DNA of 64,000 nucleotides from Candidatus Bathyarchaeia archaeon. Its GTDB lineage: Archaea; Thermoproteota; Bathyarchaeia; Bathyarchaeales; Bathycorpusculaceae. This document shows, piece after piece, positions 1 to 64,000 of this stretch. The stretch spans positions 1 to 64,000 of the forward strand of contig JBEKBM010000007.1 of NCBI GenBank assembly GCA_050015395.1, given 5' to 3'. Each line of letters starts with the position of its first letter. The stretch's first letter is position 1. The notes below the pieces were generated by a model. The model did no database searches. It was given only the letters and a program-made list of their open reading frames with translations, and had not been told where the DNA came from. The position numbers and the translations under genes are program-made.

Positions 1-150
1 TACGGTTGAATGGATCCGCAAAAGAGCTATGCATCTTTTCATGCACAGGGTAAGAAACTCAACAGAACCATTCAGAAGCATTTTAAGGATGATAGACACA
101 AAATAACATGAAAGCGCAAATAGTCAGATAAATAAAAAATGTGGTTTGAA

Positions 151-438
151 TTAAAGTGGTGTAATTTTCACTATGTTTCTTTTTTCAAGTCTTCGCAGCG
201 CATCTAAGCACTCATCTTTTTTCTCGCCAGTAATGTTTAGGTTGACCATTATGTCTTTAACTGAAACTTCTGCTTTACCGAAATTTTGATGGCGTTTGTA
301 AAGGTGTTGGACAATGGATTTTTCAAGCTTCCCGCATCGCCAAGTAGTGTTGCGAATTAAAACAACGATGGTTCGGACAAGTGTTTGCTCTTTTGATTTT
401 CTTCCTCGCGAAGCTCCCATCTCTCCCCACCGCTCCAT
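151..438 (-). CDS. small basic hypothetical protein, possible winged-helix fold
   Basis: 95-aa ORF; C-terminal 'CLDALRRLEKRNIVKI' resembles a wHTH wing; start uncertain. Confidence 0.5.
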   Translation of the reverse strand: MERWGEMGASRGRKSKEQTLVRTIVVLIRNTTWRCGKLEKSIVQHLYKRHQNFGKAEVSVKDIMVNLNITGEKKDECLDALRRLEKRNIVKITPL

Positions 439-512
439 TTAAAATGCACCATAGTTTTTAAACGTTTGTTCTCAAATGGATTAGGCGCTTGATTTAAGGG
501 GTAACACTTTTT

Positions 513-962
513 TTATAGATTTTTTTTGAGGTATAAACCGTGTTTTTTGCCGTAGTATTTTTCTAGTCTACCGATTTTTTGGTACCCGCTGTTTTGGTAG
601 AGTTTTAATGCGGCTTTGTTGTCTTCGCGGACTTCTAAGTGGCATTCGGTTATACCCTTTTGCTTGAGAATCTCCTCTGTTTCTTTTAGCATTTTGCTTG
701 CGATGCCTTTTCGTCGGTAGGTTGGTGCCACGTTTATTGTTATTATATGCCCGTAGAGTGTATTGTTTTCTATTTCTACTTGTGTTATTATGAATCCTGC
801 TATGTCGCTGTTTGCTTTGGCTACTAACGCGATTGTATTGTAATCTGTAAGCAAGTAGGCTATTTGTCGTTTTGTAAAGGCTTCTTGGTCAAAGCATTGC
901 TCCTCAATTTCACAGAGCTTATCGAGTAGCCTGATGGAAGCGGTTTCAATTTTTATTTCCAT
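513..962 (-). CDS. rimI: RimI/Ard1-type N-acetyltransferase (GNAT)
   Basis: 'GHIITINVAPTYRRKGIA' acetyl-CoA motif A; 'LEVREDNKAALKLY...GY...KYY'. Confidence 0.85.
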   Translation of the reverse strand: MEIKIETASIRLLDKLCEIEEQCFDQEAFTKRQIAYLLTDYNTIALVAKANSDIAGFIITQVEIENNTLYGHIITINVAPTYRRKGIASKMLKETEEILKQKGITECHLEVREDNKAALKLYQNSGYQKIGRLEKYYGKKHGLYLKKNL

Positions 963-981
963 TTTATTATCTTAAGAATAA

Positions 982-2085
982 TTACGGTAGAGGGTCGATT
1001 TTAATTTTTTCTGTGTTTGCTGCCGTGGATATTACTGGTTTTAGTTCGAGCCATTGCTGTGCTCCAAAGCCTATGATGAAGAATAACCACAATGTTATGA
1101 TTCTTGAAAGTATAGTGGCTGTAGCGGCCATTGCTCCAGGGACACCCATTGAAATGAAAAGGGTAGTCATTACTGCCTCTGGAAGCCCAACTTCAAACGG
1201 TATACCTACGGGAATCGATTTGACAGCTAAGAATATGGCTGAAGTGACGAGAATTATGCTCCATGAAACTGGATACCCAAGCGATACAAAGACAAGGTAC
1301 GGTATGCTTAAACTAAAAAACCAAGATATAAGCAAATAAAACAGTGAATAAGCTATAGTCCTTGGGTTATGCCTGAACTCTTTCATTGAATCGTGAAAGT
1401 GCGCCGTAATTTCGACAGCTTCTTCTTTCAATTTTCCCAGTTTCATTTTTCCCATACTGATTTTTTGCGCAAACTTTGTTATCCAATTGATTACTTTTAA
1501 GGTCCATTGCTGCTTGAAAGACAAAACAGTCATTAAAACAAGTATTGCTATTATTGCTGTCGCAACTAATATAATCAGGTTGAAGACCAAGGGGTTAACG
1601 TTGCCTCCAAAGGTAAGTAACACTAATCCTGCGATTAGTGCAAAAGCGTTTATTGCGGTGCCAAGAAGCCTATGAGCATAGAGTGACGCTACTACTTTTC
1701 CGAATGAGCCGCATCCGTCTCTTGTAAGCAGATATGTTCGGGTTACTTCTCCGCTAATGGATTGCGCTGGAACAATGGTGTCAACGTACATGCCGTACCA
1801 AACATAGAGGTAAGCTCGAACTATACTCATTTTGATGGAAAGGTGATTGGTCAACACACGCCAAGAAACTGTAAAGAATAACACTTGAAATAAACCGAAC
1901 AATATAGCTATAGAATAAATAAGTGGATTGGCGGTTTTCGCAGTGGCAAATATGCCTAAAATGTTTACTTGGAACACATAAATGTACAAGAAAAATCCAA
2001 CTAAACCTAGCAGTGGAAAAAGCACTGACTTCCAAGAAAATTTTAGTTTAGGCGGCTGCATTTTGGTTCTTTGCACCCATAGCAA
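982..2085 (-). CDS. lysylphosphatidylglycerol-synthase TM / flippase-like (UPF0104) membrane protein
   Basis: Multi-TM; 'PAQSISGEVTR' and 'GIPFEVGLPE' family-like motifs. Confidence 0.75.
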   Translation of the reverse strand: MLWVQRTKMQPPKLKFSWKSVLFPLLGLVGFFLYIYVFQVNILGIFATAKTANPLIYSIAILFGLFQVLFFTVSWRVLTNHLSIKMSIVRAYLYVWYGMYVDTIVPAQSISGEVTRTYLLTRDGCGSFGKVVASLYAHRLLGTAINAFALIAGLVLLTFGGNVNPLVFNLIILVATAIIAILVLMTVLSFKQQWTLKVINWITKFAQKISMGKMKLGKLKEEAVEITAHFHDSMKEFRHNPRTIAYSLFYLLISWFFSLSIPYLVFVSLGYPVSWSIILVTSAIFLAVKSIPVGIPFEVGLPEAVMTTLFISMGVPGAMAATATILSRIITLWLFFIIGFGAQQWLELKPVISTAANTEKIKIDPLP

Positions 2086-2380
2086 ACGGTGAGATGTCTA
2101 TTTGCCATTATATACTTTGCCTAAATCCATGCCTATGTTCCTTCAAGCAAGCATGTTCTTCAGCGGTTGGAGAAAGCGAACACCAAAAAGGTTAGACAAC
2201 CAACTTAATTCAGGGATAGCCAATACGGAATTTACCGTTTTACAAAAAAAATTATTTGTAATTAAGGTGTATATTTAGCTCTTGTTTTTTCTTTTTTACT
2301 GCTTCTTCCTTTACATCAAAAAACAGACTTTTCTATGTTGAAAAGCAATGAAAAGCGCCGTCGTTGGTTCCATGCAGAAC

Positions 2381-2437
2381 TATGTTGAATCATATTTGAA
2401 GCATATTAGGATCATCTAGTAGACCCGGGGGTAGGCT
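2381..2437. repeat. dispersed ~57-bp intergenic repeat, copy 1 (copy 2 at 35901-35958)
   Basis: TATGTTGAATCATATTTGAAGCATATTAG...TAGTAGACC..GGGGTAGGCT nearly identical in both copies. Confidence 0.85.
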
Positions 2438-2544
2438 TGTGCGCACACAAATACCCTAAGACAAAAGCCAAGAACGAAATAAATGCTAATTAAGAATTAT
2501 AAAAAGACAAAAAGGGATTAGGTTATTTTTTAAGACTTGACGCT

Positions 2545-3108
2545 TTAGTATCTTGGTCTGTAACCGCCGCCGCTTCCGCCAGAGCCTCTTCGGTCTCTGC
2601 CGCCGCCGTAACCGCCGCCACCGCCACGTCTGTCTCCGCCGCCGTAACCGCCTCCGTACCCTCTACCGCCGCCTCTGCCGCCTCTGTATGGTCGTCTTTC
2701 TTGCTCGTATGCTTTGCTGGATACGTTGTTTTCAGTGTTTACTTCTACGGTTAGGGGTTCTTTTGCTGGTTCTAGTTTGCCGTATTTGCCGATGTTTAGG
2801 CGAATGTTGCCTTTGAATAGGGTTACGTAACCGTTTTCTACGCGGATCGTGTCGCCTTCGTTGACTTTTTCAATGTTGTCATCCCAGAGTGTCACGTATA
2901 CTACGCCTGTTTCGTCGCCGACCAGTGCGTCGCTTACTTTATGTGGGGATCCATCTCTGCCCATTGGGATTTCGCGGATTTCTGTTTTGGATACTACTTT
3001 GGCCGTAACGTTAACCGCTTTTGATTGTGGGGTTAAGTCGCCGACTTTTGCTTCTACTGGTGTCTTTTTGTTTTCGAAAAAACCTTCAACAGCCAATTGA
3101 TTCAACAT
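2545..3108 (-). CDS. ssb: single-stranded DNA-binding protein (single OB fold) with Gly/Arg/Tyr-rich tail
   Basis: 'VGDETGVVYVTLWD...VENGYV..FKG..RLNIGKYG' crenarchaeal SSB/RPA OB motif; exact start uncertain. Confidence 0.85.
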   Translation of the reverse strand: MLNQLAVEGFFENKKTPVEAKVGDLTPQSKAVNVTAKVVSKTEIREIPMGRDGSPHKVSDALVGDETGVVYVTLWDDNIEKVNEGDTIRVENGYVTLFKGNIRLNIGKYGKLEPAKEPLTVEVNTENNVSSKAYEQERRPYRGGRGGGRGYGGGYGGGDRRGGGGGYGGGRDRRGSGGSGGGYRPRY

Positions 3109-3602
3109 CCTAGTTTTTGATTCTTAAACAATACCACATGTTCTCTGCACTTAAGTTTTTCGCTTTTGCCTTTTGCTAATTTGCTTTTTAGTTTCTATCA
3201 TGGTATAAGTTAAAGATCACCTTATAGAAGAATACACCGCGCCTGACAACCTGATGCTGGCAGCTGCAAACCAAAAGGCAGGCATACTGTGGAGCTAAGG
3301 TTTACTTGAAGAAAGCGATTAAATTAGCGTCAGTCAGTGCGCCTGGAAGTCTCCGAAATGGTAAAGTAATAAAGGATAAACGATGGAAGCACTAGAGCAA
3401 AACGCTAAAGTAAATAGCTCGATAATCTGGTTCTCCAGCCAATTTCGCTAACTGGAAACCGAAGCCGTTTTCTTCATCATTTTTCTTGATAACAGAACCG
3501 CAATGGACACCAACACGATGACTACAACTAGCATCTGGTTGGAGCAACTTCACTCTTGCTATAAACGGTATAGATTCGCTGACTGGAACAGTCTACGCGC
3601 AA

Positions 3603-3812
3603 ATGACTACCTCCCGAATGTTTAATCCATTCATGATAAACAGTGGTAGCTCAACTATCGTAACAACAGCGGATTTAAACAGCGTTGTAAAAGCATATGG
3701 CTCGATGCCAGGCTGGGGCAACTATGACCAACGTATGGACTATAACTTCAACTTCAAAATCGACATATGTGACATAGCTACAGCAGCAGCAAACGTAAAC
3801 TCAGCACAGTAA
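3603..3812 (+). pseudogene. C-terminal remnant of a dockerin/EF-hand-like surface protein
   Basis: 'DLNSVVKAYGS..G..NYD.RMDYN.N.KIDICDI' dockerin-like repeat; no long upstream open frame in the ORF track. Confidence 0.5.
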
Positions 3813-4003
3813 ACCTCACCCAACATTTTTTTCTTATTTTTTTCTTGCCAATAGCTTATTTTTGCTTAAATCACAGCTTTACGAGAAGCAATTCGATTTT
3901 CGTCCATTCAGTCTTAATTCATGTGCTTGTTGCCCAGAATAAATGATTACTTTTAAAAAGACGGATTAAGTTAATTACGCTAATTAGCATCCATTAAGAA
4001 AGA

Positions 4004-4198
4004 ATGAATGAAACAATGACGAAAGCTAAAAAAAGCATTGTGAAAACTGAGGAGCAAAAAACCCTAAAGTTGCCATGTGGATGCGTATACCAAGATCTAG
4101 GCTGGATACTTACTCGGATTAACGAATGTGAATATCATAAGCGCAGGAGAACAACTAAGCGTCCGTATAAGCCTAAAGCTGAATGCGTAAGACCATAA
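4004..4198 (+). CDS. small Cys/His-containing hypothetical protein
   Basis: 64 aa, 'LPCGC...CEYH' possible Zn ligands. Confidence 0.45.
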   Translation: MNETMTKAKKSIVKTEEQKTLKLPCGCVYQDLGWILTRINECEYHKRRRTTKRPYKPKAECVRP

Positions 4199-4291
4199 AC
4201 TAAAAATGCGATTGCGTCTACTATAGTTCACATTTTAAATTCGTTTTTTTCCGCAAGAGATTTAACTGTAAAAACGGATGTTCAAGACACA

Positions 4292-5467
4292 TTGACAACC
4301 AAAGAATCACCCCCAAAGCAAAAATCGGCGCGTTCAAGAGGAATACTGAGGATCGCTCTCGAAGTGATCTTCATGATAGCGATTTTAGCAGCCTTACTCT
4401 GGTATGTAGGTACAACTGTTCCTGCCAGCTTCAAGCCTAGCGAGCCCACAATTCTAAAGGGCGTTGATTACATTTATAACACATTTCTTACCATCAAGGT
4501 CGAGTATTTGCTTCTGGCTTTTTTGATGTATTTTGGAATAAACCTGCTTTTCACAGTGAGGCTGAGAAGAGTCCTAAGTAAAAACGGTGTAAAAACGTCG
4601 TTTGGTAAAACATTGCTCGCCCAGTATGGTGGCATGTTGACGAGCGACGTCACACCTGGACGTTCAGGTTACATTCTTACACCAGTTTATTTGCTTGACC
4701 AAAAAGTTCCAACATCAAAAAGTCTCTCAAGTGTTCTCGGCATTCAAACATTTGAATTTCTGATTAAAGTAATCGGCGGAATCGGCGCGATAATTTACCT
4801 AGTGAAATTTGTGCCAACAAGCATATGGAATCAATTATTCCCTACCCAAATTGCTGGAATAAACGTAGGTCTACTAATCGCAGTGCTCGGTGTCACTTTA
4901 ATGATGGTTGGAGCAATAGTGTTGGCGGCTTTTACATGGTCCAAACGAGCTATCTCTTTATTTGACCGAATTGCAAATTCCAGATTTCTGAAAAGATTTA
5001 CAGGCGGCTTAATGGGAAAACTTGAGGAATACAAAGAAAGCGCTCACAGTACTGGTAGAGCAATCCCAGAAATAATTGTTTTAACCGTCGCTTGCTGGAT
5101 TATTAAAGGGTTTGAATGGTACTTTTTAGGGTACGCACTGGGAATTACACAAATCCCATGGATAGCTTACTTCCTGATTCATCCGTTGGTGACTGCTTTA
5201 GCGTTTGTTCCCATAACTCCCGCTGGAATTGGCGTGCAAGAATTCGGAATTATCGGTATTTTCGGGCTGGTACTTGACGTTCCTGCTCATCCAGCGCTGA
5301 TCCCGGTAATCGCCACTTTCGCTTTACTCGCGCGTGGATTGCTCATATTTGAAGACTTAGCAGGGGTACCCCAAATCGTAAGGTCTACAAGCCTTATCTT
5401 TTCCCGCAAAAAACCTGACGTGCCGCAGGAACCGAAACCTGGAACCCCACCCCTGACGCCAGTTTAA
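4292..5467 (+). CDS. flippase-like (UPF0104/LPG synthase TM) membrane protein
   Basis: Multi-TM; 'TPGRSG', 'PITPAGIGVQE' motifs. Confidence 0.75.
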   Translation: MTTKESPPKQKSARSRGILRIALEVIFMIAILAALLWYVGTTVPASFKPSEPTILKGVDYIYNTFLTIKVEYLLLAFLMYFGINLLFTVRLRRVLSKNGVKTSFGKTLLAQYGGMLTSDVTPGRSGYILTPVYLLDQKVPTSKSLSSVLGIQTFEFLIKVIGGIGAIIYLVKFVPTSIWNQLFPTQIAGINVGLLIAVLGVTLMMVGAIVLAAFTWSKRAISLFDRIANSRFLKRFTGGLMGKLEEYKESAHSTGRAIPEIIVLTVACWIIKGFEWYFLGYALGITQIPWIAYFLIHPLVTALAFVPITPAGIGVQEFGIIGIFGLVLDVPAHPALIPVIATFALLARGLLIFEDLAGVPQIVRSTSLIFSRKKPDVPQEPKPGTPPLTPV

Positions 5468-5519
5468 GTAAAAGATTTTACGTTGATTTTAGTTTTTTTT
5501 ATCTGTAGGACGTGATGTT

Positions 5520-6008
5520 ATGGCGGCTGAATTTGCGGTAAGGCAGATGTTGCCGACTGATGCCGGCAGGCTTCGGGAAATTGCGGTTTTGTCTTTTTCA
5601 AGGTTCATGGGGTTCTTTGCAGTCCACAGCTTACTTTCAGAAGACGGGCAAGTGCTTGTAAGCGAGGCGAAGGGAACAGTGGTTGGATTTGCTAAACTTA
5701 TCGAGTTCAACGTAGGCATCGACAAATTCGGCTGCATACTTTGGCTTGCCGTTCACCCGCAGTTTCGTCGAAAAGGCGTTGCCAGCGCGCTTGTGAATGC
5801 TGGAACCACGCGCTTAAAGGCTGATGGCGCAAGCGCGGTTTTCGCTTCTGTGCAAAGAAGAAACATTGCTTCCCTAGCGGTTTTTAGCAGGCAACGTTTC
5901 AGAAAAATGGGTTTTCTGGGATTATGGCGGCTTTTCGGTTCGCGTGTCTTTAAGTTTTATAGTGCTATTTGGTTTGCCCCAGGGGAAATCGTGTTAATAT
6001 ATGATTAG
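5520..6008 (+). CDS. GNAT acetyltransferase
   Basis: 'LAVHPQFRRKGVA' motif A; 'NIASLAVF'. Confidence 0.8.
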   Translation: MAAEFAVRQMLPTDAGRLREIAVLSFSRFMGFFAVHSLLSEDGQVLVSEAKGTVVGFAKLIEFNVGIDKFGCILWLAVHPQFRRKGVASALVNAGTTRLKADGASAVFASVQRRNIASLAVFSRQRFRKMGFLGLWRLFGSRVFKFYSAIWFAPGEIVLIYD

Positions 6009-6639
6009 TTAAAGCTGAAGTTCATGGTCTTTGGGTAAAAACCGTTAGAGTGTGACTAGCTTTTTTGCTGTAACTTTCAAGGCAATATTGCCCTATTGAC
6101 TTTTTAGACCTATTTCCGAAAGCTAAAAACTCGCTCACCTACCTGCCTCTTTTTGCTACCTAAACGACCAAACAAAAAGAGTACCCCTATTTCCTCGTAC
6201 AACTGAAAAAGCAAGCTTGGGGTTCTTTGTCAACAAACCTGGACTAAGCCTAGTGTGCTAAGTCAATTTAAGTGGACTTTTGATTAAATATTTATGCAAC
6301 TATCAACTTAGAGAGGGATAATTCACGTTCCAGAGCCAATCTTTTTCAGCTATTTAATTACTCAGTGAACTTTAACTCAGGTCACCATTGGTATACTGTT
6401 GCTTTCGGTTGGCCAATTTACATTAAATAGTCGCCGAAGAGGATATTAGCCGAAGCGAAACAGCCTTTAATATCTAGCCAGAACATACTCTGCCGAGTAT
6501 ACAGGCAAGAGCACGTTTTTCTAGCACATGTTTTGCATCACTTCAGGCGATGGCACAGAAAATTGACCAGAAAACCTGCACTAACAGATGTTCCATAACC
6601 TTAAACTTCTACTTATGCATAAGATTAAATGATGATTTT

Positions 6640-7077
6640 ATGCCCGAAATGAATTTTGAGGGAACAGCAACTTGGAAAGGCGGAACAGAATGCACACTCT
6701 CAGTTAAAGGCAAGCAATTAGTTACGGTTAGTCCACCACCGATGTTTGGCGGAAAAGAAGGCTACTGCGTACCCGAAGACATTTTCGCCGCTGCCTTAGC
6801 CTCATGCATCAACACGCTGTTTTTGTTAATTGCTAAAAATAGCCAGTTAGGGCTCAAAAACTTGGAAACAAAAGCAATTGTTAAAATGAACATCGAAGGC
6901 ATGGAGAAGTTGATCTTTACAGACGTGCACTTTAACATGAACGTTGGCTTGGAATCCGACAATGAGCGTGAACGCAAAAAAGCTAATACTGTTTATCAGA
7001 TGGCGCAGAAGATTTGCCCAATCAGACAGTCGTGGGGCGAAGCTGTTCCTATAAGCTTTGAACTTAACTTTAAGTGA
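6640..7077 (+). CDS. OsmC/Ohr family protein
   Basis: 'FGGKEGYCVPEDIFAAALASC' and 'AQKICPI' two-Cys signature; start moved to ATG 6640. Confidence 0.85.
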   Translation: MPEMNFEGTATWKGGTECTLSVKGKQLVTVSPPPMFGGKEGYCVPEDIFAAALASCINTLFLLIAKNSQLGLKNLETKAIVKMNIEGMEKLIFTDVHFNMNVGLESDNERERKKANTVYQMAQKICPIRQSWGEAVPISFELNFK

Positions 7078-7194
7078 AAATCTTGGACGGGGAAGTAAAG
7101 ATTTTTATTCTTTCGCTTTTTTCTTCCTTAAATTAATTTGAAACTTCAATTGTAGAAAATACGCATTAGCCTTAAATACAGAGGCTTTTCTCTT

Positions 7195-7992
7195 TTGCAG
7201 TTGGTGGCATCGTTGAGCGTGTACAGTCAATTCGCGGTTGAACTTAAAGACGTAACAAAACGCTACAATGAAATAGTGGCGGTGAACAAACTTAATTTAA
7301 CCATAAGTACGGGTGAAATCTTCGGTCTTCTGGGACCTAACGGTTCAGGAAAATCAACCACCCTCAAAATGCTATTGGGTTTAGTCCAACCTACCGCTGG
7401 ATCGGTTAACGTTTTAGGATTAGATGTTCAAAAGCAGCCGGTGGAAGTTAAACGGTTGGTCGGTTACGTTCCAGAATCACCGAACATTTACGAGTTTTTA
7501 ACTGGAATCGAGTATCTTGATTTCATAGCAGATATCTACGGTGTATCCACGGCTGAGAAAAAACAGCGGATAACCGAGTACCTTAAAGCCCTCCAGCTTG
7601 AAGGACGCGAAGGCGACATGATAAACAGTTACTCGGATGGCATGAAAAAGAAAATCAGTTTAATCTCAGCCTTTTTGCACAAGCCTAAACTCTTAATTCT
7701 TGACGAGCCGCTTAACGCTTTAGACCCGCGTTCTGCTAGAATAGTTAAAGAGTTCCTGTACGAGCTTAAAACGCAAGGCGTAACCACCATAATGTCAACG
7801 CATGTTCTTGAGATTGCCCAGGCGTTATGCGACCGAATAGGCATCATGTACCAAGGACAATTATTAGCTCTCGGCAACATGGAAGAGTTAAGACAAAGAG
7901 CCCGCCTGCCAAGCTCAGGACTGGAAGATATTTTCTTGAGGTTAACTGGAACTGAAGATTTAAGAGCTGTCGTTGAGGAACTCATGAAATGA
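7195..7992 (+). CDS. ABC transporter ATP-binding protein
   Basis: Walker A GPNGSGKS, signature YSDGM, Walker B LILDEP, H-switch. Confidence 0.95.
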   Translation: MQLVASLSVYSQFAVELKDVTKRYNEIVAVNKLNLTISTGEIFGLLGPNGSGKSTTLKMLLGLVQPTAGSVNVLGLDVQKQPVEVKRLVGYVPESPNIYEFLTGIEYLDFIADIYGVSTAEKKQRITEYLKALQLEGREGDMINSYSDGMKKKISLISAFLHKPKLLILDEPLNALDPRSARIVKEFLYELKTQGVTTIMSTHVLEIAQALCDRIGIMYQGQLLALGNMEELRQRARLPSSGLEDIFLRLTGTEDLRAVVEELMK

Positions 7993-9680
7993 ACTGGAAG
8001 AACGTCCTCTTCCTTGTGCGAGTCGAACGCAAATCTGGCAGGCTAATCAGAGGAATAAAAGCCACAAGATATAGAGAAAACAGCTTCCTCGCTTACTGGC
8101 CCTACTGGACGGCTATAATCATCGGTGTATTGACAGGTTTAGTGGCTAACTACGTTGTATCCCTCGTTTATTCAAATGGGGCAGTTCCTAACCTGCCTTC
8201 ATTAAGAGATGGAACACTCAGCGTTTTCGTTATATTGCCAACGATTATTTTAGTTTTCAGTTTAGTATTCACCTTGCTGCAGCAAATCCAGCTCAGCGGC
8301 GTCAAGGCATCAACTCAGGTTATGTATTGGCTGCCAGTAACATGGGAAGAGCACACTTTTGCTTCCATCTTTGCTAACTTACTAGGTTTCCCGCTTGCAG
8401 TTGTACTTGGCGTAGCAGCTGGAGTAGTCACCTTTTCAATTCCTAACGGTTTAATTCTTCAGGCACTGCTAACTATGTTGGCTTTGTTTGCAGCGGCTTT
8501 CATGGCAAGTGCCACAACAGAAAGCCTAAGAATTCTACAAGTGCGCTTTATTGGTGCAGTTTACAAGTCAAGCGGCAGAGCAGCTGTATGGGTGAGATTC
8601 CTCGGTTCAATATTGTTCTTCATCATTTTTTACATCTTGTATTTCTATGTAACTTCAGGATTTACCTCATTTCTTCAGAACCTGACGCATGCTCAGAGCG
8701 CTCTTTGGTACGTGCCTTTCGTGTGGCTAGCCCTAACCATCTCCTACATTGTCAAAGGGTTGTTTTTGGAAGGCATCCTATTCGTAGGCTTGTCAGCATT
8801 ATTCATTGCAGGCTTGTATTACCTTGCTGTATGGTTGAACACGCAGTTTGGGCTTTACGAGCCTCCGGCAATAACGGTTCAAAAAAGCGGCATCTACACG
8901 CCGAAAACTGGCATTTTAGGTAAAATAGGTTTTTCTACTGTTGAAGCAGCCATAATCCGAAAGGATTTAAAAGCGTTCACTAGACGTCGGGAGTTGATTC
9001 CTGTTTTTATCTTGCCGATAATTATAATTATTTTGCCTCTCTTGGAATCGCAGGGTATAATAAGCGGAGGCACAACAGCCCAAACTAGCCTAACTTTGGT
9101 AGGAACGATTTTTCTGGTGCCTGCTGCAGCTATGGCTATGCTGTTAGGAGAGATTTTGATAGGTGAAGAAGGACAAGCGGTATGGAGAATTTACGCTTCA
9201 CCAATTTCACCCAAGAACCTGGTTAAAAGCAAATATTTCTTTGTAACACTCTTTTCAACCATTATTTTACTGGCGGCTGGAATTGTTGGAATTGTATTTT
9301 ACCATCCTTCTCTACGAGCGACGATTGTAGCTTTCATTGAAGCTTTTTTCGTAATTTTGGTTGTAAGCTCGATTTCACTTTCCATCGGCTTCAAAGGAGC
9401 TGACTTCTCACAAACCCGTAGAGCAAGAATGGTGCGTCAAGAATGGACATTGGTAAGTTTCTTTGCCTGCGCCATTGCTGGAGCCGCGGTATTGGCGCCC
9501 CTTGTACCGTATGTGATAGCTTCGCTCGCTCCATCGCTTATTCCTGGTTTAACAGCTAGTTCATTTTACCTTGCCATTTCCGTTTTCATCAGCGGAGTCA
9601 TTTCTTTAATCATTACCGCAGTTTTCTATCGGATAAATATTGACAGTGCACGGGAGCTCTTGAGAAAAGCTGAGGTTTAA
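7989..9680 (+). CDS. ABC-2 type exporter permease
   Basis: Many TM segments; ATGA overlap with the ATPase gene. Confidence 0.8.
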   Translation: MNWKNVLFLVRVERKSGRLIRGIKATRYRENSFLAYWPYWTAIIIGVLTGLVANYVVSLVYSNGAVPNLPSLRDGTLSVFVILPTIILVFSLVFTLLQQIQLSGVKASTQVMYWLPVTWEEHTFASIFANLLGFPLAVVLGVAAGVVTFSIPNGLILQALLTMLALFAAAFMASATTESLRILQVRFIGAVYKSSGRAAVWVRFLGSILFFIIFYILYFYVTSGFTSFLQNLTHAQSALWYVPFVWLALTISYIVKGLFLEGILFVGLSALFIAGLYYLAVWLNTQFGLYEPPAITVQKSGIYTPKTGILGKIGFSTVEAAIIRKDLKAFTRRRELIPVFILPIIIIILPLLESQGIISGGTTAQTSLTLVGTIFLVPAAAMAMLLGEILIGEEGQAVWRIYASPISPKNLVKSKYFFVTLFSTIILLAAGIVGIVFYHPSLRATIVAFIEAFFVILVVSSISLSIGFKGADFSQTRRARMVRQEWTLVSFFACAIAGAAVLAPLVPYVIASLAPSLIPGLTASSFYLAISVFISGVISLIITAVFYRINIDSARELLRKAEV

Positions 9681-9774
9681 AAGAAATTGGCTTAAGCGGC
9701 TCAAAATTGCCTACATTTTCGCTAAGAACAGTCAAATTTAAATGCTTATAGCGAGACAACGTTAACTTGGCTGC

Positions 9775-9972
9775 GTGATCGTTGTGGGTAATGAGGGGAA
9801 GGGAACGATATTTAGGCGAAAAGACGATAGATACCTGCTCTATCTGCCTGTTCGCTTGGTAGATGACAGCATGTTTCCATTAAAGTGTAATAGTTCAATG
9901 CCTGTCAAAGTTAGTTTTAGCCTTAATGATGGCAAGTTAATTTTGGAGAAGTGGAAAGAGCAAAAACCCTAA
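9775..9972 (+). CDS. small AbrB/MazE-like DNA-binding protein
   Basis: 65 aa; 'YLLYLP...VKVSF...GKLILEK' swapped-hairpin pattern. Confidence 0.55.
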   Translation: MIVVGNEGKGTIFRRKDDRYLLYLPVRLVDDSMFPLKCNSSMPVKVSFSLNDGKLILEKWKEQKP

Positions 9973-10036
9973 AATTTTCTGTGAGGCAGCAACTTTTATC
10001 TAACAGAGGTAACATTTGTTTTTTTGGTGACATTTT

Positions 10037-10477
10037 ATGAAAGATTTATCTATAAAAAGCCCAGCATTTGAATCGGGCAAGCTTATTCCTAAAAAATACA
10101 CTTGCGACGGACAAGACATCAATCCGCCACTAACAATCGAAGGTACACCTAAAGAAGCGAAAACGCTTGTTCTAATAGTAGATGACCCTGATGCGCCAAG
10201 CGGCACGTTTGATCACTGGGTTGTCTGGAACATTCCTCCTTCAGATAGTAAGATAGGTGAAAACACGGTGCCAGGAACAGAAGGGATGAACGGCGCAAGG
10301 CAAATGGGGTATTTTGGTCCTTGTCCACCTTCAGGTACGCATAGATATTTCTTTAAGGTTTACGCTTTGGATACGGAGCTTAGTTTAAGGGTCGGCTCAA
10401 AAAAGAAAGATGTCGAAAAAGCCATGCAAGGCCACATTCTAGCTAAGGGCGAATTAATGGCGCTGTACAGTAGGTAA
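10037..10477 (+). CDS. YbhB/YbcL family (PEBP/Raf kinase inhibitor-like) protein
   Basis: 'DDPDAP..FDHWVVWNIP' and 'YFGPCPPSGTHRYFF'. Confidence 0.92.
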   Translation: MKDLSIKSPAFESGKLIPKKYTCDGQDINPPLTIEGTPKEAKTLVLIVDDPDAPSGTFDHWVVWNIPPSDSKIGENTVPGTEGMNGARQMGYFGPCPPSGTHRYFFKVYALDTELSLRVGSKKKDVEKAMQGHILAKGELMALYSR

Positions 10478-10553
10478 ACTTGCCGGGAAAAGTTTTGATG
10501 TACATTGAAGTGTAAGTTCAGGCTTGCAGGTTTTCTTTTTGTTTAGCGCACGC

Positions 10554-10764
10554 GCTAGCTACCTCTTGAAACGTCCTAAACGGGAAACGTGAAAAGACGG
10601 GAAGTTGCATTAACGTTTTAGGCTAGCTGCCTCTTGAAACTTAGGCTTAGAATGTACTCAGTAAAAAGCATGGTAAGCATGGAAAATGAAGAGGTAAACT
10701 TAATGCAAAATACCCACTATAGAAGCCACTTTTTGTTAGTGTCCGATTAGCTGCCGTTTGAAAC
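10554..10764. repeat. three degenerate direct repeats ending TTGAAAC
   Basis: GCTAGCT(A/G)CCTCTTGAAAC at 10554-10572 and 10622-10640; TAGCTGCCGTTTGAAAC at 10748-10764. Confidence 0.65.
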
Positions 10765-10878
10765 TGCCTTTTCCAGTTCCGTTAAATCAGCTATGACTTT
10801 ATTCCTTACAAGTCAGCATATAAAACCCGATGTATTATAATACAAATTCCTTGAAATTCTCGGAAAAAACACAAGAAA

Positions 10879-10971
10879 TTATAGGATTCCAGCGAGCGCG
10901 CCCACTACTGTTGAAGCTATAAAAAGTACAATAATGCCGATAACTACGATTTTTTTAGTTGAAGACTTCAT
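10879..10971 (-). CDS. 30-aa single-TM peptide (not in ORF track)
   Basis: MKSSTKKIVVIGIIVLFIASTVVGALAGIL*; AT-rich TATA-like sequence upstream. Confidence 0.35.
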   Translation of the reverse strand: MKSSTKKIVVIGIIVLFIASTVVGALAGIL

Positions 10972-11337
10972 TTTTAATCTATCCTTATCTAAATGATTAC
11001 TCCATATAAAAGTTAGAGCTCAAGTTCAAGCTCGTTTAAATCAACAACCAAACGATTAATTAAAAAATTGCACTTCTCAGGGTTTCTTTTCTTAAACTGC
11101 TCAAGGCGATAACGTGACCTCATAAAGGCATTCCAGCCCTTCTTATTTTTGATGTTGCTACAGTTGTCAACAAGCAAGGAAGGCAGTTTACGCTTAACCC
11201 TAGCAGCGTTAACCATGCTGGAAGGCCTCCAAAAATGAAAAAGGGAATTGTGCGCGGGTGACATCACCCATTTTGCTTAAACCAAACAATAACGTGATTT
11301 TATGAAGTAAAGTACCGAATCGTCGTCTTCTTTAGAA

Positions 11338-11412
11338 ACGCAAACGAACGCAGATAAACGCAGAAAGACGCAGGAACACGCAGAAAAACGCAAGCAAACG
11401 CGTAGAGACGCA
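11338..11412. repeat. phased array: 8 x ACGC(A) at exact 10-bp period
   Basis: ACGC starts at 11338, 11348, 11358, 11368, 11378, 11388, 11398, 11408. Confidence 0.9.
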
Positions 11413-11541
11413 ACCTGCAAACAAAACAAACCCCAAAACAAAAAAACAAGCCAAAACACAAAAAACAAAATTTAAAAAAAGGCAGTTTAGATAAGCCTTT
11501 AAACGTAAGTACAGCATTTAAGCAACAAGCCTGCTTATTCA

Positions 11542-14500
11542 TTGAAGTTAGGAGCGATCGGGGTATTGGAAGAGAAAGCAAGCAAGTCAAGTCCTAAGCC
11601 TATAGTAGGTTTGCCTTCGCTTGATGCGTCGGGGCTAGCCGAGTTTATCCGTTTTGATTGTTGCCCCCGTTACTTTAAACTTCGATTTGAAGGTGACGAG
11701 GAGAGTTGCCACAAATGGCCTGAGGCTTTCAAACCATTAAGTCCCTTGCTGTATGGTGCAGGTAAAAAGATAGAAGAGAAGAAAGTGCAGGAATTAAAAG
11801 CAAAAGCTGCTGACTACCGTGACTTAAGCGATTTTAACCCGAAGACAGACGATTGGGAGAGCGCTTGGAAAAAAACTCTTCAAACCATAATGGGCCTTCT
11901 TGAATGCTCACTTTCTGCTAAAACGGAGACCGCGTACAAGCCTGTTTTGATTTATCAAGCCCCTATGAAGGGGCATATTGGCGTGTGGGACATAAAAGGC
12001 ATAGCTGACCTAATTGGTATATGGCCAAGCAAGAATGGTAAAGTTAAAGTCCGCATTTTTGAAATAAAATCTTCTTGGAAGGAGCAGACGGCTCACCGTA
12101 TACAAGTTGCAATTTATGTGCTTTTGCTTACCAAAGGCTTAGGTGACTTCTCGTCTAATGCTGATTTTGAAGGATGTGTGATTAACAAAGAATCGGATTT
12201 AGAGAAGCTTGACGCTGAAAGTCTTCCGCCCTTTAGACTTGAGCCGCTAATCCAAGATGTTCAAAGACTTCTCTGCGGAAACGGCGAACTTTACCGAATC
12301 CACCAAATCGCCCTCTCAGAAGTGGCGTATCAGCTCTCTTGGCGATGTGATAACTGCGGCTTTAACGAATGCTGTGTTGTTCGTGCAATAGAAAAAGAGA
12401 GTGTTACACTGCTTAATTTGACTCGGGGGGAGCAGAAGGCACTAAAATGTTATGGGATTTTACGGCTGGAAGACCTTGCTAGGTTAAAGGTGGTGCCTGA
12501 TTCAGATGATCAGCGTCCCTACAACTTTAAGGAGATTCCAGCCTTAGACCCGCAAAAAGTCCAGTTGTTGTCTGCTGATCCTGTAATAGGTGCCAAGCTT
12601 GATAAAATAATTCAAAGGGCTCAATTCATGCTATACGAGATACGACCCACCAGTCCATATGTAAATAAGGTTAGAGCGATGCCATGGCTCACAGGCACTG
12701 GTTATGGAAATTTGCCTGAAGATAGTCCCCAGCTTGGGGCAGATACGGCGCTTTCGTTTAAACCTGATGGCATGATTCGGGTGTACTTCCATATTGAATG
12801 GGATTACATGCTAGATATTCTTTCGATGATTAGCGCTAGAGTAAGCTGCACACGGAACCGAGGACAATCAATAAGCATATCAAAAATTATCAATAGTCTT
12901 CCAGATCAACGACAAAAATGCTTCGATGAGGAAAAAAACATGCTAGAGGCATTTTTTGCAGACGTTGCTAAGGCTATCATTGATATAGCCGCAGAGGTTG
13001 GGAGTCCAGATGAGGCTCCGATTCACCTTTACTTCTATACTCGACGCGAGCGAGATCTACTTATGGATGCAGTACGGCGTCAACCTTCTTTAATGACCGC
13101 CCATGCAGTGCAAGACCTTTTGGGTCTTAGGCAAGCAATCGATCAACCTATGTTTTCCATTTTACAAGACGAAATTGTATCAAGAAAAGCTGCGGGGTAT
13201 CACAGCACAGGGCTTTTACCTGTTCTTAAGCAATGTGGCTTTTTCGATGCTAACCAATGGGTAGTTAAACGCAAAGATGGATCACTTTTAGATCTACGTT
13301 CAGTTTTTCGTGATGGCTTCTTTAACTTTGAACTGCCTTACACACGAACTCCAACAGGTTCCATTTCATTTATACTTGGACGTGAAGATGTAAGACACAA
13401 AGAAGGCTATTATCCTGCGCGCGCCCGTTTTGGAAACCAAATTCCAATTGAATATTTATGGGCTGCCAAAGGTCGGCTTGACAGTAGCCAAGGAAAAGGC
13501 TTTCTTGAAAAATTTATGATAGAGAAACGTATGTGGTGCGATTACCCGCATAAGACGCGAAGAATCAGCGACGAGGATTTAACCCTGCTTGGTGCAAGGC
13601 TTTGCTTGGCTCTTGAACATATAGAGCGGTCGCTGACTATACGCAATCGACGCTTAGGCAAAAAACCAATAGATATTCCAAAAATCCCCGAGTTCACATT
13701 GGGACATGCAACGCTGGAGAGAAGTTGCAGGGAGTTTTTGGATTTGGAGTATTTTGCCAAGCGCCAAGAATTATATCAGCATTACGCTTTGCTTCCATGC
13801 CAACGGGTAGCCACTGGCAGATCAGTGATTTTTGAATGTTTAAGCGCTGAGGAGACGGATCGGGATTTTATGGTTAGAGGCAAGTTGATTTATGAGGGGC
13901 TTGGGTTACCAAAATCGGAGTGTATTGTTAATGCTTGCAGAGTCAAGGGGTCTGACGATTCAGGCTCTGGCGATTGGATGGTTGCGACTGAAATTAGAAT
14001 AAATGAGCAGGAACAGTTTGAGGAAGCCAAGAAAAGGTCACCTTCACAAGTAGAAAAATCAGCTCGCGTTATCGTTGAAAAAGTTGATTTGCGAAAAATG
14101 GAGCTAACCATTAAAGTGGTCAGTTGGCCCAGCGGCAAAAGTAGGCGTTATAGTACTTGGCATGATCTTCCAACTACTGACAAAGACAAAGCTAGAAATA
14201 GTAAACACATGCAGCTCTTTGAAGTGGGACGCAAGTATATTTTAGATGAATTAGCAGATGATATTATTTCGGAGCGGGCAGCTAAATGCCTTGACTACGC
14301 AGCCAACAACGAGTTATATTGCTTGCTGGAAGGGTTTTTGGCGGGTACAAACAAACCTTCAGAACGCAGCGGGTTAGCTAAGGAGCATGCCATGGCTTTC
14401 TTAGGTTGGGTTGAACACACAAGCTTTCCACCTAAACCAGAACAGAACCGTTTCATTGACCGGGTTTTTGGCAAGGAACAGGTTGTTATGCTTCAAGGTC

Positions 14501-15915
14501 CACCGGGCACAGGTAAAACTGAAACTTTACAATTAGCAGTGCTTGCCCATATTGCCTCACATAATGCAGTCGGCAGGTGCCGTGTGTTGATGGTTGCGCC
14601 TACCCATAAGGCGATTTATGAATTTGTTAACAAGCTAGCTAAGTCTTGGGGAAATTACCGCAAAGAAGGCAGCAGTGACTTAGCAGATCTTAGAATTTAT
14701 CGAGTTTTAAATAATGTTGTTTCTTCAGTTAAAGCCATTGACGGCGTAACATACGTCAACTACAACGAAGACGAAAAGGTAGTTACAGAATTAAAAGATG
14801 CTTTATCAAGTCAAGATAAGCTAGTTTCTGATTCAACTGGTGCTTTTCCTCTGGTTTTATGTGTAACGCCGCCTGGCTTGTATGGTCTTATGAAAAAGAT
14901 TGGAGGCAAGGAGCCTTCTTGGGACGAAGGCTTCTTTGACTTACTGGTTGTTGATGAGGCGAGTATGATGCGGCTTCCTGAGTTGATTCTTTCAGGCGCA
15001 TTTGTCAACAAGAATGCTCAGATTCTGGTTGCGGGAGACCATCGGCAGTTGCCGCCAATTCAATCGCATAATTGGGAAAAAGAGGATCGGCGTACCATTG
15101 AGGAGATGGCTTCATTCTTATCTGCTGTGGATTTCCTTCGTTTACTACGTCAAGAAGACTTGGGGATTGACCATGTTAAATCTCTGCATAAGGCTGATAT
15201 TCCTACTGAACGCTTAAGCGAAACCCACCGATGTCACCAAGTAGTTGCACAGTTTCTAAGAGAATGGGTATACCACAAAGACGGAATTGATTTTCGTTCT
15301 GACCAAACGCAAACTCTATCTTCTGTGGCTACTTCAACAGAGGGGTTGAAAGTTGTTTTGGAGCCAGAGAATATTTTTGTCCTAGTTGTCCATGACGAGA
15401 CGGAGAGTTTTCAATCAAATTTAGTCGAGGCAAAGATTGTTGACGCCCTAGTCCGTAGTGGTGTAAAGTCGGAAGGTGTGGGTATAGTTACTCCGCATAA
15501 TGCTCAACGAGGAGTAGTCAAGAATTTGCTGCTTGACGGTTACGAAAATGTACGGGTTGATACGGTCGAGCGGTACCAAGGCGGAGAAGGCGACTTCATA
15601 ATCATATCCTCAACTGTAAGCGACCCCGACTATGTACGCTCAGAAAGTGATTTCTTGCTAAACTTAAACCGCATAAACGTCGCCATCTCCCGAATGAAAA
15701 AGAAACTTGTAATCGTTGCAAGCCAATCAATTTTTGAATTTATGCCTCAAGACGCCAAAGACTACGATAAAGCCCTCCTCTGGAGAGGCATAGCCCAAAC
15801 CGTAGGCTTCACCGCAAACTCTAACCCCAAATGGAAAGGCTCACTGTCTGACTTTTTAGGAAAAACCTCTCAAAAAGTTGAGATTGAAGTTTACGCCAAA
15901 TCCAGTACTGCATAG
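11542..15915 (+). CDS. Cas4/RecB-like PD-(D/E)XK nuclease fused to Dna2/Upf1-like SF1 helicase
   Basis: 'CCPRYF', 'GIADLIG...IFEIKSS...HRIQV.IY', 'CDNCGFNECC' (Fe-S staple); 'QGPPGTGKT', 'VVDEASM', 'GDHRQLPP', 'TVERYQGGE', 'RINVAISR'. Confidence 0.9.
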   Translation: MKLGAIGVLEEKASKSSPKPIVGLPSLDASGLAEFIRFDCCPRYFKLRFEGDEESCHKWPEAFKPLSPLLYGAGKKIEEKKVQELKAKAADYRDLSDFNPKTDDWESAWKKTLQTIMGLLECSLSAKTETAYKPVLIYQAPMKGHIGVWDIKGIADLIGIWPSKNGKVKVRIFEIKSSWKEQTAHRIQVAIYVLLLTKGLGDFSSNADFEGCVINKESDLEKLDAESLPPFRLEPLIQDVQRLLCGNGELYRIHQIALSEVAYQLSWRCDNCGFNECCVVRAIEKESVTLLNLTRGEQKALKCYGILRLEDLARLKVVPDSDDQRPYNFKEIPALDPQKVQLLSADPVIGAKLDKIIQRAQFMLYEIRPTSPYVNKVRAMPWLTGTGYGNLPEDSPQLGADTALSFKPDGMIRVYFHIEWDYMLDILSMISARVSCTRNRGQSISISKIINSLPDQRQKCFDEEKNMLEAFFADVAKAIIDIAAEVGSPDEAPIHLYFYTRRERDLLMDAVRRQPSLMTAHAVQDLLGLRQAIDQPMFSILQDEIVSRKAAGYHSTGLLPVLKQCGFFDANQWVVKRKDGSLLDLRSVFRDGFFNFELPYTRTPTGSISFILGREDVRHKEGYYPARARFGNQIPIEYLWAAKGRLDSSQGKGFLEKFMIEKRMWCDYPHKTRRISDEDLTLLGARLCLALEHIERSLTIRNRRLGKKPIDIPKIPEFTLGHATLERSCREFLDLEYFAKRQELYQHYALLPCQRVATGRSVIFECLSAEETDRDFMVRGKLIYEGLGLPKSECIVNACRVKGSDDSGSGDWMVATEIRINEQEQFEEAKKRSPSQVEKSARVIVEKVDLRKMELTIKVVSWPSGKSRRYSTWHDLPTTDKDKARNSKHMQLFEVGRKYILDELADDIISERAAKCLDYAANNELYCLLEGFLAGTNKPSERSGLAKEHAMAFLGWVEHTSFPPKPEQNRFIDRVFGKEQVVMLQGPPGTGKTETLQLAVLAHIASHNAVGRCRVLMVAPTHKAIYEFVNKLAKSWGNYRKEGSSDLADLRIYRVLNNVVSSVKAIDGVTYVNYNEDEKVVTELKDALSSQDKLVSDSTGAFPLVLCVTPPGLYGLMKKIGGKEPSWDEGFFDLLVVDEASMMRLPELILSGAFVNKNAQILVAGDHRQLPPIQSHNWEKEDRRTIEEMASFLSAVDFLRLLRQEDLGIDHVKSLHKADIPTERLSETHRCHQVVAQFLREWVYHKDGIDFRSDQTQTLSSVATSTEGLKVVLEPENIFVLVVHDETESFQSNLVEAKIVDALVRSGVKSEGVGIVTPHNAQRGVVKNLLLDGYENVRVDTVERYQGGEGDFIIISSTVSDPDYVRSESDFLLNLNRINVAISRMKKKLVIVASQSIFEFMPQDAKDYDKALLWRGIAQTVGFTANSNPKWKGSLSDFLGKTSQKVEIEVYAKSSTA

Positions 15916-15994
15916 CATATCTTTAGGTAAAAGTTAGATATCGAATGTAAAACTGCACAAATAGGATACATTTTTTTAAAAAAAAGAAAAGAGT

Positions 15995-18079
15995 TTAGGT
16001 TAGGTTGATTTCGCCTATTTGCGTCATGTTTGTTAGGCTGGTTAGTTGCACTTCTGAGTTTGATATTGTATAGAGCGTGTTGCCGATGTATAGTGACCTT
16101 GTTATCCAGTCGTTTTGGCTGTTGTAGTAAGCTGAGCTGTCAGTCATGAATCCTTGGCTGTCTAGTAATGTCGAGTTTAAGTGTGTAACGGTGCCCTCCA
16201 GAGTAAAGCCGCCGTTTAAGCTTAGGTTGAAGATGTATGCTCCTTGCCAATATTCCGTGTTGCTACTACTAATTATGACGCCTGGATTGGCTACTGGCGC
16301 TGAGGGTGGAATTATCTGAGAAGTGTTCGTATTGTTGCCCACGATATTGTTATAGTAATAGTTGTTTATTGAAACAGGGATAACTAGCAGTTGCTTTTGC
16401 AGGTCAAAGAGGAAAGCTTTCGGGTCATTAAGCGCGGTGGAAGTTGTATAGTTGCCTTCAACGTTGTACGTTGCTATTTCAGTGGGGTTATTGATGTCTG
16501 TTACGTCGAAGAGCGAGAGCTTGAGAGTATTGCTCTCCACCCCTGAACTTATGTTAGTCTCTTCTCCTAAACCGATAACGTGGTTTGCATCATAAGGCTG
16601 AAGATAGCTTGAGTAGCCAGGGATTGTTAGTTCGCCAGCAACTTTGGGTGCTTCTGGATTACTTAGGTCAATTACGAAGAATGGGTCAGTCTGATGAAAC
16701 GTTACCAGGTAACCTCTATCGCCCATGAATCGCACTGCATAGAGGTTTTCGTTTTGTGCAAGACCTTCAAGTTTGCCTACAATGCTCAAGTTGGAGTTTA
16801 ACACATAAACGTTGTTTATTTCTGTGTTACTTTGCCACCAGTTGGTTGCTACTCTGAAATAGCCGTTGTACTCGTCCATTGAGTACTGGTTTATAGTGTA
16901 GCCGGGCACGTTGCCTTGTGCTTCAAAGGTTAATTGGGTTCCGTTAATGCTGACTCTGTAAATCGAAGTGTACTGCCCTCCGTCGGTCCATGTTGGGTAG
17001 GTTACGTACATGTTGTTTTGGGAAACGTACATTGTGCTGGCTCCTCCCATCATAACAGTCATGTTGGATGGCTGTTGTGTGTCGTTTGAGATGTTGATGC
17101 CGAAGAAGCTTGTGAAGGTATAGTAGCTTGGTTGTACCATGTCAGCGTAATAAACGGATGTTGGTGAAATGTCACATTCATTGTCGCCGTTGTAGATTGC
17201 TGGAAGGGTAACAGTGTTATTATAATCCATTGCAGGTTGGCTAACGACGGCGTAAACGTAGTTGCCTATCATTCTGGAATCGAAGTAGCTTCCGCTGACA
17301 GTAAAGTTTCTGGTGAGCACAGGATCGGCTTTGTTGGATACGTCGTAGACGTTAATGTAGGTGTAGACATCGGCTTGATAGGCTGGTATCATTGGCATTC
17401 CAATAGAACCTGAATTTGGCATAGGGACAGCTCCAAGGACGAGAGGGTAAGCGTAAGTTTGATATTTGCTTGCTAAAACTACAAGCTTAGTGCCATCTGG
17501 GCTCAGGAATAATCCTGCGGGTTCAGTGTCGTTGCCAAGAGGTATCTTTGATACGACTTGCGGGTTCTGCGGGTCAGCATTTATGATGTAAACGGCGTTG
17601 CTTGTTTCTGGGTTGTAGCCGCCGAAATAGTAGCCTGTGTTTTGGGTTGTGGATACTGTGTAGATGTATTGGCCATCTGTTTTCACTGTGTCTGCTTCAT
17701 CAACCCCCGCGACTTGAACATTAGTGGTTGAAAAACTTTCACTTGATTGAGGCCAATAGGTAGAGGGCTCATTTTGTGAATTGCCTGTTGTCGATGAAGT
17801 TGAAGCTGGCTCCGGAACCGGAGCTTGTTCACCGAAAAACTGGGAGTCTAAAGGTCCTCCAGCAAAAGAGTTGCTTCCTTGCGAAGTATTATTTATGTAG
17901 TTTTTGAGTTCTTGCAGGGAAGAGAAAGTTTTCATTCCCGACACAGAGGGCGTTTGATTTGGCGGAAATATGACTGGAGTTGCGGCGAAAACGTAAATCA
18001 TGCTGACTAAGATTATGGCTGAGAGTACTGCGACAGCTCCGTAAATTTTCGTTTTTTTCCTAACTTCTTTCTGTACCAT
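15995..18079 (-). CDS. membrane-anchored secreted beta-propeller domain protein
   Basis: N-terminal TM; 'TNVQVAGVDEADTVKTDG', 'NQYSMDEY', 'YLVTF..TDP', 'IPGYSSYL'. Confidence 0.85.
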   Translation of the reverse strand: MVQKEVRKKTKIYGAVAVLSAIILVSMIYVFAATPVIFPPNQTPSVSGMKTFSSLQELKNYINNTSQGSNSFAGGPLDSQFFGEQAPVPEPASTSSTTGNSQNEPSTYWPQSSESFSTTNVQVAGVDEADTVKTDGQYIYTVSTTQNTGYYFGGYNPETSNAVYIINADPQNPQVVSKIPLGNDTEPAGLFLSPDGTKLVVLASKYQTYAYPLVLGAVPMPNSGSIGMPMIPAYQADVYTYINVYDVSNKADPVLTRNFTVSGSYFDSRMIGNYVYAVVSQPAMDYNNTVTLPAIYNGDNECDISPTSVYYADMVQPSYYTFTSFFGINISNDTQQPSNMTVMMGGASTMYVSQNNMYVTYPTWTDGGQYTSIYRVSINGTQLTFEAQGNVPGYTINQYSMDEYNGYFRVATNWWQSNTEINNVYVLNSNLSIVGKLEGLAQNENLYAVRFMGDRGYLVTFHQTDPFFVIDLSNPEAPKVAGELTIPGYSSYLQPYDANHVIGLGEETNISSGVESNTLKLSLFDVTDINNPTEIATYNVEGNYTTSTALNDPKAFLFDLQKQLLVIPVSINNYYYNNIVGNNTNTSQIIPPSAPVANPGVIISSSNTEYWQGAYIFNLSLNGGFTLEGTVTHLNSTLLDSQGFMTDSSAYYNSQNDWITRSLYIGNTLYTISNSEVQLTSLTNMTQIGEINLT

Positions 18080-18136
18080 ACACTTTTTTCTCCATGCTAA
18101 GGGTAAGTTAGATTTTTTATTTTATGCTAAGCATGC

Positions 18137-18154
18137 GAACAGGTTGTTCTAACA
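18137..18154. promoter_or_regulatory. putative operator GAACA-N3-TGTTC(TAACA) upstream of the beta-propeller gene
   Basis: GAACAGGTTGTTCTAACA; inverted near-copy at 18656-18673. Confidence 0.55.
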
Positions 18155-18155
18155 T

Positions 18156-18602
18156 TTAGAACGGCCTCATTGCCCATACGCGGTAAGCCTCGTACCAGAA
18201 TATTGTGCAAACGATTGCTCCAAACGAGAGTATGAATAGGTTATCTCGGGTGAAACCGTTGAACAAAACCGCCAAATAAGCGATATAGAATACGGTGGAG
18301 AACAACGCATAGAAGAAGTATCTTGGAAAAAGCAGTTTCCCAAGCTTAACGAAATGGCGAAGCACACCAATCTTTACTTCACTAACCAGCGAGTAGTGAC
18401 CGCCAATTTCCTGCTTTTGCACTAAGCCTAACTCACGCAACTGCTCAAGATGATGGAAAGCAATGCTGGGACTGCTAAAATGCAGGGCACGCTGAACTTC
18501 ACGGACTCCTACGGGACTGCCTTTTTTGAGAAGAAACCAGTAGACCTTCCACGCTTTGCCTCGCAGGGCGTACTCAAGCTCTGTTTCGTCCTTCCCATTC
18601 AA
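18156..18602 (-). CDS. membrane-anchored winged-helix transcription regulator
   Basis: 'VGVREVQRALHFSSPSIAFHHLEQL.ELGLV' wHTH plus two C-terminal TM helices. Confidence 0.8.
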   Translation of the reverse strand: MNGKDETELEYALRGKAWKVYWFLLKKGSPVGVREVQRALHFSSPSIAFHHLEQLRELGLVQKQEIGGHYSLVSEVKIGVLRHFVKLGKLLFPRYFFYALFSTVFYIAYLAVLFNGFTRDNLFILSFGAIVCTIFWYEAYRVWAMRPF

Positions 18603-18655
18603 CCAGCTGAACCCTCAAGGAACAAACAACGTTGAGAGTAACATATAAGTCCAAT

Positions 18656-18673
18656 TGTTAGAACAGCTTGTTC
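18656..18673. promoter_or_regulatory. putative operator upstream of the wHTH-TM regulator
   Basis: TGTTAGAACAGCTTGTTC; reverse complement matches 18137-18154 at 16/18. Confidence 0.55.
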
Positions 18674-19002
18674 TTATAACTTAATCAACATAGAGGGGTT
18701 AATGTCCTGAATGAGTAAATAGAATTCGAGACCCACACTTAGGGCACTGGTGATAAATTACTTGTTATTGACTGTTACATTTAGGTTTCATTTCTACGTA
18801 GCAAGAAGGGCAAAGAGGCGACTTAGTCATGGCTCATTAAATCCTTAGCTATCTTATTTCGATATAACTCTTACTTACAAAAACTCCAGGTTAATTCAGG
18901 TAAAAACACCAAAAGCAGAAACCAAACCACAAGAAAAGAATATCAAAAACACATAAACAAAAGAAAAAAAGAAGAGGCTAAAAGAAGAAGTGTTTAGTTG
19001 CC

Positions 19003-19656
19003 TTAAGTTTGTGATTTGTTGCTTGCTGCGCCGGCTGGCATTCCAGGAGGCAAATCAGGGAAGTTTGAGCTAACTCTTTGTTCTGCGACGATTGCTGCTT
19101 CGGCAAGGATTTTTTCAGTATCCTCGTTTACAGAGTTGAAGTTCAGTGACATTCCACTGCTTGTTCCGGCTTCAAACATTAAACCGCTCAGCATGTTGCC
19201 GATGTCGCCCAGCTCATTTTCGGCTTCAGGCAAAACACCGCCCAATCCAGTGCTGACACTGCGAAGTACTCCAACGCATGGTCCCAATGCGGAAATGACG
19301 TCTCCTAGCTCGGTTACTGTCTTTATGCGTAGCGATACCTGGTCTAGTGCAAGTCTTGCGTTCATGATAAGTTTTGACATTTTACGGATTTCAGCTAGTT
19401 CATTAGCGTAAATGTTAGCGTGCGCCGAATCATGTTGAGTGTAAGCATTTACTATTTTAGCGAATAGAGCCTTGTCTTTCTCTGTGAAGCGTTCATTGGC
19501 CTGGTCTAGCTTGTCGATTTGCAAGTCAAGTTTTTTGACAGCTAAGTCTAAGGCTGGCTTTAGTAGTGGTGTCGGCTGAATTGTGTTGCGTATTGTGCTA
19601 CCGAATGATTCTTCTTCTTTTTTAGGTTCCCATTTTTTAGCGAAATTTTCAGACAT
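19003..19656 (-). CDS. ESCRT-III/Snf7 family protein (CdvB paralog)
   Basis: 'ANIYANELAEIRK', 'LALDQVSLRIKTVTELGD', 'EKILAEAA.VAE.R....FPDLP'; start moved to ATG 19656. Confidence 0.85.
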   Translation of the reverse strand: MSENFAKKWEPKKEEESFGSTIRNTIQPTPLLKPALDLAVKKLDLQIDKLDQANERFTEKDKALFAKIVNAYTQHDSAHANIYANELAEIRKMSKLIMNARLALDQVSLRIKTVTELGDVISALGPCVGVLRSVSTGLGGVLPEAENELGDIGNMLSGLMFEAGTSSGMSLNFNSVNEDTEKILAEAAIVAEQRVSSNFPDLPPGMPAGAASNKSQT

Positions 19657-19747
19657 GTTAACATCCTCTTGAATGATGATGCAACATAATGGGGATTTAA
19701 TTGTTGCTAACATGCACGTATATATGTTCAAAATAACAGCGTGTTTT

Positions 19748-20599
19748 TCACTTGAAGGTGCCAAAAATGTAAGCTAACAAACCAAAAATGAACCACAAAA
19801 GAACCATATTTTTTATTCGCCGAGAATTATCACGCGAATAATCCTTAAGCAAAAGCACCGAAGAACCTGCAAGTCCAAAATCAGTCACCAAAACAAACGG
19901 CACAAACCAGATTGACACCAAACCTAAAAGCCAGGTAACAGGCGTCAAAGCTACTGCAGTGATGTAAAAAACTGTGGCTGCAATGGCAGTTTTCTTTTCA
20001 CCATAGCGCACCGCTAAAGTTTTCACCCCTTCCGCGCTGTCGCCTTTAACGTCAACGATTCCCTTAGTGATTTCCCTGCCTGTGTTTGATAGAAAAGCCA
20101 TAGAAGCGAACAACACCACGTTCAACTTAACAAAACCAAAAGCAACTATGCTGCCGTAAAGGAAGGGAATAGCAACGCAGGCGCTGACCAAAAAGTTCCC
20201 GGGTAATCCACTTCGCTTGCCTACCGTAAGGTACGTTGCAGTTATAACCAGAGAGGCCGCCGCCACGGCAAAACACAGGACGCTTACCTTAAAAGCGAAA
20301 AAGAAACCCACAGCCGAAAGCACAACAACAAAAGCCAAAGCTTCACGGGTTTTCACCAAGCCGCTTGGAATGGGGTGGGATGGCTCATTGATGGCGTCAA
20401 TACCGCGGTCATAATAGTCGTTGATAACCATGGCTGCAGCGCAAAAAGTGAAGCCTGTCAGGAAACCGAACGTGATGCTGAGCCAGTTAAGGCCTCCAAA
20501 TTGGGGGCTGGCAAGAACTGCGCCTACAAGCACGGCGAAACCCATCATGACACAGTTGACTGGTCGCATTAACCTGATGAAGCCGCCAAGTTTGTTCAT
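19748..20599 (-). CDS. digeranylgeranylglyceryl phosphate synthase (UbiA family)
   Basis: 'RLMRPVN', 'NDYYDRGIDAINEP..PIPSG', 'REITKGIVDVKGD..EG..TL'. Confidence 0.88.
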   Translation of the reverse strand: MNKLGGFIRLMRPVNCVMMGFAVLVGAVLASPQFGGLNWLSITFGFLTGFTFCAAAMVINDYYDRGIDAINEPSHPIPSGLVKTREALAFVVVLSAVGFFFAFKVSVLCFAVAAASLVITATYLTVGKRSGLPGNFLVSACVAIPFLYGSIVAFGFVKLNVVLFASMAFLSNTGREITKGIVDVKGDSAEGVKTLAVRYGEKKTAIAATVFYITAVALTPVTWLLGLVSIWFVPFVLVTDFGLAGSSVLLLKDYSRDNSRRIKNMVLLWFIFGLLAYIFGTFK

Positions 20600-20750
20600 A
20601 CCGCGCGAACCATTTAACTGTTAAGTCTCTCCTCAACATGCGTATAAAAGCTTATACCATTACTTCTGCGTTTATATGTATACTTTGGATACCTAAAGAT
20701 TTGAGAACCTTTTTGGTTTTTTTATAGAAAACATGCTTAGTCTTTTCAAG

Positions 20751-20774
20751 TGGCGCCGGAGGGGATTCGAACCC
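20751..20774 (-). other. orphan tRNA 3'-end fragment (att-site relic)
   Basis: Reverse complement GGGTTCGAATCCCCTCCGGCGCCA = T-loop + acceptor 3' strand + GCCA; no 5' half nearby. Confidence 0.65.
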
Positions 20775-21022
20775 AATTTAATAGTAAATGGCAGTTAAAA
20801 ATTGGTTTCAATTTAGATACTTAACGTATGTCTAGGCGTCAATTTCTCGATCCTGCCTGTTTGAGTTTTCGAGTTAGGATTGGATGCAATAGATAGTTTA
20901 TGGAAGGATAAAGCTTCTAAATAGAACTTATGATGCAGTTGCTATTCAAAATGGTTCATCAATACAGAACTTCAAATAGACAGAAACAATACTGCAATAA
21001 AGTTAACATGGAAAAAGAAAAG

Positions 21023-21613
21023 TTATGGTGGGGGAGGTAGTGGAGGCGCGCGCGCTTTTATCATTGTGATGACAGCTGTGATGACAGCTATGACAATAGC
21101 TATTAAGCTAAGAAATACGGCAATGTAAGAGGTAGTCATGTCAGACGCTTGTCCTGTTGCTCCTGTTGCTCCTGTTGCTCCTGTTGCTCCTGTTGCTCCT
21201 GTTGCTCCTGTTGCTCCCGTTGCATTTGCTCCTGTTGCTCCCGTTGCTCCTGTTGCTCCTGTCTTTCCGATGAGGTTGGGTACTGCGTAGTTTACGACTG
21301 TAGCAGCAACATTGCTTGTTAACCCTGTTGCGGTAATGTTGTAGTTCGCTCCTGCTATGCTTGTTGGGATTATTTCTGTTCCATTGATTGAGCCGTTAGA
21401 ATCTGCTGTGAGATTGTTGAAGTGGAATACGATTGCAGTTCTATTGTACAGCGTCAGGTTTACGATTTCACCAGGTGTGAATCCTGTTCCTGTAACTTGG
21501 AATATGTTGCTGTTGTTAGGAGTTGCTGTAAGCGTTGCAGTCGTTGCGTTAGCTATGGCTGTGAGGCATAGAAGTAGAGTTGCTATGATTGCTATTAGCA
21601 CGGTGGTTTTCAT
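21023..21613 (-). CDS. surface protein with collagen-like (Gly-Ala-Thr)n repeat and C-terminal TM anchor
   Basis: Signal peptide, Thr/Asn-rich beta domain, GAT triplets, TM and polyproline tail. Confidence 0.8.
21152..21262. repeat. 9-bp tandem repeat (TCCTGTTGC) encoding collagen-like triplets
   Basis: About 11 units with one interruption. Confidence 0.9.
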
Positions 21614-22064
21614 TTGTTCACCTCCATCCTTTTAATTATCAATATTGCAATATTAAGGAAGATATTAAGCGCTCTTAAGTAAACATTTCTCAAGTTTAGT
21701 TCCAATTCCTTTCCCAACACCATGATTTGACCCTACTCAAGCCAAATTTTAGGAACATAAAGTTATACTTACAATTAACGGTTCCAAAACAGTAAACATT
21801 AACTCAATTTCGAGACAAGCCAGCTCCCCGCAATAAAATTTTTTCATTAATTCTTCTCAAGATATGTCCGTTTATTGACGCTTACTTTGTTGAGCCTTGC
21901 AAAGCACACAACTTTGTGAAACCCTCTAAAACACATTGTACTTGATTCGTTTATGTCCAAGCAATTTTTCCACTTAAGAACATTACCGTTAAAATTAAGC
22001 AAAATTAAAGTACTACGGCACAAGCTTATTTTGTTAACAATAAGCTCTCCCATGATGAATTAAA

Positions 22065-22439
22065 ATGGAAAATTTCTCCAACGAAGCATATTATCTGTTT
22101 TTCTCTACGCTGTCAAATAGAACGCGTCTGGCCATAATTGATGTTCTAAGAGAAGGCCCCAAAAGCATTTCAGGAGTTTCAGATGCTCTGGAACAAGACG
22201 AAAGCACAGTCGCTTATAACCTTAAACGACTAGAAAATTACGCAATAGTGTGCTCAGAGGGTTCCGGAAAAGAGAAGCTGTACTCTTTGAACATGGAAAT
22301 TGTTGAACCGCTTTCTGAGCTTCTAGCTTTTCACACGAACAAATATTGCCCTGGACTCACGAATTGTATACCTCCAGAAAAACTCAAGCAGTATATGAAA
22401 AAAGAAGCTGCAAAAGAGACGTTTATAGAACACGAATGA
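22065..22439 (+). CDS. ArsR/SmtB family regulator
   Basis: 'FSTLSNRTRLAIIDVL...VAYNLKRL...YSLN'; C-terminal H/C residues. Confidence 0.85.
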   Translation: MENFSNEAYYLFFSTLSNRTRLAIIDVLREGPKSISGVSDALEQDESTVAYNLKRLENYAIVCSEGSGKEKLYSLNMEIVEPLSELLAFHTNKYCPGLTNCIPPEKLKQYMKKEAAKETFIEHE

Positions 22440-22903
22440 TTCCTCTAAGGCGCTAAGGTCACAAAAGAAGAAACCGGGTAGGCCAGTAAAGTTAAAATCT
22501 TGAACCAATTTAGAACCCGTTAAAAACTCAAACCGATTTAAGAAATTAAATTTTAATCCAACCAACCACATATTTACTCTTACTCCATCACACTCACTCT
22601 TGTCACACACTCTACCTACCCACCATACACTCTCACATGAAGAGAGAGCCAGAGGATGGAGAAGAATAGAGGGGAAGGGACGACACACAAGATTTCCGCG
22701 TTGCAAGAGGGAAAAAAATGGCTGGAATAAAGATTATGGGTTTACTTAAACCAACACATATAACTGTACCCCGCCTAATGCTTTTATATAAAAGGAAAAC
22801 AAATGGGCTGCTTAATTCCGTCGTTAAACGAAGCCAATCCAAGATTGTAATCGTTTCTCAGAAGGAAAGTCGTAACAGCAAATACTCTGGAGCCTAGCAT
22901 AAA

Positions 22904-23329
22904 ATGTATCCTCAGTGGCATTTTTTGGCGAGCCTGGCAATAGGATTAATTTCCTTGCTCTTCAATCAGAACGTGCCATTTTTCACTGTTCAGCTCTTTA
23001 GTCTTAATGTCACAGTTTTCGTTTTGTGTATGTTGGTTGGTGTCTTAATCGATTTCGACCACGTAATTGATTTTCGCTTAAACAAGGGAAATTTGTCTGA
23101 GAGCCTTGAATCAAAATATAGAAACGGAAGAATGATTCTCGTTTTTCATGGAATGGAAAACACAATAGTTTTGGCTGCACTGTCAATTGTGTTCCCTTTT
23201 TTGATTTTTCCCACTATCGCCTACGCCTGCCACATTGTTCTTGATATGCATAGCAACGGGGTCTCTTTTCAAGCGTATTTTTACACAGTTCGTTTCAGAA
23301 GGAAATTAGAACAATGGCATCGGAATTGA
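22904..23329 (+). CDS. membrane-bound metal-dependent hydrolase-like protein
   Basis: 'H' near N-terminus, 'IDFDH', 'FHG', 'HIVLD' with TM segments. Confidence 0.65.
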   Translation: MYPQWHFLASLAIGLISLLFNQNVPFFTVQLFSLNVTVFVLCMLVGVLIDFDHVIDFRLNKGNLSESLESKYRNGRMILVFHGMENTIVLAALSIVFPFLIFPTIAYACHIVLDMHSNGVSFQAYFYTVRFRRKLEQWHRN

Positions 23330-23486
23330 GGCTAGTCTCTCATTATAAACCACTCTTTTTCTCTGTGATGCGCGCAGACGATTTTTCACAGATAAAAGAA
23401 CAGACCAAGACTTCACAGAACCACATACAGCAATTGTTTGAAGTTTCAAAAAGTTGTGGATAAAAAAGAGTTATCGGGTATGGAAA

Positions 23487-23909
23487 TTATTTTGTTCGAC
23501 AGAACTCTTCCATCGTTGACATTAAAGAAGGAACCGCGTAGATTATGTTCCTATCATTTAGCATGCCTACGAGGCTGCCGTTTTTGTCAACGATTGGTAA
23601 GTGTTTGATTCGCCATTCTTTCATCAGTTTCGCTGCTTCTTCAACGGTTGCTGTCTCCTCAATTGTCACCAGCGGGTTTGTGTAGACCATTCTTGCTATG
23701 ATTGTGCTTAATGGTACACCATGTTCAACTGCTCTTACCAGAACGTCTTTGACTGTTATGATTCCTGTCGGTTTTCCGCTTTGCTCAACAAGTATTGCAT
23801 CTTTGTCATACTTGTTCATTAATGCAACAACTTCTTTCACTGACGTATCATTGCGCACAGTTTTAACATCTTTAGACATTATGTCTCTTACGAGAACATT
23901 GCTTGCCAT
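23487..23909 (-). CDS. CBS-domain pair protein
   Basis: 'VRDIMSKDV', 'GIITVKD', 'IKHLPIVD..G.LVGM'. Confidence 0.9.
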   Translation of the reverse strand: MASNVLVRDIMSKDVKTVRNDTSVKEVVALMNKYDKDAILVEQSGKPTGIITVKDVLVRAVEHGVPLSTIIARMVYTNPLVTIEETATVEEAAKLMKEWRIKHLPIVDKNGSLVGMLNDRNIIYAVPSLMSTMEEFCRTK

Positions 23910-24309
23910 TCAAATTTCACCTTAACGTCTATGACAAAAGCGCACCTCATTTATCAATTTTTTGTTTATCCACACCGCCGCTAATCAGTAGTTCCGAAAG
24001 TGCCACGTACTTGCTGGGGTATAACTGTTTTTTCTGGCTAAGTAGGTCTGCAAGCCAGCTTAAGGTTGCTTGAAAGCCTTCAACGACGCCTAAGAGTGCT
24101 TACCTGCAGAAGCCTGAGCAATCCAAGCCAAGAAACCACTCAAACTTTACTGCCAGCCAACTGTACCGTCAAAACGTATATATTTTGACCTACCGGTAGG
24201 TAGCTGAGAGCGCACACACAAAAGCTAACCCACCTACGGATCTACTGCTAATGATGCAACACTTAAAGGCTCGTTTCTCGTCATTCTTTTTTAGAAGGCG
24301 GCTAGCTTT

Positions 24310-24816
24310 TTGAGCGATAATTCCAAAGAAATTGAGCGGTTCGACGCAAGATTAGATGCAGCTAAAAATTACGCTGAAGTCTGGCAAATCGTAAAGGACA
24401 CAGTACAGTTTTCTTTGGGCAAAAGAAGAGATAGCATGATGCTGTTTTTGGATGATTTGCCTCTACAGTTAGGCGCCTATTACCCGATTGGAACCAACAA
24501 TATTGTCTTAAACAGGTCGCTGGTCGAAATTGTTGAGGCATCTGGCAGCTCCAAGCCGACGGTTAATGCTTTGGTTTACAATCTCTTGTTGCATGAGTAT
24601 TTGCATGTACTGGGCGAATATTCCGAGGTTGAAGTTAGACGCATGGTTGTTGAAGTTGCGAAGAAATGCTTTGGAGAACAACACATTGCAACAGTGGTTG
24701 CATGTAAAAGCCCTTGGGTTCTGCTAAAGGATATTCCTCTTGGACCATTCAATGCGCCAAAGCGTGTAATGGAGATTGTGAAAGATTTTGAAATTACAGG
24801 CAAATACATCGTTTAA
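24310..24816 (+). CDS. zincin-like (HEXXH) hypothetical protein
   Basis: 'LLLHEYLHVLG'. Confidence 0.65.
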   Translation: MSDNSKEIERFDARLDAAKNYAEVWQIVKDTVQFSLGKRRDSMMLFLDDLPLQLGAYYPIGTNNIVLNRSLVEIVEASGSSKPTVNALVYNLLLHEYLHVLGEYSEVEVRRMVVEVAKKCFGEQHIATVVACKSPWVLLKDIPLGPFNAPKRVMEIVKDFEITGKYIV

Positions 24817-24870
24817 AACATCAATCAGATTTCTGCATTTGCACTTTGTTTAGAAAAAAATTGAGGGTTG

Positions 24871-25443
24871 TTAGTAGTTTTCAACCCAAACTTCAAAATA
24901 GGCTTTCGGATGAGCGCATACAGGACATTTGTCTGGTGCTTCTTTTCCTTCAAAGACGTAACCACAGTTTTTGCATTTCCATTTGATCGGCTGATTCTTC
25001 TTGAACACTTTGCCTTGCTGCACGCTTTCAAGCAACTTATTGTACCTTCTTTCATGATAGGCTTCTACTTTTGCAACCATCCTGAACGTTGCTGCGACAT
25101 CTGGAAAACCTTCTTGTTGAGCTACATCTGCAAAGTTAGGGTAAAGTGTGCCCCACTCAAGTTTTTCTCCTTCAACTGCGGCTTTGAGGTTTTCAGCGGT
25201 TGATGCAATTACTCCTGCAGGGTAAGAAGCTTTGATTTCAACCATGCCACCCTTGAGATGCTTAAAGAAAAGTTCCGCATGCTCCTTCTCATTGCCTGAA
25301 GTCTCCTCGAAAATGCCGCCAATTTGCTCGTATCCTTCTTTTCTGGCTACGCTGGCAAAGAATGTGTATCTAGTTCGTGCTTGTGACTCGCCTGCAAACG
25401 CTGCTAAGAGGTTTTTTTCTGTTTGGCTACCAATAAAATTCAT
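24871..25443 (-). CDS. rbr: rubrerythrin
   Basis: 'AFAGESQAR', 'EKEHA', 'EAYHE', rubredoxin 'WKCKNCGY...CPVCAHP'. Confidence 0.95.
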   Translation of the reverse strand: MNFIGSQTEKNLLAAFAGESQARTRYTFFASVARKEGYEQIGGIFEETSGNEKEHAELFFKHLKGGMVEIKASYPAGVIASTAENLKAAVEGEKLEWGTLYPNFADVAQQEGFPDVAATFRMVAKVEAYHERRYNKLLESVQQGKVFKKNQPIKWKCKNCGYVFEGKEAPDKCPVCAHPKAYFEVWVENY

Positions 25444-25545
25444 GCTTATAACTCCTTATAAAATAAAGTTTCAAACCGAAAATAAAAGGGTTCCCTGCAC
25501 TCAATTCGATGTATACTCTTTTATCTCGCTTACACTAAATTGTTC

Positions 25546-25613
25546 TTGCCGGATGATGAGAAGGCATTAGCTTGACATTATTGGATGAAAGTTCAGAGTT
25601 ACTCAGACGGCAA
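25546..25613 (+). ncRNA. C/D-box 2'-O-methylation guide sRNA (predicted 23S rRNA H69 and ~1938 region)
   Basis: Terminal stem TTGCCG/CGGCAA; C box ATGATGA; guide GAAGGCATTAGC; D' TTGA; C' ATGAAAG; guide TTCAGAGTTACT complementary to recalled archaeal H69 GGUAACUCUGA; D variant CAGA. Confidence 0.7.
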
Positions 25614-26070
25614 AAGCATGGTGAACAAACAGTTACTCGGACATTAACGTCTGAGTAATTGGAGTTGTATTTCATGTACTAATCGTCTACAAGCACCTTA
25701 GAGAACTAGATTTTGCGAGAGCCGTCGAAAGCGAAGCAAAAGTAATACCAGAATTTACTATGCAGACAACTTCAAACTCGAGTTACACCCGCCAGATGTG
25801 GTGGAAGCATTCAGAAAACAAACCGTCGAAGAGGTTTACAGTCAAATTCGGCAACGAGGGAATCAAACGGCTCAAAGAAGTCGCTAAAAAAGTGAAGGTC
25901 AACAAAACGACCTGCAGGCGAGCTGCTTCAACTTTGGAAATAACCTATTACGGGTTCGTTTTGCTTCTTAAAGAAAACTGGCGCAACTGATTTGTAACGC
26001 AATCATCGCGGGATCGTCAGTTCAGATGGCGCCGAAGATAACAATTCAAACGTTTGACGAAAAATTAGTC

Positions 26071-26475
26071 TTAAGGGAGGATCTGAAGGCCCGCTTCCCT
26101 GAAGTGGCTGTCAAATGTGAACGCGTCAGGGATCAAAAGATCTTTCATCAAAGCAAAACTTGTGCAGTCTGTGAAACTCCACGATTTATGCTCAGACCGT
26201 TTGAACACATCGAGCGCTTTTTCGAACAAGCCCTCTTCTACCCAGAATACGCGAACACTCTTGCTTTTCTTGATCTTATCAATAAAAACGGAGGCTGAAG
26301 AAAGGCTTCTTCTTGACCTCAATAAAGTGAGCGTTTCGTCTAATACGTAATCAGTGGTTACGGAAATGCCGTGTTTTCCTGAGGCTATCATGGAAAGGAA
26401 CTTGCATGCTGCTTCATGATTCACGTCGTCTTCGACTTCTAGGGCATACCACGCGCTTGTATCTACGAATATCAA
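26071..26475 (-). CDS. vapC: VapC PIN-domain toxin
   Basis: 'IFVDTSAW', 'DYVLDE', 'SFTDCTSF', 'FTFDSHF'. Confidence 0.92.
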   Translation of the reverse strand: MIFVDTSAWYALEVEDDVNHEAACKFLSMIASGKHGISVTTDYVLDETLTLLRSRRSLSSASVFIDKIKKSKSVRVFWVEEGLFEKALDVFKRSEHKSWSFTDCTSFALMKDLLIPDAFTFDSHFREAGLQILP

Positions 26476-26708
26476 GTATTTTCACCATACAGATACTTAT
26501 CGTGTTCTTCAGAGCCGCGGTCTCTTTTTCCAGTTCGTCTGGAGCTGGGTGGGCTTGTAAAAATAGGGTCATTTGGGTTCACGTTACCTTCCACAGTAGT
26601 CCTGATCGCCTCACGTAGAACTTCCTTGATGGTCTTAGAGTTCCTTTTTGCGTATTCTTCGAGGAGTTTGTGCTCAGCTTCTGTAAGAGTTGTTTGTACG
26701 ACTTTCAT
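26472..26708 (-). CDS. vapB: RHH/CopG-type antitoxin
   Basis: 'KVVQTTL..EH..L..YAK....IKEVLREAI' and 'SEEHDKYLYG'; overlaps vapC start. Confidence 0.8.
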   Translation of the reverse strand: MKVVQTTLTEAEHKLLEEYAKRNSKTIKEVLREAIRTTVEGNVNPNDPIFTSPPSSRRTGKRDRGSEEHDKYLYGENT

Positions 26709-26959
26709 GTTACATCCTGAATGAAAGATGAATGATGAAAAATATAAGCTTTCCCGCACCTCGCCCACACAGGATATTGTGTCGACAGGATTTCAAACGC
26801 TACTTAAGTGAGTTACTCAGACGTTAACATACTGGAAATCAGAGTTACTCAGACGGCAACTAACTTAGCTTTTAACTCAGATAAAGGCGTGTAACCGATA
26901 GTAATTCTTAAAAGGACTATGAAACATTCTCTTACTCTATTCGTGAGGAAGAAAGATAT

Positions 26960-28570
26960 TTGGCTTCAGGTTCAGGCGTAAAAATAGTTCTTACGGCATC
27001 AGCGACAGAAATGAGCGATTTTTTTAATAATCCTTTTATCGCTTTCTTCGCAGGCTTCGGCAAGGGTCCATTTCCACTCACTTTTATGAGAAGAACAGTT
27101 TATCCCCCAGTGGAACGCAATCCTAACGGGAGAGCAAGATTTGCGCCTTACGGCTTAAGAAAAGTAGAAGCCATACTGCTAGAAAGTGGCTTTACAGAAA
27201 AAGAAGTAGCTGTGGTTCACCCTGACGACTTTGAAGACTTCATAGGACCCGAAACCAGAGTTGTGGGAATATCATCAATGGATCCAACAGGCATGGGTTA
27301 TGTAAGCAAAACTTACTCCTCAATCATTGGCGGAGGAGAACCCATGAACGCAGTCGAGTTCCAAAAACTCGTTAATAACCAAAGTATCAAAAGGTTTAAG
27401 CCAACAATTATTGTCGGCGGATTTGGTGCTTGGCAGCTGGAACGCAAAAAGGTATCTGACAGTCTCGGTGTTGATTGCGTGCTGCTCGGCGGAAGACCAG
27501 AACCAATCGTTAATGTTTTCAAGAAAGCAGTAAATGGCGAAGCTCTGCCGCGCATTGTTAAAGCTGATGAATCAATCAGCAACTGGGATTATAATGCCAT
27601 AATGCCCTTGTCTAGACATGCTGCTATTCATGGTGCGGTGGAAATTTCAAAGGGCTGTGGTAGAAACTGCCAGTTTTGCACGCCTACTATGCAACATAAA
27701 GTGGATGTGCCGCTGGAAAAAATAATGCAGGAAGTCGCTTTAACAACGGCAGACGGATGTGACCACATAACATTAGTCACAGAAGACCTGTTCTTATACG
27801 GTTCTAAAGACCAAAAATTCGTTCCAAACAAGAATGCCGTCGTAAAACTAGTAAAAAGCGTTGCTAATTATCCAGGCGTTAAAAGTATCCAAGCTTCCCA
27901 TATGTCCTTGGCGCCAGCGGTTCATAATCCGCAAATGGTAAAGGAACTTGCAGAAATACTGATTGAGCGTAGCTGGTATTCTTTTGGCAAAAAAGAGATA
28001 ATTACCGCTGAAACAGGAATTGAAACTGGCAGCACAAGATTGATGAAGAAATACATGGCTGGCAAAATGTTGCCTTTCAAGCCTGAGCAATGGCAGGAAA
28101 TTGTAGCCAACGCGTTTGGCATACTCAACGATAATAATTGGTATCCGCTGGCAACGTTGATTATTGGTCTTCCAGACGAAAAAGAAGAAGATGTGCTGCA
28201 AACGCTTGAGTTAATGGATAAATTAAAAGGCTATAATGCGTTTTATGTGCCGCTGTTCTTTGTTCCATTAGAGAACTGTGTGCTAATGAACAAGAAAGGC
28301 GCTGAAATGGATTCGCTCTCTCAAGTGCGCTGGGACCTTTTCATAAAATGCTGGGAGTACAACATTAGACTTTGGAAGCCGACTTTCCTTGAAAACCGTG
28401 TACATAATCCAATCTTGTATAAGGCTGTTGACCGTATAGTTATCCCGTATGCTGGTAGAATCGCAGGCTTCTACTACGGTTGGACACGCGGCGAACAATT
28501 AAAGCAAGCTTTCTGGACGCTGAGCATGTCTCAGCCAGCAACAGTTAAGAATAAGCAAAAATTAAGCTGA
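26960..28570 (+). CDS. B12-binding radical SAM protein
   Basis: 'GCGRNCQFC' CxxxCxxC; 'VVGISSMDP', 'GGFGAW'. Confidence 0.88.
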   Translation: MASGSGVKIVLTASATEMSDFFNNPFIAFFAGFGKGPFPLTFMRRTVYPPVERNPNGRARFAPYGLRKVEAILLESGFTEKEVAVVHPDDFEDFIGPETRVVGISSMDPTGMGYVSKTYSSIIGGGEPMNAVEFQKLVNNQSIKRFKPTIIVGGFGAWQLERKKVSDSLGVDCVLLGGRPEPIVNVFKKAVNGEALPRIVKADESISNWDYNAIMPLSRHAAIHGAVEISKGCGRNCQFCTPTMQHKVDVPLEKIMQEVALTTADGCDHITLVTEDLFLYGSKDQKFVPNKNAVVKLVKSVANYPGVKSIQASHMSLAPAVHNPQMVKELAEILIERSWYSFGKKEIITAETGIETGSTRLMKKYMAGKMLPFKPEQWQEIVANAFGILNDNNWYPLATLIIGLPDEKEEDVLQTLELMDKLKGYNAFYVPLFFVPLENCVLMNKKGAEMDSLSQVRWDLFIKCWEYNIRLWKPTFLENRVHNPILYKAVDRIVIPYAGRIAGFYYGWTRGEQLKQAFWTLSMSQPATVKNKQKLS

Positions 28571-29425
28571 TTCAGCAACTTCGTCTGCTGTCTCTTGTTT
28601 TTCCTCTGTTTCCAAAGGTTGCTCCAGTTCTGCAGGTAGTTGTAGCTGGGGTTTGAGGATTTTTCTTGCATGAGTAATGTACCCTGTGTGTCCGGTCATC
28701 AGTGTTTGTGGTCGGGTTTTTCCTCGTTCGACTTGCATTCCTCGCATCATGCATTCGACTGTTTCTATGAATACGAAGCTGTTCTCTTTCAGGGCTTCGG
28801 TTGTTTTTACGACTTGATCGATGGTTGGGCTGAAAGAAACGATTATGCCCGAAGGCTTGAGCGCTTCATAAGCATGTGGGACCACGAGCCATGGAGTTGC
28901 CAAATCCAAAATCACGGCATCCACGTCTCTTTCCTCTACGCCTAAGGTGACATCTCCGCTTTTCATTTCAACGTAATCGATGAGTTTTGAGCGTTGAAGG
29001 TTTTTGGCTGCGTTTTTTTGGAATTCGCTGCGTAACTCGTAAGTGTAGACTTTGCCTGTTGGTCCAACGTAGTGTGCGAGGGCTGTGGTTAATGCGCCTG
29101 TTCCTGTGCCTGATTCTACAACGCGGCTTCCTGGCCCGATTCCGCTAAACATGACAATTAGTGCTGCGTCTTTTGGGTATGTGATTTGTGTGTTGCGTGA
29201 AGACTTCATTATGTAGTCTGTTAAGGTTGGTTTTAGTGTGGTGAAGTAGATGCCGAGGCTGCTTTTGATGGGTTCGCCGTATTCTTTGCCGATTAACTCA
29301 TCAAGCTTTAAGTAGCCTTTGTGCGTGTGGAAGGTTTGTCCTGCCTGCATTTTTATCATGTAGGTTCTTCGTGCATCCAGATAAATGAGCACGTAGTCGC
29401 CTTCGCTTATTTTTTGGTTAGCCAA
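28562..29425 (-). CDS. trmI: tRNA (adenine57/58-N1)-methyltransferase
   Basis: 'TQITYPKD', 'ESGTGTGAL', 'LDLATPW', 'FSPTIDQ', 'HTGY'. Confidence 0.93.
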   Translation of the reverse strand: MANQKISEGDYVLIYLDARRTYMIKMQAGQTFHTHKGYLKLDELIGKEYGEPIKSSLGIYFTTLKPTLTDYIMKSSRNTQITYPKDAALIVMFSGIGPGSRVVESGTGTGALTTALAHYVGPTGKVYTYELRSEFQKNAAKNLQRSKLIDYVEMKSGDVTLGVEERDVDAVILDLATPWLVVPHAYEALKPSGIIVSFSPTIDQVVKTTEALKENSFVFIETVECMMRGMQVERGKTRPQTLMTGHTGYITHARKILKPQLQLPAELEQPLETEEKQETADEVAESA

Positions 29426-29611
29426 CTGTTCTTCCTCTTGGGAGTGAAAATGCAGGTTGTATCATTTAAGCTTTGAATTCTATAGCGTTCGAGATTATGC
29501 CTTATGTAGTTTTAAATGGACAAAATTTCAATTCGACGCAGATTTAGCGATTTAGCGCTTGCATAAGCCTTATTAGCAAAGCAAATATAGCAGTATTTAG
29601 GGTGTTTTCCG

Positions 29612-29989
29612 TTGTTTATTACTGGCAAGCCAACTATACTTATTGTTGATGACGACACCGCTATCCTACGCACTTTTACTAAAATTTTCGAAAGAAAAGG
29701 TTACACGGTTACAGCGGCTGAAAAAGGCAAGGAAGCTATAGAAAAGCTAAGCGTCAACCATTATGATGTTGCGTTGGTTGATTTAGCCCTTCCGGATATG
29801 GAAGGCACTGCACTTTTTCCATTAATAAGAAATGCATCGCCTAAAACATTGAAGATAATGCTTACGGGAAAAACATGGTTACAAGGCAGCATTGAGGGCG
29901 CAGATGCTTTTGTTGGAAAACCCGTTAATCCTGAAAAGCTACTAAGCATAATTGACACTAAACTAAAAAACCGAAACAGCGAAACCTAA
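29612..29989 (+). CDS. stand-alone response regulator receiver protein
   Basis: 'ILIVDDD', 'LVDLALPDMEG', 'MLTG', 'KP'. Confidence 0.9.
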   Translation: MFITGKPTILIVDDDTAILRTFTKIFERKGYTVTAAEKGKEAIEKLSVNHYDVALVDLALPDMEGTALFPLIRNASPKTLKIMLTGKTWLQGSIEGADAFVGKPVNPEKLLSIIDTKLKNRNSET

Positions 29990-30344
29990 TTTGATTCTCA
30001 TTCGTTATCTTCTAACAGAACTTAAAGTCAAATCAAGCGAATAACGCTTCTGAAAGTTGGAAGCCTATTTGACGCATATTTGTACCAATTAAGTCTATGT
30101 TAATAGTGCCAAAAACTACATGAAATATGTTGAAAAGGGCTGACGTTAATTCGCATCCTGAAGACCCAAGGAACTGAGATTGAAGCAGCGAAGTAAAAGC
30201 AATCAAAGAAACCCGAGAGGTTGCCAATAGTAAAAGCAAGAAACAGCACCCATATTGTCTTTTTTGTATTAACCCTAAATCAATGCCCATTTAATAGCAA
30301 TATTTATGTGGGTATAATTGTATTATAAATGTGGGTGCATATTA

Positions 30345-30566
30345 GTGGGTAAAGCTAAAATGGACGAGCGGGGCAGGATTCTTATTCCCCTTGATGAACG
30401 CGAGAAGCTCGGCTTGAAGGCTGGAGTTGAATTTGATGTAGTTCGAGCGGACGGTGTCTTGGTTTTGAAGCCCATTCTCCCTGCGCCGTTACGTGTTGAC
30501 GGCAGCCATCGCAAATGGGGCAAAGAAGCGTTCTTGGATTCTGGTGAGGCAACGTTTGGCGAGTAA
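30345..30566 (+). CDS. AbrB/MazE family antitoxin
   Basis: 'KMDERGRILIP..REKLGLKAG...LVLKP'. Confidence 0.85.
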   Translation: MGKAKMDERGRILIPLDEREKLGLKAGVEFDVVRADGVLVLKPILPAPLRVDGSHRKWGKEAFLDSGEATFGE

Positions 30567-31041
30567 TGGCAGTTTCTTGGAGAAACGGGTTTTTGACCTT
30601 AACATTTTAGCCGTTTATCTAGTCAAGGGGCATCCTGGCTTTGAGTGTGTTTCGCTGGTTGTAGAAGAGGGTTTGAGAGGCGCATATATTCCGTTGATTA
30701 TGGATTTTTTGCCCATGCGTGCATATTGGATAATGACAAAGCGATGGGGTCTTCCTGAAAGGGAATGCAGAGCTTCAATTGAGCATTTCCTAAACACTTA
30801 CGATATGCCGCGTTACCCAAGTTTAAGTCGGGAAACGATTCTGCAGGGTTTTCGGTTGGCTGAAGATTTAAAACATGATGTTTTCGACTGCATATACCTT
30901 GCGCTTGCATTACAGGAGAAAGCTGGCAGTATTGTTACAACTGACACTGATTTTGAAAAACTTTGCAATCAAGTAGGCTTAAAGTACATTAACCCCGTCC
31001 CGCGGGAAGTTCTCAAACGCTTCAAGGAACAAAACAAGTGA
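30556..31041 (+). CDS. vapC: VapC PIN-domain toxin
   Basis: 'VFDLNIL', 'DVFDCIYLALA', 'IVTTDTDF'; TTG start after GGTGAGG, start uncertain. Confidence 0.85.
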   Translation: MASNGSFLEKRVFDLNILAVYLVKGHPGFECVSLVVEEGLRGAYIPLIMDFLPMRAYWIMTKRWGLPERECRASIEHFLNTYDMPRYPSLSRETILQGFRLAEDLKHDVFDCIYLALALQEKAGSIVTTDTDFEKLCNQVGLKYINPVPREVLKRFKEQNK

Positions 31042-31278
31042 GCGTTGATGAGATGGGAAAATTTATGCCAAAGCGGTGCCCTAACTGCGGCTCAACGAAC
31101 ATAGACATCCAGAACTTGAATCTTCTAACGATTTGTCAGAACTGTATGATATTTATTGCCGAGACTGCGACTGGAGCGGCGAAATCTCATCCGACCTGCC
31201 GCTTGAGTAATGAAATATCTAAACTCTCAAACAAAGATAATTTCTTTTACATAAAACCAATAAGGCCTGCTCTATTCT

Positions 31279-31554
31279 CTATTCTTTTTTAGCTTCATCC
31301 TCAGCAATCATTCGTTTAAGCTTCTTCTCCATGTTCAGTTCATATTGGTGCTCTTTAACCATTGGCGGTAACGTTTTTTGTTTAAACAAAGTGTCTGGCG
31401 GTACAATGCGTTGTTCGCCTTTTTTAACGGTGATTCCCTCGCCTTCGGAACAATCCTCAAAATCTTCCAACGCTTCAACAATCCAGTAACCTTCACTTTT
31501 AGTTGAAACCTTAACCTTGTATAATCCCTTATAATAGCAAAATTCACTCACCAA
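31279..31554 (-). CDS. hypothetical protein
   Basis: 91-aa ORF with GGTGA Shine-Dalgarno-like sequence and protein-like composition. Confidence 0.6.
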   Translation of the reverse strand: MVSEFCYYKGLYKVKVSTKSEGYWIVEALEDFEDCSEGEGITVKKGEQRIVPPDTLFKQKTLPPMVKEHQYELNMEKKLKRMIAEDEAKKE

Positions 31555-32085
31555 ATCACCAATAGTATTTTCTTTAGGGTGTTATTTAGCTCTTTTTTCT
31601 GGTTCTGTGAAGTCTCTATCAGATTCGGGGGTTCATGTGAAATTTCATCGGATAATGGATTCATGTGAAAAGTTGTCTAGTGAGTGGCTTTTGATAGAAC
31701 TGTTAGTTGGACTAAAAATGTTCATATTATAAATTGGGTTGGGCTTGAATCTAGAAATGAGAATTTAAAGAAATGGGTTGATATGCAATGCATCAAAGAG
31801 ACCTCAACCTTGAGACTTGGCACTAAAGGCGATAAGCCAGCGCCTAAAATTGTGTTTCGTTATGGTTCTCAAGATAGACAGATTAAGAAGCTGTTGGAGA
31901 CTCGAAAGATTATTTTGGATTCTATAAAGCAGTTGTGCCAAGAGGCATGTAGAGCAAAAAAGGAAGGTAAAAATAAATAATGTGGAAAGATTGCGGTTAT
32001 ATTTCCTTGCTTGTAGAGTTAGCTCAAAAAAATATGCGGTAAAGCTTAAAAGGTCATTAATTGGAAATAGAAACAAGGCGATTTA

Positions 32086-32244
32086 ATGTCAAGAAAAAAA
32101 GTTGACATAAACTATAACACGAATACAAAAAAATACGGTAGTGTAGTAACTTGTGGATATTGTAAGGGAACTGGAAAAGACCCTTCGGCTTTTGTCACCT
32201 TACCATGTCCAGCCTGTGGTGGAAAAGGAAAAGTTAGAATATAG
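32086..32244 (+). CDS. 52-aa DnaJ-type zinc-finger microprotein (not in ORF track)
   Basis: MSRKK...CGYCKGTG...CPACGGKG KVRI*, two CxxCxGxG motifs. Confidence 0.75.
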   Translation: MSRKKVDINYNTNTKKYGSVVTCGYCKGTGKDPSAFVTLPCPACGGKGKVRI

Positions 32245-32440
32245 CCACGTATAAAATAAAATTTTGGGTAAAAAAATAATTAGGTACTTTTAGGGTTTGG
32301 TTAGCAAAAAATAGGCATAAAAAATAACATAAAAATAGCAAGATTAGATGGACAGCCGTTTGTTATCTTTTAGTTTTTAGGCATTTAAGCTGCGGAAAGT
32401 ATTAAGTTCTATAAGATACAAATAACAGACCCTAAAGGAA

Positions 32441-32653
32441 GTGAAAAAAATGGCAATAGAACTAAGGCGAACATATGTTCCAGTGCAAGCACCAAATCAA
32501 GACGAACTGGCTTACAACATAGCGAAATTAGTGATTCAAGGCGTAGACTTAGCCGTCAACGACCCTGAAAAAGCTGAAACAAGCACAAAGGCGTGCATAG
32601 CCGTTGGTCTCGTTGGAGCAGGTATTTGGGTGTTAGCGCAACTCTTCAAGTGA
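32441..32653 (+). CDS. small protein with C-terminal TM helix
   Basis: 70 aa; lies between 16-bp direct repeats. Confidence 0.5.
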   Translation: MKKMAIELRRTYVPVQAPNQDELAYNIAKLVIQGVDLAVNDPEKAETSTKACIAVGLVGAGIWVLAQLFK

Positions 32654-32725
32654 TAAAGAAGACGTGGGTTTAACCGCTCATAAAAAAAGAAAAAAATTTG
32701 GCTGGGCTAATAAAGTTCGGTACTT

Positions 32726-33091
32726 TTAGGGTTTAGAATCGTTTAACTTTTTTAGCTTATCTATTTCACGGTTTTGCATGTAACGAATTAGGAACCAGAT
32801 TATAAAAAATATCACGTCTGATATAAGCCAAACAAATACCACTAATCTAAATGCCAAATTCACTATCGAAGTTGGTATGTTAGGAACAGTAAAAGCTACA
32901 GTGAAAAAAGCAATAAAAACTGAGGCTGTAAAACTGACAAGCACGCTTATAAAGAAAATAAAACTGTTCTGTTTAGTTTGAACCTTAAGCATTTCTAATT
33001 GGAAATCTCTATCGTCCTTCTTATCGTTTAAATTATCAAGCTTAGACGATATTTCCTTTAACAATTTCACCGTTTCTTCATTGTCAGCCAT
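32726..33091 (-). CDS. two-TM hypothetical protein
   Basis: N-terminal coiled coil plus two hydrophobic helices. Confidence 0.6.
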   Translation of the reverse strand: MADNEETVKLLKEISSKLDNLNDKKDDRDFQLEMLKVQTKQNSFIFFISVLVSFTASVFIAFFTVAFTVPNIPTSIVNLAFRLVVFVWLISDVIFFIIWFLIRYMQNREIDKLKKLNDSKP

Positions 33092-33219
33092 GTTTAAGTT
33101 ATGTTTATGCTATTTGGATTTATGGTTTTTCTTTTCTGAAGTTCTTTTTATGGTTTATTGGTTTTGGCAATTTTACAAAAAGTCAAAAAAACTCAAGTAA
33201 GTGGGGGCGTGAGATAAAC

Positions 33220-35721
33220 CTATGGAGGTGCATTCAACAAATCTTTTCCTCTGCTCCAGCAACTATCAAATTGTCTCCTTTTGTCGGGTCCGCTTCTAAG
33301 ACTTTTGATATCGCCATATTTCTTGTTAATTATGTTCCAGGGCGGGGTGTTATAGACAATTTCATCAGATATTAAGTATCTATCGTGAAAAGCAGTAGCA
33401 TCCGCGTCATCAGGTACTCTAAATTCGACTAATATGCCCCTTTTCTCTTGTTCCGTCTTAAACGCTTTATATTCTTCCCTCAAAGTTGTGCCCAACCTAG
33501 ATTTGCCGCCAAGGATTTTCAATTTTGAAACTTTAGCTGGGTCCAATTTCACAAAAAACTTGAATCCTTCTGCATCAAAATCCTTGTCAAAGATTTCCAC
33601 AATACCTCTTAGGTTTGCAATAACTTCATTTAGTTTCTGCAAATTAGTGAATGGGGTGTCTCTGCTCATAGTGATTTCAGATAAGGGAGCTGTTGCCTTA
33701 AGGGCAATGTACCGCTCAAATAGCGACCTGCATATGTCGCTGGTTGTTTCTCGGACAATCCCTATCGAAGGGCATGTTTCCTTGGTCTCGCTCAAGTAGT
33801 AATTAATCCGAGTTCTAAGTTCATGAGAGAAACCAAGCTCTTTAAAAAGAGAGTTACGTTTTTTCTTTCTCAGAATTCCTTTCTCAACAACTGTTTTCTG
33901 CCCGGACAACAGAGATAGTATCCTTTCCAGAAACTCATCAATTTGGTCTATCGTTTGCTTATTGCATTCCTTCATGTCAAGAATTTGATCCATATATGAA
34001 TCGATGAGTTCTCGAGAATTAAGTTTTAAAATAATCTGGTCTGGTTCCTTTACTGTTGACGGAAGTTTCCTGTAAAAAACTTCTGCATTTTCAGAAACTA
34101 TTATCAATTTTCGATTTGATTCGTTTTGTTCTAAGTAGGATGCAAAAGCCTTTTTGAATTCTTCGTTAATATAATTTTGGGGTGACTTTGGGCGTCTAAC
34201 ACTTGCATACGCAATAACGGGAGAACGGTCAGAAAAGCGATCTAGAACTTGATCCTTGGTAAACCACATTTTTCCGGAGATCTCGAAGATGGAGTCGATT
34301 GCATTCCTGAAGTCTGGCTTAGGTATTTGATCAATGTTCAATATCGGGTTGTCCATTCTTTTTACAGCTGCGGCAAGTACCTTGCCCATTACCTCAGGAT
34401 GATCTTTCAACTCATCGAAGAGCGCTACCAAATCTTTCGACAATTCTCTGTATGTTCCTCTATCCTCTAAACAACCAATGAATGTTAAGGTCAGCACCTT
34501 GTCGTTCCATTCATCATCAGACCATTCGATACCTAGCGTTCTTGTTCTCAGAGATAAGTCCTTGTCCAGTTTCTTTGGTATTTCACGAAAGTTATTATAG
34601 AATATGTACAAGACTTCATCTACTCTTTTTTCAATGGCCCTTTTCAGTTTCACGTAAGTTTCCATGTTTTTTTGAAGATACTTCAAAGAGCGATCCATAT
34701 GTTCTTCCTTTACAAGGACCTCCTCAACAAATCCAGGGCCGATTTTTGGGACCTTTCTCAAAGCTCCATCATTCATAATTTCTGTAGCTAGAATAATTAT
34801 CCTCCTTGGGATACCTTTTGTTAACTCTTGTAGCTTTTTGTAAGCATCGTCTGTGAAAGGAATATCAGATGGTTGAATTGAAAAATTCTGTTGCAGATTT
34901 ACTTCAACTAAGCGTCGGACGTCATCGATACTTGCAAATAGTGGAACGTTGAATACTTTGCCCAAGAAAAAATTAAATTCATCACCAATTCTAATCCTCT
35001 CGACCCAGCTTTCATGACCCGCGAAAAAAGCAACGAAACCAAATTTGTCATAAAGCTCTTCAAAAAGTCCTTGATTTCCGCTTAGAAAGGAAAGAACATG
35101 TTCTTCCACAGTGATTTTGTCCATCTCGTCCAGAAGCAAAACATATTTTGAAAATACACCCTTATTCCTTAGCGGTAGCAGCCCCGTTTCAAGAATTTGG
35201 TCAAATTTCTCCGTAAGTTTTTCAACACTCATATCTGCAAGTGTTTGGCTGAATTTTTCTATCCCATTTTTGTGTTCTTCCAACCAGCGAAGCTCTCTTT
35301 TAATGTCTTCAGCATATTCCAGATCGAAAATCACGGCGGCTTTTCTTAAGTCAGAATCAATGCTCAGAAATTCCTTCAGGAGACCCTTTACGAATTGATG
35401 CTGAACGCTGGGCATTTTTGTTTTTTCGTCCTCGCCTCTTGTCACTTTCAAGCGGATTGGAAGTGCTCTGAGATTAGGTAGATTTTTGTAAAGATATCTG
35501 GCAGCGTAACTAAGCATGGTAGATTTGCCTGTACCGCCGTAGGGGCTTGAAATCCAAAACTTGCCATGCTGTTCGCGTATATTTTCCAGATAAGAATCTA
35601 ATTCATCATAAACAGGTTGAAGTCTTACAAATGACTCATCAAATGTCAGGCTAAGAGGATTCAACGGTTCTCCTGGAAGAGAGATTGGAAATTTGTGCTG
35701 GTTGTACCAATCGGTACTCAA
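33220..35721 (-). CDS. AAA+/P-loop NTPase with C-terminal PLD-like domain (candidate defence protein)
   Basis: 'SPYGGTGKST', 'YVLLLDEMDK', 'GIPRRI'; C-terminal 'FHDRYLISD'. Confidence 0.7.
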   Translation of the reverse strand: MSTDWYNQHKFPISLPGEPLNPLSLTFDESFVRLQPVYDELDSYLENIREQHGKFWISSPYGGTGKSTMLSYAARYLYKNLPNLRALPIRLKVTRGEDEKTKMPSVQHQFVKGLLKEFLSIDSDLRKAAVIFDLEYAEDIKRELRWLEEHKNGIEKFSQTLADMSVEKLTEKFDQILETGLLPLRNKGVFSKYVLLLDEMDKITVEEHVLSFLSGNQGLFEELYDKFGFVAFFAGHESWVERIRIGDEFNFFLGKVFNVPLFASIDDVRRLVEVNLQQNFSIQPSDIPFTDDAYKKLQELTKGIPRRIIILATEIMNDGALRKVPKIGPGFVEEVLVKEEHMDRSLKYLQKNMETYVKLKRAIEKRVDEVLYIFYNNFREIPKKLDKDLSLRTRTLGIEWSDDEWNDKVLTLTFIGCLEDRGTYRELSKDLVALFDELKDHPEVMGKVLAAAVKRMDNPILNIDQIPKPDFRNAIDSIFEISGKMWFTKDQVLDRFSDRSPVIAYASVRRPKSPQNYINEEFKKAFASYLEQNESNRKLIIVSENAEVFYRKLPSTVKEPDQIILKLNSRELIDSYMDQILDMKECNKQTIDQIDEFLERILSLLSGQKTVVEKGILRKKKRNSLFKELGFSHELRTRINYYLSETKETCPSIGIVRETTSDICRSLFERYIALKATAPLSEITMSRDTPFTNLQKLNEVIANLRGIVEIFDKDFDAEGFKFFVKLDPAKVSKLKILGGKSRLGTTLREEYKAFKTEQEKRGILVEFRVPDDADATAFHDRYLISDEIVYNTPPWNIINKKYGDIKSLRSGPDKRRQFDSCWSRGKDLLNAPP

Positions 35722-35900
35722 ATGTTGTCCCCAAGAGTTATATTTTGAATAGTACCCTTTAACTTTTACTTATCCTATCGACCAAATCTCTGAGATGAAC
35801 AAGGCTACAAGAAATACTCAATAGCTCAGCCTCAAACTCTTTACATACAGAAAAAGTACTATTTCATGTAGAAAGTGCGGGCATTATTTCTATGTTGAAG

Positions 35901-35958
35901 TATGTTGAATCATATTTGAAGCATATTAGAAGCATATAGTAGACCGAGGGGGTAGGCT
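35901..35958. repeat. dispersed ~57-bp intergenic repeat, copy 2
   Basis: Near-identical to 2381-2437. Confidence 0.85.
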
Positions 35959-36088
35959 GTGAGAGAGCAAAACGCTGCTTGACCTACAGGATAGCCTACT
36001 ATTTGTGCAAAAAACCAACCACAAAAAGCAAACAAAAGCCACGAGCGAAATACATACGGAAAAAACAAATTCGGGTTCTCTTGACAGG

Positions 36089-37432
36089 CTACAGCTGGTA
36101 TTCCTCGCCTTTTTCCACAAGCGTCACTTGACCTTTCGAGTCGCCCATAAATCTCTTGAACAGCTCAGCGTTTTCCGTGTGGATTGGGAAAACCTGTTTA
36201 GCATTTATCTTTTTGAGCGCTGCCTTCAGCTGCAACGGCATCATGTGGCCTGAGACATGCACATGGTACTGCGGCAAGCCATAGTGGCTCAGCCAATTAA
36301 CCAAGCGTTCATAATCAATCTCCATCTCCTCATTGAACGGTTCCGATGCAGACAAGACATAGCAACTTCCGGCTACAGGCTGAATAGCATTAAGCTCCTC
36401 AAAATCATAAAAGCTAACCGCTAAAACAACCTTACACTGCTGCTTCGAAACCTCGAACACGTCAAAAATCTTGCCATCCCCCTCAAAGCGTTCAATCAAC
36501 TGTTTTTCCCACTTGTCATAGCGCTTCTTCGACTTTCGAAAAATCAATATCCCCTCATCATCCAGCGCTGGAACCTGCAAGTGCACGTCGTTGTGAAGTG
36601 CATCCAGCAAATACGCTTGTTTTAGTGAAACAGCCAAGCACCGATTGTTCTTCTTAGCCATTCGGTAAAACGTGTTGAGGCGGTCAACATCCGAGTAACC
36701 AAATTCTGCAAGCAAGATGCCGTCAACTTGTGATGCAATCTTGTCCAGTTTCGCTTCAACTTCCACTTCGTTGGAAACTGTTGCCCCCGTCATGTTAGTG
36801 GCTTCAGTCACAATTGCCACAGGCTCAGCCTCCTTGGCTTTCTCCACAAATTCCTGAGTCATCTCTGGCTTGGCACCATGATCTCGAAAATCACCCGTGT
36901 AAACTATTGTGCCGTTTGAAGTGTGAATCAGAAAGCCGTAGGCGCCTGGAACTGAATGGTCAACATGGAACGGCTTAACTACTAAATTGTCTATCTGAAT
37001 TTTTTTGCCTGTTCTGAAAACGTTAAAGTTGATGTCTGCAACGTTGAATTCCAAATCAGCGCGCCGAATGTCGCTTAGGGTTCGCAGAATGGTTTGGGTT
37101 GTTTCGCCGCAGTACACGGGAATTTCCCGTTTAATAAATGACAAATAAGCCGAATGATCCAAATGCCCGTGAGAAAGGAATACAGCGTTTGTTTCAGGCG
37201 GGCTTTGGTCAAACTTGTATATTCCCTGAATCTGCGGTAGGATTCCGAGTTCTTGAAGGCTTTTCTCGCTTTTAGGCGAAAGGAAAGGAGGCGAGTAAAA
37301 CTGTTTTTTAGCGGTAAAAGACATGCCAAAATCAAAGAAAACTCTGGTGCCTCTGTCTTGAAGTAGAATTTTGTTTCCGCCTATCTCGTTAACTCCTCCA
37401 TAGAAGGTTAAGGTTGTCTGGTCCTTTACCAT
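36089..37432 (-). CDS. metallo-beta-lactamase/beta-CASP RNase J-like nuclease
   Basis: 'GGVNEIGGN', 'SHGHLDH', 'DHSVPG', 'YTGDFR', 'HVSGH', 'PIH'. Confidence 0.85.
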   Translation of the reverse strand: MVKDQTTLTFYGGVNEIGGNKILLQDRGTRVFFDFGMSFTAKKQFYSPPFLSPKSEKSLQELGILPQIQGIYKFDQSPPETNAVFLSHGHLDHSAYLSFIKREIPVYCGETTQTILRTLSDIRRADLEFNVADINFNVFRTGKKIQIDNLVVKPFHVDHSVPGAYGFLIHTSNGTIVYTGDFRDHGAKPEMTQEFVEKAKEAEPVAIVTEATNMTGATVSNEVEVEAKLDKIASQVDGILLAEFGYSDVDRLNTFYRMAKKNNRCLAVSLKQAYLLDALHNDVHLQVPALDDEGILIFRKSKKRYDKWEKQLIERFEGDGKIFDVFEVSKQQCKVVLAVSFYDFEELNAIQPVAGSCYVLSASEPFNEEMEIDYERLVNWLSHYGLPQYHVHVSGHMMPLQLKAALKKINAKQVFPIHTENAELFKRFMGDSKGQVTLVEKGEEYQL

Positions 37433-37438
37433 GCACTT

Positions 37439-39145
37439 TCACTTCGGCGTTTCTGTTTTTTTGCAGACGTTTGAAATAACAGAAATAATGGTGAACATTG
37501 TGAATATGCTAAAAATCCGTGTGTACTTGGAAGCCCCAGCCTTTTTAACGACCTCGACGTCTCCGCCACCCTTCAAGTAGCCGTTTATGAACGCTTTAGC
37601 AATCGCTTCAGCTTTAGCATTCCCATAAAGCGGTTGAAGGTAATGACCTGAATAATACAAAAACACAGCAACATCCCAAGCTTTATCGCCGTCGGCGTCT
37701 TGAGCAGCCTGTTCAAAATCAATCATGTAGATAGTGCCATCGGATGTAACCAGCATGTTTTCCGGCTTGGTATCTCCTAAAACGATATTGTGCGAATGAA
37801 CATGCGCAAGTATTTCGCCTGCTTTGCTCAGATTAGCGAGTTCCTCTTCAAACGTTTCTTGCTCTGTCGCCGTGGCTATGCGTTTGATAGCTTGGCTGAG
37901 GCTCTCTCCCTCAATGTACTCCATGAAAATTAAACGCTCAGCATTACTTACATGTAAAATCTTTGGTACATTAAACCCTTCACTGCGCAAAAACTCGCTT
38001 ATTGCGCATTCCTTTGCGAGTCTAGCTTGGCCTGAAACAGCAAAGGACCTTGCGCCGAAAGACCATAAAGTTAATGGAAACCATTTGAAGCCTGACCAAT
38101 CTTTAAAGCGTTTAGCTATCACCCTTGTTTCACTGTCATTTCCGTGAGCAACAATTAGGTACACGTCGTTTAACATTCCGCCGATCGGTTCAACCTTGAC
38201 ATCTTCGCTTTGACCCTTCAAAAGCATTTTTTGAGCATAGCCTTTGATGTCAATTTTATCTGACATTGAAATCAAGCCTTCTGAAGTTTGAAAGAAAACG
38301 TATTTTAGAGGATCCATGAGTAGGTAGGTTGGGTCAGGAACTGTTCTCCAGTTAATCTTTTGTGTTCTAAGAAACGCTTCAGTGTTCTGTGAAAAAATGT
38401 TCATGAGTTGAGGGAAAAAACCAAACAACGAAGTGAAAAGTGTTCGAGGAGCATTTTTTGACAAGTTAATTATTTTGATTCTTGGGTCTTGGCATCGGGT
38501 GATAAGTTTTTTTGAAATCTTTATGTAACTGTCAAAAAAGTAAATTTTGCCTTCAGCTTCAAGTTGCCTTAACGCTTCATTGTAGCTGCCAAGGGCGTCG
38601 TCTTCATTTAAAGCGAGTCCATTCAGCACATTTGAAAGATCATAAGCAAGTAAAGGGAAAACTCGGATTCGACTCAAAAGCACCTCATACATGAAATATT
38701 GCGGTTTAATCTGAATTCGAGGGGAAAGCTCTGGAAAACTCGACGCTAAATTTTCAAGTAATTCCAGAATCAAACGCTTCTTCAACGTTACCTCTTTTTC
38801 GTGCAGGTAATCGTCGCCGTAAAGGGCTGAGTGAGGAAAAATAAGTTTACTTGCAATGGCTTCTCCCAGAAAGCCTCTTTCGATATCTCGCTCGAAAATC
38901 CACTGGTCAACCGCAAAAACGAAAATAGGTCTTTCATTTACTGTTTTTATGTAACTCATTACTCTGGGTTGAAAATCACGGATAACAAGCATTACGTCTA
39001 TTACTGTTTTCTCACTAGCTGTTTTCACTGTATACTTATCAACCTGTGCTATAGCGGTGATACTTGCGGAGCCAGCGACATGTCTACAAAACTCAAATAT
39101 TTGATTATTCAATTCATGGTTTGTAAGGTTGCTAATTTGTTTCAA
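37439..39145 (-). CDS. degenerate nucleotidyltransferase-like N-terminus fused to protein-kinase-like (RIO/APH-type) domain
   Basis: 'IAKRF', 'MEYIEG', 'LGDTKPENM', 'IDFEQ', 'AWDVA'. Confidence 0.7.
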   Translation of the reverse strand: MKQISNLTNHELNNQIFEFCRHVAGSASITAIAQVDKYTVKTASEKTVIDVMLVIRDFQPRVMSYIKTVNERPIFVFAVDQWIFERDIERGFLGEAIASKLIFPHSALYGDDYLHEKEVTLKKRLILELLENLASSFPELSPRIQIKPQYFMYEVLLSRIRVFPLLAYDLSNVLNGLALNEDDALGSYNEALRQLEAEGKIYFFDSYIKISKKLITRCQDPRIKIINLSKNAPRTLFTSLFGFFPQLMNIFSQNTEAFLRTQKINWRTVPDPTYLLMDPLKYVFFQTSEGLISMSDKIDIKGYAQKMLLKGQSEDVKVEPIGGMLNDVYLIVAHGNDSETRVIAKRFKDWSGFKWFPLTLWSFGARSFAVSGQARLAKECAISEFLRSEGFNVPKILHVSNAERLIFMEYIEGESLSQAIKRIATATEQETFEEELANLSKAGEILAHVHSHNIVLGDTKPENMLVTSDGTIYMIDFEQAAQDADGDKAWDVAVFLYYSGHYLQPLYGNAKAEAIAKAFINGYLKGGGDVEVVKKAGASKYTRIFSIFTMFTIISVISNVCKKTETPK

Positions 39146-39276
39146 TTGAGTCTTCCAATATAGAATTAGCTGTTGATATATTTAAAACACGGTTGTTAAT
39201 AAGTCGGCAAGTAATTTTTTGATTGAATACAAAAACTAGATAAAGGCTACCTTTTAGCGGAACGCTTCATTTTTTC

Positions 39277-39729
39277 TTAGTGGATTTGTAATGCTAAGCG
39301 GCTTGTTTGTGCGCTTATGCCTTTCTTAGCTATTATGGCTACTGCTGACTGGGTAGATGGTTCCATAGTTTCTGTGTTTGTTTGTGTCCCTATTTTTCGG
39401 CATATCATGTTTAGGGACTCTTCGGTGAAGTCCAGCATGTTTTGTCCATTGCTTGTTAGGCTGTAAATTTTTCTTGGCCTTTCAGCGTTCATGTTCCATT
39501 CACTTTTTACGAAGCCTTTCTTTTCAAGAGTGTTTAGCAAAGGGTAGACGGTGCTTGGGCCGAAGTACACGCCGAAGTTTTTGCGGATTTTGATTATTAT
39601 TTGGTATCCGTGCATGGGTTGTGTGCTTACGAATTGCAGTATTATTAGGTCCAGTAAGCCTTTAGTTAGTTTGGTTGAAACCTCTTTTTGGGAGTTTATC
39701 GCTCTTAACATTTTTCTCTTTCTCCTCAC
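39277..39729 (-). CDS. PadR family regulator
   Basis: 'PMHGYQI', 'PSTVYPLL..LE..G', 'RPRKIYSLT'. Confidence 0.9.
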   Translation of the reverse strand: MRRKRKMLRAINSQKEVSTKLTKGLLDLIILQFVSTQPMHGYQIIIKIRKNFGVYFGPSTVYPLLNTLEKKGFVKSEWNMNAERPRKIYSLTSNGQNMLDFTEESLNMICRKIGTQTNTETMEPSTQSAVAIIAKKGISAQTSRLALQIH

Positions 39730-39771
39730 CTGTTTTTTTGTTGAACAGTTTTGCTGTTCTACGTATATACA

Positions 39772-39793
39772 ATATGTCCTTTTTCGGACATAT
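39772..39793. promoter_or_regulatory. palindromic operator between divergent PadR genes
   Basis: ATATGTCC-N6-GGACATAT perfect 8-bp inverted repeat. Confidence 0.5.
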
Positions 39794-39953
39794 CTTGAGT
39801 ATTTAATATTAATAAACCCTAATATAAAGCTTCATACATAACCAAAGCATACAAAAACATAACAGCGCAATATAACCATAAAACAAAATTAACATAAGCT
39901 AAATAAATCGAAACATCAACAAACTCATACAACAGCCAACAGGAAAGAAACCC

Positions 39954-40286
39954 ATGTCTGAAACATACAAAAAAGAAATTGTACAACACATAATCAGAAA
40001 CTTACTAGACATGCAACTATTAAGAATAGTGCAAGCTCAACCAACATGGGGATATAAAATCAAAAAACAAGTAGAAGCAGATTTCAACATAAAACTAAGA
40101 CATGGCGCACTCTACCCCGCACTGAACACTCTTGAACAAAGAGGTTTTCTTGAAAGCAAAAAACAACAAAAAGATGGGCGTTCCCGCAAAGTCTATGCTA
40201 TAACAGAAAACGGCAAAGCCTACCTGCAAACCTACTACGGCATACTGCAAGGTCAACTGGGCAGTGGAAATATAAAAACCAGTTAA
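39954..40286 (+). CDS. PadR family regulator
   Basis: 'WGYKI', 'GALYPAL..LE..G', 'RKVYAITENG'. Confidence 0.9.
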   Translation: MSETYKKEIVQHIIRNLLDMQLLRIVQAQPTWGYKIKKQVEADFNIKLRHGALYPALNTLEQRGFLESKKQQKDGRSRKVYAITENGKAYLQTYYGILQGQLGSGNIKTS

Positions 40287-40417
40287 CCTCAAATTGCGTT
40301 TATTGCTTAAAAAATTTTTGATTTTTTGATTTATACTTTAACATGCCAACTAGATTAGCCAATGAATAAGCATCAAAAAGCTTTTATTCTAAAAAAGACG
40401 ACAGAAAACGGGGAAAA

Positions 40418-41089
40418 ATGATGACTTTAGAATCGAGCAAAAATTTGGGCGGCATAGGCGCAATACTAATACTGGTAGGCTCATTGGTTTCCACCTATAC
40501 TTTTGGCGTTCTTGACCTTATTGGCGTAATACTTGTTTTCGTTGCACTGAACGGTTTAGCGAATTATTACCATGAAAGAGGCATATTCACTAATGCAATT
40601 TACAGTCTCGTTGCAGGCATAGTGGGCGTAGTAGCGGCAGCTGCGGCGGCTCTCTACATAATTTTTGACACAACCATACTGACAGGTTTTCTTAAGGATC
40701 TTTATCCGTCGTGGAACGGCAGTTGGTCAACAATTTCGTCACTTAGCGGCATGACACCCAGCACTTCAAGCATAACTACAAGTGATATCACATCCATACT
40801 GGGCGCAGTATTTTTAGTGCTGGTGGTTCTGTGGGTTTTCGCTATAGTTGCAGCTTTCTTCGCCAGGCGATCACTCAAAACTCTTTCATCAAAAACAAGC
40901 GTAGGTTTATTCTCAACTGCAGCGCTACTGCTAATCATAGGCGCATTTCTAACAATAATTTTCATAGGTGCCCTTCTGATGTGGATCGCTGCACTTTTGA
41001 TTGCCATTGCCTTCTTCCAGATAAAACCGCAACCAGAACAACCCGTAGCAACAGCAACTCCTCCGCCGACAACGCCGACACCAGTTTAA
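40418..41089 (+). CDS. DUF996-like membrane protein
   Basis: 'K.LGGIGAIL', 'LF.TAALL.IIGA.L.II.IG..L' pattern. Confidence 0.75.
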   Translation: MMTLESSKNLGGIGAILILVGSLVSTYTFGVLDLIGVILVFVALNGLANYYHERGIFTNAIYSLVAGIVGVVAAAAAALYIIFDTTILTGFLKDLYPSWNGSWSTISSLSGMTPSTSSITTSDITSILGAVFLVLVVLWVFAIVAAFFARRSLKTLSSKTSVGLFSTAALLLIIGAFLTIIFIGALLMWIAALLIAIAFFQIKPQPEQPVATATPPPTTPTPV

Positions 41090-41271
41090 AAAGCGCTAAA
41101 AATCACCCTTTTTTTTCAATTTTATGCATGTCTTAAACTGGGAATTTTGGTTGTTGCCTGAAGGTGGGGTCTTTTGCGTAGGCGTTTTTGTGTGTGTGCG
41201 CAAGGGTACCCGATAGGAGGGCAAAGCATATACGGAAAGTCAATACAGTTCGTCGATACAGGAGAGCATCA

Positions 41272-41606
41272 TTGCCCAAAGTTTTTAAAGCGTTCAGGTT
41301 TGACCCTCAACTATACGTGAATTTCAAGAAGCTAGCAAGCAAAAAACGGCTACACCGCAACCGCTGCACTTGAAAAGTTCATGGCGGGCGCAGTCCAGTT
41401 TAGGCTTGTTTTTCCGTCGGCCAAAAATGAGGCGGCGCAAGCTGAAGCGCGTGTTATGCTGGCTTGGCTCAAAGAGGGCAAATACTGGGTAAACCTCGGA
41501 GAAAAAGCTGAAACAAGCACAAAAGGACGCCTACTTCAGCTTCTGCCAGATTGAAGACGCCGATTTGCGGAGAGACATTGAAGAGACACTGAAGAAGATG
41601 ACTTAG
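41272..41606 (+). pseudogene. frameshifted RHH-like DNA-binding protein gene
   Basis: MPKVFKAFRFDPQLY..FKKLASK / NGYTATAALEKFM...EARVMLAWLKEG...LLQLLP / IEDADLRRDIEETLKKMT; two frameshifts. Confidence 0.6.
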
Positions 41607-41675
41607 CCTTTCGAGTTTTTCCCGTTGATTGTAAAGGGAAAGCTTAAAGAATTTCCGAGTGCCATATGCAGATAT

Positions 41676-41879
41676 ATGCTCAGCTACAGAGTGATCATAG
41701 AGAAGGACGAAGACGGCGTTCTTATCGCTAAGGTTCCTGACCTGCCTGGTTGCGCCACCGAGGGTAAAACAAGGGAGGAACTGATGAAAAACGTCAAAGA
41801 AGCCATACAAGCATACCTTGAAGCGCTAAAGGAACACGGCGACCCAGTACCAATCGAAACGGTGCAAGTCAGTGTCTAA
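41676..41879 (+). CDS. hicB: HicB family antitoxin
   Basis: 'YRVIIEKDEDG....VPDLPGCATEGKT.EE...N..EAI..YLE'. Confidence 0.92.
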   Translation: MLSYRVIIEKDEDGVLIAKVPDLPGCATEGKTREELMKNVKEAIQAYLEALKEHGDPVPIETVQVSV

Positions 41880-42129
41880 ATTAAAGTCTATCGATTATGA
41901 AAGGGTTGTCAAAGCTCTCGTGTCAATCGGCTATGTTGTTAACAATCAGAAAGGCAGTCACATAGTCATGCGGCTTGCTGATAAGCAGAAATATATTTCG
42001 CTATTTGGCTGTAGGAAAAACGAGCCGATGGTGGTTATCCCTGCTCACAAACCGCTTGGAAAAGGAATGGTGCGCACAATTATCAGGGAAGTCGACCTCT
42101 CGGTTGATGAATTCAATAATCTTATTTGA
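41872..42129 (+). CDS. hicA: HicA family toxin
   Basis: 'L...GY....QKGSH', 'VIPAH..L.KG....II'. Confidence 0.88.
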   Translation: MSKLKSIDYERVVKALVSIGYVVNNQKGSHIVMRLADKQKYISLFGCRKNEPMVVIPAHKPLGKGMVRTIIREVDLSVDEFNNLI

Positions 42130-42761
42130 AAATACTAACGTTTTGATTTTCCCAACGGCTTTTTGTCCTTTAAGTTAATGATTTTTACAACCGCGATGGT
42201 GCTTGATTTCGATTAGTCCATTGACAAAATCGCTTTTTGAGGCTTTCTTGCATAGGCTAAAGTTGCTATTGGACTATGGAAATTACTATTGCGATGCTAA
42301 AGGCTAACGCGAACTCCAGCAATGAGGTTCGAGGTGAATAATTGGGTGGCAATGGGCTAGGCGCAAGCTAAGGCTCGCGTCATGTTGGCTTGGCTCAAAG
42401 AGGGCAAATACTGGGTAAACCTCGGAGAAAAAGCTGAAACAAGCACAAAAGGACGCCTACTTCAGCTTCTGCCAGATTGAAGACGCCGATTTGCGGAGAG
42501 ACACTGAAGAGACACTGAAGAAGATGACTTAGCCCTTGAGGTTTCGGAGGCAACATGTGTTTTGGTATCACTTTCAGGCTTAAATCAGCTCTTATGCGTA
42601 ATTCACATCTGTTTCAACACGTGATAACATATCAAAAAGAAAATCTTCAAAACCTTGTCGTTAATCGCAATTTTATGGTTGATTGTACATAGGGGCTTTT
42701 AAACATCCATACCGTCACGTTGGGAATGTTCATATTTGACTGGGATGCTGTTCTATCTACG

Positions 42762-42823
42762 GGGGATGATGTCGCCGTCCCAGTCTGATAGGGAAAGATG
42801 AAGAATTAAAGTTGACAGACCCC
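42762..42823 (+). ncRNA. C/D-box guide sRNA predicted to direct Gm2251 (23S P-loop)
   Basis: GGGG/CCCC stem; C ATGATGT; guide CGCCGTCCCAGT; D' CTGA; C' ATGAAGA; D variant CAGA; guide pairs with RCUGGGGCGG and N+5 falls on G2251. Confidence 0.75.
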
Positions 42824-42990
42824 AAACAATTTAGAATCTATTTGCCTGTATAATGAGCGGATGATGCCAAATTTTGATTGGGCATTTAAGTGGCAAAATG
42901 AGGGGGGAGGTATCTTTTTAGCTAAGAAAAATAATTCTAAAAAGAGAGCAAAACTTCTGATAAGCAAGCGCTGAGAATTGAAAGGGTTGG

Positions 42991-44451
42991 CTAATATTTT
43001 ATGATTAGAGTTGTGCCATTTTCGTTTTTTAATGCATAGATAACGGCTATTTGGTTGGGCAGGTTAGTTCCAGGAATGACTAGTGATGTTTGAGGCGTGA
43101 TGTATCCTGCTTGGTTTTGATTAAAGTTGGATGGCTCGTTTAGTTCGGCTGGATTGGATGGTGAAATAATTTGCGGGTTTGGGTTTTGCAAACTGTATAT
43201 TTGACCGCGCATTGGGTTAAAAGTCAGGTTAGAGCTAATTAATATTATGTGAGTGCCAATCGAATCAGTACTAACGCCTTTAACGTAGGCTGCGCCAGTT
43301 AGTACTATTTTAGGAGTGACGTATCCGGATTGGAGATTGACTAAGGCGTAAGTGGTAGTGACACCAGCTACGATTATTACGCATGTAAGCAAAATTGCAA
43401 CTATAAGTTTGTTGGGTTTGAGTCGTTTTGGTTTTGCCGTGGTTAGTTGGTTTATGTTTCTTAGCCGCAGGTTTATTTTCGGATGACCAGACAGTATTTG
43501 TGGTCTATGAATGATTGGTGATGATACTAAAAGGTTTGAGGTTATACGAATTAACCTGCCTTCTCCTGGTAGATTTTGTAGTGCCGCGGTAATTTTTGTT
43601 AATGCGTTTGCTAGGTTATCGGGTTTTTGTAGGAGTTTTGCTCCGTTCTCGTCTGCCAGCATTTCTCTTTCCCTTTGACTATTGAACAATGCAAAGTATG
43701 CCAGAGGGTTGAAGAATGACACAGCCGTTAAGGCGTTAGATAAGGTCTTAAAGAAGAAATCGTGGTTTTTGATGTGGGCAAGTTCATGGGACGCTACGGC
43801 CAATATTTCCTCTTTATCTAAAATATTTAGAAGCCCTATGGTGAAGACAAGTTTTGTTTTGCGGCCATTTCCCATCGTGAAAGCATTGGGTCTCAAATCT
43901 TCAACAAGTGCCACTTTTGGGGTTGGAATAGATAGTTTTTTGGAGATTTTAGCTATTTCTGTTTGAAGCCACTCATACTCGTTTGATCCGAGGTTGATTA
44001 CGTGTAAGAGCCTAGAGGCTATCCAATCACCCATCACAAATGTTGTGACAGCGTAAATCCCTCCTAATGCTAAGCCGGTTAAGCAGATAATTCCTGTTAT
44101 TGAAAGAATCTGATTTGTTGAAAGAGCCACGAGCGTGACCATTGTTTGCGATAAAGGCGGCTGTATTAGATGGAAGGGACTAAAAAGTATGGGCCCTTGA
44201 GGAACAGGGATGCTGAAGGAACCGATTAAATGGTAAGAGACCGCTTGCATCACAATTTTAGGCGGAAATGAAAGCATGACAAAGAGTGGCGCAACTATAG
44301 GGATTAGGTAAATCAGGCTTTTGGTTTTACTGCCCATGAATGGGCAACACTTTACGACTATTTTTATGCAAACAAACGATATGGCCAAAACTATAATGGA
44401 ATAGTAAAAGTAGGGTTGAAAGACCTGAACGAGAACGTCTTCAAAGTTCAC
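42991..44451 (-). CDS. BlaR1/M56 (M48-like) membrane zinc peptidase
   Basis: TM N-terminus; 'PNAFT', 'HELAH', 'REMLAD', 'HP....R'. Confidence 0.85.
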   Translation of the reverse strand: MNFEDVLVQVFQPYFYYSIIVLAISFVCIKIVVKCCPFMGSKTKSLIYLIPIVAPLFVMLSFPPKIVMQAVSYHLIGSFSIPVPQGPILFSPFHLIQPPLSQTMVTLVALSTNQILSITGIICLTGLALGGIYAVTTFVMGDWIASRLLHVINLGSNEYEWLQTEIAKISKKLSIPTPKVALVEDLRPNAFTMGNGRKTKLVFTIGLLNILDKEEILAVASHELAHIKNHDFFFKTLSNALTAVSFFNPLAYFALFNSQREREMLADENGAKLLQKPDNLANALTKITAALQNLPGEGRLIRITSNLLVSSPIIHRPQILSGHPKINLRLRNINQLTTAKPKRLKPNKLIVAILLTCVIIVAGVTTTYALVNLQSGYVTPKIVLTGAAYVKGVSTDSIGTHIILISSNLTFNPMRGQIYSLQNPNPQIISPSNPAELNEPSNFNQNQAGYITPQTSLVIPGTNLPNQIAVIYALKNENGTTLIIKY

Positions 44452-44478
44452 TTCAACCGCCTCTTCAGAGTTGCCTTA

Positions 44479-44928
44479 TTATTTTTTATTCCTTTTTATT
44501 TTATTGAGTTGTTCTTGCAACGCTTTGCGTTCTTTTTCGTCCATGTTGGTTTCTTCGATTAGGCAACTGGTTACAGCTTCGCCGAAATTTCCGATCAAGC
44601 TAGCGAGAACCTCACGGACGGCTGTTTTTTGGAAGTTTCTTTTTTCAAGTTTAGGCCAGTAGACATAGTAGAGTCCGCCTCTTCCCTTTTCTATTTTCCT
44701 TTCCAATAAGCTTTTGTCAAAGAGTCTGTCCATGGTGGACATGACGGTTGTGTAGGCTATTTTCTTGGTTTTGTTTAGGGCTGCGTGGGTTTCTCTGACT
44801 GTTATGGGTGTTTTTTTTGAAGCCCAAATTGCCTCCATAATGTTAGCCTCGAGTGGGCCTAGAAAGGCTTCTAATGCTTTGCCTTCTATGTTGTATTGTG
44901 AGAATCCTGGTTTTTTCTCTTCAGTCAT
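44479..44928 (-). CDS. BlaI/MecI/CopY family repressor
   Basis: 'LGPLEANIMEAIW', 'AYTTVMSTMDRL..K.LL.R'; start at ATG 44928. Confidence 0.9.
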   Translation of the reverse strand: MTEEKKPGFSQYNIEGKALEAFLGPLEANIMEAIWASKKTPITVRETHAALNKTKKIAYTTVMSTMDRLFDKSLLERKIEKGRGGLYYVYWPKLEKRNFQKTAVREVLASLIGNFGEAVTSCLIEETNMDEKERKALQEQLNKIKRNKK

Positions 44929-44943
44929 AGCTTGAGACCACAT

Positions 44944-44960
44944 TACTATCATCTCTAGTA
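44944..44960. promoter_or_regulatory. BlaI-type operator
   Basis: TACTAT-CATCT-CTAGTA. Confidence 0.65.
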
Positions 44961-45045
44961 GCTCTTTAATCTTTCGAAAACAAAACGCGTTGCTTTTTCC
45001 AACCTGCTTTCCAAAAAAGAAAAGGTGAGAAGCTTGCCATTTCTA

Positions 45046-46287
45046 TTAAGATGTTCCTGTGCTGGTAGGGGCAGGTCGTGTGCCTAGTACTATTGATATG
45101 TTCATGTTTTGATTGTTTCGTACAATTGTTAGACTAACAGTTTGTCCAGGCAGCGTGTACTCTTCCATGTATGTGGATAGGTCGTCCCCGTTTCTGATTC
45201 TTGTGCCATTAATAGCTGTTATGATGTCGCCGCCTGTGGTTATGGTGTTGCCGTCTATTGTGGCTTGTGTGGTGCCTGCTTTGAGACCGGCATTGGCTGC
45301 GGGCCCACCGCTTGTTACTTGCTGGATTAGAACGCCGTATGTGACACTTACTCCCATTTGATTCGCGATGTCATAAGACATGTCTACTGTGCTTATGCCC
45401 AGGTACGAGTATTGAGTGTACGTACCAGTCGTTGCTAAGTCTTGGATTTCTCTCAGTATAGTGTCTGAGGGTATGGCGAAGCCTAAGCCTTGCGAGTCGG
45501 TAACTATGGCTGTTGTTATGCCGATGACCTGGCCTTGGTAGTTAAGTAGGGGTCCGCCCGAGTTGCCTGGGTTAATGGCAGCGCTTGTTTGGATGATATC
45601 AGCTATGGCGTATCCGTTTGTAGTGTCTTCGGTGATTGTTCTGCCTAAGGCACTGATTATGCCTGTGGTCATCGACCCTGACAATCCATAGGGACTGCCA
45701 ATTGCTATAACTGGGTCTCCAACCTGTAGGCTTGATGAGCTGGTGACTGTTAGTGGGACTAGTTCGGATTGTGGTGCGTCAGTTGAAAGCACAGCTAGGT
45801 CTGAGTAGGGGTCTGAGCCTAGCACCTTGGCTGTGTAAGAATTTCCGTCTTGGAAGGTAACTGTAATGTTTACGCCACCGTCCACTACATGGTCGTTTGT
45901 GACTATGATGTCTTGACCGTTGAGGTCATAGGTAAATCCCGAACCTAGGACTTGTGAATAGACGGGCTGGTTGAACATGTCAGTTGCTGGTTGGAAGTCT
46001 TCGACGACTACTACTGACGGTTCCACCTGCAGGTATATCTGTGAAAGTGAAGCATTGTCAGGTAAAGTGGCGTCGGTTTGAGGGGTTGAGGCAGTTGAGC
46101 TTGTGCTTGATTGAGCTTGTTGGTTTGAGGCGGTTGGGGCTGGGTTTTGTTGATTGATGTTGGTGGAGTTGGTTGGGTGGCCTATGTAATATCCAGCTAT
46201 TCCGGCTGTTAGGGTTGCTACGATGAGTATGGTGGCTATGAAAATGGCAAGTTTGGTTTTTTTTGGCTTTTGGGTTGGGTTTTCCGT
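45046..46287 (-). CDS. htrA: membrane-anchored HtrA/DegP serine protease with PDZ domain (apparent ACG start)
   Basis: 'TNDHVV', 'DLAVL', 'GNSGGPL', PDZ; frame open upstream through a TM helix to ACG at 46287 after AGGAGA. Confidence 0.85.
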   Translation of the reverse strand, partial: TENPTQKPKKTKLAIFIATILIVATLTAGIAGYYIGHPTNSTNINQQNPAPTASNQQAQSSTSSTASTPQTDATLPDNASLSQIYLQVEPSVVVVEDFQPATDMFNQPVYSQVLGSGFTYDLNGQDIIVTNDHVVDGGVNITVTFQDGNSYTAKVLGSDPYSDLAVLSTDAPQSELVPLTVTSSSSLQVGDPVIAIGSPYGLSGSMTTGIISALGRTITEDTTNGYAIADIIQTSAAINPGNSGGPLLNYQGQVIGITTAIVTDSQGLGFAIPSDTILREIQDLATTGTYTQYSYLGISTVDMSYDIANQMGVSVTYGVLIQQVTSGGPAANAGLKAGTTQATIDGNTITTGGDIITAINGTRIRNGDDLSTYMEEYTLPGQTVSLTIVRNNQNMNISIVLGTRPAPTSTGTS

Positions 46288-46316
46288 TGGTTTTGTCTCC
46301 TTGCGAGTGTTTACGC

Positions 46317-46333
46317 TACTATCTTTGGTAGTA
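46317..46333. promoter_or_regulatory. BlaI-type operator upstream of htrA
   Basis: TACTAT-CTTTG-GTAGTA. Confidence 0.7.
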
Positions 46334-46460
46334 GCTTAGCGATATAAATGTTACTATTGTTAACGGCACTCACTTTTTTCCTCTATAAAGCACACACCAT
46401 CCAAACCTGCCAGTAAACAAAACGTAACCAAAAGTGCCGGGCGCTGATTTTGATAGCAGC

Positions 46461-46477
46461 TACTACCTTAAATAGTA
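46461..46477. promoter_or_regulatory. BlaI-type operator upstream of ArsR-like gene
   Basis: TACTAC-CTTAA-ATAGTA. Confidence 0.7.
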
Positions 46478-46522
46478 GCAACGTGTAATAGATAAACAAG
46501 AAAAAACGGGCAGGCAACCTAC

Positions 46523-46855
46523 ATGATAAACAACAATCGACCAATAAGACAATTACTAGGATGGCTAATCACAGGAACGAAAGGCGGCAAAACCCGAGCC
46601 CAAATAATCAAGGCCCTAAAAAAGAACCCGCAAAACTCAAACCAACTAGCCACACTCCTCAAAGTAAACTACAAAACAATTAGACACCACATCACAATTC
46701 TAGAAAAAAACAAATTAATCATCTCCGCTGGAGACCACTACTCTACTGCATACTTCCTCTCGGAATTAATGGAAGAAAACTATGTGCTATTCGAAGAAAT
46801 AACAAGCAAAATGAATAATACAAGGAAACGAGCAATCAGAGTAGCACAAAAATAA
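46523..46855 (+). CDS. archaeal ArsR-like wHTH regulator
   Basis: 'WLITGTKGG.TR..II..L...P.N.NQLA..L...YKTIRHH...L'. Confidence 0.85.
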   Translation: MINNNRPIRQLLGWLITGTKGGKTRAQIIKALKKNPQNSNQLATLLKVNYKTIRHHITILEKNKLIISAGDHYSTAYFLSELMEENYVLFEEITSKMNNTRKRAIRVAQK

Positions 46856-47386
46856 CGCTCAAACCTTACTTTTAACCTGACTCCTAATTTGTCGTAATCT
46901 TTAATAACAAAACAGTTCCACGCTAAACTGGAGAGGAAGAAAAACGCCGAACATTGAAATACGCTGCCCTAAATGTAGTTCTACAGCGGTAGAAAAAACC
47001 AAAAATCAAGAGTTTCATTGCAGCAGCTGTGGAGAAATATTTTATTTTGTTACCCCAAAATGCGGTTCCGCTGATCTTGAAAGATACAAACTTTAACAAA
47101 ATACACTGCTCTCATTAACTAAAACCTCATTAAAGGTAAGAAAACACCCAAATGTCTTCCTATGGTTTTTTTGTGCAGTTGTCAACCGTGTGCTTTGTTG
47201 CTTCCTCGACTTCAATCCGTTTCTTCGCTTTCTCGTAAGCCCACCCAGGTGGTTAGGACTGCTGTCATTTAGTTAGTGCTTCCCTTCGTTCAGCTAACTC
47301 CTTTAAGTTCTCGATAAGTTCTTCTTCTGAATCCTTGAGAAAGTTAATTTCCCGAAAAATACGTGCTTCATTTCTAAGATAGTTTG

Positions 47387-47464
47387 TGGTGGGCCGGACC
47401 GGATTCGGACCGGCGACCTTCTGCACGTCAAGCAGATGTCCTAACCAGGCTAGACGACCGGCCC
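47387..47464 (-). tRNA. tRNA-Val(GAC), CCA encoded, C at position 55
   Basis: GGGCCGGTCGTCTAGCCTGGTTAGGACATCTGC-TTGACGT-GCAGAAGGTCGCCGG-TCCGAAT-CCGGTCCGGCCCACCA cloverleaf. Confidence 0.93.
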
Positions 47465-47657
47465 ACGAGTGCTTACTTTTTTTATCGTCTTTTCCTATAT
47501 AGGCGCTTCGTCTTTTCCGCTGTAATGCAATATTCAAAATTGCCGCTTGTATTAATCTATTTCTTAATTGTGATAAAGGTAAAATATTTCTTTATTAAAT
47601 TGTCGATTATCGTGATAGATGTTTTAAGCTGCTTAATGCATATATGTAATAATTCAG

Positions 47658-48920
47658 GTGGAAAGGGCTATGGCAACCGATGAAGTGCTCTCTTTACTCG
47701 TTGATTTCATAAACAAAAACTCCGATGTTGCTGACATCCAATGGGATCGACGTATGAGTCCAAGGTTGCTTTTTAATCCGTACTCCGAAAGTTATGAAGA
47801 GCGGAAAACTATTGCTCACTACTTTTTACTGGCTGCATCTATACTTGATGATACAGTGGTAGGTTACCCTGAAAACGCTAGAATGCTACTATCATATCTC
47901 CATGAAGCTTTGGGCAACAGCCTTTTAGAAACTAAAAAAGCACATATTTTTGAAGAAGAAATCGTGAAATCTGATTTTTATTATGACTTGGGCCCAAACA
48001 AAAAAGCGGCATCAGAAATCATGGCCTCCGTCAACATATTTGTTAAAACTAACGCAGAAAAAAACTTGCTAAAATATGCTCAAAGATTTAGTAAGCCCAA
48101 GGATTTCGTTGAGGACATCGCACAAAACATCAAGGCAATTAGCGGACCACACGTAGATAAGGCGTGGATTTACATGCGGTGGATGGTGCGACCTCAACCT
48201 GACCTGCAAATCTACGACCATCTTTTACCAGAAGACCTCTACGTTCCATTGACCAAAGAAAACGCCAACGTAGCAACGAGCTTAGGTATAATAAACTCAG
48301 CTTCGCCATCACTATGGAGAGACGAAGACTCAGCAGCAATGGCGAGGCAAAAAATAACTGACTTTGCAAAACAGCTCTTTCCCAAAGACCCTGCAAAGGT
48401 TGATTATCCCTTCTTCCTTTTAGGCAGATGGCTTAGACAAAAAACACTAAACCGGTACACGTTGAAAACAGCACTTGATTTTCTTGACCGAATGCAAAAA
48501 ATAACTGGTCAGTCCCAAGCTTATTACCAAAAAATGAGCCGTTACAAAAGCGGATGGGAGAAAAAAACAGCTCTTACTCTTTTAAGGATGCACATTGCTT
48601 TTGGTTATGAAACGATTAGCTTCCCCTTGCCGAATAATGAGATTTACACGCCTGATTTTATTCTAGAAAAAACAGTTCAGGGGAGAAAAATAGTTCTTGA
48701 ACCCCACTTTGAAATGACTAAAAGGCAAGCTCGCAAATATGCACTATTCAAAAGAACCTACGGTCACCAGTTCCTCTTAATACTTCTGCTGAAAAATGAT
48801 TTAATTTCTATGTATCATCAACGAAAAATATTGACTGACGATGTATGCGATGATGTTTGGCCGATAGAATTTATTCATTTGTTGGCTGAGAAGATCAGAA
48901 GAGGCACCTACGGCGAATAA
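47658..48920 (+). CDS. DUF2400/HhH-glycosylase-like domain fused to T7 endonuclease I-like PD-(D/E)XK nuclease
   Basis: 'KAWIYMRWMVR..PDL', 'LYVPL', 'DPAKVDY.FF'; 'RYKSGWEKK', 'YTPDFIL', 'VLEPH'. Confidence 0.65.
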   Translation: MERAMATDEVLSLLVDFINKNSDVADIQWDRRMSPRLLFNPYSESYEERKTIAHYFLLAASILDDTVVGYPENARMLLSYLHEALGNSLLETKKAHIFEEEIVKSDFYYDLGPNKKAASEIMASVNIFVKTNAEKNLLKYAQRFSKPKDFVEDIAQNIKAISGPHVDKAWIYMRWMVRPQPDLQIYDHLLPEDLYVPLTKENANVATSLGIINSASPSLWRDEDSAAMARQKITDFAKQLFPKDPAKVDYPFFLLGRWLRQKTLNRYTLKTALDFLDRMQKITGQSQAYYQKMSRYKSGWEKKTALTLLRMHIAFGYETISFPLPNNEIYTPDFILEKTVQGRKIVLEPHFEMTKRQARKYALFKRTYGHQFLLILLLKNDLISMYHQRKILTDDVCDDVWPIEFIHLLAEKIRRGTYGE

Positions 48921-49109
48921 TCTCTTACATAATCATTCTTTTGTGCTTATTTAGCTCCTTGGGCTTATTCTAATTTAACGCTTAAATCACAACCCGCTCC
49001 CCCTCCCTACTATTTACACCCAACTTCAACAAGTAAAAAGCACCAAACCTTTCCCAGCTAAATTGAGCGCATTAATTAAGCAGCACAGCCTTGTATTGCT
49101 GGCGGCACA

Positions 49110-49472
49110 ATGGCGCAGGACAATTTCAAACCAGTAGTTGTCTGGCTTATTCTCAATGGAAAAGCAGAAGAAGCGCTCAGGCTGCTGGCGAAAAACTATA
49201 AAGTAAACGTTCCCAAACTAAAAGTAGGTTTACCAAAGGGACACAAAATTAAAGCGTTCGGCTGTTACACCTCTAAGAACGAAACCATTTCAGTTCTAAA
49301 CAGTGACGTGGTGGTTAATCCCTTTGTTATTCTGCACGAGTTTTATCATCACCTGCGCAGTAAAGCGGTGGATAAAATGCACAGGGGTACAGAGAAAAAC
49401 GCTGACAAATTTGCCATAGAATTTATCGAAGCCTACAAAACCTACGCGCTTAGGGGAGCAGTTACTCCTTAG
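49110..49472 (+). CDS. small zincin-like HEXXH protein; stop codon lies in attL
   Basis: 'VILHEFYHH', 'EKNADKFA'. Confidence 0.7.
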   Translation: MAQDNFKPVVVWLILNGKAEEALRLLAKNYKVNVPKLKVGLPKGHKIKAFGCYTSKNETISVLNSDVVVNPFVILHEFYHHLRSKAVDKMHRGTEKNADKFAIEFIEAYKTYALRGAVTP

Positions 49473-49500
49473 TAAGCCTAATTAAAAGACGGATATTTAA
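49462..49500. other. attL (core plus inner inverted arm)
   Basis: TTACTCCTTAGTAAGCCTAATTAAAAGACGGATATTTAA. Confidence 0.85.
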
Positions 49501-49559
49501 TTAACAGTTCCAGAAGTCTTAAATCTGCATAGCGTAGAATAGAAATGAGGTAAAAATGA

Positions 49560-49880
49560 ATGAGTGACCTTAATGTATCAGTAAATGTAGAAAAGGGAAA
49601 AATAAAAAAAGCCTTAGACTACGCAGAAGAATTGTATGTAGTATTATCAGAAATAAACACAGTTTTGTGTTCTAAGGAATTTGAAAAACAGTGTATAGAG
49701 CATGGAATATCCAAGAAATTTATTAAATTCACTCAAGACGCAAAACCTCTATTGGACAAATTTGAGAGTACGATTTCTGATTTATCTGAGGAAAAAATTA
49801 AAGAGTGGAAAGCTGAAAAAGAAGCATCCCAAGGCAATCAAGCGCCTCCCGGGAATGGGGCGGCTTTTCAGCCAGAATAA
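49560..49880 (+). CDS. hypothetical protein (element cargo)
   Basis: 106-aa helical ORF after GAGGT. Confidence 0.6.
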   Translation: MSDLNVSVNVEKGKIKKALDYAEELYVVLSEINTVLCSKEFEKQCIEHGISKKFIKFTQDAKPLLDKFESTISDLSEEKIKEWKAEKEASQGNQAPPGNGAAFQPE

Positions 49881-50170
49881 ATATGCTAATTGCCCTGAAG
49901 GAAACACAAACGCCGACAGAACCCGCAAACCCCGAGAAAAAGATAAAGATTCGCCTTAAAGCGCAAAATGAATGGAGGTATCTTACCCCAACAGAATATC
50001 ATCGAATAAAAGAACAGATGATAGAGCAGAGAAAACAACAAAAAAATAAGACAGTTAGATAAGGCTTTTTGCTAAAGTTGGTTATTTATTTACTCATATA
50101 GGTTAGAAGGTGGGTTACAGCTAACATACCAGCCTCACATTAAACAGTAAGACTAAGGAATGTTTAAGGC

Positions 50171-50485
50171 TCAAAAATGCTCTGGATACATTTTTGCGAT
50201 TGTTGGATGCGCCTTTTCAAACTCTCTAGTTGCATGGTACGCTTCAGCATATTCCTTTTGAATAGCTTTAAGCTCTGTAGCTAATGCAATGAGTTTATCA
50301 GGGTTTACGCTCATATCTGCTTTGAATATTCTATCAGGGTCACTTATATTATCAGAATACGTTTTTTTTAATGCCTCGCCGAAAGAACCGTTGAATTGAT
50401 CCCCCAAACCTTCCACTCTCTTATGAAGCTCAGATTCGCGTTTTCTTAGTTTAACAAGAGTTCCAATTAATTCTTCTTCACTCAT
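50171..50485 (-). CDS. hypothetical coiled-coil protein (element cargo)
   Basis: 104 aa with GAGGAG upstream. Confidence 0.6.
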   Translation of the reverse strand: MSEEELIGTLVKLRKRESELHKRVEGLGDQFNGSFGEALKKTYSDNISDPDRIFKADMSVNPDKLIALATELKAIQKEYAEAYHATREFEKAHPTIAKMYPEHF

Positions 50486-50575
50486 TAATTTCTCCTCTAT
50501 TCGTTTTATTATTCCCGAGAAGATTTAAGACTTATCATCTATTAAAACTCATAAAATCTTAAATGTTAAATAGGT

Positions 50576-50890
50576 CTATTGATCCGCTCCGCTCTGGATC
50601 AACGGGGTTTTCTCAAGCTCTGGAAGGTTCTTTTTGAACCGTAACTCTGGGTTATCCTCAAGCATTTTAATCTCGGGCCTATACTGTAAAAACTTGATGT
50701 GGTTGTCATAGTTCCGCAAATAATAGCCGTCGTGCATTGACCGCTGCATGGCTTTAGTTGAAATATGCCTAAGTGTGCTGCTTTGCCAATCTGCCGCTTC
50801 TTGCTGCCATAAATCCCCGAATAACGCAAAGATTTCTTCGTCTGTTTTGCTTCTTGCTTGCCAATATTTCGGCGTATCTGTTTCACTCAT
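50576..50890 (-). CDS. hypothetical protein downstream of terL
   Basis: ATG immediately after the terL stop. Confidence 0.6.
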   Translation of the reverse strand: MSETDTPKYWQARSKTDEEIFALFGDLWQQEAADWQSSTLRHISTKAMQRSMHDGYYLRNYDNHIKFLQYRPEIKMLEDNPELRFKKNLPELEKTPLIQSGADQ

Positions 50891-50891
50891 T

Positions 50892-52208
50892 TTAATATCC
50901 CTCATTATCGTTATGGTTTATGAAACCCGCGCCTAACCCGCTGGGCGCGTATTGATTCTTAAGCTCCCATGCTGCCAATGCCAATGAGCAAACGCAGTCG
51001 TCATGGCTGCCCTCTGGAGCACTATAAAATATTCTGCCCGTTGACCCGATTTCATAACTGAATGCCTCAAGCTCCGATTGCAAGGCTCTATATTCAACTG
51101 CAAATTCTCGGCGTTGAATTGAGCCTGGAAACCATAAGGCGCCTTCATCTAACATGTGGCTAAGATTCTCTATTATTTCTTGTTTTGATGTGTTGGTGAA
51201 TTTGAAAGGTCGAACTTGAACCCCGGCGTTTACTAAGCCGTCATAAATCGGATCACCGACGCCCGTCGCGTCAACCAATAGAACATAATGGTTGAAGCGG
51301 TCACAGAAACTTTTAACGCGGCCTAGCTGGAAACTCCAATCTATACGGTTGAACCTGTCGAACCCTACCAATTCGCCTTTTTCGTTAAGCGCTATTAGAA
51401 CCGTGTAATCCATAGTTTTCCCAAAGTCGGCGCCTATCCAAACGTAATGCTCTGGGTTAAACTGCTCTATGCCTTCCCTGATTTGCCTTGTGATAAACCT
51501 GAATACTTCGCCTTCGCCTTCCAGAAATTCCCCATAGATTTCTTGTTTGCGTAGAAACTCAGGCATATCCTCCGCGATTGCGTCTATGCTCTGTTTCTCA
51601 AGGAATCCTCCCCGTTCAATCGTGTTTTCGTAGCTGCTAAAGCTGAATGAAGCATACAGCGGGTTAAACGGGTCTAGGCCCTTGCAATACAATTTGTGAA
51701 ACCAGTTTTTGCCTTTAGCTGTGCCGATAAAATCAGCCCAACCGTTAAAATCTATCAGCGACGGCTCCAGCTCTCCGCTCCAACGGGTTTCTTTCAGCTT
51801 CGCGGCTTCGTCTATTACCATCCCGTTTAAACCTGAGCCTCTAAGCGAATCTTCTCTATCCGCTGAATGAAACCAACACTCCGATCCATTAATGAGTTTT
51901 AGGCGTCTTATCATGCCTTGCGTTTCTTGTTTGCCATGCGGAGCGATAAGAGCGGCTGGGGTTAACTCATTGACTTTTCTTGTAACGGGTGCAAGTTCCT
52001 TGTAAAACGGAACTACCCACCAATAGAGACCGTTTGGCTTGTCCTTGTCTGCCATAGCGGTTAGCATTCTGACCCACTCTAAATGAGTTTTGCCAAACCG
52101 TCTGCCGCAATCAATGACCTTAAACCGTTTGTGGCAGTTAAAAACCATGCTTTGTGCAGGATGCAACTTAAGGGAAACTCGGAGGGGAGGCACTAACGTT
52201 TGAGTCAT
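50892..52208 (-). CDS. terL: terminase large subunit
   Basis: Q-motif 'HPAQ', Walker A 'GRRFGKT', Walker B 'MVIDEA', nuclease 'GADFG...DYT', 'VDATGVG', 'HDDCV.SLALA'. Confidence 0.93.
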   Translation of the reverse strand: MTQTLVPPLRVSLKLHPAQSMVFNCHKRFKVIDCGRRFGKTHLEWVRMLTAMADKDKPNGLYWWVVPFYKELAPVTRKVNELTPAALIAPHGKQETQGMIRRLKLINGSECWFHSADREDSLRGSGLNGMVIDEAAKLKETRWSGELEPSLIDFNGWADFIGTAKGKNWFHKLYCKGLDPFNPLYASFSFSSYENTIERGGFLEKQSIDAIAEDMPEFLRKQEIYGEFLEGEGEVFRFITRQIREGIEQFNPEHYVWIGADFGKTMDYTVLIALNEKGELVGFDRFNRIDWSFQLGRVKSFCDRFNHYVLLVDATGVGDPIYDGLVNAGVQVRPFKFTNTSKQEIIENLSHMLDEGALWFPGSIQRREFAVEYRALQSELEAFSYEIGSTGRIFYSAPEGSHDDCVCSLALAAWELKNQYAPSGLGAGFINHNDNEGY

Positions 52209-52690
52209 TAATGAACTTCCAAAACTATGGGTTGCTGTTGCGTCTGGGTGTCGGCTGCTTCTTGCGGTTGCTCTGTTGATGCAATGTTTGCATCTATCGG
52301 TTTAGGCACGGTGTTGTTTTCAACTGACAGAATAATGTTTGGAGGCGTATTGTTAACCATTTCAGCGGGTAAGAAACTGCATAGTTGCTGGGCTGCCTCA
52401 AGTCGAACCCGCATGTAACCGATTTTAGCGTTATCGTTTGTTGCTTGTCTAAGCTGATATGAGGCTTCGCGGATTGTTTGCAGATAGATGTTTGCGATTT
52501 GCTGCCGTAAGATCTCCGCATTCTTTAAGTCAACGAAAACGCCAATCCATTTAGGCATAAGTCGAATGTGATAACGGGTTGTTGCCTCGTTAACTTGGCA
52601 TGATTCTTTCAATATTTGAACAGTCTCGCTTCTGCTAAAGCCTTCTGCATTGAGCTTAAGGATTTTTAAGCGTATTTCGTCGCTGTTCAA
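52208..52690 (-). CDS. probable terminase small subunit
   Basis: N-terminal HTH, helical middle, low-complexity tail; 1-nt overlap with terL start. Confidence 0.6.
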   Translation of the reverse strand: MNSDEIRLKILKLNAEGFSRSETVQILKESCQVNEATTRYHIRLMPKWIGVFVDLKNAEILRQQIANIYLQTIREASYQLRQATNDNAKIGYMRVRLEAAQQLCSFLPAEMVNNTPPNIILSVENNTVPKPIDANIASTEQPQEAADTQTQQQPIVLEVH

Positions 52691-52733
52691 GTTTTGCCTA
52701 CCCCTTTTCGTTAACTTTTCTTATTTTTTCCGT

Positions 52734-52871
52734 CTATACTGTCGGTTGCTCGATGGGGTTGTCTTTTAGTTGGGGTCTCCAATTCGCTTCGATTTGCTTA
52801 ATGTCGTCTCCCACTTGATTGTCAACTCTGCCTAAGATTTCCTTATAGCGGGTTTCGGATGTTTCGCTCAT
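52734..52871 (-). CDS. 45-aa hypothetical protein (not in ORF track)
   Basis: MSETSETRYKEILGRVDNQVGDDIKQIEANWRPQLKDNPIEQPTV*; ATGA overlap with upstream ORF. Confidence 0.45.
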   Translation of the reverse strand: MSETSETRYKEILGRVDNQVGDDIKQIEANWRPQLKDNPIEQPTV

Positions 52872-53050
52872 TGTTTGCTGTCGCCTCCACCGGTTAAGTT
52901 TGAGTAAGAAGAAATTAAATCGTTTAAAGCAGTATCAAGATGCCGGGATGCGCTTTTGCTTTTCTCAATTAAACTTTCAACTTCGCTTAGTTTAGCGGTT
53001 CTGGGCCTAGCTGTGACAGGGTTCTTTTGTTGTGTTGATTGGCTCGGCAT
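52868..53050 (-). CDS. 60-aa hypothetical protein
   Basis: In the tightly packed packaging operon. Confidence 0.5.
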   Translation of the reverse strand: MPSQSTQQKNPVTARPRTAKLSEVESLIEKSKSASRHLDTALNDLISSYSNLTGGGDSKQ

Positions 53051-53052
53051 TC

Positions 53053-54045
53053 TTATGATTCTTCCTTAACTGGTTTTTGCGGTGACTGCAAATTTTTCAC
53101 TTCATTGAAAACTATCGGGTTCATAAGTGACCCCATGCCTTGATTGCCATGTTCGATTATGTCGATTTCCGTGGCTATCTCGAAGTCTTTTTGCGCTTCG
53201 CAGTCTGATTTAGCGAATAAACCGTTGCTTTCTTGTTGGGGTTGCTTGGTGAATGCCCTGTTAAGTTCATTTATGAACTGCGTGTTTGCCTCGATTTCTT
53301 TTTGAGCCGCGGCTAAAACAGCGTTTGCATTTAGCTTTTTTGTGTGTGAAAGTTTCGTTTGTAAATTACCTATTTTTTGGAGCAGGTCGATTTTAGCGGT
53401 AACTTTGGCTTTTTCTTCTGTTTCCTGCAATTTTTGCGCTGTGACAAGTGCGCCTAAAATCTTAATTTGCAGGTATTTTTTTGCTTTCCAATTTGCTAAA
53501 CTGTTGATGTTTTGGCTGGCATTCATAGCTGAAGCAAAACCGCTGGCAATTCTAAATTTTGCATCCTTATAGGCTGGACTTGCCACGATTGAGAGCTCAC
53601 GGCAAACGGGATTATGCACAATTTCGTGCGCTCCCTCGCATAAATGGCTGAGTTTCCCATCTATACGCGAAGGCTGCCCGCAGCCCGAGCAAGTAACATT
53701 TTGAGAATCGACCTGCATGGACACACTATCTAGGTAGCCTTTTTTGATGCGGTCTTTAATCGCGGGGTCGCCTATCTTGCCCTTGAACCAAACTTTATCA
53801 TCGCCTTGCATTCTAGCCTCGGGAATCGTACCCACAATATCTAAAACTTTTTCGCTGTGATCTACTCGGATTTTTGAGTCAAGCAAAGATTGAATTAAAA
53901 ACGGCAGATCCTCTTTTGGAACAGCCCATTTGTTCGCGTTGGTTGTTGAATCAATACAGATGCCTTCTATTATTAAATCGCCGTCGGTTGACGGTTGATC
54001 TGACGCTTTAAAATCAAAGTTGTATTTGAGACTTAGCCCATTCAT
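53053..54045 (-). CDS. HK97-type prohead protease with Zn-ribbon insert and C-terminal coiled-coil (scaffold-like) region
   Basis: 'IRVDH....IVG', 'IKKGYLDSVSM', 'CSGC...HLC', 'RELSIVASPAY..A'. Confidence 0.8.
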   Translation of the reverse strand: MNGLSLKYNFDFKASDQPSTDGDLIIEGICIDSTTNANKWAVPKEDLPFLIQSLLDSKIRVDHSEKVLDIVGTIPEARMQGDDKVWFKGKIGDPAIKDRIKKGYLDSVSMQVDSQNVTCSGCGQPSRIDGKLSHLCEGAHEIVHNPVCRELSIVASPAYKDAKFRIASGFASAMNASQNINSLANWKAKKYLQIKILGALVTAQKLQETEEKAKVTAKIDLLQKIGNLQTKLSHTKKLNANAVLAAAQKEIEANTQFINELNRAFTKQPQQESNGLFAKSDCEAQKDFEIATEIDIIEHGNQGMGSLMNPIVFNEVKNLQSPQKPVKEES

Positions 54046-54416
54046 TCAAAAAAGCCTCCAAGGACATGGTCTATTATGCGCTGTATTGTCTCGGTTGACA
54101 GTTCTGCCTCGGATGTTTTGCCAATGGGTAAAAATGTTTCTATGTGTCCTCTGCCACCATCGGTTAGCGTAGATGAAACCTGAATTTTTACGCCTTTTCC
54201 AGCGCTGTCAATAGCGTTTATGACGTTTCCAGATTGAACCACAAAAAACGGTTCACCGTTAAAGATTCTGATGTTTGGGTTTACTTGGCCTAGCCGATTA
54301 TTCTTTAAGATGTCTGCCCAGCTCTGGATTTTCTCTGCTGGAGATTTCTCTTTCCATTGATGTTGAAGAATATAGAAGGGGTTAACGATTTCAAATTTTG
54401 CTGTTTGGCTACTCAT
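54042..54416 (-). CDS. hypothetical protein
   Basis: ATGA overlap with the protease gene. Confidence 0.6.
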   Translation of the reverse strand: MSSQTAKFEIVNPFYILQHQWKEKSPAEKIQSWADILKNNRLGQVNPNIRIFNGEPFFVVQSGNVINAIDSAGKGVKIQVSSTLTDGGRGHIETFLPIGKTSEAELSTETIQRIIDHVLGGFFE

Positions 54417-54567
54417 TTTTCGCAATCTCCAAAATTTTATCTCTTACGTTTTTGCTGTTTTCCGTTAAAGCGTCAAGCGTTGCCTCAAGAGCGGCTTTTT
54501 CAGCCTTAACTTTTTCACGGTGTTTTTTCTGATCTGAAGCGTTTAACTTTTTGTCTTTGCGTGGCAT
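54409..54567 (-). CDS. 52-aa basic coiled-coil protein (not in ORF track)
   Basis: MPRKDKKLNASDQKKHREKVKAEKAALEATLDALTENSKNVRDKILEIAKNE*; first gene of packaging operon. Confidence 0.55.
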   Translation of the reverse strand: MPRKDKKLNASDQKKHREKVKAEKAALEATLDALTENSKNVRDKILEIAKNE

Positions 54568-54570
54568 AAT

Positions 54571-54624
54571 TATCTTACGTAAGATTTAACTAATAAGTGT
54601 TTATACACACTTAATACAAATAGA
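54571..54624. promoter_or_regulatory. operator/promoter of the packaging operon (mirror of 55309-55357)
   Basis: Palindrome ATCTTACGTAAGAT plus ATAAGTGTTTATACA. Confidence 0.7.
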
Positions 54625-54675
54625 AAACAATTAAAAAAAACATTATAACCTCGTCTAATTTAGACAAGGTTCAAA

Positions 54676-55296
54676 CTAAACATTAGGAGGTATATAGCCG
54701 TCTTTTTTTAAGATTGCTGTTGGAATAAAATGTAAACTGCCTTTTTCAGTTATGCCAAGGTAACCTGGATATGTACGTGTAACTTCTGGAATTGTAAATT
54801 GACAAACAAGATCATGTAAAACCCTATAGGCTTTAAACAAGAGCGAATAATAATCGCTGTTGACTGCCCTGAATTTTTGGTCTATTTCTTCTTCGCTCAT
54901 TTCGTTATTTATCTTGACGTTTAACCATGCGTTTTCGTATGCAATTCTCCATTTTACAAGCTCACTAGGATCAATCTTATCTAATGCCATAACATCTTTT
55001 AAAACTACTATACATTGATTGACGTCTTTAAGGACTAACTCACGAGTTTTTTCTCTGCCTTTAACTGTTAAACTAAACTCTAATTTCCCTTTCTGTTTAT
55101 AGTTTTTATGCCTTTCTTCATGTATCCACATCTGCGCCCCAGGTTTTTGATCGCCGTAATCGTCTAGTATTTTTCGGGTTTTGTTACGACTCCGAATGAC
55201 GCTTGTTAATTCTCGGAAAATCATAAAGTCTTTTTCAAACAAGGCTAACAAGACTTTGTTACGCTGGTTTTCTGAATATTCTTGTTTTTTGGTCAT
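54676..55296 (-). CDS. putative winged-helix regulator of the element
   Basis: 'IFRELT...FSLTVKGRE' wHTH-like; start at ATG 55296 after GAGG. Confidence 0.6.
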   Translation of the reverse strand: MTKKQEYSENQRNKVLLALFEKDFMIFRELTSVIRSRNKTRKILDDYGDQKPGAQMWIHEERHKNYKQKGKLEFSLTVKGREKTRELVLKDVNQCIVVLKDVMALDKIDPSELVKWRIAYENAWLNVKINNEMSEEEIDQKFRAVNSDYYSLLFKAYRVLHDLVCQFTIPEVTRTYPGYLGITEKGSLHFIPTAILKKDGYIPPNV

Positions 55297-55308
55297 AGTT
55301 TTAACCTC

Positions 55309-55357
55309 TCTATTTGTACTAAAGATGTATAAACACTTATAAGTCTTACGTAAGATA
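55309..55357. promoter_or_regulatory. operator/promoter between regulator and replication operon
   Basis: TGTATAAACACTTAT plus palindrome TCTTACGTAAGA; inverted copy of 54571-54624. Confidence 0.7.
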
Positions 55358-55399
55358 GGCAAACATAACAAACGAACCCGAAAGAAGGCTAAAACAACC

Positions 55400-55582
55400 A
55401 TGACCCTACAGAAAAACTACATAAAAATTGTTGGAAGCGAAAACTTCGTTGCGCTCTCCCTGAAAGACATCGAAAAAAGATATGCGGTGCTGTCTAAACC
55501 CATAATTCAGAAAAGCAACACTGACCCCGACGTGTACTTTGTTTTTGTTCACTGTGCAGATAGCCCGTTTGCGGAGATCTAG
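55400..55582 (+). CDS. 60-aa hypothetical protein
   Basis: First ORF of rightward operon. Confidence 0.5.
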   Translation: MTLQKNYIKIVGSENFVALSLKDIEKRYAVLSKPIIQKSNTDPDVYFVFVHCADSPFAEI

Positions 55583-55586
55583 AAGC

Positions 55587-55769
55587 ATGGCACAAACCCA
55601 ACAGCTTTTAGCGAAATATACCCTGCAAAAGCCCAAAAAATGCTCGGATTGCGGGTATTTCCGCGGAGATAATAACCCGTGCGCTGACCTGGGCTATTTC
55701 ACCTATGCAAAAACCCGAGCGTGTAGTCAAGGCGTAACAAGAAAAGCATTGGCAAAGAGGGGTCTTTGA
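55587..55769 (+). CDS. small Cys-rich Zn-finger protein
   Basis: 'CSDCGYF...C...AC'. Confidence 0.55.
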   Translation: MAQTQQLLAKYTLQKPKKCSDCGYFRGDNNPCADLGYFTYAKTRACSQGVTRKALAKRGL

Positions 55770-57982
55770 TGATTCCGATTAAAGACCCGTTCAACCTTGA
55801 CATAGACGTAAACGGTAATACACCGCTGGAAAAGTTAACCGCTGAAAATTACGGTTTACCCTTCAAAAAGAACTTGCTTGACCAACAAAAATTTACCGAT
55901 GCTTTAGCTAAAGGCATATTTGACTTAAGCATTGACCCAAACGTGGAAGATTTCATACTCAAAGAAATACATATTTCAGTCGCATACCAGGATGATCCGA
56001 TAGTTAAAACGATTTTACATGCTGGCGTTTCAGCTTATGCGACACCGTTAAACGTAGCATTGAAAGCGGAATCTGGATCTGGGAAAAGCTACTCCACCAC
56101 TGAAACCATAAACTTTTTGCCACCTGAGGACGTTATGTTTATCGGCTCAGATAGCCCAAAAGTTTTTAGCCATTTAAACGGGATTCGCAAAGTTGTTAAA
56201 GACGGTGTGGAAGTTCTTTTCGACAATATACTTGAGCCAATGAAGCCCGACAAGAACGATTTTGACCTTGTTGAATCTTATAACGTCATGTGCCAAAAAT
56301 ACCGCGAAGATTTGAAAGAGTACCAGCAACTTAAAGAAAATAGCTTCTATGAAGTTGACCTTCGCAATAAGATAATCGTCTATTTGGAAAGCATTAATCC
56401 TGAAACTTTCAAGATGTTAAAGGTTACGATGTCGCATGACGGGCCTAGTATAGATCACCGCTTTGTTGATGATAAGGGAAAAGTGCATGTTACCCGATTA
56501 ATCGGCGCTCCAGTTCTAATTTTCAACAGTTTAGACACTGTTTACACATCTGAGTTTGCCACAAGAACCCTAACGATTTCTCCCGTTGTATCTAAAGAGA
56601 AAATAGAAGCTGCCATGCGAATAAGCAACAGAAAAGCATGTTATCCGTGGCTTTTTGACCCTGAAAGACTAAACGTAAAAATCATCCAAGAATACCTCCG
56701 CAAAGTACGCGACACATTGAAAGCTGGAAAAATCAAAACCATAAATGTGTTTGACGAAGTGCAAAAAGAGTTTAGCGCAAACCAAGCGCGAGACATGCGT
56801 GACTTTAACAAGTTCCTTGAGTTAATGCCTTGCTACGCTATAATTAAACTGTTTCAACATCCAACAATCGTTTTAAAAGGCAAACGGTGTTTAGTGCCAA
56901 CAATTCAAGATTTCTTAGATGCTAAAGCGGTATTTGACAGTATAAGCGAAACCACAAAGACGGGTACAGAAATGCGTATCTTATGCTTTTATTGGGATTG
57001 CGTAGCTCCTTTTACCTCTAACGGCGCCACGGTTGAAACCTTAACCGACCTATACAATAAAGACAAAAAGAAGGCTGTTAGCTCAAGAACGATAAGGGCA
57101 TGGCTGGATCGCCTTGTGGAAATAGAGTTTGTGGATGCTAGAGAAGGCGAACAATTAACCGATAAGGGTTTAATTAATTATCAAAAAAAGACGTTTCACC
57201 CGTTGAAACTTAAAGGAACTAATGCAATTCTGGAAACTGCAAAAGATTTAGTGGCTATATTGGAAAAGGCGTTTGATTTATGGCTTAAAACTTGTGCAGA
57301 GGAGATAGTCACCCACCCAATTTATATTTTAAAGATAGACGGAACAGCGGTTCAAATATCTTTAGAAGAATTTAGCGAAATTGTTAAGGGAAGGGGAGCC
57401 TCTTTAACTTCACAAGTTTTTAAGGCTGAATCAACCACAGAACAGCAAACAGACGTTAAAACTATTGCAAAACCTGAAAGCGCACAAGAAACAGATAAGA
57501 ATGTGCTTTATTATCGAAAGCTCATAGTCGGCGAAAACTTTAGGTGTGACGGGGAAAGCGTTGGGTCTCAATGCTTAGACCCAGCAAAATATGAGATGTT
57601 AAGCACGGCTGACCCGACCCATTACTGCGAAATCCATTTCCAGCGTGTCCTTAAAGATTGCACAGATAACAGTTTCAAGCTAGTGGAAAAGGTCATAGCG
57701 CCGACTAAAACCGTGACGGTTAAGCGGTCTAAGAACGGTCAAAAATGCGATTATTGCGCTACTTTAACGTCAGAGTTTGAGTTAACCGATAATGCAGAAC
57801 CATTTAAGATTTTTGTGTGCGAACTATGCCTAAAAACCAATGTTATCCCAGCGTACAAAGCGAAACCTGATTACAACATTGTTATGGCTAACCTGGACGA
57901 CCCAGACGCAAACGCGAAGGACGGCCTAGGCCCTGAAACTAAAGAGTACAGCGACGACGACCCGCACAGCGGAGAGGCTTGA
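55766..57982 (+). CDS. putative replication ATPase/helicase (P-loop, wHTH, C-terminal Zn fingers)
   Basis: 'AESGSGKS', 'EFATR', 'RDMRD', 'SSRTIRAWLDRLVEIEFV' wHTH, 'HYCEIH', 'CDYC...CELC'. Confidence 0.65.
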   Translation: MMIPIKDPFNLDIDVNGNTPLEKLTAENYGLPFKKNLLDQQKFTDALAKGIFDLSIDPNVEDFILKEIHISVAYQDDPIVKTILHAGVSAYATPLNVALKAESGSGKSYSTTETINFLPPEDVMFIGSDSPKVFSHLNGIRKVVKDGVEVLFDNILEPMKPDKNDFDLVESYNVMCQKYREDLKEYQQLKENSFYEVDLRNKIIVYLESINPETFKMLKVTMSHDGPSIDHRFVDDKGKVHVTRLIGAPVLIFNSLDTVYTSEFATRTLTISPVVSKEKIEAAMRISNRKACYPWLFDPERLNVKIIQEYLRKVRDTLKAGKIKTINVFDEVQKEFSANQARDMRDFNKFLELMPCYAIIKLFQHPTIVLKGKRCLVPTIQDFLDAKAVFDSISETTKTGTEMRILCFYWDCVAPFTSNGATVETLTDLYNKDKKKAVSSRTIRAWLDRLVEIEFVDAREGEQLTDKGLINYQKKTFHPLKLKGTNAILETAKDLVAILEKAFDLWLKTCAEEIVTHPIYILKIDGTAVQISLEEFSEIVKGRGASLTSQVFKAESTTEQQTDVKTIAKPESAQETDKNVLYYRKLIVGENFRCDGESVGSQCLDPAKYEMLSTADPTHYCEIHFQRVLKDCTDNSFKLVEKVIAPTKTVTVKRSKNGQKCDYCATLTSEFELTDNAEPFKIFVCELCLKTNVIPAYKAKPDYNIVMANLDDPDANAKDGLGPETKEYSDDDPHSGEA

Positions 57983-58272
57983 ATATGACAAGAACAAAGA
58001 AACCCAGAATTATTAAGCAACCTAACCCTCCGCGGTGTTTACCGCTTCTTAACCTTGAGATACGGCTAGACAAAAACACGATAATTAAAGCGGACAAGAT
58101 TGAACGGTGCTTAGTAAGTCGGCGTCTTATGGGAAACCGACCCGCTGAAACGGCGCCTATGTTTATGCTGGAAAACGCGGTTATCGTCACGTCCCGCGAA
58201 GGTCAAATAATAGGCGTTGAAACCTTCGCGTCTTATGGTCTCTGGAAAGAACTGATTGCGGAGGCTTCTTAA
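57979..58272 (+). CDS. hypothetical protein
   Basis: Overlaps upstream stop codon. Confidence 0.5.
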   Translation: MNMTRTKKPRIIKQPNPPRCLPLLNLEIRLDKNTIIKADKIERCLVSRRLMGNRPAETAPMFMLENAVIVTSREGQIIGVETFASYGLWKELIAEAS

Positions 58273-58397
58273 TGCCTTGTCAAAAATTGGGTAGATGCGT
58301 TAATAGTAAGCCTAAAAGCGTCACTTGTAACGCGGTTGAAAATAGAAGCGGCTGCATAGACTTCGCGGAAAAAGAAACAGCTAGTTTGGTGTTCTAA
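58272..58397 (+). CDS. 41-aa Cys-rich peptide (not in ORF track)
   Basis: MPCQKLGRC...C...C; TAATG coupling with GGAGG upstream. Confidence 0.45.
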   Translation: MPCQKLGRCVNSKPKSVTCNAVENRSGCIDFAEKETASLVF

Positions 58398-58438
58398 AAT
58401 GGATAAATGCCTTGTTTGCGGGTCATGGAGAGATAAGA

Positions 58439-58633
58439 ATGTCTAAGCAAGTGCAAATTATTAAGCGGTCTGCCTCCGCGGTTTCAACTAAGTTTCTTAC
58501 GGTTGAACTCCGCGGGAAAGTCTGCCGTCGAATAATCTTACCTGCCTCTAAAAATGATATTTGGAATATGCGAAGGTTTCAAGCAATTAACGGGTATTTG
58601 GCAAACTTAGAAGATAAGGGGAGGGATAAGTGA
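58439..58633 (+). CDS. small basic hypothetical protein
   Basis: 64 aa after GGAG. Confidence 0.45.
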   Translation: MSKQVQIIKRSASAVSTKFLTVELRGKVCRRIILPASKNDIWNMRRFQAINGYLANLEDKGRDK

Positions 58634-58761
58634 AAGTGTTAAGTCGTGATTGCGACGGCTGCGAAAACATGTTGAATGATTGCAAACGTCGGTTTCAACG
58701 TGTGGGCCTAGGCGAAAAAGTGTTTTGCCCTGACGGAACCGCTCATTTAATAGACGGTTAA
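58630..58761 (+). CDS. 43-aa Zn-binding peptide (not in ORF track)
   Basis: MKVLSRDCDGC...C...FCPDGTAH; GTGA overlap. Confidence 0.5.
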   Translation: MKVLSRDCDGCENMLNDCKRRFQRVGLGEKVFCPDGTAHLIDG

Positions 58762-58917
58762 TGCGCGGGAAACGTAGTTTCTACAGCTAAAAACTTGCCA
58801 AATACCAGACATTGAAATGCGAAAAGCGTAATGAAATAAACGGTTTTTCCATGAAAAGACTAAGGGTTTTTGAGGTAAAAAAGCCCACTTAAACACTCTT
58901 TTTCTACTATTCATTCA

Positions 58918-60018
58918 TTATTCGCTTTCAGATGCTCTATCCCCGCGAAGTTTGATCGCTCCGTGTGCTACTGCATTCAAAACTTGTCTTATTTCAGCTA
59001 TTTGTTTTTCTGTGTTTGCCGTCATTTCGTCAAGTTGCTGTTTTAATTTGCGGTTTTCTTCTTTCATAAGCTCGGTTTCTTTTGACACCGCAATCAAGGC
59101 TTTAGCTGGAACGGTGCTTTGCAAGGATAAATAATCTTGATAGGCTGCTGGGTATTTCTCGGCTATTTGCTCTTGCAGAGTATTTAGGTAAGTCATATCT
59201 TCTAACGGAATAGCCTTGCCGACGCAAAACTTAACCTGAAACTCATTGAAACCCGCACGGCTAAGATTGCTCATTACCCATGCGCGGATTTTATGAAAGC
59301 GGATTCTGCCCGTGGTTATGATGTGCGCTCTCCTTGCTAACCTCTGAATAATTTTGTTTGCGGCTGACTCGTTGATGTCGAAAATATCTGAAGTTCCATA
59401 GTTTCTTTTCGGGTTCGCTATGCGGTTTCTTTTTGGGTATTTGTCACTTTCGATAAACCATTTAGGGAGCCATTCAAGAACCAACGGGTTAAGAACGCCT
59501 AGCCGCGGCGCGTTTGTCTTTTCGCGTTGACTTAAGAAGTAATAGAATGATTGACCCTCACTTTTTGCCTTCGCTATTAAAGATTCCACATAATCACGTT
59601 TCAAGGCTAAAACGGCGCTGACCTCCCAGCCCAGGCTAGTTGCAAGTGCTAGGAGAGCCTTATCTTTTAAGTCGGCTACGTCAAACATTTTTTGCAAGTC
59701 GCCGTTTGTGAAAACATGGCTGGAAATATCCATTTTATAGCGTAATGTTTTTCCCCTTAAATCAAGTGGCATATCAACGGATCGCAAAAAGGATAAAATA
59801 GCTACGACGTGAGACCCCGCGGTGTTTTTGGATTTATGGATAGGTGCGTTCTGGAATCTTAGAACAAAATTGCGTTTCTCTTGAGGGGTTAAGGCTAGGA
59901 ACTGTTCGACGCTGCCGTTATACCACTTGAAAAAATTTGTTATTCTTATTCGGTATTGACGTTCTGTGTTTGGGGTTCTGCATTCGCTTAACCAGTTTTC
60001 GACTTGCTGATTCAACAT
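58918..60018 (-). CDS. int: tyrosine integrase/recombinase
   Basis: N-terminal 'NT..QY...I..F', 'REKT', 'HKIR', 'VGK', 'TYL'; adjacent to attR. Confidence 0.85.
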   Translation of the reverse strand: MLNQQVENWLSECRTPNTERQYRIRITNFFKWYNGSVEQFLALTPQEKRNFVLRFQNAPIHKSKNTAGSHVVAILSFLRSVDMPLDLRGKTLRYKMDISSHVFTNGDLQKMFDVADLKDKALLALATSLGWEVSAVLALKRDYVESLIAKAKSEGQSFYYFLSQREKTNAPRLGVLNPLVLEWLPKWFIESDKYPKRNRIANPKRNYGTSDIFDINESAANKIIQRLARRAHIITTGRIRFHKIRAWVMSNLSRAGFNEFQVKFCVGKAIPLEDMTYLNTLQEQIAEKYPAAYQDYLSLQSTVPAKALIAVSKETELMKEENRKLKQQLDEMTANTEKQIAEIRQVLNAVAHGAIKLRGDRASESE

Positions 60019-60062
60019 TTAAATCGCCAATAGAATGATATGGCAGATTAGCTTATAAAGTT

Positions 60063-60099
60063 TTAGATAACCGTGTTTAAAATAGGCTTACTCCTTAGT
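60063..60099. other. attR (inner inverted arm plus core)
   Basis: TTAGATAACCGTGTTTAAAATAGGC-TTACTCCTTAGT. Confidence 0.85.
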
Positions 60100-60480
60100 T
60101 ACCTCTATTGGCAATTTTTCCCCACACGAATTATACACGCTAACATTCTGCTCACTTGCATAAGGGTAACCTACAATCATGAGGATCCGCCCAAAAAAAT
60201 GGTTAAAATCCACGTCCGAAGGCGTTGTGTTACCTGACGGATGCGAATGAACAGTGCCTACCAGAGAGAAATCCATCGGCAACAAATGAAGCTGATAATT
60301 AGCAAACCCATGCCCATAAGTAGCCAACGGCGGCACTAAAAGGTCAACAATACGAACAACATCCTTAACCTTTTTGCCTCTAAGAAGCAAAATCGTCTCC
60401 CGTGGATAAAGTCGCCTTGCACCCTCAAAAATTGAATCCAACAACTCCTGACTCATAGACACTGCTTTAGTTTTTGCCAT
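60088..60480 (-). CDS. JAMM/MPN+ (Mov34) metalloprotease; stop codon lies in attR
   Basis: 'YPRE', 'GTVHSHPSG...PS..D'. Confidence 0.88.
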   Translation of the reverse strand: MAKTKAVSMSQELLDSIFEGARRLYPRETILLLRGKKVKDVVRIVDLLVPPLATYGHGFANYQLHLLPMDFSLVGTVHSHPSGNTTPSDVDFNHFFGRILMIVGYPYASEQNVSVYNSCGEKLPIEVTKE

Positions 60481-60574
60481 AAAACGCCCATACGTTTACA
60501 GCTTTATTACCTTTACTGAGTTTTCACTAAGGAAAAACAGAAATAAACAACTATCCTCATTACACTTAAAAAGA

Positions 60575-60662
60575 GCCGGGATGGCAGAGTGGTTAACGCG
60601 CGGGCCTTGAGAGCCCGTGGACCTTCTGGTCCGCATGGGTTCGAATCCCATTCCCGGCGCCA
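60575..60662 (+). tRNA. tRNA-Ser(TGA), CCA encoded
   Basis: GCCGGGA...CGGGC-CTTGAGA-GCCCG, long variable arm, TTCGAAT, TCCCGGC-G-CCA. Confidence 0.95.
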
Positions 60663-60913
60663 ACTTTTTCCAATTTTTCTTTTTCAAAAAGGCCTCTATA
60701 TTGTTAGTGCAGTTTTCAAAACATTTCATTTGTTAGCGAAGCACACAAAGGATAAGCCCTTGATCTGTATCTTTTGGATTGAAAATCAAGCCACCGCTTT
60801 CTAGTAAGCTGCTTTTTTAATCAATTGGTTATCCCAAGGGCTTGAATTGGAGGGGATTTGGAGCAAAGCTTTTAAGAATTGTGAGATAAAGGGAACGCTA
60901 AATAGGTAAGAGA

Positions 60914-61105
60914 ATGGGCTTAAACGGTGAGGATAAATGTTATAGGTGTGGCACTGTAAGAGGGACGCAGGAGTTTCTGTTTAAAAAGTTAGGTCATAAA
61001 GTTTTCGTTTTTGACCCTTACGTCTTCGCTGACCTCAAGAGCCCAGAAAAACACGTTGGTTTCACATTTATTTCCGATGATAAAACATATAATTTAAGGA
61101 TTTAG
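60914..61105 (+). CDS. small hypothetical protein
   Basis: 63 aa with CxxC, directly upstream of the glycosyltransferase. Confidence 0.4.
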   Translation: MGLNGEDKCYRCGTVRGTQEFLFKKLGHKVFVFDPYVFADLKSPEKHVGFTFISDDKTYNLRI

Positions 61106-61112
61106 GACAGGC

Positions 61113-62303
61113 ATGATAATACTTGATTATTTAATTTCGGTGATTTGGCTTTCCCCCCTTCTCTACCTTTTCGTCTTAGTGTTTGGAAAAATATTTAACA
61201 GGACAAGAAAGACGGCACTCTTGAAACAGAAAGGGCAGGTTGATAAAAAAGTTGACAACATTATCTTTCAGATACCCACGGTAGGTAACGTTAAGTCAGT
61301 AAATAAAATATTGGAAACAGTAAAAAACTATGCTTTGCCTGTGCCCTTGGAAACCTGGGTAATTATTGAAGATTGGGATACGCATAAGGCTGAATACGTA
61401 TGCGATAAGCTTGTTGTTGTTCCTCCAGATTTTGTGTGTGAAGATTTATACAAAGGTCGTGCACTAGAATACGCTCGCAGGGTAAGACAAAAATTAGTTG
61501 ATGAAGGTAAGCTGGGACCAAACTACTTATTGCTTCAAGGTGACGATGATGCGGTGCCTAGCCTTGGGTTCATAAAAGAATGCTTAACTGTTCAAGCTGA
61601 CATTATCATTGGGACAATTACTCCTCAAGTAAACGGCGTATGGAACACTATTCTTGACTATGAACGTTGTGTTGCATGCGGGATCTTCTGCAATTTTTTT
61701 ACAAATTTGGGACAGCCGCTTTGGGCTCATGGCGAAGGAACCTGCATGAGTAGTCAAGTAGACAGGAACGTTTCTTATGACATAAGCATCTTTACCCATA
61801 ATACTAAGCACAAATTGATAACCAACGAAGACTCTTTTTACTTCCACAAAGCATCAGTAATGGGTTACAGTACCTTTAATTCGGAAGAAAGGATTTTCAT
61901 ACTGCCGCCATTAACTTTTGCCGATGCAGTAACACAGAGACGCAGATGGTTTTGGGGACAGCTAGCAATTTTAAAGGTGAAAATGCTGCCTCTCCCAAAC
62001 AGGATTAGGTTAAGTATAATAGGCTTCTCAGGATTATGGCTATTCTCTATTGGAACAATAGGGTTGCCATTATACTATTTAGGCATCATTAATATACCGG
62101 CAGTGCTCTTGCCATTTATATTTACGACTTTAGCCGTATGGCTTGCAATTAGAGCCTACACCATTGGAAAATGCATGGGCTGGAAACACGCCATAGCAGG
62201 TACTGCAGCAAGCTACATAACAGTGACGATGAATTTTATTATTAATTTAATTGGCCTTGCAAAGGGAGATCCAAAAAAATTCGAAGTAATTCGTAAAGAA
62301 TGA
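61113..62303 (+). CDS. processive-type family 2 glycosyltransferase
   Basis: 'KGRAL', 'DDD', 'NED', 'QRRRW'; TM helices. Confidence 0.85.
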   Translation: MIILDYLISVIWLSPLLYLFVLVFGKIFNRTRKTALLKQKGQVDKKVDNIIFQIPTVGNVKSVNKILETVKNYALPVPLETWVIIEDWDTHKAEYVCDKLVVVPPDFVCEDLYKGRALEYARRVRQKLVDEGKLGPNYLLLQGDDDAVPSLGFIKECLTVQADIIIGTITPQVNGVWNTILDYERCVACGIFCNFFTNLGQPLWAHGEGTCMSSQVDRNVSYDISIFTHNTKHKLITNEDSFYFHKASVMGYSTFNSEERIFILPPLTFADAVTQRRRWFWGQLAILKVKMLPLPNRIRLSIIGFSGLWLFSIGTIGLPLYYLGIINIPAVLLPFIFTTLAVWLAIRAYTIGKCMGWKHAIAGTAASYITVTMNFIINLIGLAKGDPKKFEVIRKE

Positions 62304-62469
62304 TACCAAAAAGCTTACTGCATTAGTTAAAGATTAGTCTGAGGCCTGATAAAAGCAAATACTTAATCTTCACAAAAGCGAACTTACCGCATAGTAGCAT
62401 GAGTGGCATCGCACTATAATTGTTTCATCTGTGGCTTTCCACACAAAGCAAAATAGTCCATTATTGATA

Positions 62470-63456
62470 CTATTGGTTTTCTGTTTCTGTTAATTTCCTG
62501 TCTTTGAGTTTTAGGGGAAAATTAAAGTGCATTTTTCGTTTTCTGCGGATGACGGTTATTATTTCAACTATGGTTAACGCGGCAACTGCGTAAAGCGGAA
62601 TCCAATCGTATTGGTACATTTGTGAGACGATGTTTCCGTTAACTTCCGCATGCAAGAATGCAAAGCCTATACCATAATAGAAGAAAAAGGGCAAATTGGT
62701 TGCCAAAACAAACGTAACTGTGGCTGTAATGAACTGAAATATTTTCTGTCTGTTGTACCATAGAAGCAGTGGAAGCGCCAAAAGCGCAGCACGCGGATCG
62801 AATGCACCAAACGCGAACAATAATGCTGAGAGCCATGGTTTTTTGGCGAACCCTAGGTACAATGCGCCTACAAGGAGGACGACTTGGAGTATGTGAGCAT
62901 TTGCTAAGACATATCCGCAGTAGTAACTTGGAGAGAACGACTGGGCATTTAAGCTAAATACTCGGTAATGGAGTAAGTTGACCTCAACAGAATTTATCGA
63001 GGGAGAAGGCAGGGGATCAATCAAAACGATCACAGCGGCTATAGCGCCAAGAACTAGGTTTTTGTCTTTTACAATCTTGTAGACAAAGAAAGCCAAGGCT
63101 GGAATTAAAGCAAGTTGTACTAGGTCAAAAGCGGTAAGAGCGTTCTGGTAGCTTAAGGCTAGAAATGGCGCAAAAAGTATCATGAAGGAAGGCATATACT
63201 TGAACGTTTGCGGTGCTGGTAGAATCTGGTAATCTCCCGGATAGGCACCTCCAGCATAGATTTTAGTTGGATTATTGAACAAGCGCCATTCTCCAATGTA
63301 GTACGCCGAGAAATCTCTCGCCCAAATGGTCGATTCTGGTTTAAACGTTTCAGGGAATGCAAGACAAAAGGTGATTGCGTTCAACGCTACCGCTATAACG
63401 ATGACTAAAATGATTTTCTGTTTTTTGGAAAGCATTTGTCTTATTGTCTTCTCCAT
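62470..63456 (-). CDS. GT-C/GT87-like multi-TM protein
   Basis: 'RDFSAYY', 'IY', 'FKYMP...LFAPF..L' pattern. Confidence 0.65.
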   Translation of the reverse strand: MEKTIRQMLSKKQKIILVIVIAVALNAITFCLAFPETFKPESTIWARDFSAYYIGEWRLFNNPTKIYAGGAYPGDYQILPAPQTFKYMPSFMILFAPFLALSYQNALTAFDLVQLALIPALAFFVYKIVKDKNLVLGAIAAVIVLIDPLPSPSINSVEVNLLHYRVFSLNAQSFSPSYYCGYVLANAHILQVVLLVGALYLGFAKKPWLSALLFAFGAFDPRAALLALPLLLWYNRQKIFQFITATVTFVLATNLPFFFYYGIGFAFLHAEVNGNIVSQMYQYDWIPLYAVAALTIVEIITVIRRKRKMHFNFPLKLKDRKLTETENQ

Positions 63457-63812
63457 ATTTTGCAGGGAAGATTAATGGCCAGAGGAAACTTGTTTGACAA
63501 CCGATTTATTTTTTGCCCTAAAAACGCAATAATAGCTGGTTCTATTTCGAAAAAATGTTATTTCAATTTCAAGCCCTTCTAGCTTAAGCTTGCACAGAAG
63601 TTTATCAAGTATCAGAGTTCTATTTCAAAACAATAAAGGCTTGCAACATACTTTACTGCAGAGTGCTCCACAAGGTCGTTGGTGCTGGCAAATAGGATCT
63701 TTTCTGTAACAAGCTTATTTCTTACTTTTTGCTCTGATTGTATTTCACATAGGCAATATCCCATTTGCAATTGACAATTAATCGTTAAGGTATTATTATA
63801 AAAAAGAAAGAG

Positions 63813-64000
63813 TCAGTAGTAGTATTCGATTGTTACGGTTGCAGTGTTAGTAGTGTTAGATGAGTCTAAGTTGCCGATTTCGACTTCTATTTGGCCTGGT
63901 ACGATTGGAAATGCGGCAGTTCCTTGTGTGCCTAACGTTATGTTCTGGTCGAAGTTGACTCCCGAATTAGAATAGATTGTTTCAGCGTACGTTGTATTTG
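63813..64000 (-). CDS. 3' end of a probable secreted protein (runs off window)
   Basis: ...NITLGTQGTAAFPIVPG...TATVTIEYYY*. Confidence 0.55.
   Translation of the reverse strand, partial: NTTYAETIYSNSGVNFDQNITLGTQGTAAFPIVPGQIEVEIGNLDSSNTTNTATVTIEYYY

Follow-up and report, generated by a model that had tools for sequence, protein, structure and literature searches.

Prokaryotic site-specific integration has, to our knowledge, been charted almost wholly at tRNA and tmRNA genes, a fact on which the programs that find genomic islands rely. A locus in a peat-soil archaeon, Candidatus Bathyarchaeia archaeon (assembly GCA_050015395.1, 2.59 Mb; Archaea; Thermoproteota; Bathyarchaeia; Bathyarchaeales; Bathycorpusculaceae), raises the question of whether the gene for a methylation-guide RNA can serve as a target too. 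This genome is labelled G000 here and its relatives G002, G003, G004 and so on; the window is the whole 64-kb stretch that was analysed, positions 1 to 64,000 of the forward strand of contig JBEKBM010000007.1, in which ARAGORN and Rfam place tRNAs only at 47387 and 60575. An initial annotation of this DNA had noticed that the end of a putative box C/D sRNA gene recurs downstream of it, on the far side of a vapBC module, and had read this as repeated site-specific integration at the RNA gene. That overall reading has been borne out by the conservation of the gene, by empty sites and by integrase-bearing islands in relatives, and we consider it very probable that the 3′ end of the sRNA gene is the attB site of element-encoded tyrosine integrases; the G000 insert would be the remains of two tandem elements.

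The duplication itself is exact (Table 1): the 21 nucleotides TCAGAGTTACTCAGACGGCAA occur twice, 1,246 bp apart, and repeated 21-mers appeared in none of 50 block shuffles of the window. Tandem repeats aside, the 64 kb contain just two more long exact repeats: 2381/35901, with a length of 29 nt, and 41460/42386, which is a pair of paralogues. A 76% copy of the 21-nt repeat is found at 26807-26827, and the 13-nt centre of the repeat, AGTTACTCAGACG, occurs with at most one mismatch at four places in the sRNA locus and at one elsewhere in the 2.59-Mb genome. That sole off-locus match, AGTTTCTCAGACG on contig C35, has no wider likeness, and CTCRGACRTTAAY on contig C29 is a chance match where the rest of the motif is absent. 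Of the related copies listed initially, the near-palindrome (25631-25660) and the half site (26811-26828) are both real, and they are mutually complementary over 15 nt (25644-25658 against 26813-26827, 100%). A third supposed copy, TAACTCAGA at 26873-26881, is present but is treated as chance, because it is a single 9-mer absent from the closest relative, G004. The suggestion that AGTTACTC in the attL of a satellite hints at a related recombinase did not hold either: such an 8-mer is expected about twice per window, the best match in the window outside the locus, at 7627 with two mismatches, falls inside an ABC-ATPase-like ORF, and the window contains no relative of the integrases that adjoin this sRNA in other genomes.

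The repeats do enclose vapBC, as described. The accompanying "gene debris" proved to be a 76-aa ORF with DNA relatives (66-72% identity) at other loci of related genomes, and a low-stringency tblastn search of the 1.2-kb insert found no integrase remnant (best E 0.04). The vapBC pair has the make-up of a VapBC type II toxin-antitoxin module, a PIN toxin with a small upstream antitoxin ORF overlapping it, and the true start of the vapB-like gene is probably the ATG near 26708. A module 93% identical to it lies on another contig of G004, adjoining a similar arm site and a degenerate core, in what may be a secondary integration site.

Table 1. Features of the G000 locus, with positions counted from the first nucleotide of the window.
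Feature	Position	Strand	Remarks
Rubrerythrin gene	24871..25443	-	PF02915, 102 bits; stable left flank of the site
TATA-like box CTTTTATCT	25518..25526	+	About 24 nt before the sRNA 5′ end; putative promoter element
Predicted box C/D sRNA gene	25546..25613	+	Conserved layout, rRNA complementarity
Putative attL core, the last 21 nt of the sRNA (D guide end, D box, 3′ stem half)	25593..25613	+	Exact repeat
Putative relic of a lost first element: 17-nt spacer, palindromic arm site AGTTACTCGGAC-ATTAAC-GTCTGAGTAATT (25631-25660), degenerate core	25614..25680	+	
76-aa ORF, cargo	25760..25990	+	No Pfam match
vapC, PIN-domain toxin, cargo	26071..26475	-	PF01850, 46.6 bits
vapB-like antitoxin	26472..26768	-	Overlaps vapC by 4 nt; DUF6290 20.6 bits, below cut-off
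Element-side arm adjoining attR: GAGTTACTCAGAC-GTTAAC-ATACTGGAAA	26807..26838	+	Kept in the G004, G012 and G002 islands
Putative attR core, displaced copy of the sRNA 3′ end	26839..26859	+	Exact repeat; followed by empty-site-type flank
Radical-SAM gene, right chromosomal flank	26960..28570	+	PF04055

The RNA gene and its predicted rRNA target

The first question is whether the repeated nucleotides are indeed the end of an RNA gene. Judged by its sequence features, the segment is a box C/D sRNA gene conserved across the Bathyarchaeia family. A 5′ stem, TTGCCG, is followed by a C box (ATGATGA, 25553-25559), a D′ guide (25560-25571), a D′ box (TTGA, 25572-25575), a loop, a C′ box (GGATGA, 25583-25588), a D spacer/guide (25589-25603) that ends in CAGAGTTACT, a D box (CAGA, 25604-25607) and the 3′ stem, CGGCAA (25608-25613). 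This one C/D layout fits all 36 distinct homologues, in which the boxes and both guide stretches are fixed and the loop varies in sequence as well as in length (4-11 nt). The C box is ATGATGA in 34 homologues and ATGACGA in two; the D′ box, TTGA or TAGA, stands exactly 12 nt past it in all 36; and the C′ box is GGATGA or AGATGA, which leaves a D spacer of 15 nt in every homologue, or of 12 nt if the C′ box is taken as AUGA plus three variable bases. The D box is CAGA in 21, CGGA in 13, ATGA in one and the canonical CTGA in just one; C-N-G-A holds in 35 of the 36, and therefore only the least constrained position, the second, varies. At least five of the six terminal stem pairs form in 35 of the 36 homologues, among which no compensatory changes were seen in that stem.

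Full-length homologues (E ≤ 3e-8) occur in 32 of the 41 genomes searched; these include 22 of the 24 further members of the genus, and six more families of the order are represented. The 19-nt core, allowing at most two mismatches, occurs in 159 of the 201 genomes of the family, or in 91 of 99 when those of high quality alone are counted (reversed control, 0 matches). A TATA-like motif, GCTTTTAT(C/T)T, precedes the sRNA at a fixed distance in every relative inspected. The sRNA has no Rfam match at the gathering score, the best being SNORD45 with 19.3 bits against a cut-off of 42; six of the eight sub-threshold matches are CD-box snoRNA models, full-length and on the strand of the sRNA. Because Rfam holds few archaeal sRNA families, the missing family concerns the naming of this RNA and not its class. 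Contig C8 of G000 encodes fibrillarin (323.6 bits) and Nop5 (240.8 bits) in adjacent genes. The initial annotation had staked its reading on an sRNA that is both conserved and expressed; conservation holds, and expression is weakly indicated by one metatranscriptome contig, possibly DNA carry-over, that spans 25500-25612 at a depth of 7.2 (flanking genes, 0) and runs into a flank of the empty-site type. Because it starts upstream of the TATA-like box, this contig is at best a weak hint of transcription.

No rRNA was found in the G000 assembly, and the guide target was for that reason read in the complete relatives G003 and G014. The D guide, UCAGAGUUACU, is an exact 11-nt complement of AGUAACUCUGA in their 23S rRNA (positions 2024-2034 and 2023-2033, respectively), the best ungapped match across the LSU and SSU. 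By the criterion for archaeal C/D guides, the target lies across from guide position 5, counted upstream from the D box; that base is an A, which we take to be the equivalent of A1913 of E. coli in the loop of helix 69, a position that is methylated in yeast (Am2256, snR63). On this pairing, the sRNA is predicted to guide 2′-O-methylation of the large subunit within the helix-69 loop. The stretch of the D′ guide that is invariant, AAGGCAUU, pairs 25 nt further on in that rRNA, with AAUGCCUU, and nearby targets for both guides are a common arrangement in two-guide sRNAs. A match of 11 of the 12 D′ guide nucleotides at 23S position 923 is less likely as a target and was rejected because the pairing needs three guide bases that vary among genomes. 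Brute-force pattern searches for guide targets gave mostly noise, with just the matches within 23S rRNA informative, and genomes with a guide A at position -1 keep the same 23S sequence and show no compensatory change.

Some of these observations fit a different account, in which the conserved 68 nt are a protein-binding DNA site, Xer/dif-like or regulatory, that elements exploit, and the C/D-like boxes are coincidental. The absence of an Rfam match at the gathering score, the non-canonical D box, the 15-nt spacer and expression data that are not firm would all agree with it, as would the palindromic 12-6-12 arm sites described below, which we take to resemble dif sites in layout. We hold this account to be very unlikely, given that the variation follows the logic of an RNA, with fixed boxes and guides, a variable loop and a D box that changes at position 2 only; that the D guide matches 11 nt of the helix-69 loop, with the conserved D′ part pairing 25 nt away; that the TATA-like box keeps a fixed distance; and that the empty attB is not palindromic.

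Empty and occupied sites in relatives

With the segment read as a guide RNA gene, the next question is whether it behaves as a chromosomal target, and relatives show every state expected of an attachment site. Gene content at the locus is anything but invariant: rubrerythrin forms a stable left flank, being the upstream neighbour of the sRNA in 15 of the 20 related loci, and the right side differs from genome to genome. The comparison proposed at the outset, for empty sites or larger integrase-bearing islands, yielded both. G003 and G021 have empty sites: right after the sRNA comes the flank that stands 3′ of the distal repeat in G000, and then the radical-SAM gene, whose start lies 169 nt past the sRNA start in G003 and 1,415 nt past it in G000; the difference, 1,246 nt, equals the repeat spacing. 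In G012, G002 and G237, islands of 14.4, 30.2 and 11.3 kb, respectively, carry an integrase gene immediately 3′ of the sRNA and, at their far border, repeat 19-20 nt of the sRNA end. Their integrases score 27.4, 26.5 and 42.8 bits with PF00589 (cut-off 27.1 bits), that of G237 clearing the cut-off, that of G012 barely above it and that of G002 barely below.

Five further islands, whose cargo is unrelated, lack an integrase: one of 6.2 kb in G004 with a carbonic anhydrase, a CobW-like protein and two B12 radical-SAM enzymes; one of 16.7 kb in G141 with a gas-vesicle cluster (GvpA, three GvpF/L, AAA proteins, Hsp70, CDC48 and Hsp20); one of 2.7 kb in G275 with a NosD-like beta-helix protein; and those of 1.0 kb in G343 and 0.5 kb in G320. 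The 19-20-nt core thus bounds islands in eight genomes other than G000. Surface-protein sets and metabolic genes are among the contents of the islands found, and those of G012, G002 and G237 are without recognisable virus genes. Across the family, at least 17 of 201 genomes have two or more core matches, and in at least seven the two copies share a contig and a strand at a distance of 0.5-56 kb; G012 carries one full sRNA copy and one core-only copy.

Environmental data add to this picture. Most of the G000 locus is present in 23 peat and wetland DNA runs, four of which cover the sRNA bin 2-7 times as deeply as the neighbouring bins, and one unitig from the peat metagenomes corresponds to 25546-25613 exactly. 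In metagenome contigs that contain the sRNA, arms of other element types, CTGGAGTAGTAACTATAAATA and CGGGTGAATAACTTTCG, take over after 25612/25613. Contigs skipping the G000 insert were absent from the peat and wetland runs examined, and a search for a free attP or an excised circle with the 28-nt attL string gave two integrated forms only in metagenome contigs and 0 matches in viral contigs. A loose end at 25642, considered as a recombination breakpoint within the palindrome, is equally well explained as a diverged homologue of the same arm site from another strain.

The integrase ORFs of G012, G002 and G237 are 432-449 aa long, lie whole beside attL and begin about 50 nt past the sRNA core. 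Ten integrases, when aligned, share invariant R156, K187, H274, R277, H298 and Y307, which by motif order we take to be the catalytic R-K-H-R-H-Y, and their tail, the roughly 125 aa beyond this tyrosine, is conserved too; the only relative of solved structure found by sequence is the XerC-like recombinase 4a8e (E 3e-5). Counting one genome per species, relatives of this integrase occupy 12 loci, nine of them with the sRNA directly upstream, and all are assigned to Bathyarchaeia/Bathyarchaeota MAGs save two labelled otherwise, probably through binning. An intact integrase gene also adjoins the sRNA in G009 and G239, and broken or partial copies do so in G256, G162 and G248. Within the order, full-length homologues with at least 59% identity are found in six of 251 genomes and broken or partial copies in four more, and a 62% identical paralogue sits on contig C8 of G000 beside different sequence. 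Close homologues stand beside the sRNA in three genera with different left flanks; since the sRNA is kept as the neighbour of the integrase in G226 and G237, which belong to other genera and have unrelated left flanks, the association is with the RNA gene and not with the neighbourhood.

This same adjacency, an sRNA directly upstream of the integrase gene even in genera with a different left flank, is what one would also see if the sRNA were mobile-element cargo that travels with the integrase and not a chromosomal target. That explanation is likewise very unlikely: the sRNA is there at the element-free sites of G003 and G021, it has rubrerythrin as its left neighbour in most related loci, its core is found in about four-fifths of the family genomes against the handful of order genomes with a full-length integrase homologue, and G012 holds a core-only copy besides its full one.

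Att-site architecture and proposed mechanism

If the sRNA gene is the chromosomal target, its junctions with elements should tell how it is recognised. The integrase-bearing junctions read AGTTACTCAGAC GGCAA(C) GTCTGGGAAAC, with inverted arms of 11-12 bp around a short spacer, and this reads as the classic core layout of tyrosine recombinases placed on the D box and the 3′ terminal stem. Other element types have variant right arms at the same place (AGGGTGAATAAC, CGTATGATAAAC, TATCTGACTAAC and GGTACGACTAAC). The identity block common to both ends is TCAGAGTTACTCAGACGGCA, and the base after it differs between them: in G004 the sRNA reads GGCAC and the far end GGCAA, and in G012 they read GGCAA and GGCAT, respectively. 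Since this next base belongs to the flanks, crossover would take place within the 20-nt identity block, and the dyad centre points to the 3′ stem half as its probable position.

A second palindromic site, in which a spacer such as GTTAAC separates two arms, the latter with AAT at its end, stands directly before the distal core in every island examined. The corresponding G000 arm is nearly identical to those in the same position in G004, G012 and G002; because the insert ends in the same arm, it derives from that element family and has since lost the integrase. That the 21-nt repeat came instead from local duplication or illegitimate recombination is very unlikely, for all that the insert is short and an integrase is absent from it and from the window, given that the 32-nt arm at its end is the one that also closes the integrase-bearing islands of G012 and G002, that the limits of the repeat are those seen in the eight other genomes and that its spacing is the exact size difference to the empty site.

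Site-specific integration may, moreover, have occurred here more than once. In its build and its left border (aacaaac/gaaaaca), the palindrome at 25631-25660 matches the arm sites that abut the distal core in G141, G343, G012 and G002, and it is followed by a degenerate core, TGGAGTTGTATTTCA; we infer that an earlier element ended here, of which about 50 bp survive in tandem with the vapBC remnant. The initial proposal of repeated integration is supported by this second arm-type palindrome and by the several different element arms that occupy this one site among relatives and in contigs from peat metagenomes.

In the mechanism that we propose, the integrase would bind 12-bp arms, namely AGTTACTCAGAC in the sRNA and an inverted copy of it in the element, and strand exchange would occur in or next to GGCAA, in the 3′ half of the terminal stem of the sRNA. 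Since the element brings along a copy of ~20 nt from the end of the sRNA, its insertion would rebuild the sRNA gene and leave the displaced copy at the far border. The 1,246-bp insert of G000 would then consist of two elements in tandem, the first reduced to its arm palindrome and the second to the small ORF, vapBC and the arm at 26807-26838, and it is probably fixed, since no integrase gene is left in it.

Relation to known integration targets

How far does this site depart from those already described? The Islander work deals with genomic islands placed at tRNA and tmRNA genes by tyrosine integrases (PMC4383910), and, as far as the portions of text considered here describe such islands (PMC4383910, PMC8371274), they share with the present ones an integrase beside a small stable RNA gene, an element that carries the 3′ end of that gene, a displaced fragment at the far border, tandem integrations, decay and variable cargo. 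In G012, G002 and G237, the integrase adjoins its target, the target is rebuilt and a displaced 3′ fragment lies at the far end, all as in Islander-type islands; the target is not a tRNA or tmRNA gene. It is, unlike in those islands, a box C/D guide RNA gene, with a core placed on the D guide, the D box and the terminal stem instead of the anticodon or T arm of a tRNA, and with a short att identity of 20-21 nt. Suicidal integrases of the SSV type have attP inside the integrase ORF, so that the gene is split on integration, according to the passages on them in PMC8371274 and PMC7253208. The elements of G012, G002 and G237 do not have this split arrangement, because their integrase gene is whole after integration, and in having it whole beside attL they are like the non-suicidal archaeal integrases, to the extent that the same passages cover these.

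The initial annotation knew of no methylation-guide RNA described as an integration target, and full-text searches of the non-subscription literature likewise found no description of a C/D sRNA gene in this role. The words sRNA, snoRNA and non-coding RNA are absent from the consulted portion of a 2021 review of archaeal tyrosine recombinases (PMC8371274). In the part of a Thaumarchaeota survey that lists targets, 39 are tRNA genes, 15 are intergenic and 14 are protein genes (PMC6563490); a paper on Bathyarchaeia viruses names integrases and, in the text considered, not their sites (PMC10848311); and tRNA genes alone are mentioned as targets in the corresponding part of PMC3218864.

The case is best filed under RNA-gene-targeted site-specific integration, a known mechanism, directed here at a target class that is new and is seen across an uncultured archaeal family. 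Small RNA genes other than those for tRNA are used in bacteria, where P2-like phages integrate into genes such as rybB, whose last bases form the core. The likeness lies in a non-tRNA small RNA gene as attB; there, the target is an Hfq-type regulatory sRNA and the integrating entity a phage, whereas here an archaeal RNP guide RNA is the target of islands without recognisable virus genes.

We know of no cultured members of this Bathyarchaeia family, and of few mobile elements in it. A conserved guide RNA acting as attB across the whole family adds a target class, offers a simple marker for finding islands in the lineage and, as a defined set of attB, attP and integrase, could become a genetic tool. 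A broader reading, possible rather than probable, is that C/D guide-RNA genes are a general and overlooked class of archaeal integration targets, which suggests that some of the att sites called intergenic in surveys may hide unannotated guide sRNA genes. It would further hold that an incoming element can rewrite the 3′ end of the sRNA, because the integrase arm overlaps the D guide, the D box and the terminal stem, and could in this way alter helix-69 methylation. Changes at the 3′ end of the sRNA are seen among the relatives, from GGCAA to GGCAC in G004 and in the D box, to ATGA, in G248.

Integrase family and its target sites

All ten integrases in the alignment numbered by P0001 share a conserved extension of ~125 residues beyond the catalytic tyrosine, Y307 (P0001 residues 308-432), a feature that is unusual among tyrosine recombinases. 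A paralogue of the integrase found at the box C/D sRNA gene occurs on another contig of the same genome as the window (Table), and a second such locus lies on contig C1 of the related genome G013. Both adjoin a different site rather than the sRNA, which suggests a target switch within the integrase family. The site beside the paralogue consists of a small palindrome, GCACCC-TTTAGC-GGGTGC, followed by TAATTATATATAC, and on the window genome's contig C8 it lies directly 3' of the stop codon of a gene resembling those for acidic ribosomal stalk proteins.

Coordinates of the integrase paralogue and of an island bordered by the sRNA
Feature	Position	Strand	Locus	Remarks
Integrase paralogue	G000 (window genome) C8:2958-4241	-	L040	59-63% identity to sRNA-site integrase
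16.7-kb island	G141 (related genome) C5:547800-566200		L118	sRNA at one border, core copy at the other

Guide RNA copies and mobile cargo

Copies of the sRNA adjacent to elements vary at the 3' end: that of G248 (L046) has the D box ATGA, whereas others have CNGA, and that of G004, the closest relative (L026/L007), ends its final stem in C rather than A. Judging from these differences, integration may alter the guide RNA.

The G141 island carries a complete-looking gas-vesicle cluster, comprising GvpA, three GvpF/L, AAA proteins, Hsp70, CDC48 and Hsp20, and no integrase is present within it. A separate contig of G004 (C46, L107) has, near position 2361 (oriented like the window), a vapBC module 93% identical to that of the window, which ends in AGTTACTCAGAC-GTTAAT-GTCTGTGCAAT and a degenerate core. 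Either secondary integration at this place or relocation of the module may explain the arrangement.

Other repeats in the window

A 29-nt exact direct repeat (2381-2409 and 35901-35929, spaced by 33.5 kb), around which similarity extends for ~90 nt, encloses the sRNA locus; the two copies could belong to leader or promoter regions that are paralogous to each other, or could mark where another element begins and ends. Near-identical repeats of 118 nt plus 30 nt (41460-41608 and 42386-42534, spacing 926 bp) are probably adjacent paralogous genes, and a 9-nt tandem repeat, (TCCTGTTGC)n, at 21152-21230 probably encodes a repetitive peptide.
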